64,000 bases of DNA, from assembly GCA_964016885.1 (NCBI GenBank), contig OZ024740.1, forward strand, positions 413,788,001 through 413,852,000, written 5' to 3'. The position numbers and the translations under genes were made by a program. Below the pieces are notes generated by a model. It did not search any database and was not told where the DNA came from. It saw nothing but the letters and a program-made list of their open reading frames with translations. Source of the DNA: Eledone cirrhosa. Its lineage: Eukaryota. Below are positions 1-64,000 of this stretch, in pieces. How positions within the stretch are numbered: position 1 is the stretch's first letter; each line of letters opens with the position of its first letter.

Positions 1-1494
1 TGGCATTTAGGTGTGTACTTTTCATTTGGTGTTTGTTGGTAATATTAGGTTGTATGTTTTTAGTATTTTTAGTAGAAGGTATATATTCTAATCTATTTTT
101 GTGGCCACTTCTATCTAGAGCTTCGTTATAGAAGGTCGCATTTTTATCAAATACATCTTGGTTAGAAGAAAGGTTAGAAATTCTAAGTGATATATTATAT
201 GCAAGGTTTTTAAGGATAGATTTAGGGTGATTAGATTGTGAGTGTATGTAATGTAAGTTTTGGTTTGGTTTATGGTAAGGTTGGTAGATACCCGTAGCTA
301 AATCTAAAGTTATATCTAGGAAATTTACTACTTTACTTGTTTTTTCAAAAGTAATATGAAGATTATAATAGTCTTTAAGGAAAGTTCTAATATGTTTTTT
401 GTTTTTTTCTATTTCTGAAAGGCTAAGGTTGTTAGAAAGAAGAAGACAGTCATCACGATATAAACCACCTTTAAGGTGGGGAAAGGAGGCATTTATGTTG
501 AAAAGGAGAAAGAGGCCCACAAGATCAGTAATTTGGGCGGAATCGCTTGAACCCATAGTAATATCAAATAGATTACTATATGTGTTTCTGGTCCAGTATT
601 CATTCTGAAATTCAATAAGTGTTAGTCTAGCATGTGTAATAATATTAATGTCATCCAAAGTTAAGTTAGATCTATTTTTAGCAAATATCAATGCTTTGTT
701 CAGGAGTATAGGTGATATAGAAGAATAGTAATTATCTATATCAAATTGTAGAAATGAAGCAGAAGATTTACATCTAATATTTTTAAACCAGTTAATTACC
801 TGGGAGGTGTTTTCCCAGAGTGGTAAAATAACGTGTTTTCTTATTTGTGGGATGACTCTATCCAAAATTTTTTTGCTAATTATTCCAATATCTGATTTGG
901 AGGGACATATAAGTCTTATAGAAGGATTTGAGTTAAAGTTTGATTTATGATCCTTCAGGTTGAAGTGTGGTCTTTTCAATGCCAAAGGTTCAGTTCTATC
1001 TTCAATGTTTAGTTTTTTTACTATGTTGTGTGTTTTGTTGTTGATGTTGGTGAGTGACGCATTATTGGATTTTTTATAATTTTTCCTGAGTTCTTTATAT
1101 ATGAACTCATTATAATGTTCAATATCCATTGATACAAGTTACCAGTTTTGTCCGAGTGGACATGGATTTTTTTAGACTTTTTTAGGTCCAATAGGGTAGA
1201 ATCAAGGTCCTTTTGAAAGACGGATTTATACTTTTTAAATTTGAGGTGTTTAATTAAATTAAAAAGGTCTTTCTCAAAGTCTTCAAGTAAAGAGTTGTGT
1301 GGTGGATTCTTGTAAGTATTGAAATCATACATATATTTCCGATCTGCATGTTTAGATTTTTTATCGAAGTGGTAGGCCCTCCATCTAACCCTTCTGATAA
1401 AATTATTAGTTTTTTGAATCATAAGGAGTAAGAAGTCATCCTTAGAAGGTATTGGTATGTTCTTTAAAGAGGTTCCCAAATATTGTTTTTCCAT
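1..1494 (-). pseudogene. Penelope-like element (PLE) reverse transcriptase ORF, frameshifted, runs off the window start
   Basis: N-terminus MEKQYLGTSLKNIPIPS..RRVRWRAYHF..SDKTGNLY; after a frameshift near 1125 the minus strand reads FDIDNYYSSI, MGSSDSAQITDLVG and GGLYRDD; collinear with ORF 4338-6470. Confidence 0.9.
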
Positions 1495-1646
1495 TGTGAT
1501 ATGGATGATGGACAATTGAAAGAGCTCAACTAAATGTATATGGGTTTACAAAATCATACATATATATGTATATACATAAATATAAAATTAATACACACAT
1601 ACAATACAAAAATACGAATATTTCCGTGAAAATAGGAGCAAAATTA

Positions 1647-2029
1647 TGTAGATAAATCTACCAAGAGTTTACGGTAGTGTCCAATCCGTATGAAGAACTC
1701 AATGTATTCCGGATATCATGGAAAGAAGAGATGCAATGAAAAATCACTTTCGGTGAAAGATAAACGGAATACAGAGTCAAGATAAAATATTAAAAAAATA
1801 ATGAATAAAACAATGAAACAGTTCCTTATATTAAACAAAAAAAGTTCATTATTTAACGATCGTTTCTAGGATATATATGTGTTAGAATTGGCATGCATAT
1901 TCAACAGATCTATGTACAAAATTATACAAAATTATACAAACTATCAAGATTAAATATACATACCAAACACACATATATGCCGTCTTCAGAAATAATGAAA
2001 TATATTTATTGATAATAACAACAATTCAA
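1647..2029 (-). repeat. PLE pseudo-LTR upstream of the RT ORF; inverted partner at 3668-4051
   Basis: Near-perfect reverse complement of 3668-4051; contains a hammerhead motif. Confidence 0.85.
1845..1999 (-). ncRNA. Type I hammerhead ribozyme with long stem II insertion
   Basis: Reverse complement of the motif at 3698-3852. Confidence 0.7.
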
Positions 2030-2276
2030 TTGTGTGAGAGTGTAGTGGTGTTTGTATGTATATACGCATATATGGATGCGTATGTATTTGTATATATGCG
2101 TATATGTAAGTGCGTATGTGTGTGTGAATATATATCTATGTCTATGTATGAGTATGTATGTGTGTGTATGTATGTGTGTGTGTATGTATGTATGTGTGTA
2201 TGTGTGTATATATATGTGTGTATATGTATGTATGTATGTGTAGGTATGTATGTATATGTGTATGTATATGTATATA

Positions 2277-2307
<31 letters not shown>

Positions 2308-2457
2308 TTATTATATATGTGTGTGTATGTATGTGTGTGTATATATATCTTTATATATGTGTATGTGTATGTATGTGTAGGTGTGTGTGTGTGTGTGACT
2401 ATATATGTATGTATGTATATGTGTATGTATGTATGTGTATGTGTGTGTACATATATG

Positions 2458-2548
<91 letters not shown>

Positions 2549-2786
2549 ATATGTATATGTATATGTATATGTATGTGTATATGTATCTCTATTTATGTGT
2601 GTATATGTGTATATGTATATACCTTTTTCTTTGTATGTCTGAGTTGTGTGAGAGTGTAGTGGTGTTTGTATGTATATACGGATATATGGATGTGTATGTA
2701 TTTGTATATATGCGTATATGTAAGTGCGTATGTGTGTGTGAATATATATCTATGTCTATGTATGAATATGTATGTGTGTGTATGTA

Positions 2787-2817
<31 letters not shown>

Positions 2818-3051
2818 CTGTTTGTATATGTGTGTATATATATGTATGTATGTGTATGTCTGTATGTATATAAGTATGTATGTGTATGTATATGTGCGTG
2901 TATATATATATATGTGTGTGTATATATGTGTGTGTGTATATATGTGTATATATGTGTGTATATATATATATGTATGTGTGTATATGTGTGTGTATATATA
3001 TATGTATACGTTTATATATGTGTGTGTGTGTGTGTGTTGTATGTGTGGATG

Positions 3052-3086
<35 letters not shown>

Positions 3087-3430
3087 TTTCTTGATATATT
3101 TCTTTTTTCTTTTTTCTTTTTCTTTTCTTTTCTTTTTATTTCTAAGTTTATAGATACATCTATAAATAAGCAGTCTGCCGAAACCGTTGAATACTGACCT
3201 CTCCCCCCCTCCCACCTAATCTCTGTATCTTGATCTAAATGTGTGTGGCAGTGTTTATGTGCGTGCATTAATATCCATATGCTTATGATAATACTATATC
3301 CACATATATATGTGTGTGGGTGTGTGTGTGTGTATGTATGTTCGTAATTATGTGTATGTTTATGCATATACGCGCGTGTGTGTGTGAGTGTACGGATATG
3401 TGTGAGTATGTGAATATGTGTATACATTTA
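2030..3430 (+). repeat. Complex (TG)/(TA)/(TATG) microsatellite block with a ~614-bp internal duplication
   Basis: ttgtgtgagagtgtagtggtgtttgtatg... starts at both ~2030 and ~2644. Confidence 0.9.
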
Positions 3431-3667
3431 TTTCATATTTATGTGTCTATACGCATTTTATCTGTGGATTATAAACTTACAGAGACATTAGCCTTGAATT
3501 TTTGTATTTGCATACATCTTTTTGGCATGTGTATGCATGTGAGCATATATCTTTGTATAAATATGTGTACGAAGTTAATTACATGTATATACACACACCA
3601 AACTGCATAAAATTTTTTGTATTTTCATTGGTCAATTTGAACTCCGTTCCCAAACGGACCTGAAATT

Positions 3668-4147
<480 letters not shown>

Positions 4148-4337
4148 CACATAAATATACATACACATACATATAGGTATGTGAAGGGCAAGGCAAAAAG
4201 AATATATGGGGGGGGGACATAGGAAAAGGTGAAATATAAGGGGAAGTAAGGGAGAAAAATATATATATACAAGAGTACAGAACGTAGATTCAGCAAAATA
4301 AATAAACCGTAGCAGAAGTAAAGAGCAGAGAGGGAGT

Positions 4338-6470
4338 TCAAGGCGGTTGATTTATCATATGAGTGTCAATCCAGTTACAGATCAGATGCGATTTCAGATG
4401 AGGACAGCATCTGAAGAGCTCAGTCTTTGAGTTAAGGCAAGCGGAAGTGGCTCTCAAGATTAGCAAAATCCTATATTTTTCTGTGGTACACAAAGAAGAA
4501 TTCTTTGTGCCCCTTTGGTACTCCCTCGAATGGTCTAATATAGACCATTCAATAGAGTACGGGATGTTACTATCCTTGAGTTCCCACATCTTACTTGCGA
4601 GGGCCCTTGATGTTCGTTTATCGGAGTGCTTAAAAGAAGCGAAATGTGAGTAAAATCTGGTTTTAAACCTGTCCTGGGTCATACCGACATATCGCTCACT
4701 CCTGGCTGGCTGGTTGTTGATTACCGGTGTTATCTTAGCCTCATAAACAACAGATTTGGTGTTACATTTAACCTGCAATGAGCATTCATCCGGCTTCCTG
4801 CAACTGTATCCTGAATTTGTTCTCGTATGGTTTGAACTGGTGATTTTGGACTTCATAGATGGGCAACAAGAGTAGCTGATCTTAACTACGTTCCTATTAA
4901 ATATCTTATAATATCTATGATTAGGAGGAAAATGTTTGTCTAAGAGTTCAAGGAATTTCCTTCCTACATTAGTTTTGACAGTTAGGGAGAAGGGGGGTGT
5001 GAACCAAATAATCTTCCTTTTCCTGTTATTGTGGTTAGTTTTAGGAGAGGGGGAGTAGGTAATAAGAAATTTTTCTGTAAAACCGCTGTTCTCAAGGGCT
5101 TTATTATAATAAGGGGCGGCTTTATTAGAAATGTCTATAGACGAAGATAAGGTAGAAATCCTACGGCTAATGTTAGGAATAAGATTATTAAAAACTATAG
5201 GGGGATGGCAAGACTCTTTGTGTATATACCTAAGATTTTCATTAGGTTTATGATAGGGTTTTAAAGAGGCGGTAAGTAGATCAAGATTAATATCAAGAAA
5301 GTTAGCATTAGTAAGGTCCGCATCTATAGTGATTTTAAGGTTAAGATTAGCAAAAGTATTGATTAAATCTTTAGGGAATTTATCAAGGTTATGGCCGTTG
5401 GTGGTATGAGAAACTGCTAATCCGTCATCACGGTATAAACCGATATTATGGGACGGAAATTTCTCTTTGAAGGTGTGGAGAAAGAATAATCCTACTAAGT
5501 CACACACATCCGCACTGTCATATGAACCCATTGCAACATCAAAAGAGTTTTCAGGGTTTGACTTTTTAACCCAAATATTATCATTAGTAAAGAGTAAAGT
5601 TTTTCTAGCATGAAAGATAATGTCTTCTTCTAATTTAGAAATATTAATGAAGGGTCTTGCCAAATCTAAGGCATTAGTTAATAAGGAAACAGTAATAGAT
5701 GGGTAAAAATCGACAATATCAAATTGGGTAAATCTACACTTATTTTTACCTTTTATATTATTAAACCAAGAAATAACAGAGGAACTATTTAGCCACTGTG
5801 ATAGGTCAGTGTTAGTTCTAATTTGGAGAATTATTTTTCTTAAGATTTTTTTACTTGCAAGGCCAACCTCAGATTTAGCCGGGTTAATCAGTCTACAACT
5901 AGGTCGATTAGTAAAGTCCAATTTATGGTCTTTAAGGGTATTATATGCTTTACGCTTAGCTAGGCCTTCAATCCGGTTAGCTATTTTTAAAGAACTAGCT
6001 AGTTCTTTAGCTTCTTTATTGATAGTATTGTAGGTATTATTATTAGTTAATTGATATTTATTGGTAATACTATTAGTTAAAAGTTGGTTATACAAAGTAT
6101 TATTAACTTCAAAGAGATTTTTAGTTTTATCAGAAAGAACAAATGTATTTGTAGAATTTCTAAAATTAAAAATATCGTTAGATAGTTTAGTTTGAAAGTT
6201 ATTATTGTACTTACGAAATTTGATATCACTAATTAGATTAACAAGGTCTAATTCGAAGTTGGCCATGTCTTTAATTCTAGGTGGATATTTACGGGATTTG
6301 ATGTCAAAACAATCTTTAGTATCAGCACTGAATAGTCCATCATAAACCATTGCCTTCCATCTCATTCTTTTAACGACTTGTTCGATTTTATCTATAAGGA
6401 TTTTGGTATAAGTTGTGTTGGAAGGAGTGGGTATATTTTTGATTGAATAATCCAATTCATAAAGATCCAT
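4338..6470 (-). CDS. Penelope-like retroelement polyprotein: RT plus C-terminal GIY-YIG endonuclease (710 aa, Nematis-like assignment tentative)
   Basis: KNIPTPS..KRMRWKA, SDKT, FDIVDFYPSI, MGSYDSADVCDLVG, GLYRDDGL, FLDINLDL, then VVYEAKI..RYVGMT..FKTRFYSH..LCTTEK..LNSKTE. Confidence 0.92.
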   Translation of the reverse strand: MDLYELDYSIKNIPTPSNTTYTKILIDKIEQVVKRMRWKAMVYDGLFSADTKDCFDIKSRKYPPRIKDMANFELDLVNLISDIKFRKYNNNFQTKLSNDIFNFRNSTNTFVLSDKTKNLFEVNNTLYNQLLTNSITNKYQLTNNNTYNTINKEAKELASSLKIANRIEGLAKRKAYNTLKDHKLDFTNRPSCRLINPAKSEVGLASKKILRKIILQIRTNTDLSQWLNSSSVISWFNNIKGKNKCRFTQFDIVDFYPSITVSLLTNALDLARPFINISKLEEDIIFHARKTLLFTNDNIWVKKSNPENSFDVAMGSYDSADVCDLVGLFFLHTFKEKFPSHNIGLYRDDGLAVSHTTNGHNLDKFPKDLINTFANLNLKITIDADLTNANFLDINLDLLTASLKPYHKPNENLRYIHKESCHPPIVFNNLIPNISRRISTLSSSIDISNKAAPYYNKALENSGFTEKFLITYSPSPKTNHNNRKRKIIWFTPPFSLTVKTNVGRKFLELLDKHFPPNHRYYKIFNRNVVKISYSCCPSMKSKITSSNHTRTNSGYSCRKPDECSLQVKCNTKSVVYEAKITPVINNQPARSERYVGMTQDRFKTRFYSHFASFKHSDKRTSRALASKMWELKDSNIPYSIEWSILDHSREYQRGTKNSSLCTTEKYRILLILRATSACLNSKTELFRCCPHLKSHLICNWIDTHMINQPP

Positions 6471-6685
6471 GGTGTATGTTGGTTAAATTCCTGAAAACCG
6501 TAGAGTGCTCAACTAATCGGGCTGGAAAGTGCCAATCGTATATGTAATATAGAATATGCTTCAATCAATCCCGGTTGGAGCTGTATAAATAAAGTAATTC
6601 CGTCGGAAAAGTCCAGGAAAAAAGAGTGCTCTATGTAGGTAATAGAGCTTAATAGTTATGTAATAAACAACATAACGCAATTATT

Positions 6686-6741
6686 CCATTTACCAGTCGT
6701 TTCTTAAGAGCAAAAGATTTTGCTTTCAATCCTCAGAATGG
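6686..6741 (-). ncRNA. Type I hammerhead ribozyme in the PLE 5' pseudo-LTR
   Basis: Minus strand: ccatt-CTGAGGA-ttgaaagcaaaatcttttgctcttaa-GAAAC-gactg-GTA-aatgg. Confidence 0.85.
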
Positions 6742-6834
6742 TCTGTTTATTGATTTTGGATTTTAAAAACAAAAATGCAATCTATATGAAAGTGAGGCTG
6801 GAGAAGGAAGAAGGAAAGGAAAAATAAAATAAAA

Positions 6835-6892
6835 CAACACATGCAAACAGACACACACAAAAACACGCACACCCACACACAAAAGCATACAT

Positions 6893-6973
<81 letters not shown>

Positions 6974-7731
6974 CACTCATACATACACACACACACATAT
7001 ATACACACATATATGTGTATATAAATACACACATACACATACATATACACATATATACATACGCACATAAATATCAACACATCCATACATACACATACAT
7101 ATATACAACCACACACACATATATACACACATACATATACAGAAACATAAATATAAATACATATACATACACACATATACGTAGATATATATATACATAT
7201 ATATACATATACATATACATATATATACATATACATATATGTGTACAAGCATACACATAAACAAACATAGCCATACACACATACATATACATACATACAT
7301 GCACACAATCATACATATATACACACGTACATACATACACATACATAAATGCACTCCTCTACATATTCACACACGCAAATAAATATAAGAAAAAATATCT
7401 ATATAAAAAAAAAATTTGACAGCGATACAAACGGCGGGTAGCTGGACAGACACGCGTGGTAAGTAATACACACAAATGCACGTATACATACGTACGAAAT
7501 AGTAAATACATACACACACTCTCACACATAAATATACATATACAAATACATAAACACTTACATACACATACACAAATAAATGCACAAACACGTACACGCA
7601 CACGTATACAATTATACACACACATATGTATATGTATATATATACACATACATATATATATATATATACAAAAATATAAAAATACACACACACATATATA
7701 TGTATACATACACACACACATATACAAACAC

Positions 7732-7768
<37 letters not shown>

Positions 7769-7813
7769 CACATATATACACATATACATGTGAACAATTC
7801 TTTGTGCCCCTTA

Positions 7814-7905
<92 letters not shown>
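6835..7905. repeat. Complex (CA)/(TA) microsatellite block
   Basis: Degenerate CA/TA/TACA runs ending in pure (TA)n. Confidence 0.9.
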
Positions 7906-7910
<5 letters not shown>

Positions 7911-8754
7911 GAATAATCGAGTATCGAAAAATCAGCTCACGAATTTACGATAAACAAAATCCAACATGAGTGGCAGAGGGCTCAATAATTCAGATAAATC
8001 AGAGCTATAACTATCGTTAAGATACCAACACACAAAGATTATGCCTAAAATCACCCGTGCAGCCGAAAAATTACGACCAAGAAGATTCGGGTCACTCAGA
8101 TAAAATATCAATAAATCAATAAATCATATGAATGTAAAAAGCTTACCCGGACCCACTAGAAAGGTGGTAAATCTAGTTTCTTGGGTTTCTGCTATTCCTT
8201 AATCCGCCCCCTATCAGCCCACATAAAAATATATAAGACTTCTAGGGAGAAGAGGGACCGGAATAACTTTATCAACGGGCCATTGTCCGACGAATGAAGA
8301 AATTAACTATAGCTAAACGCACATGGAGTCTAGCAAGGGAGATAACCTCTATATTCGCGAAAGATAATCGAGAATGTGTAATACACATATCGAATAAGAG
8401 TGCTCAATAGACATGTTAAAATAAACAGGAGCTATTCATCATTCAATAGAATCGACAAAAATGAACAATAAAATTAACTGGTCAATAGCTATGTCTAGAG
8501 CTAAATATAATAGAATAATCGAGTATCGAAAAATCAGCTCACGAATTTACGATAAACAAAATCCGACATGAGTGGCAGAGGGCTCAATAATTCAGATAAA
8601 TCAGAGCTATAACTATCGTTAAGATACCAACACACAAAGATTATGCCTAAAATCACCCGTGCAGCCGAAAAATTACGACCAAGAAGATTCGGGTCACTCA
8701 GATAAAATATCAATAAATCATATGAATGTAAAAAGCTTACCCGGACCCACTAGA
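7906..8754 (-). repeat. ~602-bp non-coding unit in partial tandem (about 1.4 copies), PLE pseudo-LTR-like
   Basis: 7906-8160 repeated at 8508-8754; abuts (TA)n; carries ATTGAGCACTCT on the minus strand (8397-8408). Confidence 0.7.
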
Positions 8755-9089
8755 TGTATACAGACGTACATACATGCAAACATATATATATATATATGTA
8801 CGTATGGATTTACCGAACATTTATTATAATGCTCGGTTTGTTTGTTAACAAACATCCCGAATTAAGTGTGTGTTTAGCAACCATCGTTGCCCTTTTGTTC
8901 AACACTGACAAAGAAACGATGTACTAGTTTCAAGCTTATTAGCTATCGTCAGCACCGTATACCTTCCTGCCAGATGATTGAACGTCTAAAAGTATATACT
9001 TTCCTTATGTATATTAACGGCTGAGCAGCCTAATTTGCATATCGAGTGAGTTAATCGGCCGGGCGCACCGAAAACGATAAATGGAAAAA

Positions 9090-9340
9090 ATGAAACCAAA
9101 TTTCTCACTCACTCTTCGTACGGCTGTTACTTAAATATAAGTATGTATACGTACATACATATATGTATACAGAGGTACAGTAATATGTATATATATCCAT
9201 ACGTACATATATATATATATGTGCATGTATGTATATATATACATACTAATGTACGTCTGTATACATATATGTATGTACGTAAACATACTTATATTTAAGT
9301 AACAGCCGTACTAAGAGTGAGAAATGAAATTTCGTTTCCT
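9090..9340. repeat. Fold-back inverted repeat
   Basis: cactcttcgtacggctgttacttaaatataagtatg... mirrored by ...catacttatatttaagtaacagccgtactaagagtg. Confidence 0.8.
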
Positions 9341-9564
9341 TGTTTAGATAACCTAAATAGAACTAATTTATCTGGAGGCGACAAATGGAAAAAGTGAAAT
9401 AAAGGAGGGTAGCTGTCGCATGAAGAAGATCGCTCTCTTAGGACCCGTATAGTGTGTAGGAGTAATTTTAACATTACTAACTGGGGAATTGAATTTGAGC
9501 CGCGTGTTTGTGGTAAGTTTACCCTTGTTGAATTGTTTCTATTGGCAGTGTATTTTAAAGAAAC

Positions 9565-9621
<57 letters not shown>

Positions 9622-9847
9622 TCACCCAAACACACACATAAACGCACACAAATACATATATATGTATATATATAGATATATAGATATAAATAAATATACA
9701 CGGCTGTGTATGATTGTGTATAGAAGATTATATTAATAAAAGGAATTCCAGCTTTGTCTGATTTACTGGTTTTATTTACAATCCTTTAAAATTATAATGT
9801 TATTATAATGAAATAGTATGGTAGAATATTAAATGTTAAGTGTTAAT

Positions 9848-9886
9848 TGAACAAGTACTTTCATGGTTTCGCAATCCTCAGGTTCA
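9848..9886 (-). ncRNA. Minimal type I hammerhead motif (solo pseudo-LTR), stem II imperfect
   Basis: Minus strand: tgaac-CTGAGGA-ttgcgaaaccat-GAAA-GTAC-TT-gttca. Confidence 0.65.
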
Positions 9887-10175
9887 TATTCAGTGGTGAC
9901 AGTCAAGTTTGTAATTTTCAACTGTGTATATATATATATGTGTGTGTGTTTATCCCGGGTTCAATCGGAGGTAACCACAGTAAGGAAGGTACTCAATACA
10001 TAGCAGAGTATAAATGTTTAATATAGAAATGGCTTCTACGGAACTAGAACTGTTTCATCCGGGAGAAATCATCAGGGTTTGCTGATTATTTCAGGAATAT
10101 ATATATGTATATATATATTATATATTGGAGTGTTCAATGTGAGTGTGTTCTATTATTATTTCTGGCAATATATAG

Positions 10176-10790
10176 GGCGGTTGATTGGCAGTATCTGTAG
10201 AGGGTCGGTCGCCATGCTTTGTAGCAAAGAATTACGGCCCTTTATGGTCTCAGTTAAAATCCCGCCGAGGTTAACTTTGCCTTTCATCCTTATGGGGTTG
10301 ATGAAATAAAGTACCAGTAATACACTGAGAAAATTGCTGGCCTTGTGCCGAGAGAAGAAACAATTATTATTGGCAGTATCGGTAGAGGGTTGGACACCAT
10401 GCTTTGACGCATAGAGTTACGGCCCTTGCCATTCTGTGTTCAAATCTCGCCGAGGTTAACTTTGCCTTTCATCCTTACGGGGTGGATAAAATAAAGTACC
10501 AGTAATACACTGGCTAATTGCTGACCTTGTGCCAATATTAGAAACAATTATCTTTGTGATTATTATAGACGGAGGATTGGCAGTATCAGTAGAAGGTCGG
10601 ACGCCATGCTTTGCAGTATAGAGTTACGGCCCTTTATGATCTTATTTCAAATCCCGCCAAGGTTAACTTTGCATTTAATCCTTACGGGGTCGATAAAATA
10701 AAGTACCAGTCCCGTACTAGGTTCGATTTAATCAACTTTCCGCTACCCTAAAATTACTGGCCTTGTGCCTATATAAAAAACAATATTATT
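10176..10790 (+). mobile_element. Three tandem tRNA-derived SINEs (octopus OK-type-like)
   Basis: A-box-like TGGCAGTATCGGTAG, B-box GTTCAAATCCC, core aactttgcctttcatccttacggggtcgataaaataaagtaccag, ATT-rich tail; units start at ~10176, ~10370 and ~10570. Confidence 0.85.
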
Positions 10791-11169
10791 ACAATAATAT
10801 GACCCTCCCCAAGTATAACAATATTTGTTTCATATCAAAAACCTTTCAAAACCAATAACTATATATATATATATGGAGGATTGATATTTCGAAACGGAAA
10901 GACTTCATTCATATTGTATCAAGCGTTAAGCTAAAATATTAGCATTGTGTTGTCTGCCCAGTTGTTTCTGTTTAGTTTTCCCTTTCATATATATGCATAC
11001 AACACAGAGAGGCATTGCACACACACAAATACGTATATATGTCTATGTGTGTGTGTGTATGTGTGTGAAAACATAAACATATATTTATATACATTATATA
11101 TAAATGCATATTTGTGTCGATAGAAGCATTAAGTATCCTGAAAGATGTGGACTCATATACAGTATATAA

Positions 11170-12620
11170 CAGCAATGGTGGAGTGAACGGACTTCGACTA
11201 CGCCACCTCAAAGACATTGTCTCACCACACGCTGCTGGGGCATTATCAGGTCTGCTGCAGTCGATCACAATTTTCAGCAACTGTCTACTCCACGCCAACC
11301 TGCCCTGCTATAACCGCGATATTTTCTTCTTAGTCAGTTTGATCGCTCTAAGGAAGACTGACAAAGGCATCCGTCCCATCGCAGTGGGCAACGTCTTCTG
11401 ATAACTTACAGCCAGTTTAGTTTGAAAGTCAGTTAAAGATGACCTGAACGAGGCGTTAAGCCCTGTCTAACTCGGAGTGGGAGTTAAGTGTGGATGCGAG
11501 GCGGCAGCTTAGGTGGCCAACCGCTTTAGAGAGCAGGCGCAAACTTCTTCACTTCAACTCCTACTGAAGCTGGGCTAGAAAAACACTTTCTACAGTGTTA
11601 GACGAGATTACGTCTTGGATACCTATTTTAGGTGTTTCCCCTCAATGTTGGTCACCTCTCATACGGAACACCCAGCATACTCCTGACCGCTAACAACAAG
11701 ATCACTTCCGCTACGTGTGTCCAGCATGGAGACCCACGCAGCGATCGACGACGTTGCCAGCTCTGCCCGAGCGTTCTTGACAGTCTGGCTCCTGGAACAC
11801 GCGTGACTGGGTTACACGGCTGAGTTGGTAGTTGCGGACCTTCGGCTAATCATCCCAGCTCGAGAGATCTTCGGACTCGAAATCGACCCATTCAAGTCCG
11901 AGTTGGTGAACGTTAGCTACGGTGATGCCAATTTCTATGACTCAGCTTCACACCCATCTTCTCTGGTGCTCAGATAACGCCCAAAGACGCTGCCTGTATT
12001 CTCGGCACTCCCATTTTCTCGAAATCCATACCCTTATCAACAAGATCCTCAGCAAGACGTCAAACCTAACGTCACCCAAGAACTGGAGCAGGCTCTGGCC
12101 GACTGGACCAGCAAGGATATCTACTAGCCCAAGTATACAATTGTCCTACGTAACTGGGACGATATCAAGCGCAAATCTACCTTCAGCCAGATCGAGTCTC
12201 ACTTAGAACAATATCGCATCGCCTGCCTTGGTTCTACCCTGCAGCCAAACAGCATCGGGTGGCTCAGTTCGTGCCTTCCTCATCGTCCGATACCTTAATT
12301 GGTGGCGAGTGCAATCACAACAGAATGGACCAACTTTTGGCACCCGCGTGTGTATGACACATAAATGCCGTTAAGGAGCTGTCATCTATGATTTCGGCCT
12401 TCACTCACTATGTTCCCTCCAGAGCGCAGTGCCATAAACCCCAGTACCACGTACGGCAACGCAGAGTATATAAAACAAGTAAATGACGGTACTTCTCCGG
12501 CCGTGTCCTCTTTGCTATGGTCACCGTTTAGACCTCAGGCGTTTTCGGATCGCGGAAAGCTGATCTCATCCGTAAAATCGATCGATAGCTGCCCACGTGA
12601 GGAACGAGCGCCGCGTGTTT
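11170..12620 (+). pseudogene. Decayed CRE-clade non-LTR retrotransposon RT
   Basis: GGVNGLRLRHLKD, LIALRKTDKGIRPIAVGN, LGVGVKCGCEAA, VQHGDP with stops and frameshifts. Confidence 0.75.
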
Positions 12621-13216
12621 GGGCGGCCTTTGCAGTGCGTATCGCTGGCCATTGTCCGCTGAAGTACCTTTGCAATTTTGTCTGTAGGGAGCAGGTGAAA
12701 TACCTAAGTATAGATTCTGTTCGCCTCTCCTCTTTCCCCTTTGTCTAATAGCCCTCGCTCCTTCCTTCTTTTTCCTCACATTTATGGCATTTATAGTCCT
12801 TTCCTATTTTGCTTTCTTTTTCTCTGTATAGACTCAATATGACTAATGTTGTTGATTGCAATTGTTTACTTTGGTGGCTATCAATCTCCCTTTTTTTTTA
12901 AGAAGGATGTGATTTACATCAACTATAATATTTTTCGTTAACGTATAATAGTTATAAAGAATTTAATTTTATATTCATTGTATATATCCCCGGAAACTCA
13001 TTGTGGGACACTTGCATTATCAATTATCAAGATATCCCATATAATCAATTAATCTGGACATTGAGCTAAAGTGGCATTTAAGCAATGTTTACTTAACATC
13101 ATCACTGAAGGTGAATAATTGTGTAATTAAAATTCTTTAATTTCTTGCCTGCCGTGCATGTTATTGAAATCTTGACAGTTGGATATATATTTGAATTGTA
13201 TAAGCATCATTTATAA

Positions 13217-13362
13217 TAGAAGGTGGCTGAGCATTCCCCAGACACTTTCATTATTAAAAGGTAGCGTCAGAACAGGTACAACTTGAATTACAAATATGAG
13301 TAAATCCCGCGCGTTGAGCGGACTGGTGCATCGTGAAATAAATTGCCGTGTTCAAGGACACA
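13217..13362 (-). mobile_element. Degenerate fragment of a second octopus-type SINE family
   Basis: agaaggtggctgagcattccccagacac...gactggtgcatcgtgaaataaa...caaggacac resembles a common cephalopod SINE body; recognised from memory, not searched. Confidence 0.5.
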
Positions 13363-13413
13363 GCTAAGCCAAGCACCTGTATGCGCACACGCACACACAC
13401 ACACACTCACTCA

Positions 13414-13495
<82 letters not shown>

Positions 13496-13639
13496 AATAC
13501 TTATAAATAATACTACCCTTATGCACGAAAATGCATTGAGATCGAAGTGGCTGATTATGATTTTAGATGCTTTTGTTCATTCGTCCAATGTATTTGTTTT
13601 TTTCCGTATGCAATTCTACTATATATATATATATATATA

Positions 13640-14155
13640 AATATATCCTACAGCATACGTTTGGTTGGAATATCGAAGAGTGTGAGCACTCAGTACATAG
13701 GGCGAGTTAAGTATAATGAGTTACAACAGTGACATATACAGGTACTTAAGCTTTAAGCATATATGGTAACTTTAGAGAAACACTGCTTAAATACCCGCCT
13801 TAACTCCTTTAGTCGCCATCCACACGAAGCAAAATTCATTCTGAGAAAATGGTATTGACCAGACTAACTAATTTTATATTTTCAAGAAATTTAATTTTTT
13901 GACTTACTAACTTACCAAAAAAATCCCTTTGTGCGGATTTCCTTATAGTTACCTCTCTTTAGACTATCTAAAGGTTGTGTTTAATTTTATAGTTAAATTC
14001 GAAATTACCTGCCCTTGATGAGGTCTCGGGTATTTTCTGAAAACACCCTATCAACCGGAGGAGGTAACCACCTTCTTTCTATATAATAGGCTGAATGAGT
14101 TCGGTTGTATAACCCAACGAGACTTAAGTAATGCATATGTCACTGTTGTAGCTAA
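13640..14155. mobile_element. PLE pseudo-LTR remnant with inverted ends and degenerate hammerhead
   Basis: 14086-14130 atagg-CTGAATGA-stem-GAGAC-TTAA-GTA; 13723-13750 is an inverted copy whose minus strand reads cttaaGTAcctgt, restoring stem I; flanked by (TA)n. Confidence 0.55.
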
Positions 14156-14161
14156 TTATAT

Positions 14162-14193
<32 letters not shown>

Positions 14194-14329
14194 TTATTGA
14201 AATAACAGAAAGCTGCTTTCACTCTTAACGGGATCTTCTGAAACTAAAAAAGTCAATCTGTGAACGCAGAAGTAAATATTTCAAAAAACATTCCAACCGA
14301 AGGAAGACAGGAAGACGATACTTTGGCTC

Positions 14330-14585
14330 GTGGAAACGTTCCCTGGCAAAGAACAGAAAAAACGAAGATAATACGTCATTATTTGGAGCGGTGAAAAACA
14401 ATTACACGCAAAGACAAAACCACGTTTATGGTATAAAAGAAGTCGTAGACTAATATTCTATTAGGTGGTTTATGGAGACGTTCTCTGGCAATGAACGGGA
14501 AAAACGAAGATAATACGTCATTATGTGGTCAGAGAACAATTGCACGCAAAGACAAAACCGCGTAAGACTAAAATTCTAACTAGGA
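14330..14585. repeat. ~140-bp tandem duplication
   Basis: aaaaaacgaagataatacgtcattat...acacgcaaagacaaaacc...agactaa occurs twice. Confidence 0.75.
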
Positions 14586-14945
14586 AACCGAATGATTCTC
14601 GGCTTCAGAGTTAAGAATAAAGTAAATAAAATACAGAGGTAATTGAAATTAAATATATACATACACGCATCCATATACGTACATACACAAGAATACACGA
14701 AAACACTCGCCATGGGTATGCAAATAAAAGCACGTACAAAAAAAAACAAAAACACGCACATACAGAAACCACGCAACGCCTTTGCCGCACACATAGGAAC
14801 GTATACACCAAATACACATAAAAACATATAAAAACATATATATATATATACATGTGTGTGTGCTCTACGGTTCTTATATATCTGATATATATTTATCCTT
14901 ATCGAGCCCTCTTTGGATTTTAGTCTTCAAATTTATTATTATTAC

Positions 14946-14977
<32 letters not shown>

Positions 14978-15106
14978 GGAAAATAGTTATGACCCTGACA
15001 GCAGAGCTCAAGCCGTTTCGACGGCTATTTCTGGATTAAATTAAATTTTTAGCGTGGTGTTGATATAGCCGAAATCTTTAAGGGGTAATTCCATATATAT
15101 ATATAT

Positions 15107-15185
<79 letters not shown>

Positions 15186-15189
15186 TATA

Positions 15190-15345
15190 TAAAACAAAGA
15201 ATGTGTGGTAATGAATCAGGTCGACCATAACGCACCAGAGTACTCGATACTTAGTGTAGTAGAGTGGATAATAAGAAAAGAGTCAGGACCCCGACGGCTG
15301 AGCTGCGGCCGTTTCGGATCTAGCTATCGAAACAGCCAGAGCTCA
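15190..15345 (-). mobile_element. Truncated PLE pseudo-LTR end (same family at 21362-21559, 42680-42885, partial 14978-15040)
   Basis: Shared gaccata.cgcac..gagtac..gatacttag.gtagtagagtgg...ggaccccgacggctgagct; embedded in (TA)n; minus strand holds the GAAAC..GTC half of a hammerhead. Confidence 0.75.
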
Positions 15346-17398
15346 TATATATATGAATATATATGTATATACGTATATATGTATATACACATATATATGC
15401 ATATATATGTATGTATTTGTCTATATTACCCAAACATGCATATATATATATATATATATATATGCATATTTGTGTTTATAGACAAATACATACATATATA
15501 TACATATATATGTATATGTGCGTATGTACTTTTGGGTGTTTTGGTGTGTATATATGTATGTATACAAATCCGAGGACGATCAATCAATTCATTGTATAGA
15601 GATATATGTCATAACTGGCGTATCTAACGACAAACCCAGCTAAATTGTTACGTTAGTATTGATCATTATAAAAATGCTTTATAGAACATATACTTTTGTT
15701 TATGTATATATGGTAATTTATGTATGCTCATAACATTTAAATGTGAATTATATCTGGGGCAGTGATTTAGGTTTCATATATAGAAAATCCGTATAACAAT
15801 AAAATTGTTGGTTGGAGAAAAGATGAGATAAATAGCAAAACAGACACGGAAAAAATGAGTTCCTATTTTGCTGAAGGTGATTGGAGCAAAGCATGTATTG
15901 GTCGCAAAACTTTTCAAATGCATCTAACACAACTCGACTGTTGCAAACTTTTGTGTTAACTAAATCATATGTAGATTGCCAGCGATGCATTTAAGAATTA
16001 TATACATAAAACATAACCAATTCTTTTGCTATAGAATATTGGTGCTAAAAAGACTAATGCGATTCTATATTTATTGCCCATTCACAAGAGGTTCAGCTTG
16101 GAAAGTTACCGCAGTATATATTGATCGATAAAAGTTTATTAATATAAGTTACAGAACTTTGTCGTTTAACATTACTATTTCTCGGTTATTGATGTATTTA
16201 TTCTTACACAATCCAATCGATGGGGACATAGATTCATATATCTCACATTTAACTTCTCTGGCCTTTTCTGGCGACGATATGGTGCTCGTTCTGAAAAATC
16301 CAAAGCCAAATTTTCGCCAAGTCTTGAAACTTAACATTTTAGGCACCTTTTATTCTAGGCAATTAACAACTTGTTTTTAGTGTTACTATTTTCACACTCA
16401 GTTATATATATTAGCTTCGGGTTAATCATAAAATAATTAATCTTATGTCTTAATTACACTAAAGCTAAAATCATTCTTATAGACCTGCGCTGTACATACA
16501 CGGAGTAAGTCGTTATCGTTATAATCTATAAATTTAAAAATTGATCATCCTGTTAAATATAATTTCCCAGCAGGAACCGTAGCCACAAGCCATTTTCATT
16601 TCTTTGCCTTTCAAATTTGTATTTCAGATCTCAGGTCGAATTGAAAAATTATTAATTATTTTCAAAATCTAATTTCACTGTGGGAATATGCTTCAAAGTT
16701 TGCAGTAATTATATGGACGACGGATTAAGAAGCATCCTGCAGTTATGTTTTTCAAGCTTCATTCTCTCTGAGCGTCTCAATGGTCACGTAACTTTTAATA
16801 TAAACTCGGGTCAACTCTAGTATGGGTTGTGGAATTTGATAAATGATGCTTGGACAAAAGTTCATTATTTTTCGAATTTTTGTATTGGATATTTGATGTT
16901 CTGAAATTCAACGCCAACATTTCTAAGCATAAGTGATTTTGCATTCTACATGAAGTGATATCGGCATGTGAAGTGTTCGTTGTTTAGTTGGCAGGACCGA
17001 AGTTTATTGATGATTATATCACAGCATGAAATCACTTAGGTATTTATATTTGATTGTTGTTAGTGTATAATCCATGTGTTTACATTAGTATAGTAGGAAT
17101 TCACGACAAAATGAGACAATTAATGACGGAAGCAACGATCGTAACAGAGGAATGCTGAAATATAGATATTCTACACAAAAGTAAACACTTGACAGACAAC
17201 GTATAAGCTTGTCAAAAATTAAACGAATGGTGGTAAATGTATCCACCAATCAGATTACTTCTGCGTTTGTTTCAAATTGTAACTACACAGGATAGCATAA
17301 CTCTATTCTAATATGAATAGGTGTAGGTTTCACAATGGGAATTGTGGAGCTCATAAAATGCATTATCCGAAACACGCTACAAAGATGCTGTATGTATG

Positions 17399-17509
<111 letters not shown>

Positions 17510-17549
17510 ATATTAAATAAATGGAAACTATATTTATAAAACCATATTT

Positions 17550-17608
17550 ATTCTATTATATATATTTCAAGGGTACCAAAACTTTGGTACGCTCTGATCA
17601 GATAAAAT
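17550..17608 (-). ncRNA. Hammerhead motif with core mutation (CTGATCA)
   Basis: Same as the intact motif at 41919-41976 except G8>C. Confidence 0.6.
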
Positions 17609-17843
17609 ACAAAGTTTGTTTTATAAATATTGACATAACCAAGAAAAGATACCTTAACGGTTCAAGTTTTTCTTGGATAGTGAAGGAAAAGAGAAGAAAA
17701 GTCAGATATTTCAAAATATTAAGATGAGTATGCAAATGAGGTTGAGGTATAGGGCTGTAAAAACGTTATTTTAAGACGCTATGCAGAATTTAAATAATTA
17801 GGATATATGTATGTATTAGTAGAAAGAAAGAAAGAAAGAAAAA

Positions 17844-17895
<52 letters not shown>

Positions 17896-20800
17896 AAAAG
17901 AGCTTGTATTTACGTTAATTTAAAAGGAATTAACAATTTGCGGGAATGGTGGAATATGATTCCAGAATTTAAAATTTATTTAGCTGTATTATGAGTTATA
18001 ATATTGTATATATAATCAATTAGATTATATGAAGAATTATGGTTGTAAGTAGATTTTATCTTATTACATTACAGCAGGTTGTAAGTATATAAATATCTAT
18101 ATAGATTAATCATTAATGCATGTATAAGTATTATAGAAATAGAAATAAGTTACAATTATTAGTTGTTTACATTTCTCATATTAGTTACGAAGGATGTTGA
18201 TTCTGCATTTTATATAAAAGAAACACGTACTTCAAGTTTTAAGTGGAGAAAATTTGTAGATTCAAATATTTTGTTCCAACATTGAAAATGTTTTCAGAAC
18301 ATTGTTAATTTAGCGAAGTTATATAGTTTATCATACATATTACATTATAATGTGTTTATATATGTTTATGTTTGCACGATTGAAAAGGAAAAGATAACTC
18401 CAATCTTGTTTGCTAACCGTTAAATTTGATGACTGATTTACTCAGAAAATATATAGAGAACATTATATATTATATATTTTGTGTGAGATTAATTTCAATT
18501 ATATATTATTTTAGTCGAAAGATGTGTGAAAGTTGGAAGATCAAAGAAGAGGGAAAAAAGCAATGTGCATTTCGAAGAACTATCGTAAAGAGGATAACTT
18601 TCAGAATGTCAATTAAAGATTATCAATCTACATCTAAATAAATATATTTAGAGGAGTATCATTAAGAAAATAATGTCAAATGGTAAAAATAGTAAAAATA
18701 TTAAAAATTTAAGAAGGAAGATCATTTAAAAAAATTTAAATTTAAATTTTTAAAGAAAATACTCAATAAATAATAGCATCATTTTAAAGGTGTATAAGAT
18801 ATAGTCAAGTGTAATGAATATCATAAATTAAAAATATTTCTGAAAGTGGAATTTTGGCGATGTATGCAAGTAGAAAATAATTCTGTTTTAAGATTAATAG
18901 AGTTTTGATAGTTAATTATATATAATATTTCCTCGATACACAAGTTACAGAATCTTGAGAAAGTCATATTTCGGTATGCAGGTGCTTTCGAAATCATTCC
19001 CCAAGATATTGAATAGTCTATATTGTTGTCTTTTAAATTCCAAATTAAATGTGAAAGTGAAGTGGAAGATTTTTTATCGGATCAATTAAATGTGTGTTTA
19101 TGGTTATATCAACGGTCTTTGAATTTTGTAGAAGTGGCACCAATATAGTTAAATATTGTGTCTCTAGTTTTAACTGTGCATTTATAAATTACATTTGTGT
19201 CTAAGCAATTATTTTGTAAAGGGCAGTTTGATTTAATTCTACAGTTACATTTTCTGAAATTGTTGTTATTCGGAACAGTACTATTATTATGAATAGTGTT
19301 GTTAGAAATATTATTATTGCTATCTTGGTTCGTTTGGTTAGGGTTTAAATTTAAGTTTCTATTATTAATTCTATTTATATTTTGTGTATGTTCATAGTAG
19401 TAGAGTAGGATAGTTTTATAGTATGTCTGTTGAAAATAGAGTGGTATCTGTGGGCTTTAGGAAAACATTTATCTAGTACTTTAAAAAATAGCTTTGCTAA
19501 AGGTGTTTTAACGCTTAATGAGAATGGGAGAGAGTACCAAATAATATTTCTAGTTCTAGACTGTTTGTTTGGTTTAGCATTTAAGTTAAATTGTTTATTG
19601 TTATTATAATTAATTCTAGGATGATTTGTCATGTTATTGTTATCTATGTATTTAATTTGATTCGAGTATCCTGCTCTATGTAAAGCTTCATCATCAAAAA
19701 TATTTTTATTAGCAAAGTTGCGTGAAATCCGTTGTTGGACGCTATTGACAATAATGTTTTTTATATTTCTAGGATGATTAGAATTGAAACTTACGTAATT
19801 TAGATTTTCGTTAATTTTATGGAATGGATAGTAAAGACCTGAGCTAAGGTTTAAGGTTACATCTAAGAAGTTAACGATTTTGTAATTATTCTCAATTTCT
19901 AAATTAAGGTTGTAGTTGAGAAATTGTATTATGGATTTCCTTTTCTTATTAATTTCATTATTGCTATGGTTTTCAATTAAAAGTAACATATCGTCGCGAT
20001 ATAAACCTCCGGTCATCTCTGGCATTTTCCTATGCAGTACATTATTAATAAATAATACAACGAGGTTTGTTACTTGCGCCGAGTCCGATGATCCCATAGT
20101 GATATCAAAATTGTTTTTTCTGTCGCCTCTTGTCCAGAGATGACTATTAAATCCTATTAGGGTTTTACGTGCTGTTAGAATGATATTCATTTCTTCACTA
20201 GATAGGTCTGTATGTTTAGAAGCGTAGATAAGAGCCTTATTAAGTAAGCTAGGGGTAATAGAGGAGTAGTAATTTGCAATATCCATTTGAATGAATCTTT
20301 TCTTATGTTTTAATTTTATATTATTGAACCAATCTATAACTTCATTAGTACCGTTCCATAGTTAAAGGTGTGATTTTTCTTTAAGTAGTTGTATAATTCT
20401 ATTTAATATATGCTTGCTAATTATGCCTAAGTCATATTTAGATGGTGCGATGAGTCTGCCTGGTAGTTCAATTTCAAAATTTCTTTTGTGGTCCTTCAGG
20501 TTAATCTTCGGTTTTCTATGTATAAAGGGTTCGGTCCTATTTTGAATGCCTAATTTATAAATAATTTCCGAAGCTTCCCTATTTAACGTTGAAAGATTTT
20601 CATTGATGTTATTGTCAATCTTTCAATATAAGGCTATTATATTCGTCCTTTTCCATACCATATAAATTATTTGTTTTGTCAGATTTTACCAGGATCTTCT
20701 TTGTTTTTTTCTAGATTGTCTATTTTAATCTTGAGGCCTTTAAGGTACTCCTAGCCGATAAATTGGTTTATTTTGAATTTAATGTTTTGTATAATAGAGA

Positions 20801-21069
20801 TTACTTCATTTTCAAATTCGGCCAGTAGTTTGTTGCTAGGTGGATTCTCCTTAGATTTGAAGATAGGATCGAAGTTGTAACTGGATTTATTTATTTTGTC
20901 CTCCGATTTTTTATCAAAATGGAAAGCACGCCATCTAAGTCTTCGTATAAAGGAGTCAGATTAAGATATTCCTTATTTTTAAGATATTCCTTATTTTTGG
21001 GTAAGGGCACATCTTTCAGAGAAGAAGAAATCCTAAAGAAGTCCATTGTTTAGCAATCAGTTATAGTTT

Positions 21070-21128
21070 ATTTTATCTTATGAGAGCGTACCAAAGTGTT
21101 GGTACTCTTGAAATATATATAATAGAAT
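21070..21128 (+). ncRNA. Hammerhead motif with core mutation (CTTATGA)
   Basis: attttat-CTTATGA-gagcgtaccaaagtgttggtactctt-GAAA-tatata-TA-atagaat. Confidence 0.6.
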
Positions 21129-21265
21129 ATATATGGTTTTATAAATATAGTTTCCATTTATTTAATATCATTGAATATTATACTCCAGAATATCTGTCGA
21201 GTGCTCTGAATCAGTTATAAACATTTATATTTGTTGAATTGCCAATGAATTGAATATCCCTTTTG

Positions 21266-21354
<89 letters not shown>

Positions 21355-21441
21355 TATATATATAACGAAGGAAATGTGGTAAGAAACCAGGTGGACCATA
21401 ACGCACCAAAGTACTCAATATTTAGGGTAGTAGAGTGGGTA

Positions 21442-21554
21442 ATAGGAACGAGTAGGACCCCGACGGCTGAGCTCAAGCCGTTTCGACGGCTAATTCTGAG
21501 TCCAGAATTAGCCATCGAAACCGCTTGAGCTCGGCCGTCGGGGTCCTACTCGTT

Positions 21555-21559
<5 letters not shown>
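21442..21559. repeat. 57-bp-arm hairpin terminating a truncated pseudo-LTR
   Basis: Arms 21442-21498 and 21503-21559, 3 mismatches, loop AGTC. Confidence 0.92.
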
Positions 21560-21604
<45 letters not shown>

Positions 21605-21806
21605 TATTTATTTAGGTTTGTTGGTTCATCACTGGATAGAATTGGTCATTCCGTATGTTCAATCTTGATGTAACATTATGGAGAGTACTCAACGTAGTGC
21701 AGTTCACCCGTCTTTGTCTGTGTAGTTGGTGGTGCTAATACGGAGTTAATTATTATAAATGAAATAACAGGAGGCTGGACTGGTGTAAATCCTTGAAAAG
21801 TTTATT

Positions 21807-21864
21807 ATACCATGATCATTTCAATGACCGGGTTCCGTATGAATCCGGTGATATCATCAGGTAT
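21807..21864 (-). ncRNA. Hammerhead motif in a solo pseudo-LTR (21605-21968); cleavage triplet AUG, probably inactive
   Basis: Minus strand: atac-CTGATGA-tatcaccggattcatacggaacccggtcatt-GAAA-TGATCA-TG-gtat; followed by TTGAGTACTCT at 21682-21692. Confidence 0.65.
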
Positions 21865-21968
21865 TCGGATTATAACAAAGGAATATATAAAATCCATGGA
21901 TCCGAAATCAGAGACAGAGAGGACGACTGACCAACTAGCTGATTTCACCTCGGTCAGTCGCCCTCAAG

Positions 21969-22046
<78 letters not shown>

Positions 22047-22122
22047 GTTTTGTTATTGATGGTTTACTACCCGATTCCAGAGTCGGGTCCGCTTACAACC
22101 AATCGCTTCTTGGGCTGATTGA

Positions 22123-22234
22123 TCCTGTGGTCGGTAGGAGAGGGGAGCGTGATAGAAAGGGATTTAGTGCACTTACACCTATATATACACACATACCTTC
22201 ATCCACACATACATACATATACATATACATACAC

Positions 22235-22275
<41 letters not shown>

Positions 22276-22662
22276 CACACTTACATACACACACACATAC
22301 ATATACATACACACATACACACACACACACATATATACACATACACACACATATATATATACACACACACACATATATATATACATACACATACATCCAG
22401 ATACACACATACATACACACACACACACATATATATATACACACATATATATATATATATATGTGTGTGTATGTGTGTATGTATATGTATGTGTGTGTGT
22501 ATGTATGTGTGTATATGTATATATATATATCTTTATATATATATGTATATGTGTATGTATATGTATATGTATGTATGTGTGGATGAAGGTATGTGTGTAT
22601 ATATAGGTGTAAGTGCACTAAATCCCTTTCTATCACGCTCCCCTCTCCTACCGACCACAGGA
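22123..22662. repeat. ~540-bp inverted repeat enclosing microsatellite
   Basis: tcctgtggtcggtaggagaggggagcgtgatagaaaggg... mirrored at 22570-22662. Confidence 0.85.
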
Positions 22663-23086
22663 AGATATATGTATGTATATTGCTTCCACCCCCTCACTTA
22701 CCAGCAGCTGGCCAGCTGGCCATTGCTAAATCTGACCTTTATAAAATAACCCACACCCCCAAATAACTTCTCATTCACTACCAGAAAGGCACACAGCAGT
22801 CAACTTGTTGCTACCAAGATGAAAACTACTATGAAATCCCACAATGAATTTTATACTTGAATTTTCAAATCTCAAATTTTAACTCTTCGTATTATTAATT
22901 TTTCTTAATATTAATCAACATTTGAAAAGATGGCTTTTGCAGACCCATCGAAACCGGTCATTTTTTATACCCTTTATTATTTCCTTACCTTATAAAATTA
23001 TATGTTTTTTCACAAAAAAGTATTCTGTCTCTTATATATTCCATGTGCCATTACCAACCTCAATTTTCTCTCTCTCTTTCTCTCTG

Positions 23087-23148
<62 letters not shown>

Positions 23149-23216
23149 TGCTTACATACTCTCATACATACATACATACATACATACATACATACATACA
23201 TACATACATACATACT

Positions 23217-24310
23217 CAAAACATCACACCTAAATAAATTGCCCAGCAATACCGCAGCAAATACAGGGATGAAAGACTGCATGCTTATCGGCAAAAAAAG
23301 ATGCATGGATATGTTGCCAGGAAGCTCCAGAGTGAGAGTAATATAGATAAGGAAAGTAGTCTATCTTGGACCAACAACCGCTATATTGGCTCCCACTTTG
23401 AAGGATACGCTTTTGCAATCCAAGAACAGGAAATGAACGCAAAATATCTGATTCACAAAAGAGAAGTGATGCTGTCAAAACACCTAGATGTGACAACAAA
23501 TGCAGACTCTGCAGAAGTAACATCGTAACATGTCATAAGCAGCTGTCCAAAGATGACATCGCGGTACTATATATGATGTAGTGCCAAAATACTGTATAAT
23601 GCAATCCTTAGAAAAGATAGTTCCGATAATAAACACATTAAAAGCTTCAGCAATGTGTAAGACATACATATAAATAATATGAAAGAGTACTGGTGGAATG
23701 TTCCAGTAAAAACCCCAATGAAATCCAAACATAACAGACAAGATATTATGATATGGGACAGGGAGAAGAAGGTATGCACAATAGTGGAAGTTAACTGCCC
23801 AGCAGAAGCCAATGTAATATTAAAGATCAGTGAAAAGGAGAATATCGATGCAGAACTAATGAGAAATCTGCAGATACTCCACCCTGGCTATACCTTCAGA
23901 TTTATACCTGTGATTATTGGAGAACTGGGATATGTTAGTAACAGCCTCAATACAAATCTTCTGAAGCTGGGCTTCACAGGAACACAAGGAATACGACTAG
24001 TTAGGAAATTACAAGTACAATCCATTAATAGAACAGTAAAAATATTTAAAACATTCCAAAACTTCTGCATCGAATAACTGCATGTACATGTACAGATACA
24101 AAGCATATGAACATGCACACATATAACTCAAAAGATACCCATCCACACATTCATTAACATCCATACCTGCACACCTATGCATTAATGCAGGTATACACAT
24201 CCACCTAGTTGATATTGTATAAACTCCAATGAGAGATTCTTGTAACTATGTTAGAAACCGACTCTCTCCCTCTATTGGTAAACATTTATGAAATAATAAA
24301 ACCAGAAGAA
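23217..24310 (+). mobile_element. R4/Dong-clade non-LTR retrotransposon, 3' fragment (copy 1)
   Basis: RLE region NRQDIMIWDREKKVCTIVEVNCP..FIPVIIG; ends ataaaaccagaagaa then catacatac. Confidence 0.88.
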
Positions 24311-24366
24311 CATACATACATACGTACATACATACATTTATATATACATACATACATGAATGCATA

Positions 24367-27057
24367 CAAGAAGGTAGATGAGAGAAAAGTGCTTAATACA
24401 AGATTCCAAACATCAGTCTATAGAGATATGAAGAACAAAATAATAAGTGTCACTGAGGCCCCATCCCAGAAAGACATAACCCTTTTGGAGCAAAATATGG
24501 GGTGAAAAGAAGAATTTCAACCAAGATGCAGTGTGGCTAACAGAAATCCGAAATAACTATTGCTCCTACACTACAACAAAAACATACGAAATAAGTGAAG
24601 GTACCCTTGAGACTGTGATAGGAAAACTGCAAGATAAGAAAACACCAGCAAGAGACATGATTGTCGGCTACTGGTACAAAAAACTGATATTCTATCGGAG
24701 GTATCTTACTGACCTCTACCAACAAGTTCTTAAGGGAGATACACTTATACCAGAATGGTTGACATTAGCACAAACATTACTGGTCCCCAAGAACAAAGAT
24801 ACCCACTTGGCAAAAAACTACCGACCCATTGCATGCCAGAACCTGATGTATAAGATGTATACAGCCTGCCTGAACCTGTTCTTCCAAGATCACTGTGAAA
24901 ATAATAACATCACCATAGACAAACAAGCTGGAAAGAAAGGGGTTTGGGGATGTGCTGAACAACTCCTAATCAACAAAACTGCGATGTCGGAGGTGCGACA
25001 ACTTAGGAAGAATATGGCTACAGTCTGGCTGGACTACAGGAAAGCTTTCGATTCTGTTCCCCACTCTTGGATGATAGAGGCCCTCCAACTTGCTAAAGTC
25101 CCAGACATTATTGTCAGAGACATAGAGAGACTGTCTTCTTCTTTGGCTACTATCCTAAGGTTAAAGACAGAGAGAGGGGACTCTATTATCACTGATAAAA
25201 TAATGTCGCAGGGGTATATTTCAGGGAGACAGTCTCTTTATGATATTATACATCTTGTCATTAAACCCCTTGTTCTTTCTGCTCAAGAAATGTGAGGGAA
25301 ACATCATTGGCTCACAGGAGGACAGAAATACGAACCTAACCCATAATTTCTTTGTTAATGATCTGAAACTCTATGCTATGAACATTGATGGGATGAAGAA
25401 AAATCTTCACCTGGTTACAATGTTCTCAAAGGATATGGGAATGGAGTTTGGCCAACATAAATGATCATACATGCCTGTAAAGCGGGGAAAAACAACAACC
25501 CAATCTAACAACGTTGTCATCAATGGCCTAACTGTTTCACCGATATCTGATGAGGACTGCTACAGATACCTGGGGATAGATGAGAACATATCCTATAATG
25601 GTAACTGTAATAAGGAACGCGTAACCAGGGAATACTACACCCGATTAAGAAAGATTTGGTCATCGGAACTCTCTGCGCAAAACAAAACTGTGGCTTACAA
25701 TGTGTTTGCTGTGCCTCTCCTAACACCAACGTTAGGAATACTCAATTGGACGATAGACGAAGTAGTTGATGTTGGAACTCGAAAAATGCTAAACAACACC
25801 AGAAACTTCCACATCAACAGTGACGTAGACCGCCTTTACTTGAATCGTAAGCAGGGAGGCAGAGGCCTAACCTCAATCCAGACAACATTTGAATGTCGCA
25901 TCATGTCCCTCTGACAACATCCATCTACGAACCTCGAAGCATATGAGTCCGTCTCTCGAGCAACTCTATCTGCATGAAACAGATAAGATCATGAGAGTTG
26001 GGAAGGAACTCCTCGAGAGATATTCCCTGTGTGATAATCAAAATCTCACATACCTATCAGCAAAACTGCATGGTTATCGGCAAAAATGCATGGATATGTT
26101 GCCAGGATGCTCCAGAGTGAGAGTAATGTAGATAAGGAAAGTAGTCTATCTTGGACCAACAACCGCTATATTAGCTCCCACTTTGAAGGATGCGCTTTGC
26201 AATCTAAGAACAGGAAATTAACACGAAATACCCGATTCACAAAAGAGATAGGGGTGCAGGCAAAACACCTAGATGTGATAACAAGTGCAGACTCTGCAGA
26301 ACTAATATCGAGGATATCACCCATTTCATCAGCAGCTGTCCAAATATGTCATCGCGGTACCATCTACCTATGAGGCATGGTGTAGTGGCCAAAACACTGT
26401 ACAATGCAGTTCGTAAAAACGATATCCCCGATAATAAACACATTAAAAGCTGCAGCAATGTGGAAGACATCCACGTACATAATATGAAAGAGTACTGGTG
26501 GAATGTTCCAGTAAAAACCCCAATAAAATGCAGGCATAACAAACAAGATATTATGATATGGGACAGGGAGAAGAAAGCATGCACAGTAGTGGAAATTAGC
26601 TGCCCAGCAGATGCCAATGTAATATCAAACATTATCGAAAAGGAGAATATTTATGCAGGACTGATGAGAAATCTGCAGATATTCCACCCTGATTACACCT
26701 TCAGATTTATGCCTGTGGTTATTGGGGCACTGGATATGTTAGTAACTGCCTCAATACAAATCTTGAGAAGCTAGGCTTCACAGGAACAGAAAGAACACAA
26801 CTAGTTAGGAAATTACAAGTACAATCCATTAATGGAACAGTAAAAATATGTAAGACTTTCCAAAAATGTTGCATCTAATAACTGCATATACACATGTACA
26901 TATACAACGCATATACACATGCAGACATACAACTCAAAACATCCACATCCACACACAATTACATCCATATCTACACATGCATGTATGCATACATAATTTT
27001 AGAAACCGACTCTCTCTCTATTGGGAAAGAATTTGTGAAACTATAAAACCAGAAGAA
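24367..27057 (+). mobile_element. R4/Dong-clade non-LTR retrotransposon, 5'-truncated (copy 2)
   Basis: RT motifs NYRPIAC, WLDYRKAFDSVPH, FVNDLKL; CCHC and RLE region; same 3' end at (CATA)n. Confidence 0.9.
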
Positions 27058-27144
27058 CATACATACATACATACATACATACATACATACATACATACAT
27101 ACATACATACATACATACATACATACATACATACATACATACAT

Positions 27145-30100
27145 TTCATCAGTCAACGCGATCAGTCGCATATTTTGGCGTGGGAGACTATTTATTAAAT
27201 TTAAGATGAATACTATCTCCGACAGTAATGCCACAACTACAGCCAGGTTGAATAACTGGTTATTCTTCTAACTATCTCTTCTGAAGACACCTTTTATTCG
27301 AATTCGTAGAGATATCCGACTAAATACATAATTCATTTTACAAGTATTTGCTACAAACAGCATGGCTGAACACAACATCAACAAGAACATTAAGGAAGTA
27401 TCGAAGACAAATAACAAAGAAGGTAATCAAACTTTATTCAGTTGTAGCTACAGAAGAAACCGAAATTATAAATCGCATTTCTCTTGGGGTTGCGAACTTA
27501 ATGATGATTTATTTAATTGTTATAAAATGGCAAAAAACAATCCCTCCATTGGCTATATGAATAGAATGGAGCTACACTGGGACGAAATGCACTCAGAGCT
27601 AAATTATTTCACAGCGAAACAATTACGCCAACAAGCGACGTTTGTTGAACGTAAAAATAAGATAAATATTATTAATTGTAAGTCCCCCACAACAAACATG
27701 GAATCAACAACACGTGCTACAGATCGCCATGCTACTAGACTTCCTAGCAGCCAGGTCGAACAGCGCCTTGAAACAATTATGCCTGTACCATCTAAGCCTA
27801 CCTCGAATGCTGGGGAAAACACTATCGATAATAATAATAATCGAAGAAATAATAATAATAATCGAATAAATGTGACACCACGTATACCATCCGAGTCTAC
27901 CTCGACTGTTGTGGAAAATACTATCGATAATGATAATCAAAAGTATAAACAATTGAAAATTTCCCTCAACGAAATCTTCCAGAGAGAAATTAACTCATGT
28001 ATAAATATCTCTCTGGCTGAACGTGTTAAAATGACAATGCTGAATAAAAAACCAAATAATGAAATACTACGTGTTATTGACGAAATAGGGGATGAATATT
28101 TACGACGGATAAAACCCCAACATTTTGGCAAATCAACGCCTGTTTATATGCCTTAGCAATGACAGTGAAGCATTATCTTGGTGATAGCAGAGATATTAAC
28201 AAGAACAAAACACCACCAAAAATACCATCATATATAACTAAAATAGAAAAAAAGACTGCTGACCTACGAAAAAACATAGGGCATGTGATAATGCTCCTTA
28301 CATGAAAACAAACACAAAATAACCTCACTCCTCACCAACAAAGAGTGAAAAATAAAATAGAGACGATGTTTGGTAACAGTAGAACCAGAACTCTCCAATA
28401 TAAGCTGATCACCCTCAAAGAAGAATTGAGAGCTGTTAGCGAAAAACTCCGATACCTGAAGAAGGTAGATGAGAGAAAAATGCTTAATAAAAGATTCAGA
28501 CGAAACCAAACATCAGTCTATAGAGATATGAAGGGCAAAATAATAAGTGTCACTGAGGCCCCATCCCAGAAAGACATAGATTCCTTTTGGAGAAAAATAT
28601 GGGGTGAAAAGAAGAATTTCAACCAAGATGCAGTGTGGCTAACAGAAATCCGAAATAACTATTGCTCCTACACTACAACAAAAACATACGAAATAAGTGT
28701 GGGTACCCTTGAGACTGTGATAGGAAAACTGCAAGATAAGAAAACACCAGCAAGAGACATGATTGTCGGCTACTGGTACAAAAAACTGATATTCTATCGG
28801 AGGTATCTTACTGACCTCTACCAACAAGTTCTTAAGGGAGATACACTTATACCAGAATGGTTGACATTAGCACAAACGTTACTGGTCCCCAAGAACAAAG
28901 ACACCCACTTGGCAAAAAACCACCGACCCATTGCATGCCAGAACCTGATGTATAAGATGTATACAGCCTCCCTCAGCCTATTCCTCCAAGATCACTGTGA
29001 AAGTAAGAACATCATCACAGATGAACAAGTAGCTGGAAGGAAAAGGGTTTGGGGATGTGCTGAACAACTCCTAATCAACAAAACTGCGATGTCGGAGGTG
29101 CGACAACTTAGGAGCAATATGACTACAGCCTGGCTGGACTACAAGAAAGCTTTCGATTCTGTTCCACACTCTTTGATGATAGAGGCCCTCCAACTTGCTA
29201 AAGTTCCAGACATTATTGTCAGAGCCATAGAGAGGCTGTCTTCTTCTTGGGCTACTATCCTAAGGTTAAAGACAGAGAGGGAGGACTCGATTTTCACTGA
29301 TAAAATAAAATATTGCAGGGGTATATTTCAGGGGGACAGTCTCTCTGTGATATTGTTCATCTTGTCATTAAATCCCTTGTCCTTTCTGCTCAAGAAATGT
29401 GAGGGCTACATCATTGGCTCACAGGAGGACAGAAATACGAACCTAACCCATAACTTCTTTGTGGACGATCTGAAACTCTATGCCAAGAACATGGATGGGA
29501 TGAAGACAAATCTTGACCTGGTTACAACGTTCTCAAAGGATGTAGGAATGGCGTTTGGCCAAGATAAATGCTCATACATGATAGTAAAGCGGGGAAAAAC
29601 AACAACCCAATCTAGCAACATTGTCATGAATGGTCTAGCTGTTTCACCGATATCTGATGAGGACTGCTGCAGATACCTGGAGATAGATGAGAACATATCC
29701 TATAATGGTATCTGTAATAAACAACGCGTAACCAGGGAATACTACAGCCATTAAGAAAGATCTTGTCATCGGAACTCTCTGCGCAAAATAAAACAGTGGC
29801 TGACAATGTGTTTGCCATGCCTGTCCTAACACCAACGTTTGGAGTACTCAATTGGACGATAGACGAAATCCGAGCAGTTGATGTTGGAACTCGAAAAGTA
29901 CTGAGCAACACCGGAGGCTTCCACATCAACAGTGGCATAGACCGCCTTTACTTGAAACGTAAGCAGGGAGGCAGAGGCCTAACATCAGTCCAGACAAGAT
30001 TTGAATGTCGCATCATATCTCTCCGACAACATCTACGAACCTCGAAGCGTAGGAGCCCGCTTCTCGAGCAAGTCTATCTGCATGAAACAGATAAGATCAT

Positions 30101-31262
30101 GAGAGTTGGGAAGGAACTCCTTGAGAGATATTCCCTGTGTGATAATCAAAAACTCACACCCAGGGATGTCGCTTAGCAGTATCGCAGTGAATCCATGGAT
30201 GAAAAACTGCATGCCTATCAGCAAAAAATCATGCATGGATATGTTGCCAGGAGGCTCCGGGGTGAGAGTAATATAGATAAGGAAAGTAGTCTATCTTGGA
30301 CCAACAACCGCTATATTGGCTCCCACGTTGAAGGATACGCTTTTGCAATCCAAGAACAGGAGATTAACACGAAATACCTGATTCACAAGGGAGATAGGGA
30401 TGCAGGAAAAACACCTAGATGTGATAACAAGTGCAGACTCTGCAGAACTAACATCGAGGATATCACCCATGTCATCAGCAGCTGCCCAAAGATGTCATCG
30501 CGGTGCTATCTGCCTATGGGGCATGATCTGGTGGCCAAAACACTGTACAATGCAGCTCGTAAAAAAAGATAGCCCCGATAATAAACACATTAAAAGCTAG
30601 AACAATGTGGAAGACATCCATGTACATAGTATGAAAGAGTGCTGTTGGAATGTTCCAGTGAAAACCCCAATAAAATGCAGGCATAACAGACCGGATGTTA
30701 TGATATGGGACAGGGAGAAGAAAACATGCACAGAAGTGGAAATTAGCTGCCCAGCAGATGCCAATATAATATCAAAGATTAGTGAAAAGGAAAATATTTT
30801 TGCAGAATTGATGAGAAATCTGCAGATACTCCACCCTGATTACACCTTCAGATATATGCCTGTGATTATTGGGGTAATGGAGTATGTTAGTAACTGCCTC
30901 AATACAAATCTTGAGAAGCTGGGCTTCACAGGAACAGAAAGAACACAACTAGTTAGGAAATTACAAGTACAATCCATTAATGGAACAGTAAAAATATGTA
31001 AAACATTCCAAAAATTTTGCATCTAATAACTGCATATACACATGTACAGATATAAATCATATACACATGCACACATACAACTCAAAACATCCACATCCAC
31101 ACATACAATAACATCCATATCTACATATGCATCTATGCAGACATACATACATATCTACCTAGTTGATGTTGTGTAAATTCCAATGAGAGAGTCTTGTGTC
31201 TATGTTAGAAACCGACTCTCTCTCTATTGGTAAAATTTTGTGAAATTATAAAACCAAAAGAA
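27145..31262 (+). mobile_element. R4/Dong-clade non-LTR retrotransposon, apparently full length (~4.1 kb) with a few stops/frameshifts (copy 3)
   Basis: N-terminal GYMNRMELHWDE..LRQQA, RT WLDYKKAFDSVPH / GIFQGDSLS / FVDDLKL, CRLC..THVISSC, NRPDVMIWD..VEISCP..EKEN; (CATA)n on both sides. Confidence 0.92.
28345..29754 (+). CDS. Reverse transcriptase domain of R4-type copy 3 (interrupted ORF)
   Basis: 469-aa ORF with non-LTR RT motifs. Confidence 0.85.
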   Translation: MKNKIETMFGNSRTRTLQYKLITLKEELRAVSEKLRYLKKVDERKMLNKRFRRNQTSVYRDMKGKIISVTEAPSQKDIDSFWRKIWGEKKNFNQDAVWLTEIRNNYCSYTTTKTYEISVGTLETVIGKLQDKKTPARDMIVGYWYKKLIFYRRYLTDLYQQVLKGDTLIPEWLTLAQTLLVPKNKDTHLAKNHRPIACQNLMYKMYTASLSLFLQDHCESKNIITDEQVAGRKRVWGCAEQLLINKTAMSEVRQLRSNMTTAWLDYKKAFDSVPHSLMIEALQLAKVPDIIVRAIERLSSSWATILRLKTEREDSIFTDKIKYCRGIFQGDSLSVILFILSLNPLSFLLKKCEGYIIGSQEDRNTNLTHNFFVDDLKLYAKNMDGMKTNLDLVTTFSKDVGMAFGQDKCSYMIVKRGKTTTQSSNIVMNGLAVSPISDEDCCRYLEIDENISYNGICNKQRVTREYYSH

Positions 31263-33429
31263 CATACATACATATATGTATTTGTGTTCGTGTATATGCA
31301 CGAGCACATATACCCTCATACATATATGTAATTTTGTCTCTTGCTCTTCCATGTTCATATTTTGCTGGAGTTTACTTTGAAGAATATCCCTCTGGTGTCA
31401 ACAAATAACTATCATTCTCTACGCTGACGCTGATTCACTCGACAACGCGTCTTCCTCACTAAAGTTCCGGCTGTGCATCAAGGTAGAAAATCAATTTTAT
31501 AGTAAATACGGTAAAGAAGTGTAATATGCATACAAATATGATTAAAGAACCGAGCGCATATATACACAGAAGTACGCGTCAGCAAACAGAGTTACTCTCA
31601 CACATAATTGCCGAAATACTAATACACCAAAATGTAACATTAAAAATAAGCAACCAATTTTACACCAGAAAAATCTTTAAATTATACATAAAAGACCAAG
31701 AATCTCTTGGAAAATATCAATAATTGACAACTGAAAATCTACTGAGAGATGTTTATTTAATAGAGGTTATAAATCTATAACTAAGTAGATTAAGAATGTA
31801 ACAAAATTTGAAGTTTTAAGTAATTTGCAGGTCTCCAAGTAGATTTATTTTGGGGAAATTTTATAAATAGGATAATTCTTAATGTTTTAGTCTAAAGCAA
31901 TAATATGTTATTGAAATAGTTGTGCTGTCAATTATTTCCGAATTTTAGTAAGCAGCACGTAACTATTATACATTAAAATACTGTTGAAAATTGAGGTTTA
32001 GCATATCGCAGCCTAGGAACGAACCCATGTCCCTGTGTTTGTGTTAGTATAGTAAGCATTAGCAAAAATAAACTGTGAGACTAACCTTGACGTACGTGTT
32101 AGGAAATCCAATTCTGCTATGTACTAGACACATAGTCAACTTGTAGTAGATGATATTTCCTCAAAGATATTGAGGTGCGATAGAGACCGAATTACTGGAG
32201 AAACGCATTCTCGTTTCTTGTTAAGCTGCCTATACACCAAGCCATCAACTCTTTTAAAAAACAACCATAACTTTAAAACCATAGCAACGTCGGAGAGAAT
32301 ACTTATCTGCAAAAGCTATATATCTCAGTAGAGGCTATATCTGTTGAGGGTAAATGTCATATATGATATATATGTGGGAGGAAAATATATGAAAAGTTTA
32401 GACATTCTTCATGAAATATGTGCCAATGGAGTAAAGGCAACGCTTAGTTTTTCAGGGCGTGTTGGACAAGAGATAATGAGAATGTGTGGCAGAAGATACG
32501 ACTAGTAGTATAGTGCAGTAGGAAGTAGTGCATTAAGATATCAAATTATCTTCAAACATGAGTTTTTGTCTGAATATTCGCAGCAAGTAGATGTTTTAAA
32601 ATCCATCTTTGCACAAGGTGGTGCTGTTAAACTAGATAAAATATTAGCATAACCAGCCATGTTCAGGTGCACTTCAGCCGGCATGGTTAAAGATGTTGAT
32701 ATATGAAGAACACTGGGGTTGTTTCTAGATGTCATAAGCATTAAGGTGAACGTCACTAACGTAAAATTAAAATTTCATTGCAGTTATTTTGAATTACAAT
32801 TTCATTGCAGTTATTTTCATAAAAAGAAAAAGAAAATATAATCGAAATGTTTTATTATCTCTTTTATAATGAGGTTTGACAGTCTTGCATTGGAAGAAAA
32901 TACTAATGTTTATCAGAAATTATATATTACGTAACAACCGTACAGAATGAATGAGTGATATAATAATTTTCTAAGTGATTCACCACTAAACATTCCAATG
33001 AATTGCATACCAAAAATTCATTTTTCTATTTCAAAATTCTAGTTACATTCCGCTATTTTAATGATCGTGAAACTTGAATTTATGACAACAATTTTTCATA
33101 AATTACAGTATGAATTACGAAACAAGGGTCTTGTCAATGACGGTTATGAATTTTTTCTGTTCTTTACGAACCATTTTTCGCTTGTTTTCCACCTGTCTCT
33201 CTCTCTGTAAATTTTAGTGCAATAACCAATGGGAATTATTTAGTGGCAGGAATGTAAGCAACTAAATATATTTTGAAACATTTCCAGTATGCTACGGTAA
33301 GATATCATTCCGTTTTCAATTACCGATAAACCCCAATCAAATATATCTACACCTGTCCCAGACCCAGACACTTAAGGATGAGATTAACAATCTCATAACC
33401 ATCTCTTAAACATGATTATGCAGCTGTGG

Positions 33430-33625
33430 GGCGGTGGTGGGTTGGCAGTATCGGTAGAGGGTCGGACGCTATGCTTTGCAGCAGAGAGTTACGGCCCTTT
33501 CCTGTCTGAGTTCAAATCCCGCTCAGGTTAACTCTGCCTTTCATCCTTACGGGGTGGATAAAATAAAGTCCCAGTAATACACTGGGATAATTGCTGGACT
33601 TGTGCCAAAAATAGAAACAATTACT
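33430..33625 (+). mobile_element. tRNA-derived SINE with target-site duplication tatgcagctg
   Basis: Same family as 10176; tatgcagctg on both flanks. Confidence 0.88.
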
Positions 33626-33900
33626 ATGCAGCTGAGTAAATATAGAATCATATTTATATTGTGACAGTATGATATGCATGATACATTATGGCGACGTAGA
33701 GATGATTTACATTATGAAAAACGAAACAATAAGCGAGAAATTGCAGCTAAATACTAATAAAATATCAATGTCCCATCTTTAATAAAGAAGGAGACATTGG
33801 AAAACGTATTATATGATGGAATACTTTAGAAGAAACGTCAATTTTTTCATAGTTGATGTTGGGCTAAATATTATTGAATATGTTTCAATTGCTATATAAT

Positions 33901-34087
33901 TGTTTCTACTTTTGGCACAAAGCCAGCAATTATACCAGTGTATTACTGGTACTTTATTTTATCGACCCCGTAAGGATAAAAGGCAAAGTTAATCTGGGCG
34001 GGATTTGAACTCAGACAATAAAGAGCCGTAGCTCTTTGCTGCAAAGCATGACGTTCGACCCTCTACCGATACTGCCAATCCACCGCC
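33901..34087 (-). mobile_element. tRNA-derived SINE with 15-bp target-site duplication
   Basis: caattgctatataat at 33886-33900 and 34088-34102. Confidence 0.9.
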
Positions 34088-34392
34088 CAATTGCTATATA
34101 ATGCCTTCTCGAAAGTAATGAATGTCACGACACGTCACTATATAACAAGTTTTAAAACATCATAAACACTTGATATGCAAAGTTAATGATATATTTCCAG
34201 TCACTTGTAAACACACAATACTAATCATATAAGTGGCGGGATTATACCAACATGAGCAACCATTTGATTATATGAACATCATATGATGTTTCTGCCTGGT
34301 TCATTTTATGGAGTTCTGAAGGGAGATTTATTTAACTCACTAAAGGATTTGAAATATATGTACATGCCTTTTTCAAATATATTATATTGAAG

Positions 34393-34975
34393 AGCAGTGG
34401 ATTGGCAGTATTGGTAGAGGGTCAGACATGCTTTCCAGCGTAGTTACGTCCCTTTACGATCTGAGTTCAAATCCCGCCGAGGTTAACTTTGCTTTTCCTC
34501 CTTACGGGGTCGATAAAATAAAGTACCTGTAATACACTGGGTTATTGCTGGCCTTGTGCCGAAAGTAGAAACAATTATCGGTAGAGGGTCGGACGCCATG
34601 CTTTGACGCATAGAGTTACGGCCCTTGTCATTCTGAGTTCAAATCCCGCCGAGGTTAACTTTGCTTTCATCCTTACAGGGTCGATAAAATAAAGTACCAG
34701 TAATGTACTGGGATAAGTGCTGGCCTAGTGCCAAAAGTAGAAACAATTATATTGAAGAGCAGTGGATTAGCAGTATCGGTAGAGAGTCGGACACCATGCT
34801 TCGCAACATAGAGTTACGGCCCTTTGCGGTCTGATTTCAAATCCCACCGAGGTTAACTTTGCCTTTCATCCTTACGGAGTCGATAAAATAAGGACCAGTA
34901 ACGTACTGAGATCGATTCAATCGACTTCCCCTCCCCCCAAATTACTGGCCTAGTGCCTATGCTAGAAATCATTAT
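34393..34975 (+). mobile_element. Three tandem tRNA-derived SINEs
   Basis: Units at ~34393, ~34577 and ~34759; attatattgaag recurs at ~34381, ~34746 and ~34971. Confidence 0.88.
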
Positions 34976-35329
34976 ATTGAAGGCAGAATTATGCTCAACG
35001 TTAATCGTTTATATTAATGTATTTTTATATAATCACTTATCTCTTACTTATGTTTGATTTGGAACGATATAGTTCCTTTAATTTACGTTTCGGGACATTA
35101 ACAGCATCGCACCAGAATAAAATGGCAGCATAAGCGGCATATTGCTCATCTACTTTGAAGTGGTTGCAAAGGATTGGTATGAAAACTAAGGCGGCCTCAT
35201 TTTAAATCATTCAACAATCGAGGAATGGCAGTTTTGATAATTATTTCTGTCCCTTTCCCTATATGTGTTGTAGGTGGATTGTAAGATCTCACCGTTTCTC
35301 AATTGTTTAAGGGCTTCGGCTATTTTTAA

Positions 35330-36555
35330 ATCAAAAATATTTTACAAGTCAAAATAATCGCCTTCATTTGCGATTACCGTCAGTCATAATTTAGGAAGGC
35401 ACATGAAGACACCTGACTTCAATTCAAAGAGGTCAGGTCCATCAGCCACTGATTTAACTAGTCTTTATTGGTGAAATTCTTTGACTGCATTACATTGCTC
35501 ACTGAGACAAAAATAGGATATTCTGTAGGCGCGAGAATAAGCAAATACGGCGAGTTGGGCAGAACCTCGCAACCTAGATCCAGTAGCTTCATGGGTCATC
35601 TTTGAGGTATGTAGCCGAGCGTTATCATGAAAGAATATAATAGGAGCATAGTGTGGGCGAACCTGTGCAATTTTCACCGCGAATCTGTCAAGTTGTTGGC
35701 AATAGACGTCATATGTTTTTCTGGTGTTCGGTCGGAACAGCTGATTGTGAATGACACCTTTTTAGTCCCACAAACTCTGAGTAGTGTCTTGTGAAAGTGG
35801 ATGCCAGCTTTTGCTTGCCAGTGTGGCGCATTCGCTTTATCAGCCTACGATTGCTTGCGCTTGACATTAATGTAGAGACACCATTTTTCGTCACCAGCGA
35901 TAAGAGAATATAACCAGTTGGATGTGCGATAGTAGGAGAGCAAAGAACTCGTAGCTGATATTCGTGTCTATGGTCAGACAGATTGTGGGGCATCTATTGG
36001 TCCAGCTAGGACACCTTCAGAGAGAAGATTGAATGTCTGATATTAGACGGATTTCACCAGCTCTCGCAGTTGCTCGTCGTTAATGTCGGATGGGTGTCAT
36101 GCACGAAGGCGATCTTTAAAGCTGTAATCACCTGAACGGAAGCGTGCAAACCAGTCCATGACATAGGGTTCTGACATGGTGTGTGACTCAAATGTATTGT
36201 TAATGCGACATCTCAATGCTGCTGCACATGGACCAGTTTTGAAACCATTAATTAAACAGTAATTAATGGCTTCAAATCTTGCCGAGGTTAACTTTACGGG
36301 GTCGATAAAATGAAGTACCAGTAATGCACTTGGTAATTGCTGGCCTTGTGCCAAAAGTAGAAACAATTAATTAAACAGTAACGATAAACGATGTTGCTTC
36401 GACTTTGATGGTGTAACAGAATATGAGAAATGCACATAGCGCATACTAACATCACTTCATATATGTGCGTATGTGCAACATTCGAAATTACCTGATAACT
36501 CTACCAAAATACCTCCTTTTGAAAAATGGTGGGAACATTCTGTACAATCCAATAT
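35330..36555 (-). mobile_element. Decayed mariner DNA transposon interrupted by a SINE fragment
   Basis: DWFARFRSGDYSFKD, PHNLS, FFHDNARLHTS motifs; TIR-like tattggattgtacagaatgttcccaccatttt at ~36523-36555. Confidence 0.8.
36270..36365 (+). mobile_element. 5'-truncated SINE inserted in mariner, 16-bp target-site duplication
   Basis: attaattaaacagtaa at 36247-36262 and 36366-36381. Confidence 0.85.
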
Positions 36556-37288
36556 ATATGTATATATGTATCTATGTAGGTACGTATGCATGTACGTACG
36601 CATGTATGTATTGTATATGTATGTATGCATGCATGTATGTGTGTATGTATTATGTATGAATGTATTCATGTATGTGTGTGTATGCATGTATGTATGTAGG
36701 TATGTATGGATGGATGTATGTATGGATGGATGTTTTGGCCAAATTTTCGCATGCTGATTCCGAATTCCGATTAAACAAGAGAAAAACCGAGAGGATATTT
36801 ACAAAGATATATAAATATGAATAGTCAGCAATACCTCGAGATATAATTGGCCGCTGAAAAGTTGCTAGAAATATATATATTGTTTATTTGATTTGATGCA
36901 TGGTAGAAACATTGTATATTATACATTTAAAAAGGTATAAAACTTGTAAGAATAAATATCGAGCAAAAAGAAGGATGATAGACCAAAAACAAATATTATT
37001 CGTTTGTTTCTTCATTGAATATGTGTTAAATATAGGAAGATACAATCTATCATTTGTTTTTAACTTCCACATAGTTGTATTCATATTCGATAAGATTATT
37101 GTTCATGCTGTTAACCTGTAGCCTGAGAATAGATCCATTCTATGGCTATGATGTAACATTGTTTTCAATGAAGTGAAAATCGGGCAAAAATGTTCTCGCG
37201 CATTCCAGTACACTTGAAAGTTTCATTGATAATTTCTTCCATCACATAATATAAACATTATCTATCTAACATTCACATACTCCCTCTT

Positions 37289-37289
<1 letters not shown>

Positions 37290-37324
<35 letters not shown>

Positions 37325-37357
37325 CATCTCTCTCTCTATCTATCTATCACTATCTCA

Positions 37358-37389
<32 letters not shown>

Positions 37390-37690
37390 TTATGTACATA
37401 TATGTATATATATATATGTAAATATATATATATACATATATATATAGATATACATATATATGTATGTGTATATATATATATACATATATATGTGTGTGTA
37501 TATATATAAGGATATTGCAGTTTTCTCGTCTGTGCCAGTCTCACTCTCTTTTTTTCTAATATTATAAAGCAATGATTTTATTTCAGTTTGTTTATTGGTT
37601 TCAATACTTATTCATTTTTACATGTTATTCTAACAGATTATCGATTCCATCATACATGATTTTCCTCGCAATCACTCTCACCCTCTCTTT

Positions 37691-37789
<99 letters not shown>

Positions 37790-37803
37790 ATATGTATATA
37801 TAT

Positions 37804-37837
<34 letters not shown>

Positions 37838-37875
37838 ATATATATACATATATATATATATATATAATATATATA

Positions 37876-37944
<69 letters not shown>

Positions 37945-37951
37945 ATATATA

Positions 37952-38025
<74 letters not shown>

Positions 38026-38074
38026 ATATATATGTATATGTATTATATATATATATATATGTATATATATTATA

Positions 38075-38165
<91 letters not shown>
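37290..38165. repeat. (TC)n and long (TA)n microsatellites
   Basis: Direct inspection. Confidence 0.9.
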
Positions 38166-38168
<3 letters not shown>

Positions 38169-38740
38169 TGTGTACAGATGTGGGTGCGAGCAGATATGTG
38201 TGTGTTCAGAGTGCGTGAAATTTTATGTGTGAAGATACCATTTTAAGATTACACAACCTATCCACATAAACAAAGGATGTTTGTCGATAGATGAAGCAGT
38301 AAATTTTAAACTCCCAATATTCAGTTTGATCCGAAACACATCATAAAACAAGATCGTAAATTTGCTGCATTTTAAGCAGCATGGAAAACTAGTAAACTAC
38401 AGTTAATGTCATCAACAAACACAGATCATGAGGTGAATAGTCTATAATGCATTATTTGTTTTTGTTGGTGTTGTTGCTGTTGTTTAATTAACCACAGGTC
38501 AGCATCGATTGTGTTAACCTATTTTCTATTGTGTTCAGAACAAAATTGTTATTATTCATAAAGGAATAATATATTTAGCATAACCCATCATGGAGTGACC
38601 AGAATTATAATCAAATGTATTTAAGTTAGCCGTTGGAGTTACAACATCAATTACTAATTACTTACAATTCTACAATGTAGAAATAACAGCCAAGTACCAC
38701 AAAATATATATATATATATTTATTAAAATAACAGATTAAA

Positions 38741-38814
<74 letters not shown>

Positions 38815-38974
38815 AGTTAATATAAATTAATATATGATAAACACAAAAGTGTTTGTATTGCAAAAGACGAAGTTAGCTAGAATGAAATAAACTAATTCAA
38901 ATAAAATATAGTTTGCCTGTCTCGATTTAAAATAATAAATCAATAAAAACAAACCCATATTGGCAAATAGCCGT

Positions 38975-39110
38975 GATACCTGGACAAATTTAAATTTCAA
39001 AATCCAAACCTGTTTCGCAGACAAATTTGAAGTTCAAAACCCAAATAAGTTTCGCAATGATAGTATAAAAAGTGAAATATTCCAATTTTCTGTGCTTCTC
39101 AACAGGTATC
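38975..39110 (-). ncRNA. Variant (U3:A8) hammerhead ribozyme, inverted copy
   Basis: Reverse complement of 39568-39703 with core and stems retained. Confidence 0.7.
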
Positions 39111-39567
39111 CAGAAAAATTAGGATGTTTCACCTCTAAATAATTTAGAAGGTCTGGTTCACTAGCGCAAACGCACGAGGTTTTGCACGAGGTTTTCCAGC
39201 TCACTAGCTATATTTTATTTGAATTAGTTTATTTCATTCTAGCTAACTTCATCTTTTGCAATACAAACACTTTTGTGTTTATCATATATTAATTTATATT
39301 AACTTGTATTTCTCGGCTCAGAAATTCTTCTTTCTTGAGCTAATTAATTGTAAAGGACTGTTTGAGTTTATAACTCTGAATATAATATAATATTACGGCT
39401 CCTTTTTGTTGAGCTAATTTTTAATCCCATATAAACGGCTGTTATTTCTAGCGCCATAAATATGAGATAGCTAGTGAGCAGGAAAACCTCGTGCAAAACC
39501 TCGTACGTTTGCGCTAGTGAACCAGACCTTCTAAATTATTTAGAGGTGAAGCATCCTAATTTTTCTG

Positions 39568-39703
39568 GATACCTGTTGAGAAGCACAGAAAATTGGAATA
39601 TTTCACTTTTTATACTATCGTTGCGAAACTTATTTGGGTTTTGAAATTCAAATTTGTCTGCGGAACAGGTTTGGATTTTGAAATTTAAATTTGTCCAGGT
39701 ATC
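39568..39703 (+). ncRNA. Variant (U3:A8) type I hammerhead ribozyme with extended stem III
   Basis: GATACCTG/CAGGTATC stem I, core TTGAGAA, GCA/TGC stem II, GAAAC, 26-bp stem 39632-39657/39665-39690, GUC site at 39693-39695. Confidence 0.72.
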
Positions 39704-39944
39704 ACAGCTATTTGCCAACATGGGTTTGTTTTTATTGATTTATTATTTTAAATCGAGACAGGCAAACTATATTTTATTTGAATTAGTTTATTTCATTCTA
39801 GCTAACTTCGTCGTTTGCAATACAAACACTTTTGTGTTTATCATATATTAATTTATATTAACTTGTATTTCTCGGCTCAGAAATGCTTCTTTCTTTGAGC
39901 TAATTAATTGTAAAGGACTGTTTGAGTTTATAACTCTGAATATA

Positions 39945-40063
<119 letters not shown>

Positions 40064-40100
40064 AGTTCCAGAACAGTTAGTTCAGTTCGGTCTGAATCAG

Positions 40101-40143
40101 ACCGAACTGAGGATCTGCATAAGGTGAAACATTTGTTCTCGGT
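40101..40143 (+). ncRNA. Minimal hammerhead in a short pseudo-LTR (40058-40240) with inverted 5' end
   Basis: accgaa-CTGAGGA-tctgcataaggt-GAAAC-attt-GTT-ctcggt; CTGAGTGCTCT downstream at 40194. Confidence 0.65.
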
Positions 40144-40871
40144 ATGGTGAACTAACTGTTGTGGAACTGCTTCTACCTAACTCGTGCCATGGACTGAGTG
40201 CTCTACCACTACGGATATAACTCTCCAGTGTTCTAATATTATATATATATATAAATGTAGGGTATCAAAACATATATTATATATGAATGATGTGCTTCTG
40301 AGTAGAAAGCTCAGTGGACACCTGTCTTGTCAATCAATAATGAAAATTTAGAGAGGGGGGTGGGGGGGGGGGGCATATATCTCATGGGAAACACAGTATT
40401 CTGTACACATACAAAAAGCACATATTTAAGAAAGATGCTTACTTTAAGATGGAAAAGATTCTTATTTCCTTGTAGCGCTATTTCAAGTTTCTAAGAACCA
40501 CAACTTAAAATTGATCTAAGCGATCGATCATCGATCACCAACTATTGAGTTTGGTAAAGTTATCGGAGATGCGAATCAAGCATCAGAGGAAATTCGCCAA
40601 TTAAATAAATTTGCAATATTGAACAAAATACTTATCTATATCAATCAGAATCTACTAGTTACTCCAACACGACAGACAGTGTGGTGCAATAACGTTTAAC
40701 CTATGGTGGCAGATACAGACAAAATTTGACGTCATTCCCGCTAGAAAGATGTGTGAAATATTAGTCACAGTTTGATCAGCTTAACAAATAAAGAATTTGG
40801 AACTGTTATATACAAATTTAAGGTATTAAAACATATGTATTATGTATGATATATACATGATGTATATACAT

Positions 40872-40955
<84 letters not shown>

Positions 40956-41480
40956 GGAGAGAAAGAGCAATATAATTTTTGAGAAACACAGTATTCTGGA
41001 CAAAAAGCACATAATATGGACATTACACGTAGTTATAAAACACTCACAAAATTCGCTAATAACACTATAACCTATTGAGTAGGTAGTTCGAACAATTGGG
41101 ACATATATTTATTGAATATTAATCTACAGTTCGAAATTTCAATGCACGTATATTTTATTACTATGGAAACAAATGACTTACAAATGGGGCATAGAAGCCG
41201 CTGGACCATTACAAGACGACAGCATCTCCTGTGGGACTCGCACCTTATGCCAGAGGGCTGTGCTATCTGATGCACAAAGGTGAGGCTGCAGCTGATAACA
41301 CAGGCTGCAACTGAGTCTCAAGGGCGACGCTGTCAACTTTTTTCCACCAAGGGGCTTTTCATAGTCAAGATATTAAGTGCGTTGAAACGTTCTGACTCTC
41401 GGTTAATTTTGTACACACACACGGATATGTACACACACACACAGACACACACAGACACACACACGCAAACACACACACAT

Positions 41481-41555
<75 letters not shown>

Positions 41556-41710
41556 TATATATATATATATAAGCAAAAGGGATATTCAATTTGATGGTAA
41601 TTCAGCAAATATAAATGTTTATATCTAATTTAGAGCACTCGACAGTTTTTCTGGAGAATAATATTCAATGATATTAAATAAATGGAAACTATATTTATAA
41701 AACCATATTT

Positions 41711-41769
41711 ATTCTATTATATATATTTCAATGGTACCGACACTTTGGTACGCTTTCATCAGATAAAAT
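41711..41769 (-). ncRNA. Type I hammerhead ribozyme
   Basis: Inverted copy of 41919-41976, core CTGATGA intact. Confidence 0.75.
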
Positions 41770-41918
41770 ACAAAGTTTGTTTTATAAATTTTGACATAAC
41801 CAAGAAAAAGATACCTTACCAGTTCAAGTCTTCCTTGGATAGTGACTATCCAAGGAAAACCTGAACCGTTAAGGTATCTTTTTCTTGGTTATCTCAAAAT
41901 TTATAAAACAAGCTTTGT

Positions 41919-41976
41919 ATTTTATCTGATGAAAGCGTGCCAAGTTTTGGTACCCTTGAAATATATATAATAGAAT
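41919..41976 (+). ncRNA. Type I hammerhead ribozyme
   Basis: attttat-CTGATGA-aagcgtgccaagttttggtaccctt-GAAA-tatata-TA-atagaat. Confidence 0.8.
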
Positions 41977-41990
41977 AAATATATATATAT

Positions 41991-42660
41991 AGTGAAAAAT
42001 GGAACGGGAACAATACAGAGAGGCAGTACAAACAAATGTTTATTAGTTTCACGCTCTTGAGGGTGGGGGTGGGGAACGACGTTTCGGGCATAAGTCCTTC
42101 TTCAGGAGAAAAGTGGGTGGGAAGAGAGTTCCGAGGGTGTGTGGGGGGAGTGGTGGAGATACATTTAGAAAAGGGGGGAGGGGAAACGGTGAAATAAAAA
42201 TAAAAATAAACATGAAGATAAACAAGTGGTGGAAGGGTGTGGGGCGTATAGGGGTGGTGGCGGGTGGAGTGGGGAGAGGGAGGCAGGGTGTCCGAGCGGG
42301 GAGGGCTGAAGTTGGTGTTTGTGTATGCGTGTAGGTGTATGTGTGTGTATGTGAGAGTTGGGGGATTAACGAGGTTCCATGTTCAGGAAAAGGTTTGGTG
42401 TGGGTGGGGTATAGGTCGGTGTGTGCGTGCGTGTGGATGGGAAGGGGATAGAGAGGTGGGGGAGGGGCGTAAGGATTCCGGAGGCTGTGTGTGTATATAT
42501 GTGGAGGTACGCACGTGTGTGTTGGTGTTTATACGTTTTGTGGATGTAGGTGGTGTGGTTCGAAAACAAATTGTGAGTGTATGTCCGTGGGTAAGTTCCT
42601 AAGGTAGTTCGGTAGAGGTTGTGAAGAGTTGCCGGATATTTTCCATGTTATGGAGTGTAT
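41991..42660 (-). mobile_element. 5'-truncated PLE 3' end with minimal hammerhead (42055-42110)
   Basis: HSITWKI resembles the GIY-YIG tail YSIEWSI; minus strand CTGAAGA-aggacttatgccc-GAAAC-GTC; terminus also at 61762-61831. Confidence 0.7.
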
Positions 42661-42679
42661 ATATATATACATATATATA

Positions 42680-42885
42680 TATAAACAAAGAAAGTGTGTT
42701 AAGGAATCACGTGGACCATAGCGCACAAGAGTACATGATACTTAGGGTAGTAGAGTGGGTAATAGGAAAATAGTCAGGACCCCGACGGCTGAGCTTTGGC
42801 CGTTTCGACAGCTACATCCGAACAGTTCGGATCTAGGTGTCGAAATAGCGGGAGTTCAGCCATCTGTGTCCTGACTCTTTTCCGA
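42680..42885 (-). mobile_element. Truncated PLE pseudo-LTR ending in an older, diverged hairpin
   Basis: Homologous to 21362-21559; ...gtttcgacagctacatccgaa-cag-ttcggatctaggtgtcgaaa... Confidence 0.75.
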
Positions 42886-43834
42886 TATATATATATAAGT
42901 TGGTATATGTTTGTGTTTCTGAAGAAACACATTATACATTATCACTTTACTTTTAACCGAACATACTTCTCAATTTTTATTTAAAACCTATTTGGTTATG
43001 TCTACTTCTACATATATATAATATCATGTTAGAAATATATATATGTGTGTGAGTGAGTGTTTGTATGGGAGAGGAAAAGACTTCACCACTCGCATGTTTG
43101 TGAGAACATATAATTTAACACCTTTAAGCTAGCATATGTCTCGCTGTTTATTGCAACCATTATCTCGTATAGAGCAGTCATTAAAATCAAGGAAGGTATA
43201 TAAGAATTATTCTAATACGTTTTAAAACATTACATGGTGTTGTTTTATAATAGTAATTGGCACGCTAAGCCAACTGTTATTACTAAGTATGACGTGTTAT
43301 TAGAATGTAGGTAAATATGGCATTACACTATATTCATGCAAAGCGAGTTGTTATAAAAAGAACACCATATATTGTAAAACTGAATATTGATGGAAGCAAG
43401 TTTGAAATAACTGAAAGAACATTAACTGAGTAACACGACACATATATTCTATATACACAAAAGACGAAACTTATGGAAATATGCATATCCGAGTTAATTA
43501 TATTTAACAAAATTGTATGTGTGTTCGAGGCTTATGTGTTTGTGTTTGTGTGATAATGAACACGTAAAGTAATTCTCAAGTGCTGTTGCTGTTCTTGTTT
43601 AGTCCTAGTTCAGCTTTGAACAAATGTTTTCCACTCGAGACTATTACGTATGTGTTTCAAGCCCACTGGATCTACGACTGCAACATCTAATGTATTCTTC
43701 CTTAATTTAAGACGACATGGCGTATTTTATGAGGGACTGTACTGCTAATTCTAATTTAACCACTGACCGTGTAGTGTCTCCTCTGTTTATTTGCCTGTGC
43801 TGAATCCAATTTCTTCTGAGGAAATAACAAGCGC

Positions 43835-44190
43835 GGTGACAAACCCCTCGTCTGGGATGCCACTTGGACCGACACTTTCTCCAGCCGCAACCTGGTGCAG
43901 TCTACAACTAACGCAGGTTCTGCTGCATGTCGGTCTGAGGAGGCCAAACTCTCCAAATACCGGTCGCTCTCCGACAGGTTTGCGGTCGTACCCTTGGCAG
44001 TGGAGACTTCTGGTGTCTTCGGCCCTAGGGCTACCTCCCTACTCACCACCATAGGCGCTGAGCTGGCCAACCGCAGGTGTGAGCCCCGCGTGTTGGAATG
44101 GCTCTTCCAGCGCGTCTCCCTTGCCGTCCTCCGAGGAAACGCCTTCTCCATTCTGTCCGCCGGGGCTGTGGGGAGGCCATCAATATGATT
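43835..44190 (+). pseudogene. 3' RLE endonuclease fragment of a CRE-clade retrotransposon
   Basis: WDATWTDT..KLSKYRSL..VPLAVETSGVFG..WLFQRVSLAVLRGNAFSIL. Confidence 0.8.
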
Positions 44191-45199
44191 GACTGACTTG
44201 TCATTTTATCTTATACTTTTTATATATCTTATATGTTACAACCAGAAAAATTATTGAGTCAATATAGTCCAATACATTATCATTACAATGCTCCGTCAGA
44301 ATAACCATGGCGTCCCATTCGCAGACATAAAGAGAGAAATAATTCATTAATATTGCTCGTTTCTTGATATATTGACAAATTGATTTCCGAAAGCATTGTC
44401 TTTATTTTGCTGATTTCTCAACTTGTATTTAAAGAAATGTTTTTCTATTTGTTTTCTCATTGGAGTATTCTGTTACGCGATCTTTATTTCAAAATTCTTT
44501 CCTAAATAGATCACTTGTTTCTACGAGAAACTGTCCAGAAAATATATTTACATTTACATTTCATATCCCTATAAACTCAATTCCATTTCCTGAAATACGT
44601 TTTCCATTTCAATGATTACACTGTAGATAAGTAATATTGTTGTTGTTGTTTTTACTTTTCTATTATATATATATATATATATATATATGTATTTTATAAC
44701 CATTAAATTTACTACCTCTTTTTTCATGAATCATTCTCTACCTCGAACTTTGTTGTTGTTTTGTTTTTTATGTCTATCCACCATTTGATGAAGTTAATCT
44801 TGAATATCTAAATACTAATATCTAACATTTGTTGATAGTTTTAACATTATTCATTCAGGTTTGATTTCCTTTAATAAACTTCTTATACAGTTCGCACACT
44901 TATCTATATTTCTTTCTGTTTCCTCACATGATCCTAATGAAAGCCGAATATTGATACTATTCAATTTCATTTAACGATTTAATTGACTTGATTTGTTATC
45001 TGGAATATGATACCTACAACAAATGTTGGTAAGTTAAGAAATATATCTAAACCACCCCTGTCAAAAGCTTTCTGATAATAAACACACAGCATTTTTTCTT
45101 TATTATTTTGTTTCAATTTTTATATATGGCTTTCTTGATCAATAGATGTTTTTTAATTCACTTTAGTAAAAACTGATCTTTACATCATATTGCCATTAG

Positions 45200-45580
45200 T
45201 CTTATTTATGTTGTGTACTTCCTCTACCGAGTATATCTGTAGTGTTTCGCTGTTGTTGTCTCTATTTCATTGAAAGTACTCCATGTAATCTATGGCAAGG
45301 CAATGCCTAGTATTGTTATTTTCTGCATCTTATGTATATTTGCAAGTCCAAAGAGTTTAGTTATGTAATTGTTTGCATGAAGTTTTATAATTCCCAAGGG
45401 ACCTATTATCAAAGGAATTATTTCGATTTTCATCCTACCCACAGCCAGGAAATCTCTATTCCCAGATTTCTGTATTTGCATAATATTTTCACTGTATTCG
45501 AGACATTATTATCTGTTGAGACTGACATTGACTAAAAGGGACTTTATTTTCTGGTGGTAATTGATAAAATCTGAATGATT
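45200..45580 (-). pseudogene. 3' RLE remnant of another R4/NeSL-type retrotransposon
   Basis: IIPLIIGPLGII..IHKMQKITILGIA. Confidence 0.65.
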
Positions 45581-45759
45581 AATGTTGATCTCCGCTTTGT
45601 ATATATTGATATATGGAGAATACTAATGCTACCTTTCCAGTATATACCAATTCCATCGCTTTACCTTTAGTATCGCATAAGGCTAACATAACAATCCAAC
45701 GTTGTGATATTTGTCGATGCATCCTACGCGTGACAGTAGCTGTTCGACATAATTCCACA

Positions 45760-46108
45760 GGTCGGTCACTCCTGGGCACTGAACAATTGCGTGCAGAACG
45801 GTTTCAATGTCCTGCTCGCATCTTGGACAGGTCCTTTTGGCAGGATCCATGTCAGGGCGTGCGTGCCTGTAGATTTTGTCTCTAACTGGTAAAGCTCATC
45901 GGTAGCACTGCCAGTCCAGAGACCTCTGGAAGTTATCCATAGGTCCTGGATGGAAAGTCCTCCCGATCAGACTGGCTAGTTGGTCCTCTTCGATGCCTAG
46001 TGCCTCCCAGAGAACGTCGTCGCACTTATCCCCCACTAATCCCCTATAGAATGTCGACGTGGAGTCTCCGCTGATTAACGTTTTCGATTGGTAGAGGGTT
46101 GTGAGCAC
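45760..46108 (-). mobile_element. Old L1/Tx1 ORF2 C-terminal fragment abutting (GATA)n
   Basis: STSTFYRGL..GRTFHPGPMDNFQRSLDWQCYR, homologous to downstream copies. Confidence 0.8.
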
Positions 46109-46110
46109 CT

Positions 46111-46185
<75 letters not shown>

Positions 46186-47132
46186 TTTTTTATTTACCAT
46201 AAAGGCATAAAAAGAAGGGACAAATACAAAGGGGGAGTTTACATAAAACCGAGTAAAAAGGGTATAAAATGAAAATAATCAAAAACAACCTCAAAAGGGA
46301 GGGGACGTGATGGGGGTTGCACACACCCCCGAAAAAGTGTGCAATCCTTTGCCCTGGGAGCACATGGAGGAGGTGCTCCCCTCTCCTTCACTTCTTTACC
46401 TACAGGATGGTATACAGAGAAGGCCCATTTACACGAGCCATTCTCGCCACTATCACCCACCTTTCATAAAACTGCCTGTGGCAAAGCACCTCTCTCTCCA
46501 TTCTTATCCTTCTTCCGAAGTGATATCGGAAGAAGTAGACCAGACTATGGCCAGAGAGGAAGTTGCCTGACCTCAGACCTTTCAATCGTTACCACCAAAC
46601 AACCTCTTTCAACATGGCTATTACGCACAGAAAAACCGCCTTTGCTTCCTTTGTGAAGAGGGGAGGCGGCTTGATTGTCATCACGGACTCGGAGGTCAAT
46701 CGAATCGGCGCCACCCGCGACAGCAGTTGTTCGGCGAAGCCCCACAGATCAGCCACACCCGGACATTGCACCAATGCGTGCGCAACGGTTTCTTCGTGAC
46801 GCACGCATCTAGGGCAAATCTTTTTCGAGGGATCCCTGCCCGGGCGCCCGTGTCTGTAGAGCTTTTCTCGAACTGGTAGAGCCTCCCGGTAGCACTGCCA
46901 GGCCAGTGACTTCTGGAAGTTGTCCATTGGTCCCGGGCCGAAGTCCTACCGAACAGGCTGACCAGTTCGTCCTCTTCCATGTCCAGCAACTCTCCAAGGG
47001 TGTCATCGCCCCTGCTAACCACCAGCCCGTATAGAATGACGAGGTGGATTCTCCACCAATGGCCGGGTCCACTTGCCAGAGAGCCCTGAGCGCCTGGGCA
47101 CACTCAGTGTGCCAGTCATCCAGTTTTCGGGA

Positions 47133-48869
47133 TCATTGCTTGACCCAGGACTGCAGCTCGGTGAGCGAGACGAGTCTCGGAAAGGCTCGTCTCACGAACG
47201 GAGCCCACACCGGTTGACCAGTGAGGAATACCTGTAGGCGCCGTAGCCTTAATGCGTGCCTACGCATCATCAACCACGGCATCCCCAGCCCTCCTTTCGA
47301 AGGTTGTTGGCAGCAGATGGATCTTCTCACCATAGGAGGGCGCTTTTTCCAAAGAAATTGAAAGAGCACGCGTTCCATGTTGGTGAGTGTTTCTTTAGGG
47401 CAAGGCACGACAGTAAGGCGGTAGTAGGTGACGGGCGCTATGTAAATGTTCGCCACCTCCGCCCGACCTTTCAGGGACAGCTTACACTTGGCCCATTTCT
47501 GGTTCAGTGCAAACACCTTGCTCGTAACCTCGCCCCAGTTCTTTTCCACCTGGAGGCCCGGTCCAAACCAGACCCCAAGCAACTTCACCGGGCCCTCCGT
47601 CCAGTGTCCGACGACACCGTCGGGAGGCATCGGTCTGACTCTCCACGTTCCGAGTTGCAGCTCGATGGATTTTTCCCGGTTCAGTTTCGCTCCTGACAAC
47701 CTTTCGTATTCCTCCAGTAAGGTGCCGATCGCTTCGATCTCCGAGTCGGTCGATACCATTACTGTTACGTCATCGGCGTAGGCCGACACCGCTTTGCTCA
47801 ATCCTGGTTCCAGGGGGATACTCTGCAACAACTCCAACTTCCTCAGTAAAGGCTCGAGAGTCAGTACGTACATAAGGGAGGAGAGAGGGCACCCCTGTCG
47901 AATGGATCGTGTGATTTCGAACGGCTTCGAAAGGTAGCCGTTCACCTTGATCCTAGAACAGATGTGGTTGCTATGTAAGGCAGTGATCCAGCCTCTGAAA
48001 ACAGGGCCGAACCCAGCCGCCGCTAGCACCGCATCCAGGTAACCATGGTCAACCCTATCGAACGCCTTAGACTGATCCAAGTTGATCAGGGCCCCACCGA
48101 AGCCGGGTTTGTTGCCAACCCTCTCTATGATGTATCGCATGAGGTGGAAGTTGTCGTGAATGGACCTGGATGGGGTAGCACGTGTCTGATCATCTCCCAC
48201 CAGGCTACCCACGACAAGCGCCAACCTCTTTGCTAACACCTTGGCCAAAATCTTTAACTCTGTGTTTAGCAGGGTTATGAGCCGAAAATTATTTATACTA
48301 TCCCCCTTGTTCTCGTCCTTCCTCACCAGCGAGACTACGTCCTTGGCTACAGAACAAGGAATTCTCCCGTTCTGCTGCCAATTGCAGTAGACTGCTTCGA
48401 GGAGTTCGGAGAAGAAGACCGGCATTGCCAAATAAAGTTCGTAAGGTATACCATCGAGACCTGGAGATTTGCGTTTGCTGCATTGGCTCAGCGCATCCCC
48501 GATCTCATCAGCCGAGATTGGTCGCTCGCAGGATTCTGCCTCTTCGCTTGTTAGACGCGGCAGGCCGTCGAGGTATGGACAGAAATCCACGTCCACGCCC
48601 AGACCCCCTCCTCCCCCGAACAATCGGGCAAAGTGCCTTTGAAAGGCCTCGCACATCTGCTTAGGCTCCCGGATCACCCGTCCAACCTCGTCTTGCAAAG
48701 ACCGGATGGTGGATCGATTTCCACTCTTAGCTTCTGTCACGCGGGCCCAGCCAACGGCTTTGGCCCCCTCATTACCTAGAGCACGTATTTTACTTCGAAT
48801 GACGCAGCCTTCGTGCTTTGCATCGAAAAACTGGCTCAAGGCCGTCCGCGTTGCCAGCACTCTGGCCAC
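47133..48869 (-). CDS. Tx1 ORF2 reverse transcriptase part (frameshifted from the APE part)
   Basis: 578-aa ORF: KSPGLDG, LITLLNTELKILAK, QGCPLS, AYADDV. Confidence 0.88.
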   Translation of the reverse strand: MARVLATRTALSQFFDAKHEGCVIRSKIRALGNEGAKAVGWARVTEAKSGNRSTIRSLQDEVGRVIREPKQMCEAFQRHFARLFGGGGGLGVDVDFCPYLDGLPRLTSEEAESCERPISADEIGDALSQCSKRKSPGLDGIPYELYLAMPVFFSELLEAVYCNWQQNGRIPCSVAKDVVSLVRKDENKGDSINNFRLITLLNTELKILAKVLAKRLALVVGSLVGDDQTRATPSRSIHDNFHLMRYIIERVGNKPGFGGALINLDQSKAFDRVDHGYLDAVLAAAGFGPVFRGWITALHSNHICSRIKVNGYLSKPFEITRSIRQGCPLSSLMYVLTLEPLLRKLELLQSIPLEPGLSKAVSAYADDVTVMVSTDSEIEAIGTLLEEYERLSGAKLNREKSIELQLGTWRVRPMPPDGVVGHWTEGPVKLLGVWFGPGLQVEKNWGEVTSKVFALNQKWAKCKLSLKGRAEVANIYIAPVTYYRLTVVPCPKETLTNMERVLFQFLWKKRPPMVRRSICCQQPSKGGLGMPWLMMRRHALRLRRLQVFLTGQPVWAPFVRRAFPRLVSLTELQSWVKQ

Positions 48870-49833
48870 ATCTTCGCTCGTGATTGCTCTTCTAATTTAC
48901 CTGTTAATTCTTTCTCGTTCCTATTCCTATCGGCAGCTAACATCTTGCTATAACTTATTGATTCTGTTCTAATCTCTCTTTTGAGAGATGCCCACCATCG
49001 GTTGTTGACGATTGCACCCGTCAACCTCTCCTTAACTAATCTGCTAATTCGGTCTCTGTAAGCATCTTTTGCCGGTAAAAACAAATTAAGTTTCCAGTAA
49101 CCGCGACCCTGTCTATGTGTTCTCTCAAGGTTGACTACGCAGGTCACTAATTTGTGATCTGTATAGCCAACCGTGAGCATTTCTGGACAGCTTAATATGT
49201 CCCTATCCTTACTTCGAACTAAGAATCTATCTAAGTACGATCTAGATTGACCACAAAGGTTCGTCCAAGTCCAGGTTGGTACAGTTGGAAAATCTAGTCG
49301 ATATCTATTGACCAAGTTAAAACGGTCGAGTAATCCCTTGAGGCTGTTACACCCCCCTCTATTAGGACAAGCTCCTGCATAGTCCCAACGTGCATCTAGG
49401 ATGTCATTCCAGTCCCCCGCTAGTAGCAGGGAACGCGACGTTACCAGAAAAGTCTCCAGACGCTGGAAGAAGTCGGGTCGTTCAGCTCCGAAAGGGGAGT
49501 AGACGGCGACCAGTTTCAAGGCCGCACCTCCACTACTGCCAACGTCTAGCACCAACAAACGACCTTCCAGGTCCGAGTGAACAACCTGTACGGCGAGACC
49601 CAGGTGTTTTTCCAGCAGTACGACAACCCCACCCCCACCTCCAGGTAGACAGAGAGATGCGTGCACCTCAAAGTCATCGAAGGTAGGTGCCAGCTGCCGC
49701 ACGACGCTGATCCGAGTCTCACAGATAACCATTACATTTATACCACGTGACCTGAGGTCATTTAGAAGCTTTGCTTGTTTTCAAGTTGAGCCCAGGCACG
49801 TGCATTCAAACATCCTACTCTTAACACATCCAT
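48836..49833 (-). CDS. Tx1 ORF2 apurinic-like endonuclease part (disrupted near start)
   Basis: MDVLRVGCLNAR start, ICET, GDWN, LDRF, TDHK, GYWKLN. Confidence 0.85.
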
Positions 49834-50197
49834 GTGGGCGGCAAAGCCAAAGGAGAGTGTAGAGACTTACCTTTCTGCTTCCCGGTGTTCGGGTCGAACG
49901 ACTTCCATGGGGTCGGGGGTGTTGGGTGAAGTGGTGTCTTGTGGTGGTGTGGGGTCGTCAGTGTGTGGTTGGGTTGGGGTGTTTGGAGTTGTGTTGGGAA
50001 GGGGAGGGGAAAGCTTTTTAGGAGGACGCGGTTTATGGGTTTGATAGAGGGTGGTCCTACGTCCTCTTTAAAATCCTTTTTTAGTTTTTGGTAGAGGTTC
50101 ATTGGGATCTTTATTAATTTTAAATTTGGGTAGTTTTCTGAAGAAACAAAGTTTACCCCTTCGGTTTGTACCGAAGGGTTATTGTTTATGAGTTCAT

Positions 50198-51851
50198 TTA
50201 ATTTATTATTGTTTCTGTTGATGTAAGTATAGTGTAATGTCTTTTTTTCGGATGGTGTGAGTGTTTCGAAGAGGGGAGGGGCAGGTTTGGTTTTGTTTGT
50301 TGCTGGAGGGGTGTTTTGTGTTTTGTTGGATTGTGTTGACATTTGGGTAGAGGCTGTTTGGCCTTGTGTGTTTTGCACATGTTTTCTTTTTTTCCTTTTA
50401 ATCTGTCTGAAGGACTCCGTTTCTTCCTCCGAATCGTTGGGTTATCTTCAGTGTTGGAGGGGAGAGGTATGTTTGCTGGTAATGTTTCCGTGTTGGTTTT
50501 CTTTGTGGGGGAGATGGATGTCACTATGCTAGACTGTGTTGTGTGTTGTGGCTGCGGTGGTTGTGTTGTTTTATTGAGTGAGGGGTTGGGTGGGACTGTG
50601 TTTTGTTTTTGGTTAATGTGTTGTGTCTGTTTGTGCTGTGGTGGTGGTGTAGTTTTACTGAGGGACCGGTTGGGTGGGGCTGAGTTTTGTTGTTTGTTTA
50701 TCTGTTGTGGTGGTGGTGGAGCTGGTGTTGGTAGCAGGGTTTTCTTCTTGTTGAGTTGTGGACAAGCCGCCTTCAGGTGCCCTCTGCCTGCACAGATATG
50801 ACAGGACGGCCTTCTCCCCTCCACGCTAATGTTTATATACCCGTGGCCCTCTAATAGGATTCTGTCGGGTATTTGGACAATGCGTTCAGGCTTCATTTGC
50901 ACTACAAGTTCTATACCTGTTCCACTGAACGCATTGCCTGTGGTTTTCCCAATGGAAATCACGTTGTCATTCGCTGGATCGATGAAGCCAGCTATGAGCC
51001 AGCAGTAGTCCACATCTGGCATCATCGCATCCAGCCATATGCGCTGAGTTCTTTTACCCATATAAGATGGATAAAAGGTAAAATTTGTCGAGCGAATCGG
51101 CGACAAAGCATATTTTTTGCCGCTGATTCGTTCTTCATAATAATGGCAAGGCTTCCATACAGCCTGTCTCTTCTTATGAAAGTGGCTTCATTAAGTACTT
51201 CTGTAAGTACTGCTTTAATTTCTGCTTGTGTTGGTTGTTGAGGTTTTTTTGAGATGTTGTTGATGGTGCGGAAAACGACCGTCCGACTTTCAATATCTTT
51301 GGTGAGTTCTTGGGGCATATTTATCGATAAGGTTCCATTTTCCCCTTGAGTTATTATTGTTTTGCGTTTTTTATTCTTTGTGCCACATCTGAAATATTTT
51401 CAGGTATATATGTTAAAGATTTCTTTGTTGTTTGTGCAAATGAGATATTATTGGTGTTGACTTTGTCGTCTGTTTTGCTTTCTGTTATGATGTTGTTTTC
51501 AAATGTTATTTTTGTGTTTGTTGTTTCTTTGCTTGTGGTATTAATATTGTCATGCAATTCTTTCAATTTTTTTTTGTTGTTGGACACAATCTCCAGATTT
51601 GTGTTTTCGTCATTTTTCTCCGCACATTCGTCTGTTTTTCTTTTCTTTTTTCTTTCCTTCTCTATGAGGTTAGTTGAGAAGGAAGGGGGGACTAAAGCGT
51701 GCGAGCTTACAATTCTTACCGCTGTCACCCCCCCACCACTATTTTCGTTAGCTTCGTTTAACATTTCTGCCAGACGATTGAAATTTTGTGCCACACAATT
51801 TTTAAAAACAGGTTGTTCACCCCTGGGAGGGGCGAAGATGAGGTCACCCAC
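50198..51851 (-). pseudogene. Tx1 ORF1 (gag-like, CCHC zinc knuckle), frameshifted
   Basis: EGRRPSCHICAGRGHLKAACP followed by P/T/N/K-rich low complexity. Confidence 0.78.
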
Positions 51852-51986
51852 CGCCTAACAGTTCAGACGGGTGGTCAAGCTAGACAATAGTATCAAAATT
51901 AAAATTAAACTTACAAAATTTCCGCAATAAATTGGAAGAAAGCTTCTGCGCGAAGTGAATTACGTCTACGCTGTCGAACAGACGAC

Positions 51987-52072
<86 letters not shown>

Positions 52073-52182
52073 CTTTCTTTTTATTTGCCACCAGGGCATC
52101 AAAGAGTGGGACAAGTACAACGGGGGGGAGTTTACATAAAAAGGCGTCCTCAATAAGGAGGAGGCAATAACAAAATATAAAA
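52073..52182 (-). mobile_element. Tx1 3'-tip insertion (~110 bp) in (GATA)n
   Basis: tttatttgccaccagggcatcaaagagtgggacaagtacaa matches the 3' UTR of the long copies. Confidence 0.85.
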
Positions 52183-52233
<51 letters not shown>

Positions 52234-52234
<1 letters not shown>

Positions 52235-53174
52235 ATTCCTTTATTAGCCACAAGGGCACAAAAGAAGGGGACAAATACAAATGGGGAGTTTACATACAGG
52301 TATATGAAAATAAAACTTTTAATACAATAACAAATAACAATTGAAATCCCCAATAGGGGGAGGTGTTACACAGGGGTTGTACACACCCCGAAAAAATGTA
52401 CAACCCTCATCTCCAAGAATGGGTACTCCCTTCCTCTCTTCCTCTTTTTCCTCAACCTACAGGCTTATATAGAGAGAAGGCCCAACCACTCGGGCCATCT
52501 TTACCACATTCACCCACCTTTTATAAAATTTGCTGGGGTACAGCACCTCTCTCTCCATCCTGATTCTTCCAAAATGATATTTGAAAAAACGGATCAGTTG
52601 CTCGCCGGAGAGAAAGGTGTCTGACCTCAGCCCTTTTAACCTCGTCCACCATATAACCTCTTTCACCATAGCCATAACACATAAGAAAACCGCCTCTCCC
52701 TCGTTTTTGAAGGAGGGTGGCTGTTTGATCACGACAATGGACTCGGTCGTCAACTGGATTGGTCCCACCCGCGACAATAGTCGTTCTACATAGCCCCACA
52801 GGTCGGTAACGCCCGGGCAGTGTACAAATGCGTGTGCGACGGTTTCTTGGTCGCGCACGCATCTCGGACAGATCTTTTTCGAATGGTCCCTACCCGGGCG
52901 CCCATGTCTGTAGAGCTTGTCTCGAACTGGTAGAACTCCTCGGTAGCACTGCCAGGCCAAGGACTTTTGGAAGTTGTCCATTGGTCCCAGGCGGAAGGTC
53001 CTACCGAACAGACTGGCCAGTTCGTCCTCCTCTACGCCTAGAGTTTCTCCGAGCGTGTCGGCGCACTTGCTGCGGACCAACCCTCTATAGAATGTCGAAG
53101 TGGAATCTCCACTGATCGCCCGGTCCGTTTGCCAGAGGACTGTGAGCGCCTAAGCACATTCGATGTGCCAGTCA
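52234..53174 (-). mobile_element. 5'-truncated Tx1 copy (~0.94 kb) in (GATA)n
   Basis: ORF2 C-terminus CPRC..HAFVHC plus 3' UTR. Confidence 0.9.
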
Positions 53175-53195
53175 TAGATAGATAGATAGATAGAT

Positions 53196-53242
53196 AACTT
53201 TCTTTTTATTTGCCACCAGGGCGTCAAAGAGCGGGACAAGTA
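53196..53242 (-). mobile_element. Tx1 3'-tip insertion (~47 bp)
   Basis: tttatttgccaccagggcgtcaaagagcgggacaagtac between GATA and GACA repeats. Confidence 0.8.
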
Positions 53243-53312
53243 CAGACAGACAGACAGACAGACAGAAAGACAGACAGACGGACAGACAGGCAGGAACACA
53301 GATAGATAGATA

Positions 53313-56300
53313 AGTTTCTATTTATTTGCCATGAGGGCACAAAAGAAGGGGACAAATACAAGAGGGGGAGTTTACATAAAGGAACGAGTAAAAAACAAAT
53401 AACATAAAATTAACAATACAGTCCTCAATAGGGAGGAGGCGTTTTGGGGGTTACACTCACCCCCGAAAAAGTGTGCAACTCTTTTCCTTAGGAACACAGA
53501 GAGGGGTGTGCTCCTTTGAACTTCCACCTTTCCACCTACAGGCTGATAAAGAGAGAAGGCCCATTCATACAGGCCATTCTCGTTACTTTCACCCACCTTT
53601 CATAAAACTTGCTGGGGTAGAGCACCTCTCTCTCCATTCTGACCCTTCTCTTAAAATGGTATTTAAAGAAAAGGACCAGTTGTTGTCCGGAGAGAAAGGT
53701 GTCCGACCTCACCCCTTCAAACGTGTCCACCATTCCACCTCTTTCACCATGGCTATTACACCGAGGAAGACCGCCTCTCCTTCATTTTTGAAGGGGGGAG
53801 GCGGCTTGATCGTTACAATGGACTCGGTGGTCAACCGGATTGGTCCCACCCGTGACAGCAGTCGTTCGACATAGCCCCACAGATCGGCAACGCCCGAGCA
53901 GTGTACCAATGCGTGCGCAACGGTTTCCTCGTCGCGTACGCATCTGGGATAGATCTTTTTCGAGGGGTCCCTACCCAGGCACCCGTGTCTGTAGAGCTTT
54001 TCTCGAACGGGCAGCGCCCCTCGGTAGCACTGCCAGGCCAGGGACCTCTGGAAGTTGTCCATAGGTCCCGGGCCAAATGTCCTCCCGAATAGGCTGGCCA
54101 GTTCGTCTTCTTCCATGCCTAGGCCTTGTCCGAGGGCGTCGTCGCAACTACTAACCACCAGCCCTCTATAGAATGATGAGGTGGAGTCTCCACCGATAGC
54201 CGGGTCCTCCTGCCAGAGAGCCGTGAGCGCCTGGGCACACTCGGTGTGCCAGGCGCCCAGTTTTCTCGGTCTTTGCTTGACCCAGGACTACAGCTCGGGG
54301 AGCGAGACGAGTCTCGGAAAGGCTCGCCTCACAAACGAGGCCCACACCGGTCGACCGGTGAGAAATACCTGGAGGTGCCGTAGCCTTAATGCGTGTTTAC
54401 GCATCAGCAACCACGGCAACCCCAGCCCTCCTTTCGAAATGTGTTGAGAGCAGATGGATCTCCTCACCAAAGCAGCCCGATTCTTCCAAAGGAATTGGAA
54501 GAATGCGCGCTCCATTTTGGTGAGCGTTTCCCTTGGGCAAGTCACGAAGGTCAGGCGGTAATAGATGACGGACGCTATATAAGCGTTCGCCACCTCCACC
54601 CGACCTTTCAGGGATAGTTTGCACTCAGCCCACTTCTCCATCAGCGCAAACACCCTGTTCGATACCTCACCCCAGTTCTTCTCCACCTGGAGGTCTGGCT
54701 CGAACTAGACCCCGAGCAACTTCACCGGGCCCTCCGTTCAACGTCCGACGACGCCATCGGTCTGCCCCTCCACTCGCCGAGTTGCAAACCGACTGACTTG
54801 TCCCGGTTCAGCTAAGCCCCTGTAAACATTTCGCATTCGTCCACTAAGGTGCCGATCACCCCGATTTCCGAGGCGGTTGATACCATTACTGTCACGTCAT
54901 CGGCGTAGGCCGACACCGCTTTCCGCAATCCCGGTTCCAAAGGGATGCACTATAACAACTCCAACTTCCGCAGCAGTGGCTCTAGGGCCAATACATACAG
55001 AAGGGAGGAGAGAGGGCATCCCTGTCGGATGGACAGCGTGATTTCGAATGGACCTGGACGGGATGGCGCATGTCTGCGCATCTCCCACCAGGTTGCCCAC
55101 GACAAGCGCCAACCTCTTTGCTAACACCTTGGTCAAAATCTTTAACTCTGCATGTAACAGAGTTATGGACCTGAAATTACTTATTTCATCCCCCTTGTTC
55201 TCGTCCTTCCTCACTAGCGAGACAGAAAAGGGAATTCTCCCGTTCTGTTGCCAGTTGCAGTAGACCGCCTCGATGAGATCGAAGAACAAGTCCGGCATAT
55301 TTAAATACAGTTCGCATGGAAGACCATCGAGGCACGGAGATTCGCGTCTTCCACATTGGCTCAGCACGTCCCCTATTTCAGCAGCTGAGATCGGTCTCTC
55401 GCAGGTCGTCGCCTCTTCGTCCGAAAGATGCGACAGGTAGTCGAGGTATGGACCGAGGTCCACATCCCCATCCGGCCGCTCGCCTCTTCCGAACAATCGG
55501 GCAAAGTGCCTTTGAAAGGCTTCGCACATCTGCTTAGGTTCAAGGATCACCCGTCCATCCTGGTCTCGCAAAGCCCGGATAGTGGATCTAATCCCACTTT
55601 TGGCTTCTGTCACGCGGGCCCAGCTAACAGCTTTGGTCACCTCGTTTCCCAGAGCACGTATTTTTCTTCGGACAACGCAGCCTTCATGTTTCGTGTCGAA
55701 GAACTGGCCCAAAGCCATTCTCGACGCTAGCACTCTGGCTACGTCGCCGCTTCTAATTGCCTCTTCTACGATATCTACCAACTCCCTTTCCTTCCTATTT
55801 CTATCTGAGGCTAACTCCTTACTAACTCCTATTGAAGCTACTCTAATCTCTCTTTTGAGAGAGCCCCACCACCTTCTGTTGACGATGGCGCCCATTAACC
55901 GCTCCTTAACTAAAGTACTAATCCGGTCCCTGTAAGCTTTACTTGCCGGTAAGGACAAGTTGAGCTTCCAGTAACCGGGTCCCTGTCTATGCGTTCTATC
56001 AAGGTTAACCATGGAGGTCACTAACTTGTGGTCTGAATAGCCAACCATGAGCATTTCTGGACAACTTAAAAAGTTCCTATCCTTATTTCTAACTAAGAAC
56101 CTATCTAGGTACGATCTAGATTGACCGTTGTGGTTTGTCCAAGTCCAGGTTGGCACAGTCGGAAAATCTAGTCGATATCTATCGGCCAGGTCGAATCGGC
56201 CGTTTAACCCCTTGAGGCTGTTACAACCCCCTCTATCAGGACATGCCTCTACATAGTCCCAACGTGCATCTAGGATACCATTCCAGTCCCCCACTAAAAG

Positions 56301-58553
56301 CAAGGAGCGGGACCTCCCTAGAAAATCTCCAGACGATGGAAGAAGTCCGGCTGCGTTGACCCAAAAGAGCCGTAGACGGCGACCAGCCTAAAAGCTCCGC
56401 CTTCACCACTGCCAAGGTCCAGAACCACTAATCGACCCTCCGGGTCCAAGTGTACCGTCTGTGTAGCGAGACCCGGATGTTTTTGCAGCAGAACAACAAC
56501 CCCACCCCCACCTCCAGGCTGACAGATAGATGCGTGCATCTCAAAGTCATCAAAGGTGGGGGCCAGTGTCTCACGCTGCTGATCCGTGCCTCGCAAATAA
56601 CCATCACATTTATACATCGTGACCTGAGGTCATTTAGAAGCATTGCTTGCTTCCAAGCTGAGCCCAGGCCACGCGCATTTAGACAACCTACTCTCAACAC
56701 AGCCATGTTGGTGGTAAAGAGAAAAGGCACTTACCTCTCTGCGTCCCGGGGACCGGGCCGCACAATTTCCAACGGGGTGGGGTGGGTTGTTGGGTGGGGG
56801 TGGTTTGTGGAAGTGTAGGGGCATCAGTGTGTGGTGGGGTTGGGGTGTTTGTAATTGTGTGGGTGTCTGGGGGGGATTTTTTAGGAGACCACGGTTAATG
56901 GGTCTGACGCAGCGGGGCCCCTCGTCCTCTTTAAAAGTCTTTTAACGTTTTGTAAATGTCCATTGGAGGATTTGTCATTTTTAGATTGGGAAGCTCCGTT
57001 GCTTATGCGAAATTCGAACCTTCGGTTTTTATGAAGTTGTTATTATAAATAGCGTTTAACAGTTTTTTGTTTATTGTGTTTATGTAAGTGTATGCATATT
57101 TTTCTTTTTGTGTGATGTTTTTTGTTTGCTGTTGTTGTGTGTTTTTTGTGTTGATGTCTGTGTTATGTATTGGGGAGGGGTTGTTTGTATTTGTGTTCCT
57201 GTGGTGTATTTTCTTTTTTTCTTTTAACTTTATGAAAGTGTCCGTCCGTCCCCCCCCCCCCCCCCCCGTCTGACGACAAAAGGGGTCGTCTTCCGTATTC
57301 GAGGGGAGCGGTACATTTTCGGCTCGTGTTTGTGGTGTGGGTGTTATTGTATTTGTTTTCTGTGTGGGGGTGGGGAGATGGGGGGGGGGATTGCTTTCAG
57401 TTGTGTGTTAACTTGTGGTGTTAGTTGTTTTTGTGGTGGTGGTGGAGGTTGTGTTGGTAGTGTTGTAGTTGTTGGTGTGGGCAAAATCGGTGTTTTTTTT
57501 GTTTGCTTGCGAACAGGCAGCCCTCAGGTGACCTCTGTCACCACAGAGGTAACAAGCGGGTCGTCTACTATCCACTGTGATGTGTAAGTAGGCAAGCCCA
57601 TCCAGCAATATGCCGTCGGGGATCCTAGCAATTCGTTCTGGCTGCATTTGCACCAGAACTTGCAGGCTAGTTCCACTGAACACGTTGCTGGAAAACTTAC
57701 CTACCGAAATTACTGCATCCTCTTTCAAGTCGAAGAGGCCACACAGTACCGCCCAGAAATCAATATCTGGATTGATACTGTATATGGTCAATCTTTGCGT
57801 TCTTCTTCTCAAATACGTGGGGAAGAAGTTAAATAAGGGGGACACAATTGGGGCCAGGGAATGTTTTTCGGCCGTCAATGTAGTTTGAGCGAACGTCATT
57901 TTGTTCGCTCCCTCTTTGTTTACATTTTTCGAAATGTGGTTGTTTTCTTGTTTTTTGTTGTTACAATTTCCATTTTTTGTTGTGTTTGTGTTATTTATGT
58001 TGGTGTATGCGGTCACATTTGTTCCCCGTTGGGGTTAGACTCCATTTTTTCAAAATGTTCACTTATATTTTCAGTATCCGAGAGACTTGTAGTCACAGCT
58101 ACTACTTCTCTTTTACCTTTGCTGTGTGGGTGTGGCACCGTGAAAAGTCGAAACGGCATCCATTAATTTTGGCAATTTCTCCGAGTCAATTTTTTTCACA
58201 TTTTTTTCATTAGGGTTACGCTCCATTTTTTTCAATGTTTCTAATAATCATTATTCTTTCAGTAGGGAGGCTTGTTGCACCGCAACCCGCTCTCCTTCAG
58301 TTTGTTTAGTGGGCGAGTCATCGTTAACTGTGGTAATGGCTTCCATTACCACTAGCGTAGAGACAATCACAAGATTTTTAGGATGAAAACTTTCACCCCA
58401 AAAGGGGTGAAATAAATTAACCCTAATGTCCAAAGACCCAGGCAAGGGGGTTAATTAACACAATAGCGCAAGAATACAGACAAACACTTACTGTTAACAC
58501 GTAATATCTGCAATACTCGCGGAGCGGATGTGAAGAACGTCTATACCATCCGG
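53313..58553 (-). mobile_element. Full-length-like Tx1 element (copy B, different subfamily) with internal deletions
   Basis: ORF1 CYLC..GHLRAAC; ORF2 MAVLRVGCLNARG at 56706; RT lacks ~240 bp near 55048; GATA repeats on both flanks. Confidence 0.92.
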
Positions 58554-59759
58554 AGATAGATAGATAGACTGTCTATAATATGTCTATTTGTTTCATCGGA
58601 GATAATAATATCGCCACATTTATTCATCTGTCAGTATGTCAATTTTGTTGGAACGTGTGCAGATAATTTAATCTCATATGATGCGTTTTTCATCTGATAG
58701 CTTACAAACATTCAACCAATGAATGACTAGGATTGTTAACGATTCATTTCAGGAAAGCATGAAATGATTATTGCGACAGACCTTTTCATATTCATCCGTT
58801 AAATCCAGGCGTCACAATGTCATCGAATCCTTAGATTAGTTTACAAAGAACTATGATCAAATTGAATCTTGAAACCTCAAAGGATTTTACCTATTTCATA
58901 TCTAAATAAATCTGATAAATGAACTAAATTTTATGCGCACATCGATGCATTGGTACATCTAATATTCAATATATCTTTAATTTGTCATACGGACATAGAT
59001 TTACTGAATTCTTACTTGTACAAACATATTAGATTATATGACAGTAATATTGGTTCCTGCGATATAGTCGTATAAGAGGATGAGTTCCAAATACGTGAGC
59101 TCGAAACGCAGTTGTGCTTCTCGTTATAGTTTTAACCCAGTCCAACGTTAAGTGAATAAACTTATCGTCAAATATGTTCCATCCATCAACATTGCATTTT
59201 CTTATATCAAGGATTAAATCGTCCAATATATAGTTTTGTGTATTTTAATAAAATATGGTGATTTTTAGTGATATTCGAAAGTCATTTCCAGCATATAAAT
59301 CGACGAATATATGCTCTTGATAACTAATTCCTGTTAACAAATTGTTTTACATATGTAACACAGCGAAGGTTGCATCGCAAAAGCCAGTCTTTCACCTTCG
59401 AATTCACAATGTACTGGAGTCATTATAAGATACATTTGAGAAGGATAAGCTTACCTGAAACCTGCTGTAGTTGCAGTCTGAGGTGATCTTCGTTTGTCTT
59501 TGCTAGTTGCTAGCTTAGCAGTTTCGCTCATTTAGAAAGTGGCCATCGTGTCGCATACGTGTTTGTAAGTTTAAAATGTAATATGAAGGGACCATATATT
59601 TCTCTCTTGTTTTACCATTCACCCCAAGCAAAAATAAGTACTTGGGCATCATAGAATCTCATAAAAGTTGCAGTATATGTAGGAGCAGTTCCAATTCGGC
59701 GATCATAGATACTGCCAAAGAAGCAAGGTCTTGGTGTTGTCATGAGGTTGTATATTTCT

Positions 59760-60915
59760 AACAACTTGAGAGCCCATAAAGTTATGAACCCAACAAATCC
59801 TGGGTTAGGAAAGGGCCAAAGAAACCAGCTGGGTCTGCCTCGAACAATGTCAGATTTTCCAGTGATCTGATAAGTATAAGTGGTTCAGTTTGTAGCTCGG
59901 CCACTGGAGAGGCAAGATCATGTCGTTCAACAACATTGTCGGACACTGGACGAACGGATCGGTGAAGTTTCTCGGGGTCTGATCGGGTCTGCATCACCAG
60001 AGGGATAGACATTGGGATGAGGTAACGAGCAGGGTGGTCACTCTTACTAAACAATGAGCTATCACTGAGAAGTCAGGAGGAGGTGGCGAACATGTATATC
60101 ATTTTCGTTTTCTATTACCGCCTAAGTGTATTGCAGCACCTACACTTTTATTTCTTGTGGAAGGGATAGGTTCCAATGGTGAGGCAGATCATCTGCACCT
60201 AACACACTTTGTCGTGGTTGTTGTTGTGGAAACCGGCGCTGAGGCTTCGGCATTTGTAGATATTCTTAAACGGTCAACAGGTGTAGCCAAGTGTGACGAC
60301 GTTCTTGAGAACGAACTAGCTGACGATAATAAAGTAGCCAATCTCTTCCAAATGACATTCCGTCTGGGGCCTTCGGATAATTTTCTGGTTGTGCTATAGT
60401 GAGCACTGCCGGTTTGAGATAGACTCTACAGGCACAGAAGTGCTGTCAGATAAAACTGTCCGAGATACATAAAGAGAGACGAAACCGTTCTGCTCACACC
60501 CGGCTATCGGCCGACTCCATCCTGAGCATCGCCCAGCCATCTTCATTTGGCCGGGAGGGTGGGTAGTTTTATTTTGTTTGCTGGTTATAGCGAAAATGTG
60601 TGTCTCATGGACGAAACTGAAAACAGATACTTTGCTCTTTGACCACTTGGAAAGGAAGATAGGGTGGAGATGTAAGTGATGTCTCCCAGTAAACTTGTTA
60701 AAAGGTCGATGAATGTAGCAATGATGGCCCGAGTGAATGCATACGCCCGTAGGCTCGAGAAATCAGAGAGGAGAGAGTCACCTACCTATTAGGGTGGTTC
60801 TGGATCCGTAGAATCCACAAACTACCTCTAGGTAATTCTTCACCTATAATTATGTTATTTATTTATTGTTATTTGTTTTTTGTTTTCCCTTCTATTGTCC
60901 TTTATGTTTCGGCCC
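59760..60915 (+). mobile_element. Heavily decayed Tx1-type 3' fragment
   Basis: AKCDDVL..LFQMTFRLGPSDNF homologous to the ORF2 C-terminus; ends tggccaatagaaaaa. Confidence 0.7.
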
Positions 60916-60959
60916 TAATGGCCAATAGAAAAATATTATTTTGTCCTCCCTCAGAATTG

Positions 60960-61290
60960 ATCTTTATTCCTGTTTTATCTAAGATAGTGGCCCCTATCTA
61001 GTGATCGTGGGTACCATGGTGTTGTTTCCTTATTTTCAGTTTGTATCCAATAGCTTTCGTACTACCCTAGCCGTCTCCACCAAACAAAGGTTCTTTAACA
61101 TTTCCATAGTGAGATCTAATTCTAGTTGTTGTTGTTTTTTTATCGATTTATCAAATCTTTTTGTGATCGTCCCTAGTGTTCCAACGACTACTGGTATCAC
61201 TTCGACCTTTTCCTGTTCCGCATTCTTGATTTTTAATAATTTAGGGGGCCGTTATTTGTGCATCTTTTTCGTCTAGGCGAATACCAAATG
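60960..61290 (-). pseudogene. 3' RLE remnant of an R4-type retrotransposon
   Basis: Minus strand VEVIPVVVGTLGTITK..LCLVETARVVRKLL. Confidence 0.65.
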
Positions 61291-61333
61291 GAGAAGCTTG
61301 TTCTATCAATTTTTATTATTATGATATTAAGAA

Positions 61334-61550
61334 GGGCGATGGGTTGGCAGTATCGGTAGAGAGTCGGACACCATGCTTTGCAGCATAAAGTTATGTCCTT
61401 TACGATCTGAGATCAAATCCCGCCGAGGTTAACTTTGTCTTTCATCCTTACAGGGTCGATAAAATAAAGCACCAGTAACGTACTGGGTTCGATTTAATCG
61501 ACTTTCCCCTCCCCCAAATTACTGGTCTTGAGTCTATACTAGAAATCATT
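61334..61550 (+). mobile_element. tRNA-derived SINE (long-tail form) with target-site duplication
   Basis: attattatgatattaagaa on both flanks. Confidence 0.9.
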
Positions 61551-61761
61551 ATTATGATATTAAGAAAGATGGCGTACGTTTAATGTGCATTCAGTACACA
61601 CAACCCCCTTGACGCTGTTAGCGTACTTGATGCCACTTAACCTGTCTCAGTTATTTTCTCTTACACCTTTTAGTTGTTAATTCTTTTTGTGTATCAATAT
61701 GTTTATATATATTATATATATATTTATATCAATATACTTGTCTATATATATATATATATAT

Positions 61762-61830
61762 AGTGAAAAATGGAACGGGAACAAACCAGAGAGGCAGTAC
61801 AAACAAAGGTTTATTAGTTTCACGCTCTTG

Positions 61831-61831
<1 letters not shown>
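61762..61831 (-). mobile_element. 70-bp PLE terminal fragment in (TA)n
   Basis: Matches 41991-42060. Confidence 0.8.
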
Positions 61832-61904
<73 letters not shown>

Positions 61905-62356
61905 TATATATATTCAGAATTGAGTGGAGAGTGCTGGAAACAACATCAACGAGAACAGCTATAATATAACATGACCTAACTGCTAAGATGTAAATTTAAA
62001 TAATAATATTGTATTTAAATAGTATAATTCAATTATAGTAACTAATTTGATAAGAGCATTTGACAGACACTCTGTGGTGTAACCGGTCAGGTAGTCTCTC
62101 CGCGAGAAAGTTAGATAAGTAGTTTAAGCCCCATCACACGGTCTGCTGCCCCTTGTCATAATATATTGGCATTTATAATATTTAATATCATATCTTTGTG
62201 TTTCCTACCTTTTTTTATCGGTATTTAATGTACCAACCTCTGACACATGCGATAAAAAATTATGACAGCCATGAAATTATGATTTTATAAATTATGTATT
62301 ATACCACATTAGTATATACGACTGATATGTTAGTACAAAAACTGTCTCAGCCTCAC

Positions 62357-62505
62357 CTTATCATTGATTATATCAAGATTATAATGATGTATACATACTA
62401 TAGGGTGACGGATTTTAGAATCAGGTATAGCACCGATATTTCGTTTCATTCTTTTATTTTCTGACTTCAAATCATGCCAGTCTTTGACTGTCACTTTTCT
62501 GTTAT
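62357..62505 (-). CDS. Candidate internal exon of an unidentified host gene
   Basis: ttaattctatag acceptor, open frame DNRKVTVKDWHDLKSENKRMKRNIG..IINDK, AAG|GTGAGG donor; no homology check possible. Confidence 0.3.
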
Positions 62506-64000
62506 CTATAGAATTAATACCAGTCAAAATAGTGGATCATTTAAATCGAATATAACTCATCATGTATTAATATTTTTATAAATCAATACGACGACTTTTT
62601 AATATCAATATATTTAATAATACACTGGTGAAGTATAGATTTTCAATGTTGATTAACCTTAATAAAGTAAGGACTGTGCCACCCGGAGCTGTATTTAGGA
62701 GCGTTTGTGAAGGGAGTATGTGTAGTAGCATAACTCTGGGACTTTTTATTTTGTCTCTTTCTCTAGGTACACTCTAGCGCCAGGGAGGTCGACATTGGTG
62801 TTCATCTCTTCCGAATTTGACGAAATAAATACCAGTCAAAAGCTGAATAAATAATATCGACTGCGATAGTCCGCAAGTATAGTTGACCCTGTGTCACAAA
62901 TGCATATTTAGATAGTGCTGTAAATTATCAGAAACTTTGAACTGCACGCCTAAATGTTTACGTTCTGTATTTAATCCCCGCTATCATTGAATATTCTTTC
63001 CTTTATCTTTCTAGTGTCTACAAGTTAAATACAAATCGAAAGTTGCAGTTGCGTACATCCACTCCTCCCTGCCCTCATACCATCCGGCATTGTTTCACTT
63101 TGAGGATGAAATAGTAACAATTTTCTATGGTAGATGGTTATTTATTTACAGATATGGAAACTCCGTTCACTCATTTATGTACCATGGATACGGTCTAATT
63201 GGCATTATGGCTCTACAAGTGTATCTTGTTTGTTGTTGTTTTACCTTTGCTTCCATCATCTCTGACCGAGCAAACGCATGATCACGAAGGTGCTAATATA
63301 ATATGAAAAGGATAGTGAATCTCAATCTATGTAATAAAATGTTTCCTCCCGTTTTAAAAGACTGTAGGATGTTATTTCGTATAGATATGAAAGCTATTTC
63401 TAGCAGAACTCAAGTCATTCCTTATCAAACATGTATTTGATCCGATCCATTACAGTTTAAAACTAATTATCAATTGTGAATTTCAAAAAGGTAGAGTGTG
63501 AGTTTATTGAGATTTGGTTTTTATTTCTAGCAGGTCAGCCATGTAGAGATTGCTTCTCCGGATCATCCTTCCACACTTTGTAATATATGCTGATACCTAC
63601 ATCAACGTGGCTAGATGAACATTTCTAGTTGAAATATATTATCTGAAACAAAACTGAAAGATAAATAGACTCGGGCGAGCAATAAATATTCTATATTGAT
63701 TAGTTACTCCAAAAATAAAGAACTATTCTCAGAATGGAACATTTTACCAATTCGAACGTTCATAACTGCAGACACTTACATGGAAATAACTTGGTGGTAG
63801 TAAAATATCTGAGGTGCAATATAACACCATTTGCTTATTGGAAACAATTCAAAATAAAAGAAAAATGTATTTTATGATGCAAATTATAGTTCAGCGTAAT
63901 TAGTTAGACAATAAAAACTTAGTTAGGAAATGAATTTAAAACTGCATCATTATAAACACTGTAATGTAATGAAAAACACTCCCGGATGTGCAATATAAGC

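Follow-up and report, generated by a model that had tools for sequence, protein, structure and literature searches.

Introduction

APE-type LINEs are known to target microsatellites, a habit that is still little understood (PMC3812793). In the Tx1 clade, described repeat targets include (TC)n for Kibi and (TTC)n for Koshi, both in teleost fish (PMC4494074, PMC3812793), and a crocodilian group near Kibi and Koshi, with families such as Tx1-1_Crp and Tx1-2_AMi, prefers (TTCC)n or (TTTC)n; a Tx1 family has been called target-specific when one sequence type is present in >20% of its flanks (PMC4494074). ACAY, AC and TAA (PMC3812793) and TG (PMC4640811) are further simple-repeat targets. In the R1 clade, Waldo is directed at (ACAY)n and Mino at (AC)n (PMC3812793), and the telomeric element SART1Bm at (TTAGG)n (PMC7265360). 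From a cephalopod, Octopus vulgaris, 80 L1-Tx1 consensus families have been reported, of which 13 were recently active (PMC13282606).

Here we describe a cephalopod locus at which six Tx1-like copies lie head-to-tail, all on the minus strand, at 45722-58553 of the 64-kb stretch of DNA that was analysed (the window), with only GATA or GACA tracts as spacers. Like Kibi and Koshi, these are Tx1-type APE-RT elements inside a microsatellite, but where the fish families have a pure pyrimidine target, (TC)n or (TTC)n, the flanks of this stack are mixed GATA or GACA and the host is likely an octopod (PMC4494074, PMC3812793). The crocodilian group offers a parallel in that a tetranucleotide target is common to several related families, although its TTCC or TTTC unit differs from the GATA and GACA found here (PMC4494074). 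Waldo, Mino and SART1Bm are likewise APE-type LINEs directed at simple repeats, but their clade and targets differ (PMC3812793, PMC7265360). The shortest tracts of the stack hold 3-4 units, and SART1Bm requires a minimum of three; SART1Bm also relies on a long poly(A) tail, whereas none is seen in the stack (PMC7265360). The O. vulgaris families carry the same clade label and come from a similar host, and on this comparison, made by description and not by sequence, the stack family may belong among them (PMC13282606). The reading that we prefer, and hold to be likely, is that the stack consists of one Tx1-like group that was inserted stepwise, and that the element aims at (GATA)n in one orientation.

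Results

Architecture of the stack

Copy borders were set by blastn together with the printed junction sequence, which gave the following features.

45722-46110, minus strand: copy F, lacking its 3' half, 5'-truncated within the C-terminal region of ORF2, 5' end touching GATA
46111-46185, plus strand: (GATA)n tract 1, 75 bp, perfect
46186-51986, minus strand: copy A, 5801 bp, probably full-length, decayed
51987-52072, plus strand: (GATA)n tract 2, 86 bp, perfect
52073-52182, minus strand: copy B, 110 bp, a 3'-UTR end alone
52183-52233, plus strand: (GATA)n tract 3, 51 bp
52234-53173, minus strand: copy C, 940 bp, 5'-truncated, containing the zf-RVT region
53174-53196, plus strand: (GATA)n tract 4, 23 bp
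53198-53244, minus strand: copy D, a 47-bp 3' end, 96% identical to B, 5' end directly on GACA
53245-53312, plus strand: compound spacer between D and E, (GACA)n, an 11-bp interruption and 13 bp of GATA (53300-53312)
53314-58553, minus strand: copy E, 5240 bp, with a 5' end that is probably full-length and an RT that lacks ~230 bp
58554-58568, plus strand: (GATA)n tract 6, 15 bp, between the 5' end of E and non-family sequence

A run scan found seven GATA/TATC runs of at least 12 bp in the 64-kb window, six of them within 46111-58568. Outside the stack, the window has a single TATC tract, of 12 bp, against 64 (TA)6+, 21 CATA/TATG, 16 CA/TG and 2 GAAA tracts. The outer edge of the last GATA tract carries a small perfect inverted repeat with 6-bp arms and a 1-base loop (58564-58576).

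A stack of co-oriented Tx1-type copies in GATA had been described in an earlier note on this DNA, and the copy sizes and order given there are confirmed. The same note had started the older fragment, copy F, at 45760; its real edge is at 45722, 38 bp further left, and its 3' half was found nowhere in the 64-kb window. Copy F is 72-74% identical to A, C and E by blastn, is basal in the A/C/E/F clade of a quick tree, and is the oldest fragment within the stack. The spacers had been given as GATA and once GACA, which is correct overall, but the spacer between D and E combines GACA and GATA repeats, broken by 11 bp of other sequence; the GACA repeat itself spans 53242-53293. Differing truncations, also claimed, hold for several copies but probably not for E, since A and E have 5'-UTR blocks in common within their first 250 bases and, because of these blocks, both are probably full-length, though both are decayed. 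E is shorter than A because of its internal gap of ~230 bp and a different ORF1.

Coding content and clade placement

The three coding parts recognised in copy A are these.

49821-51854, minus strand: ORF1, split into several frame pieces and bearing one CX2CX4HX4C zinc knuckle
48839-49780, minus strand: APE endonuclease piece of ORF2, Pfam Exo_endo_phos E 4e-6
47133-48896, minus strand: reverse transcriptase piece of ORF2, Pfam RVT_1 E 2.4e-27

The Tx1-like identity proposed earlier is supported by domain order and RT scores. The hallmarks of Tx1 are present as two ORFs, an ORF2 in which APE and RT are joined by a cysteine motif at the C terminus, and an ORF1 zinc knuckle, for which the zf-CCHC match is under the Pfam curated cut-off (E 0.0026 in the piece from copy E, E 0.12 in A); the first Atlas match of A ORF1 was a CCHC cluster (0.91), taken as a lead only. 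The zf-RVT of copy C was recognised by Pfam at E 1.1e-6. The catalytic-type motifs ETR, GDWN, LDR and TDH are all present in the APE piece of A. The top fold match of its structural model (pLDDT 93) was the LINE-1 endonuclease (E 4e-15, TM 0.77), and a sequence search of solved structures with the same piece gave no match. With a single RT query from A, an alligator TX1-named protein, 36% identical to the query, scored 271 bits versus 149 bits for human L1 ORF2p, and the nearest named relatives among the listed matches belong to Argonauta hians (63-66%) and to a cuttlefish (45%), which makes an octopod the likely host. A quick RT tree held 57 rows (A and 56 rows hand-picked from 240 listed matches, P0006 being dropped as short). 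In this tree, which was built without an L1 out-group, Repbase references or verified Kibi or Koshi rows, A fell with Argonauta, cuttlefish and unnamed rows (SH-aLRT 100), outside the vertebrate Tx1-like rows, which stood apart (98). The stack elements resemble Kibi and Koshi in habit but, judged by their GATA and GACA flanks, are probably members of neither family.

Both long copies are decayed. Where ORF2 aligns to protein P0001, copy A contains 2 stops and copy E contains 5, and each of the two has several frame breaks. Reads placed on A from four public runs carry extra letters at several of its frame breaks, and these breaks look private to this copy or its assembly. The proline/glutamine-rich part of A ORF1 contains a degenerate 84-bp internal duplication (50535-50709 or 50535-50732), and copy E has a different duplication at 58013-58348 (67%).

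Several other observations concern the window outside the stack. First, a GC-rich 122-codon frame without a Pfam match lies at 43820-44188 on the plus strand and recalls, as we presume, the C-terminal restriction-like endonuclease of CRE/HERO-type LINEs. Second, distant RT-like fragments at 28693-29517 and 24606-25277 (plus strand) are 22-25% identical to vertebrate Tx1-like RTs and probably represent another LINE clade. Lastly, a SINE-like 185-bp unit is present in two tandem copies at 10184-10551, with similar sequence recognised by eye at ~61345-61500.

Target or tail

All six 5' ends touch a tract, five on GATA and that of D on GACA, as do all five intact 3' ends. The five 3' ends align, with AATAAA followed by 6-8 mainly purine bases and then TATC repeats. 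A 35-letter motif of this end had 5 matches in the window versus 0 in 100 shuffles with 3 mismatches allowed; since it was built from the five ends themselves, the result shows only that the window lacks a sixth young 3' end. The motif had 0 matches among metagenome contigs, and a C-terminal protein alignment gave no confirmed locus, its pattern matches numbering 105 in metagenome, 13 in viral and 15 in prokaryote contigs. A 3' stem-loop was not evident in A, B, C and E, whose last 87-90 bases fold no better than shuffles (z -1.3 to +0.7). On the GATA strand, all eleven stack junctions are compatible with insertion at AGAT^AGA(T/C), allowing 1-2 shared bases, with the nick position ambiguous by one base and target-site duplications not callable inside a repeat. 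GATA is absent 5' of copy D, which means that for this insertion, at least, a target duplication is not visible.

Many CR1/L2-type LINEs write a repeat tail at their own 3' end. The (TATC)n could likewise be a tail written by the element, which later copies entered by RNA-DNA pairing with an unspecific endonuclease. Consistent with such a self-made landing pad, a poly(A) tail is absent at all five intact 3' ends, and the tracts become longer in the 3' direction of the stack (Spearman 0.89, p 0.02; when the GACA part is counted, 0.77, p 0.07; n=6), a weak trend that hints at polar growth. Four of the six 5' flanks, moreover, double as a neighbour's 3' tract and a fifth contains one, so that the 5' flanks alone are not decisive. 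The sixth is that of E, where 15 bp of GATA border on DNA without a family match, and with no element beyond. The 3' tract of E is merely 13 bp long and gives way, after the 11-bp interruption, to a GACA tract that a TATC tail could not have supplied and on which D stands; together these features indicate that the tract was present first, and the 5' end of F, like the 5' flank of E, requires a pre-existing tract. Nor is the pattern one of a repeat at the 3' end alone with unique 5' DNA, given the GATA 5' of E, the GACA 5' of D and 10 junctions in reads from other copies. A tail-only origin of the repeat is therefore unlikely, and we give the landing-pad explanation as a whole only a small chance.

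Junctions of other genomic copies

Junctions with GATA in one orientation were also seen beyond this locus. Four public runs (X12, X1, X5 and X9) were mapped, at likeness 80, to A extended by 20 bp of GATA on either side, a design that sees GATA junctions only and has no denominator for non-GATA ones; the repeat at the 3' junction was skipped in the mapping, and junction phase was left out of account since the start of the reference tract biases it. An internal point of the element is connected to the GATA flank in 3 of the 15 listed of 220 joints and in 8 of the 12 listed of 97 between-letter rows. These give at least 10 distinct 5' points (46235/6, 46522, 46791, 47441, 47461, 47477, 47500, 47502, 47520 and 48323, with 46235 and 46236 merged), all in the orientation of the window and none equal to a truncation in it. 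In two listed rows, with 121 and 50 reads, GATA adjoins a diverged 3' end, and the one opposite-strand joint among those listed does not involve the tract. A single start site and a GATA part of ~20 letters are common among the read joints, some of which may be library chimeras, and the listed GATA joints all come from one coded organism (X12, X1; none from X5 or X9), which may differ from the species of the window. The listed 5'-side loose ends (24 of 2933 loose ends were listed) are mostly diverged element sequence by eye in X12, X1 and X5 and low-complexity ORF1 DNA in X9. At the 47500 joint of X12, three AGCT units, possibly a variant repeat, separate the 5' end of one copy from the GATA tract. 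The claim of orientation-specific GATA targeting thus has support at the locus, from six of six 5' ends and five of five 3' ends, and from 10 further 5' junctions in reads.

These data also bear on a looser preference, in which insertion is widespread and the stack is an extreme outcome either of a mild bias or of the tolerance that a neutral region offers. For Drosophila Waldo-A/B, passive accumulation close to CA repeats has been proposed (PMC3812793). Depth in X12 reaches ~56,000 reads at 47503 against 33-79 reads per GATA joint, which suggests, as a rough estimate, some 1,200 loci, and most copies are not classified. The window itself contains one copy outside any tract, on the plus strand.

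59878-60930, plus strand: copy G, an old, heavily decayed and more distant relative, 1.3 kb from the stack and not a member of it

Copy G is 67-77% identical to the family over short blastn matches and has a recognisable 3' end, with no GATA tract at either end; counting it, a GATA or GACA flank is found at 6 of 7 copies rather than at all six of the locus. It is the only family DNA that blastn found in the window outside the stack, no young copy being present there although TA, CATA/TATG and CA/TG tracts are plentiful; as a control within the window, this speaks for GATA targeting. A, C, E and F have in common a 4-residue insertion ahead of the C-terminal cysteine pair and form a single clade (SH-aLRT 99 in an 18-row quick tree with G left out), whereas G, like proteins P0001, P0002, P0003 and P0006, is without the insertion. 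Lying outside the insertion-bearing clade, G may predate the preference, or a short tract beside it may since have disappeared; G still counts as a counter-example to GATA targeting, or as an out-group.

Against a loose preference, no copy interrupts another in the ~12 kb of element DNA in the stack, and all junctions are confined to ~0.3 kb of tract on one strand. Six of the read junctions, moreover, fall inside 80 bp (47441-47520; depth ~52,000-56,000). Taking these some 1,200 loci, one truncation per 2,000 bases and a chance of at most ~8 in 10,000 of a 20-bp GATA tract within 12 bp (such tracts number 0 in the 51,101 non-stack bases of the window), fewer than 0.05 would be expected by chance, as a rough estimate. 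We regard a loose preference as improbable, slightly more so than the landing pad.

Separate source lineages

In the preferred reading of stepwise insertion by a GATA-directed element, the copies arrived independently, as had been claimed. Compared pairwise over their common 342-354 bp, A, C, E and F have identities of 0.73-0.85, a difference of 15-27%, and in all nine codon-aware comparisons the third position differs more (0.28-0.44) than positions 1 and 2 (0.08-0.21). This third-position bias points to separately evolving, functional source lineages and not to decay after local duplication, and supports independent insertions. Judged by their sequences, A, C, E and F derive from at least four source lineages, and B and D may represent a fifth; of the earlier proposal of at least two subfamilies, the plurality of lineages stands and the number is raised to at least four. 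A single event, whether template jumping in one reverse transcription, tandem duplication or mis-assembly, is accordingly very improbable: the head-to-tail order, the 96% identity of B and D over 47 bp and the truncation of C (53173) and F (46110) at element positions no more than 22 bp apart would fit it, but the divergence with its codon bias, decay that differs between copies, and spacers that are unlike each other, one of them a compound GACA repeat, speak against it. The truncation zone common to C and F is possibly a pause site for reverse transcription.

Discussion

Stepwise insertion directed at (GATA)n suggests the following mechanism. The original site would have been a compound (GATA)n(GACA)n repeat of the host. 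The endonuclease is predicted to nick the GATA strand, in the simplest case at AGAT^AGA(T/C); the DNA end released in this way would prime reverse transcription at an RNA 3' end without poly(A). That RNA end may bear UAUC units, acquired by read-through into the downstream tract, which could pair with the primer. Because target would remain on both sides after each insertion, the site would stay open and a stack could accumulate; the long pure tracts beside the left-hand copies were probably lengthened later by slippage. The Tx1L endonuclease makes selective nicks upstream of 5'-AGTT-3', and L1 nicks at TTTT/AA (PMC1950540); since the Tx1L site resembles AGAT, and with the L1 site as a further analogy, a T^A nick by the GATA-family endonuclease is plausible.

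A wider history can be sketched tentatively, although we think it doubtful as a whole. Microsatellite targeting in this cephalopod Tx1 branch would have evolved independently of that in the fish Kibi and Koshi, GATA would have been kept as target across at least four long-diverged lineages, poly(A) would have been dropped in favour of repeat pairing, and the landing site would have renewed itself, with stacks growing 3'-ward.

The earlier statement that no GATA-specific family has been described agrees with the literature surveyed, a scope outside which lie Repbase and the further microsatellite targets in PMC4494074: no GATA-targeting LINE was found. The portions of the O. vulgaris L1-Tx1 survey text and supplement that were available hold no mention of GATA and no target analysis (PMC13282606), and the available portions of PMC3124438 and PMC10294476 hold nothing on a GATA target. 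GATA is likely a new target for a habit already known in Tx1, an extension and not a new kind of system.

All Tx1 repeat targets that we found on record belong to vertebrates and consist of pyrimidines alone, and a GATA-aimed cephalopod branch, if true, would widen this range. It would also provide several natural endonuclease variants with one common target to set against a close relative, copy G, that lies outside it, and so would make recognition by the endonuclease testable against RNA-DNA pairing. For these animals themselves, it would mean that GATA markers can have flanks in common or drop out.
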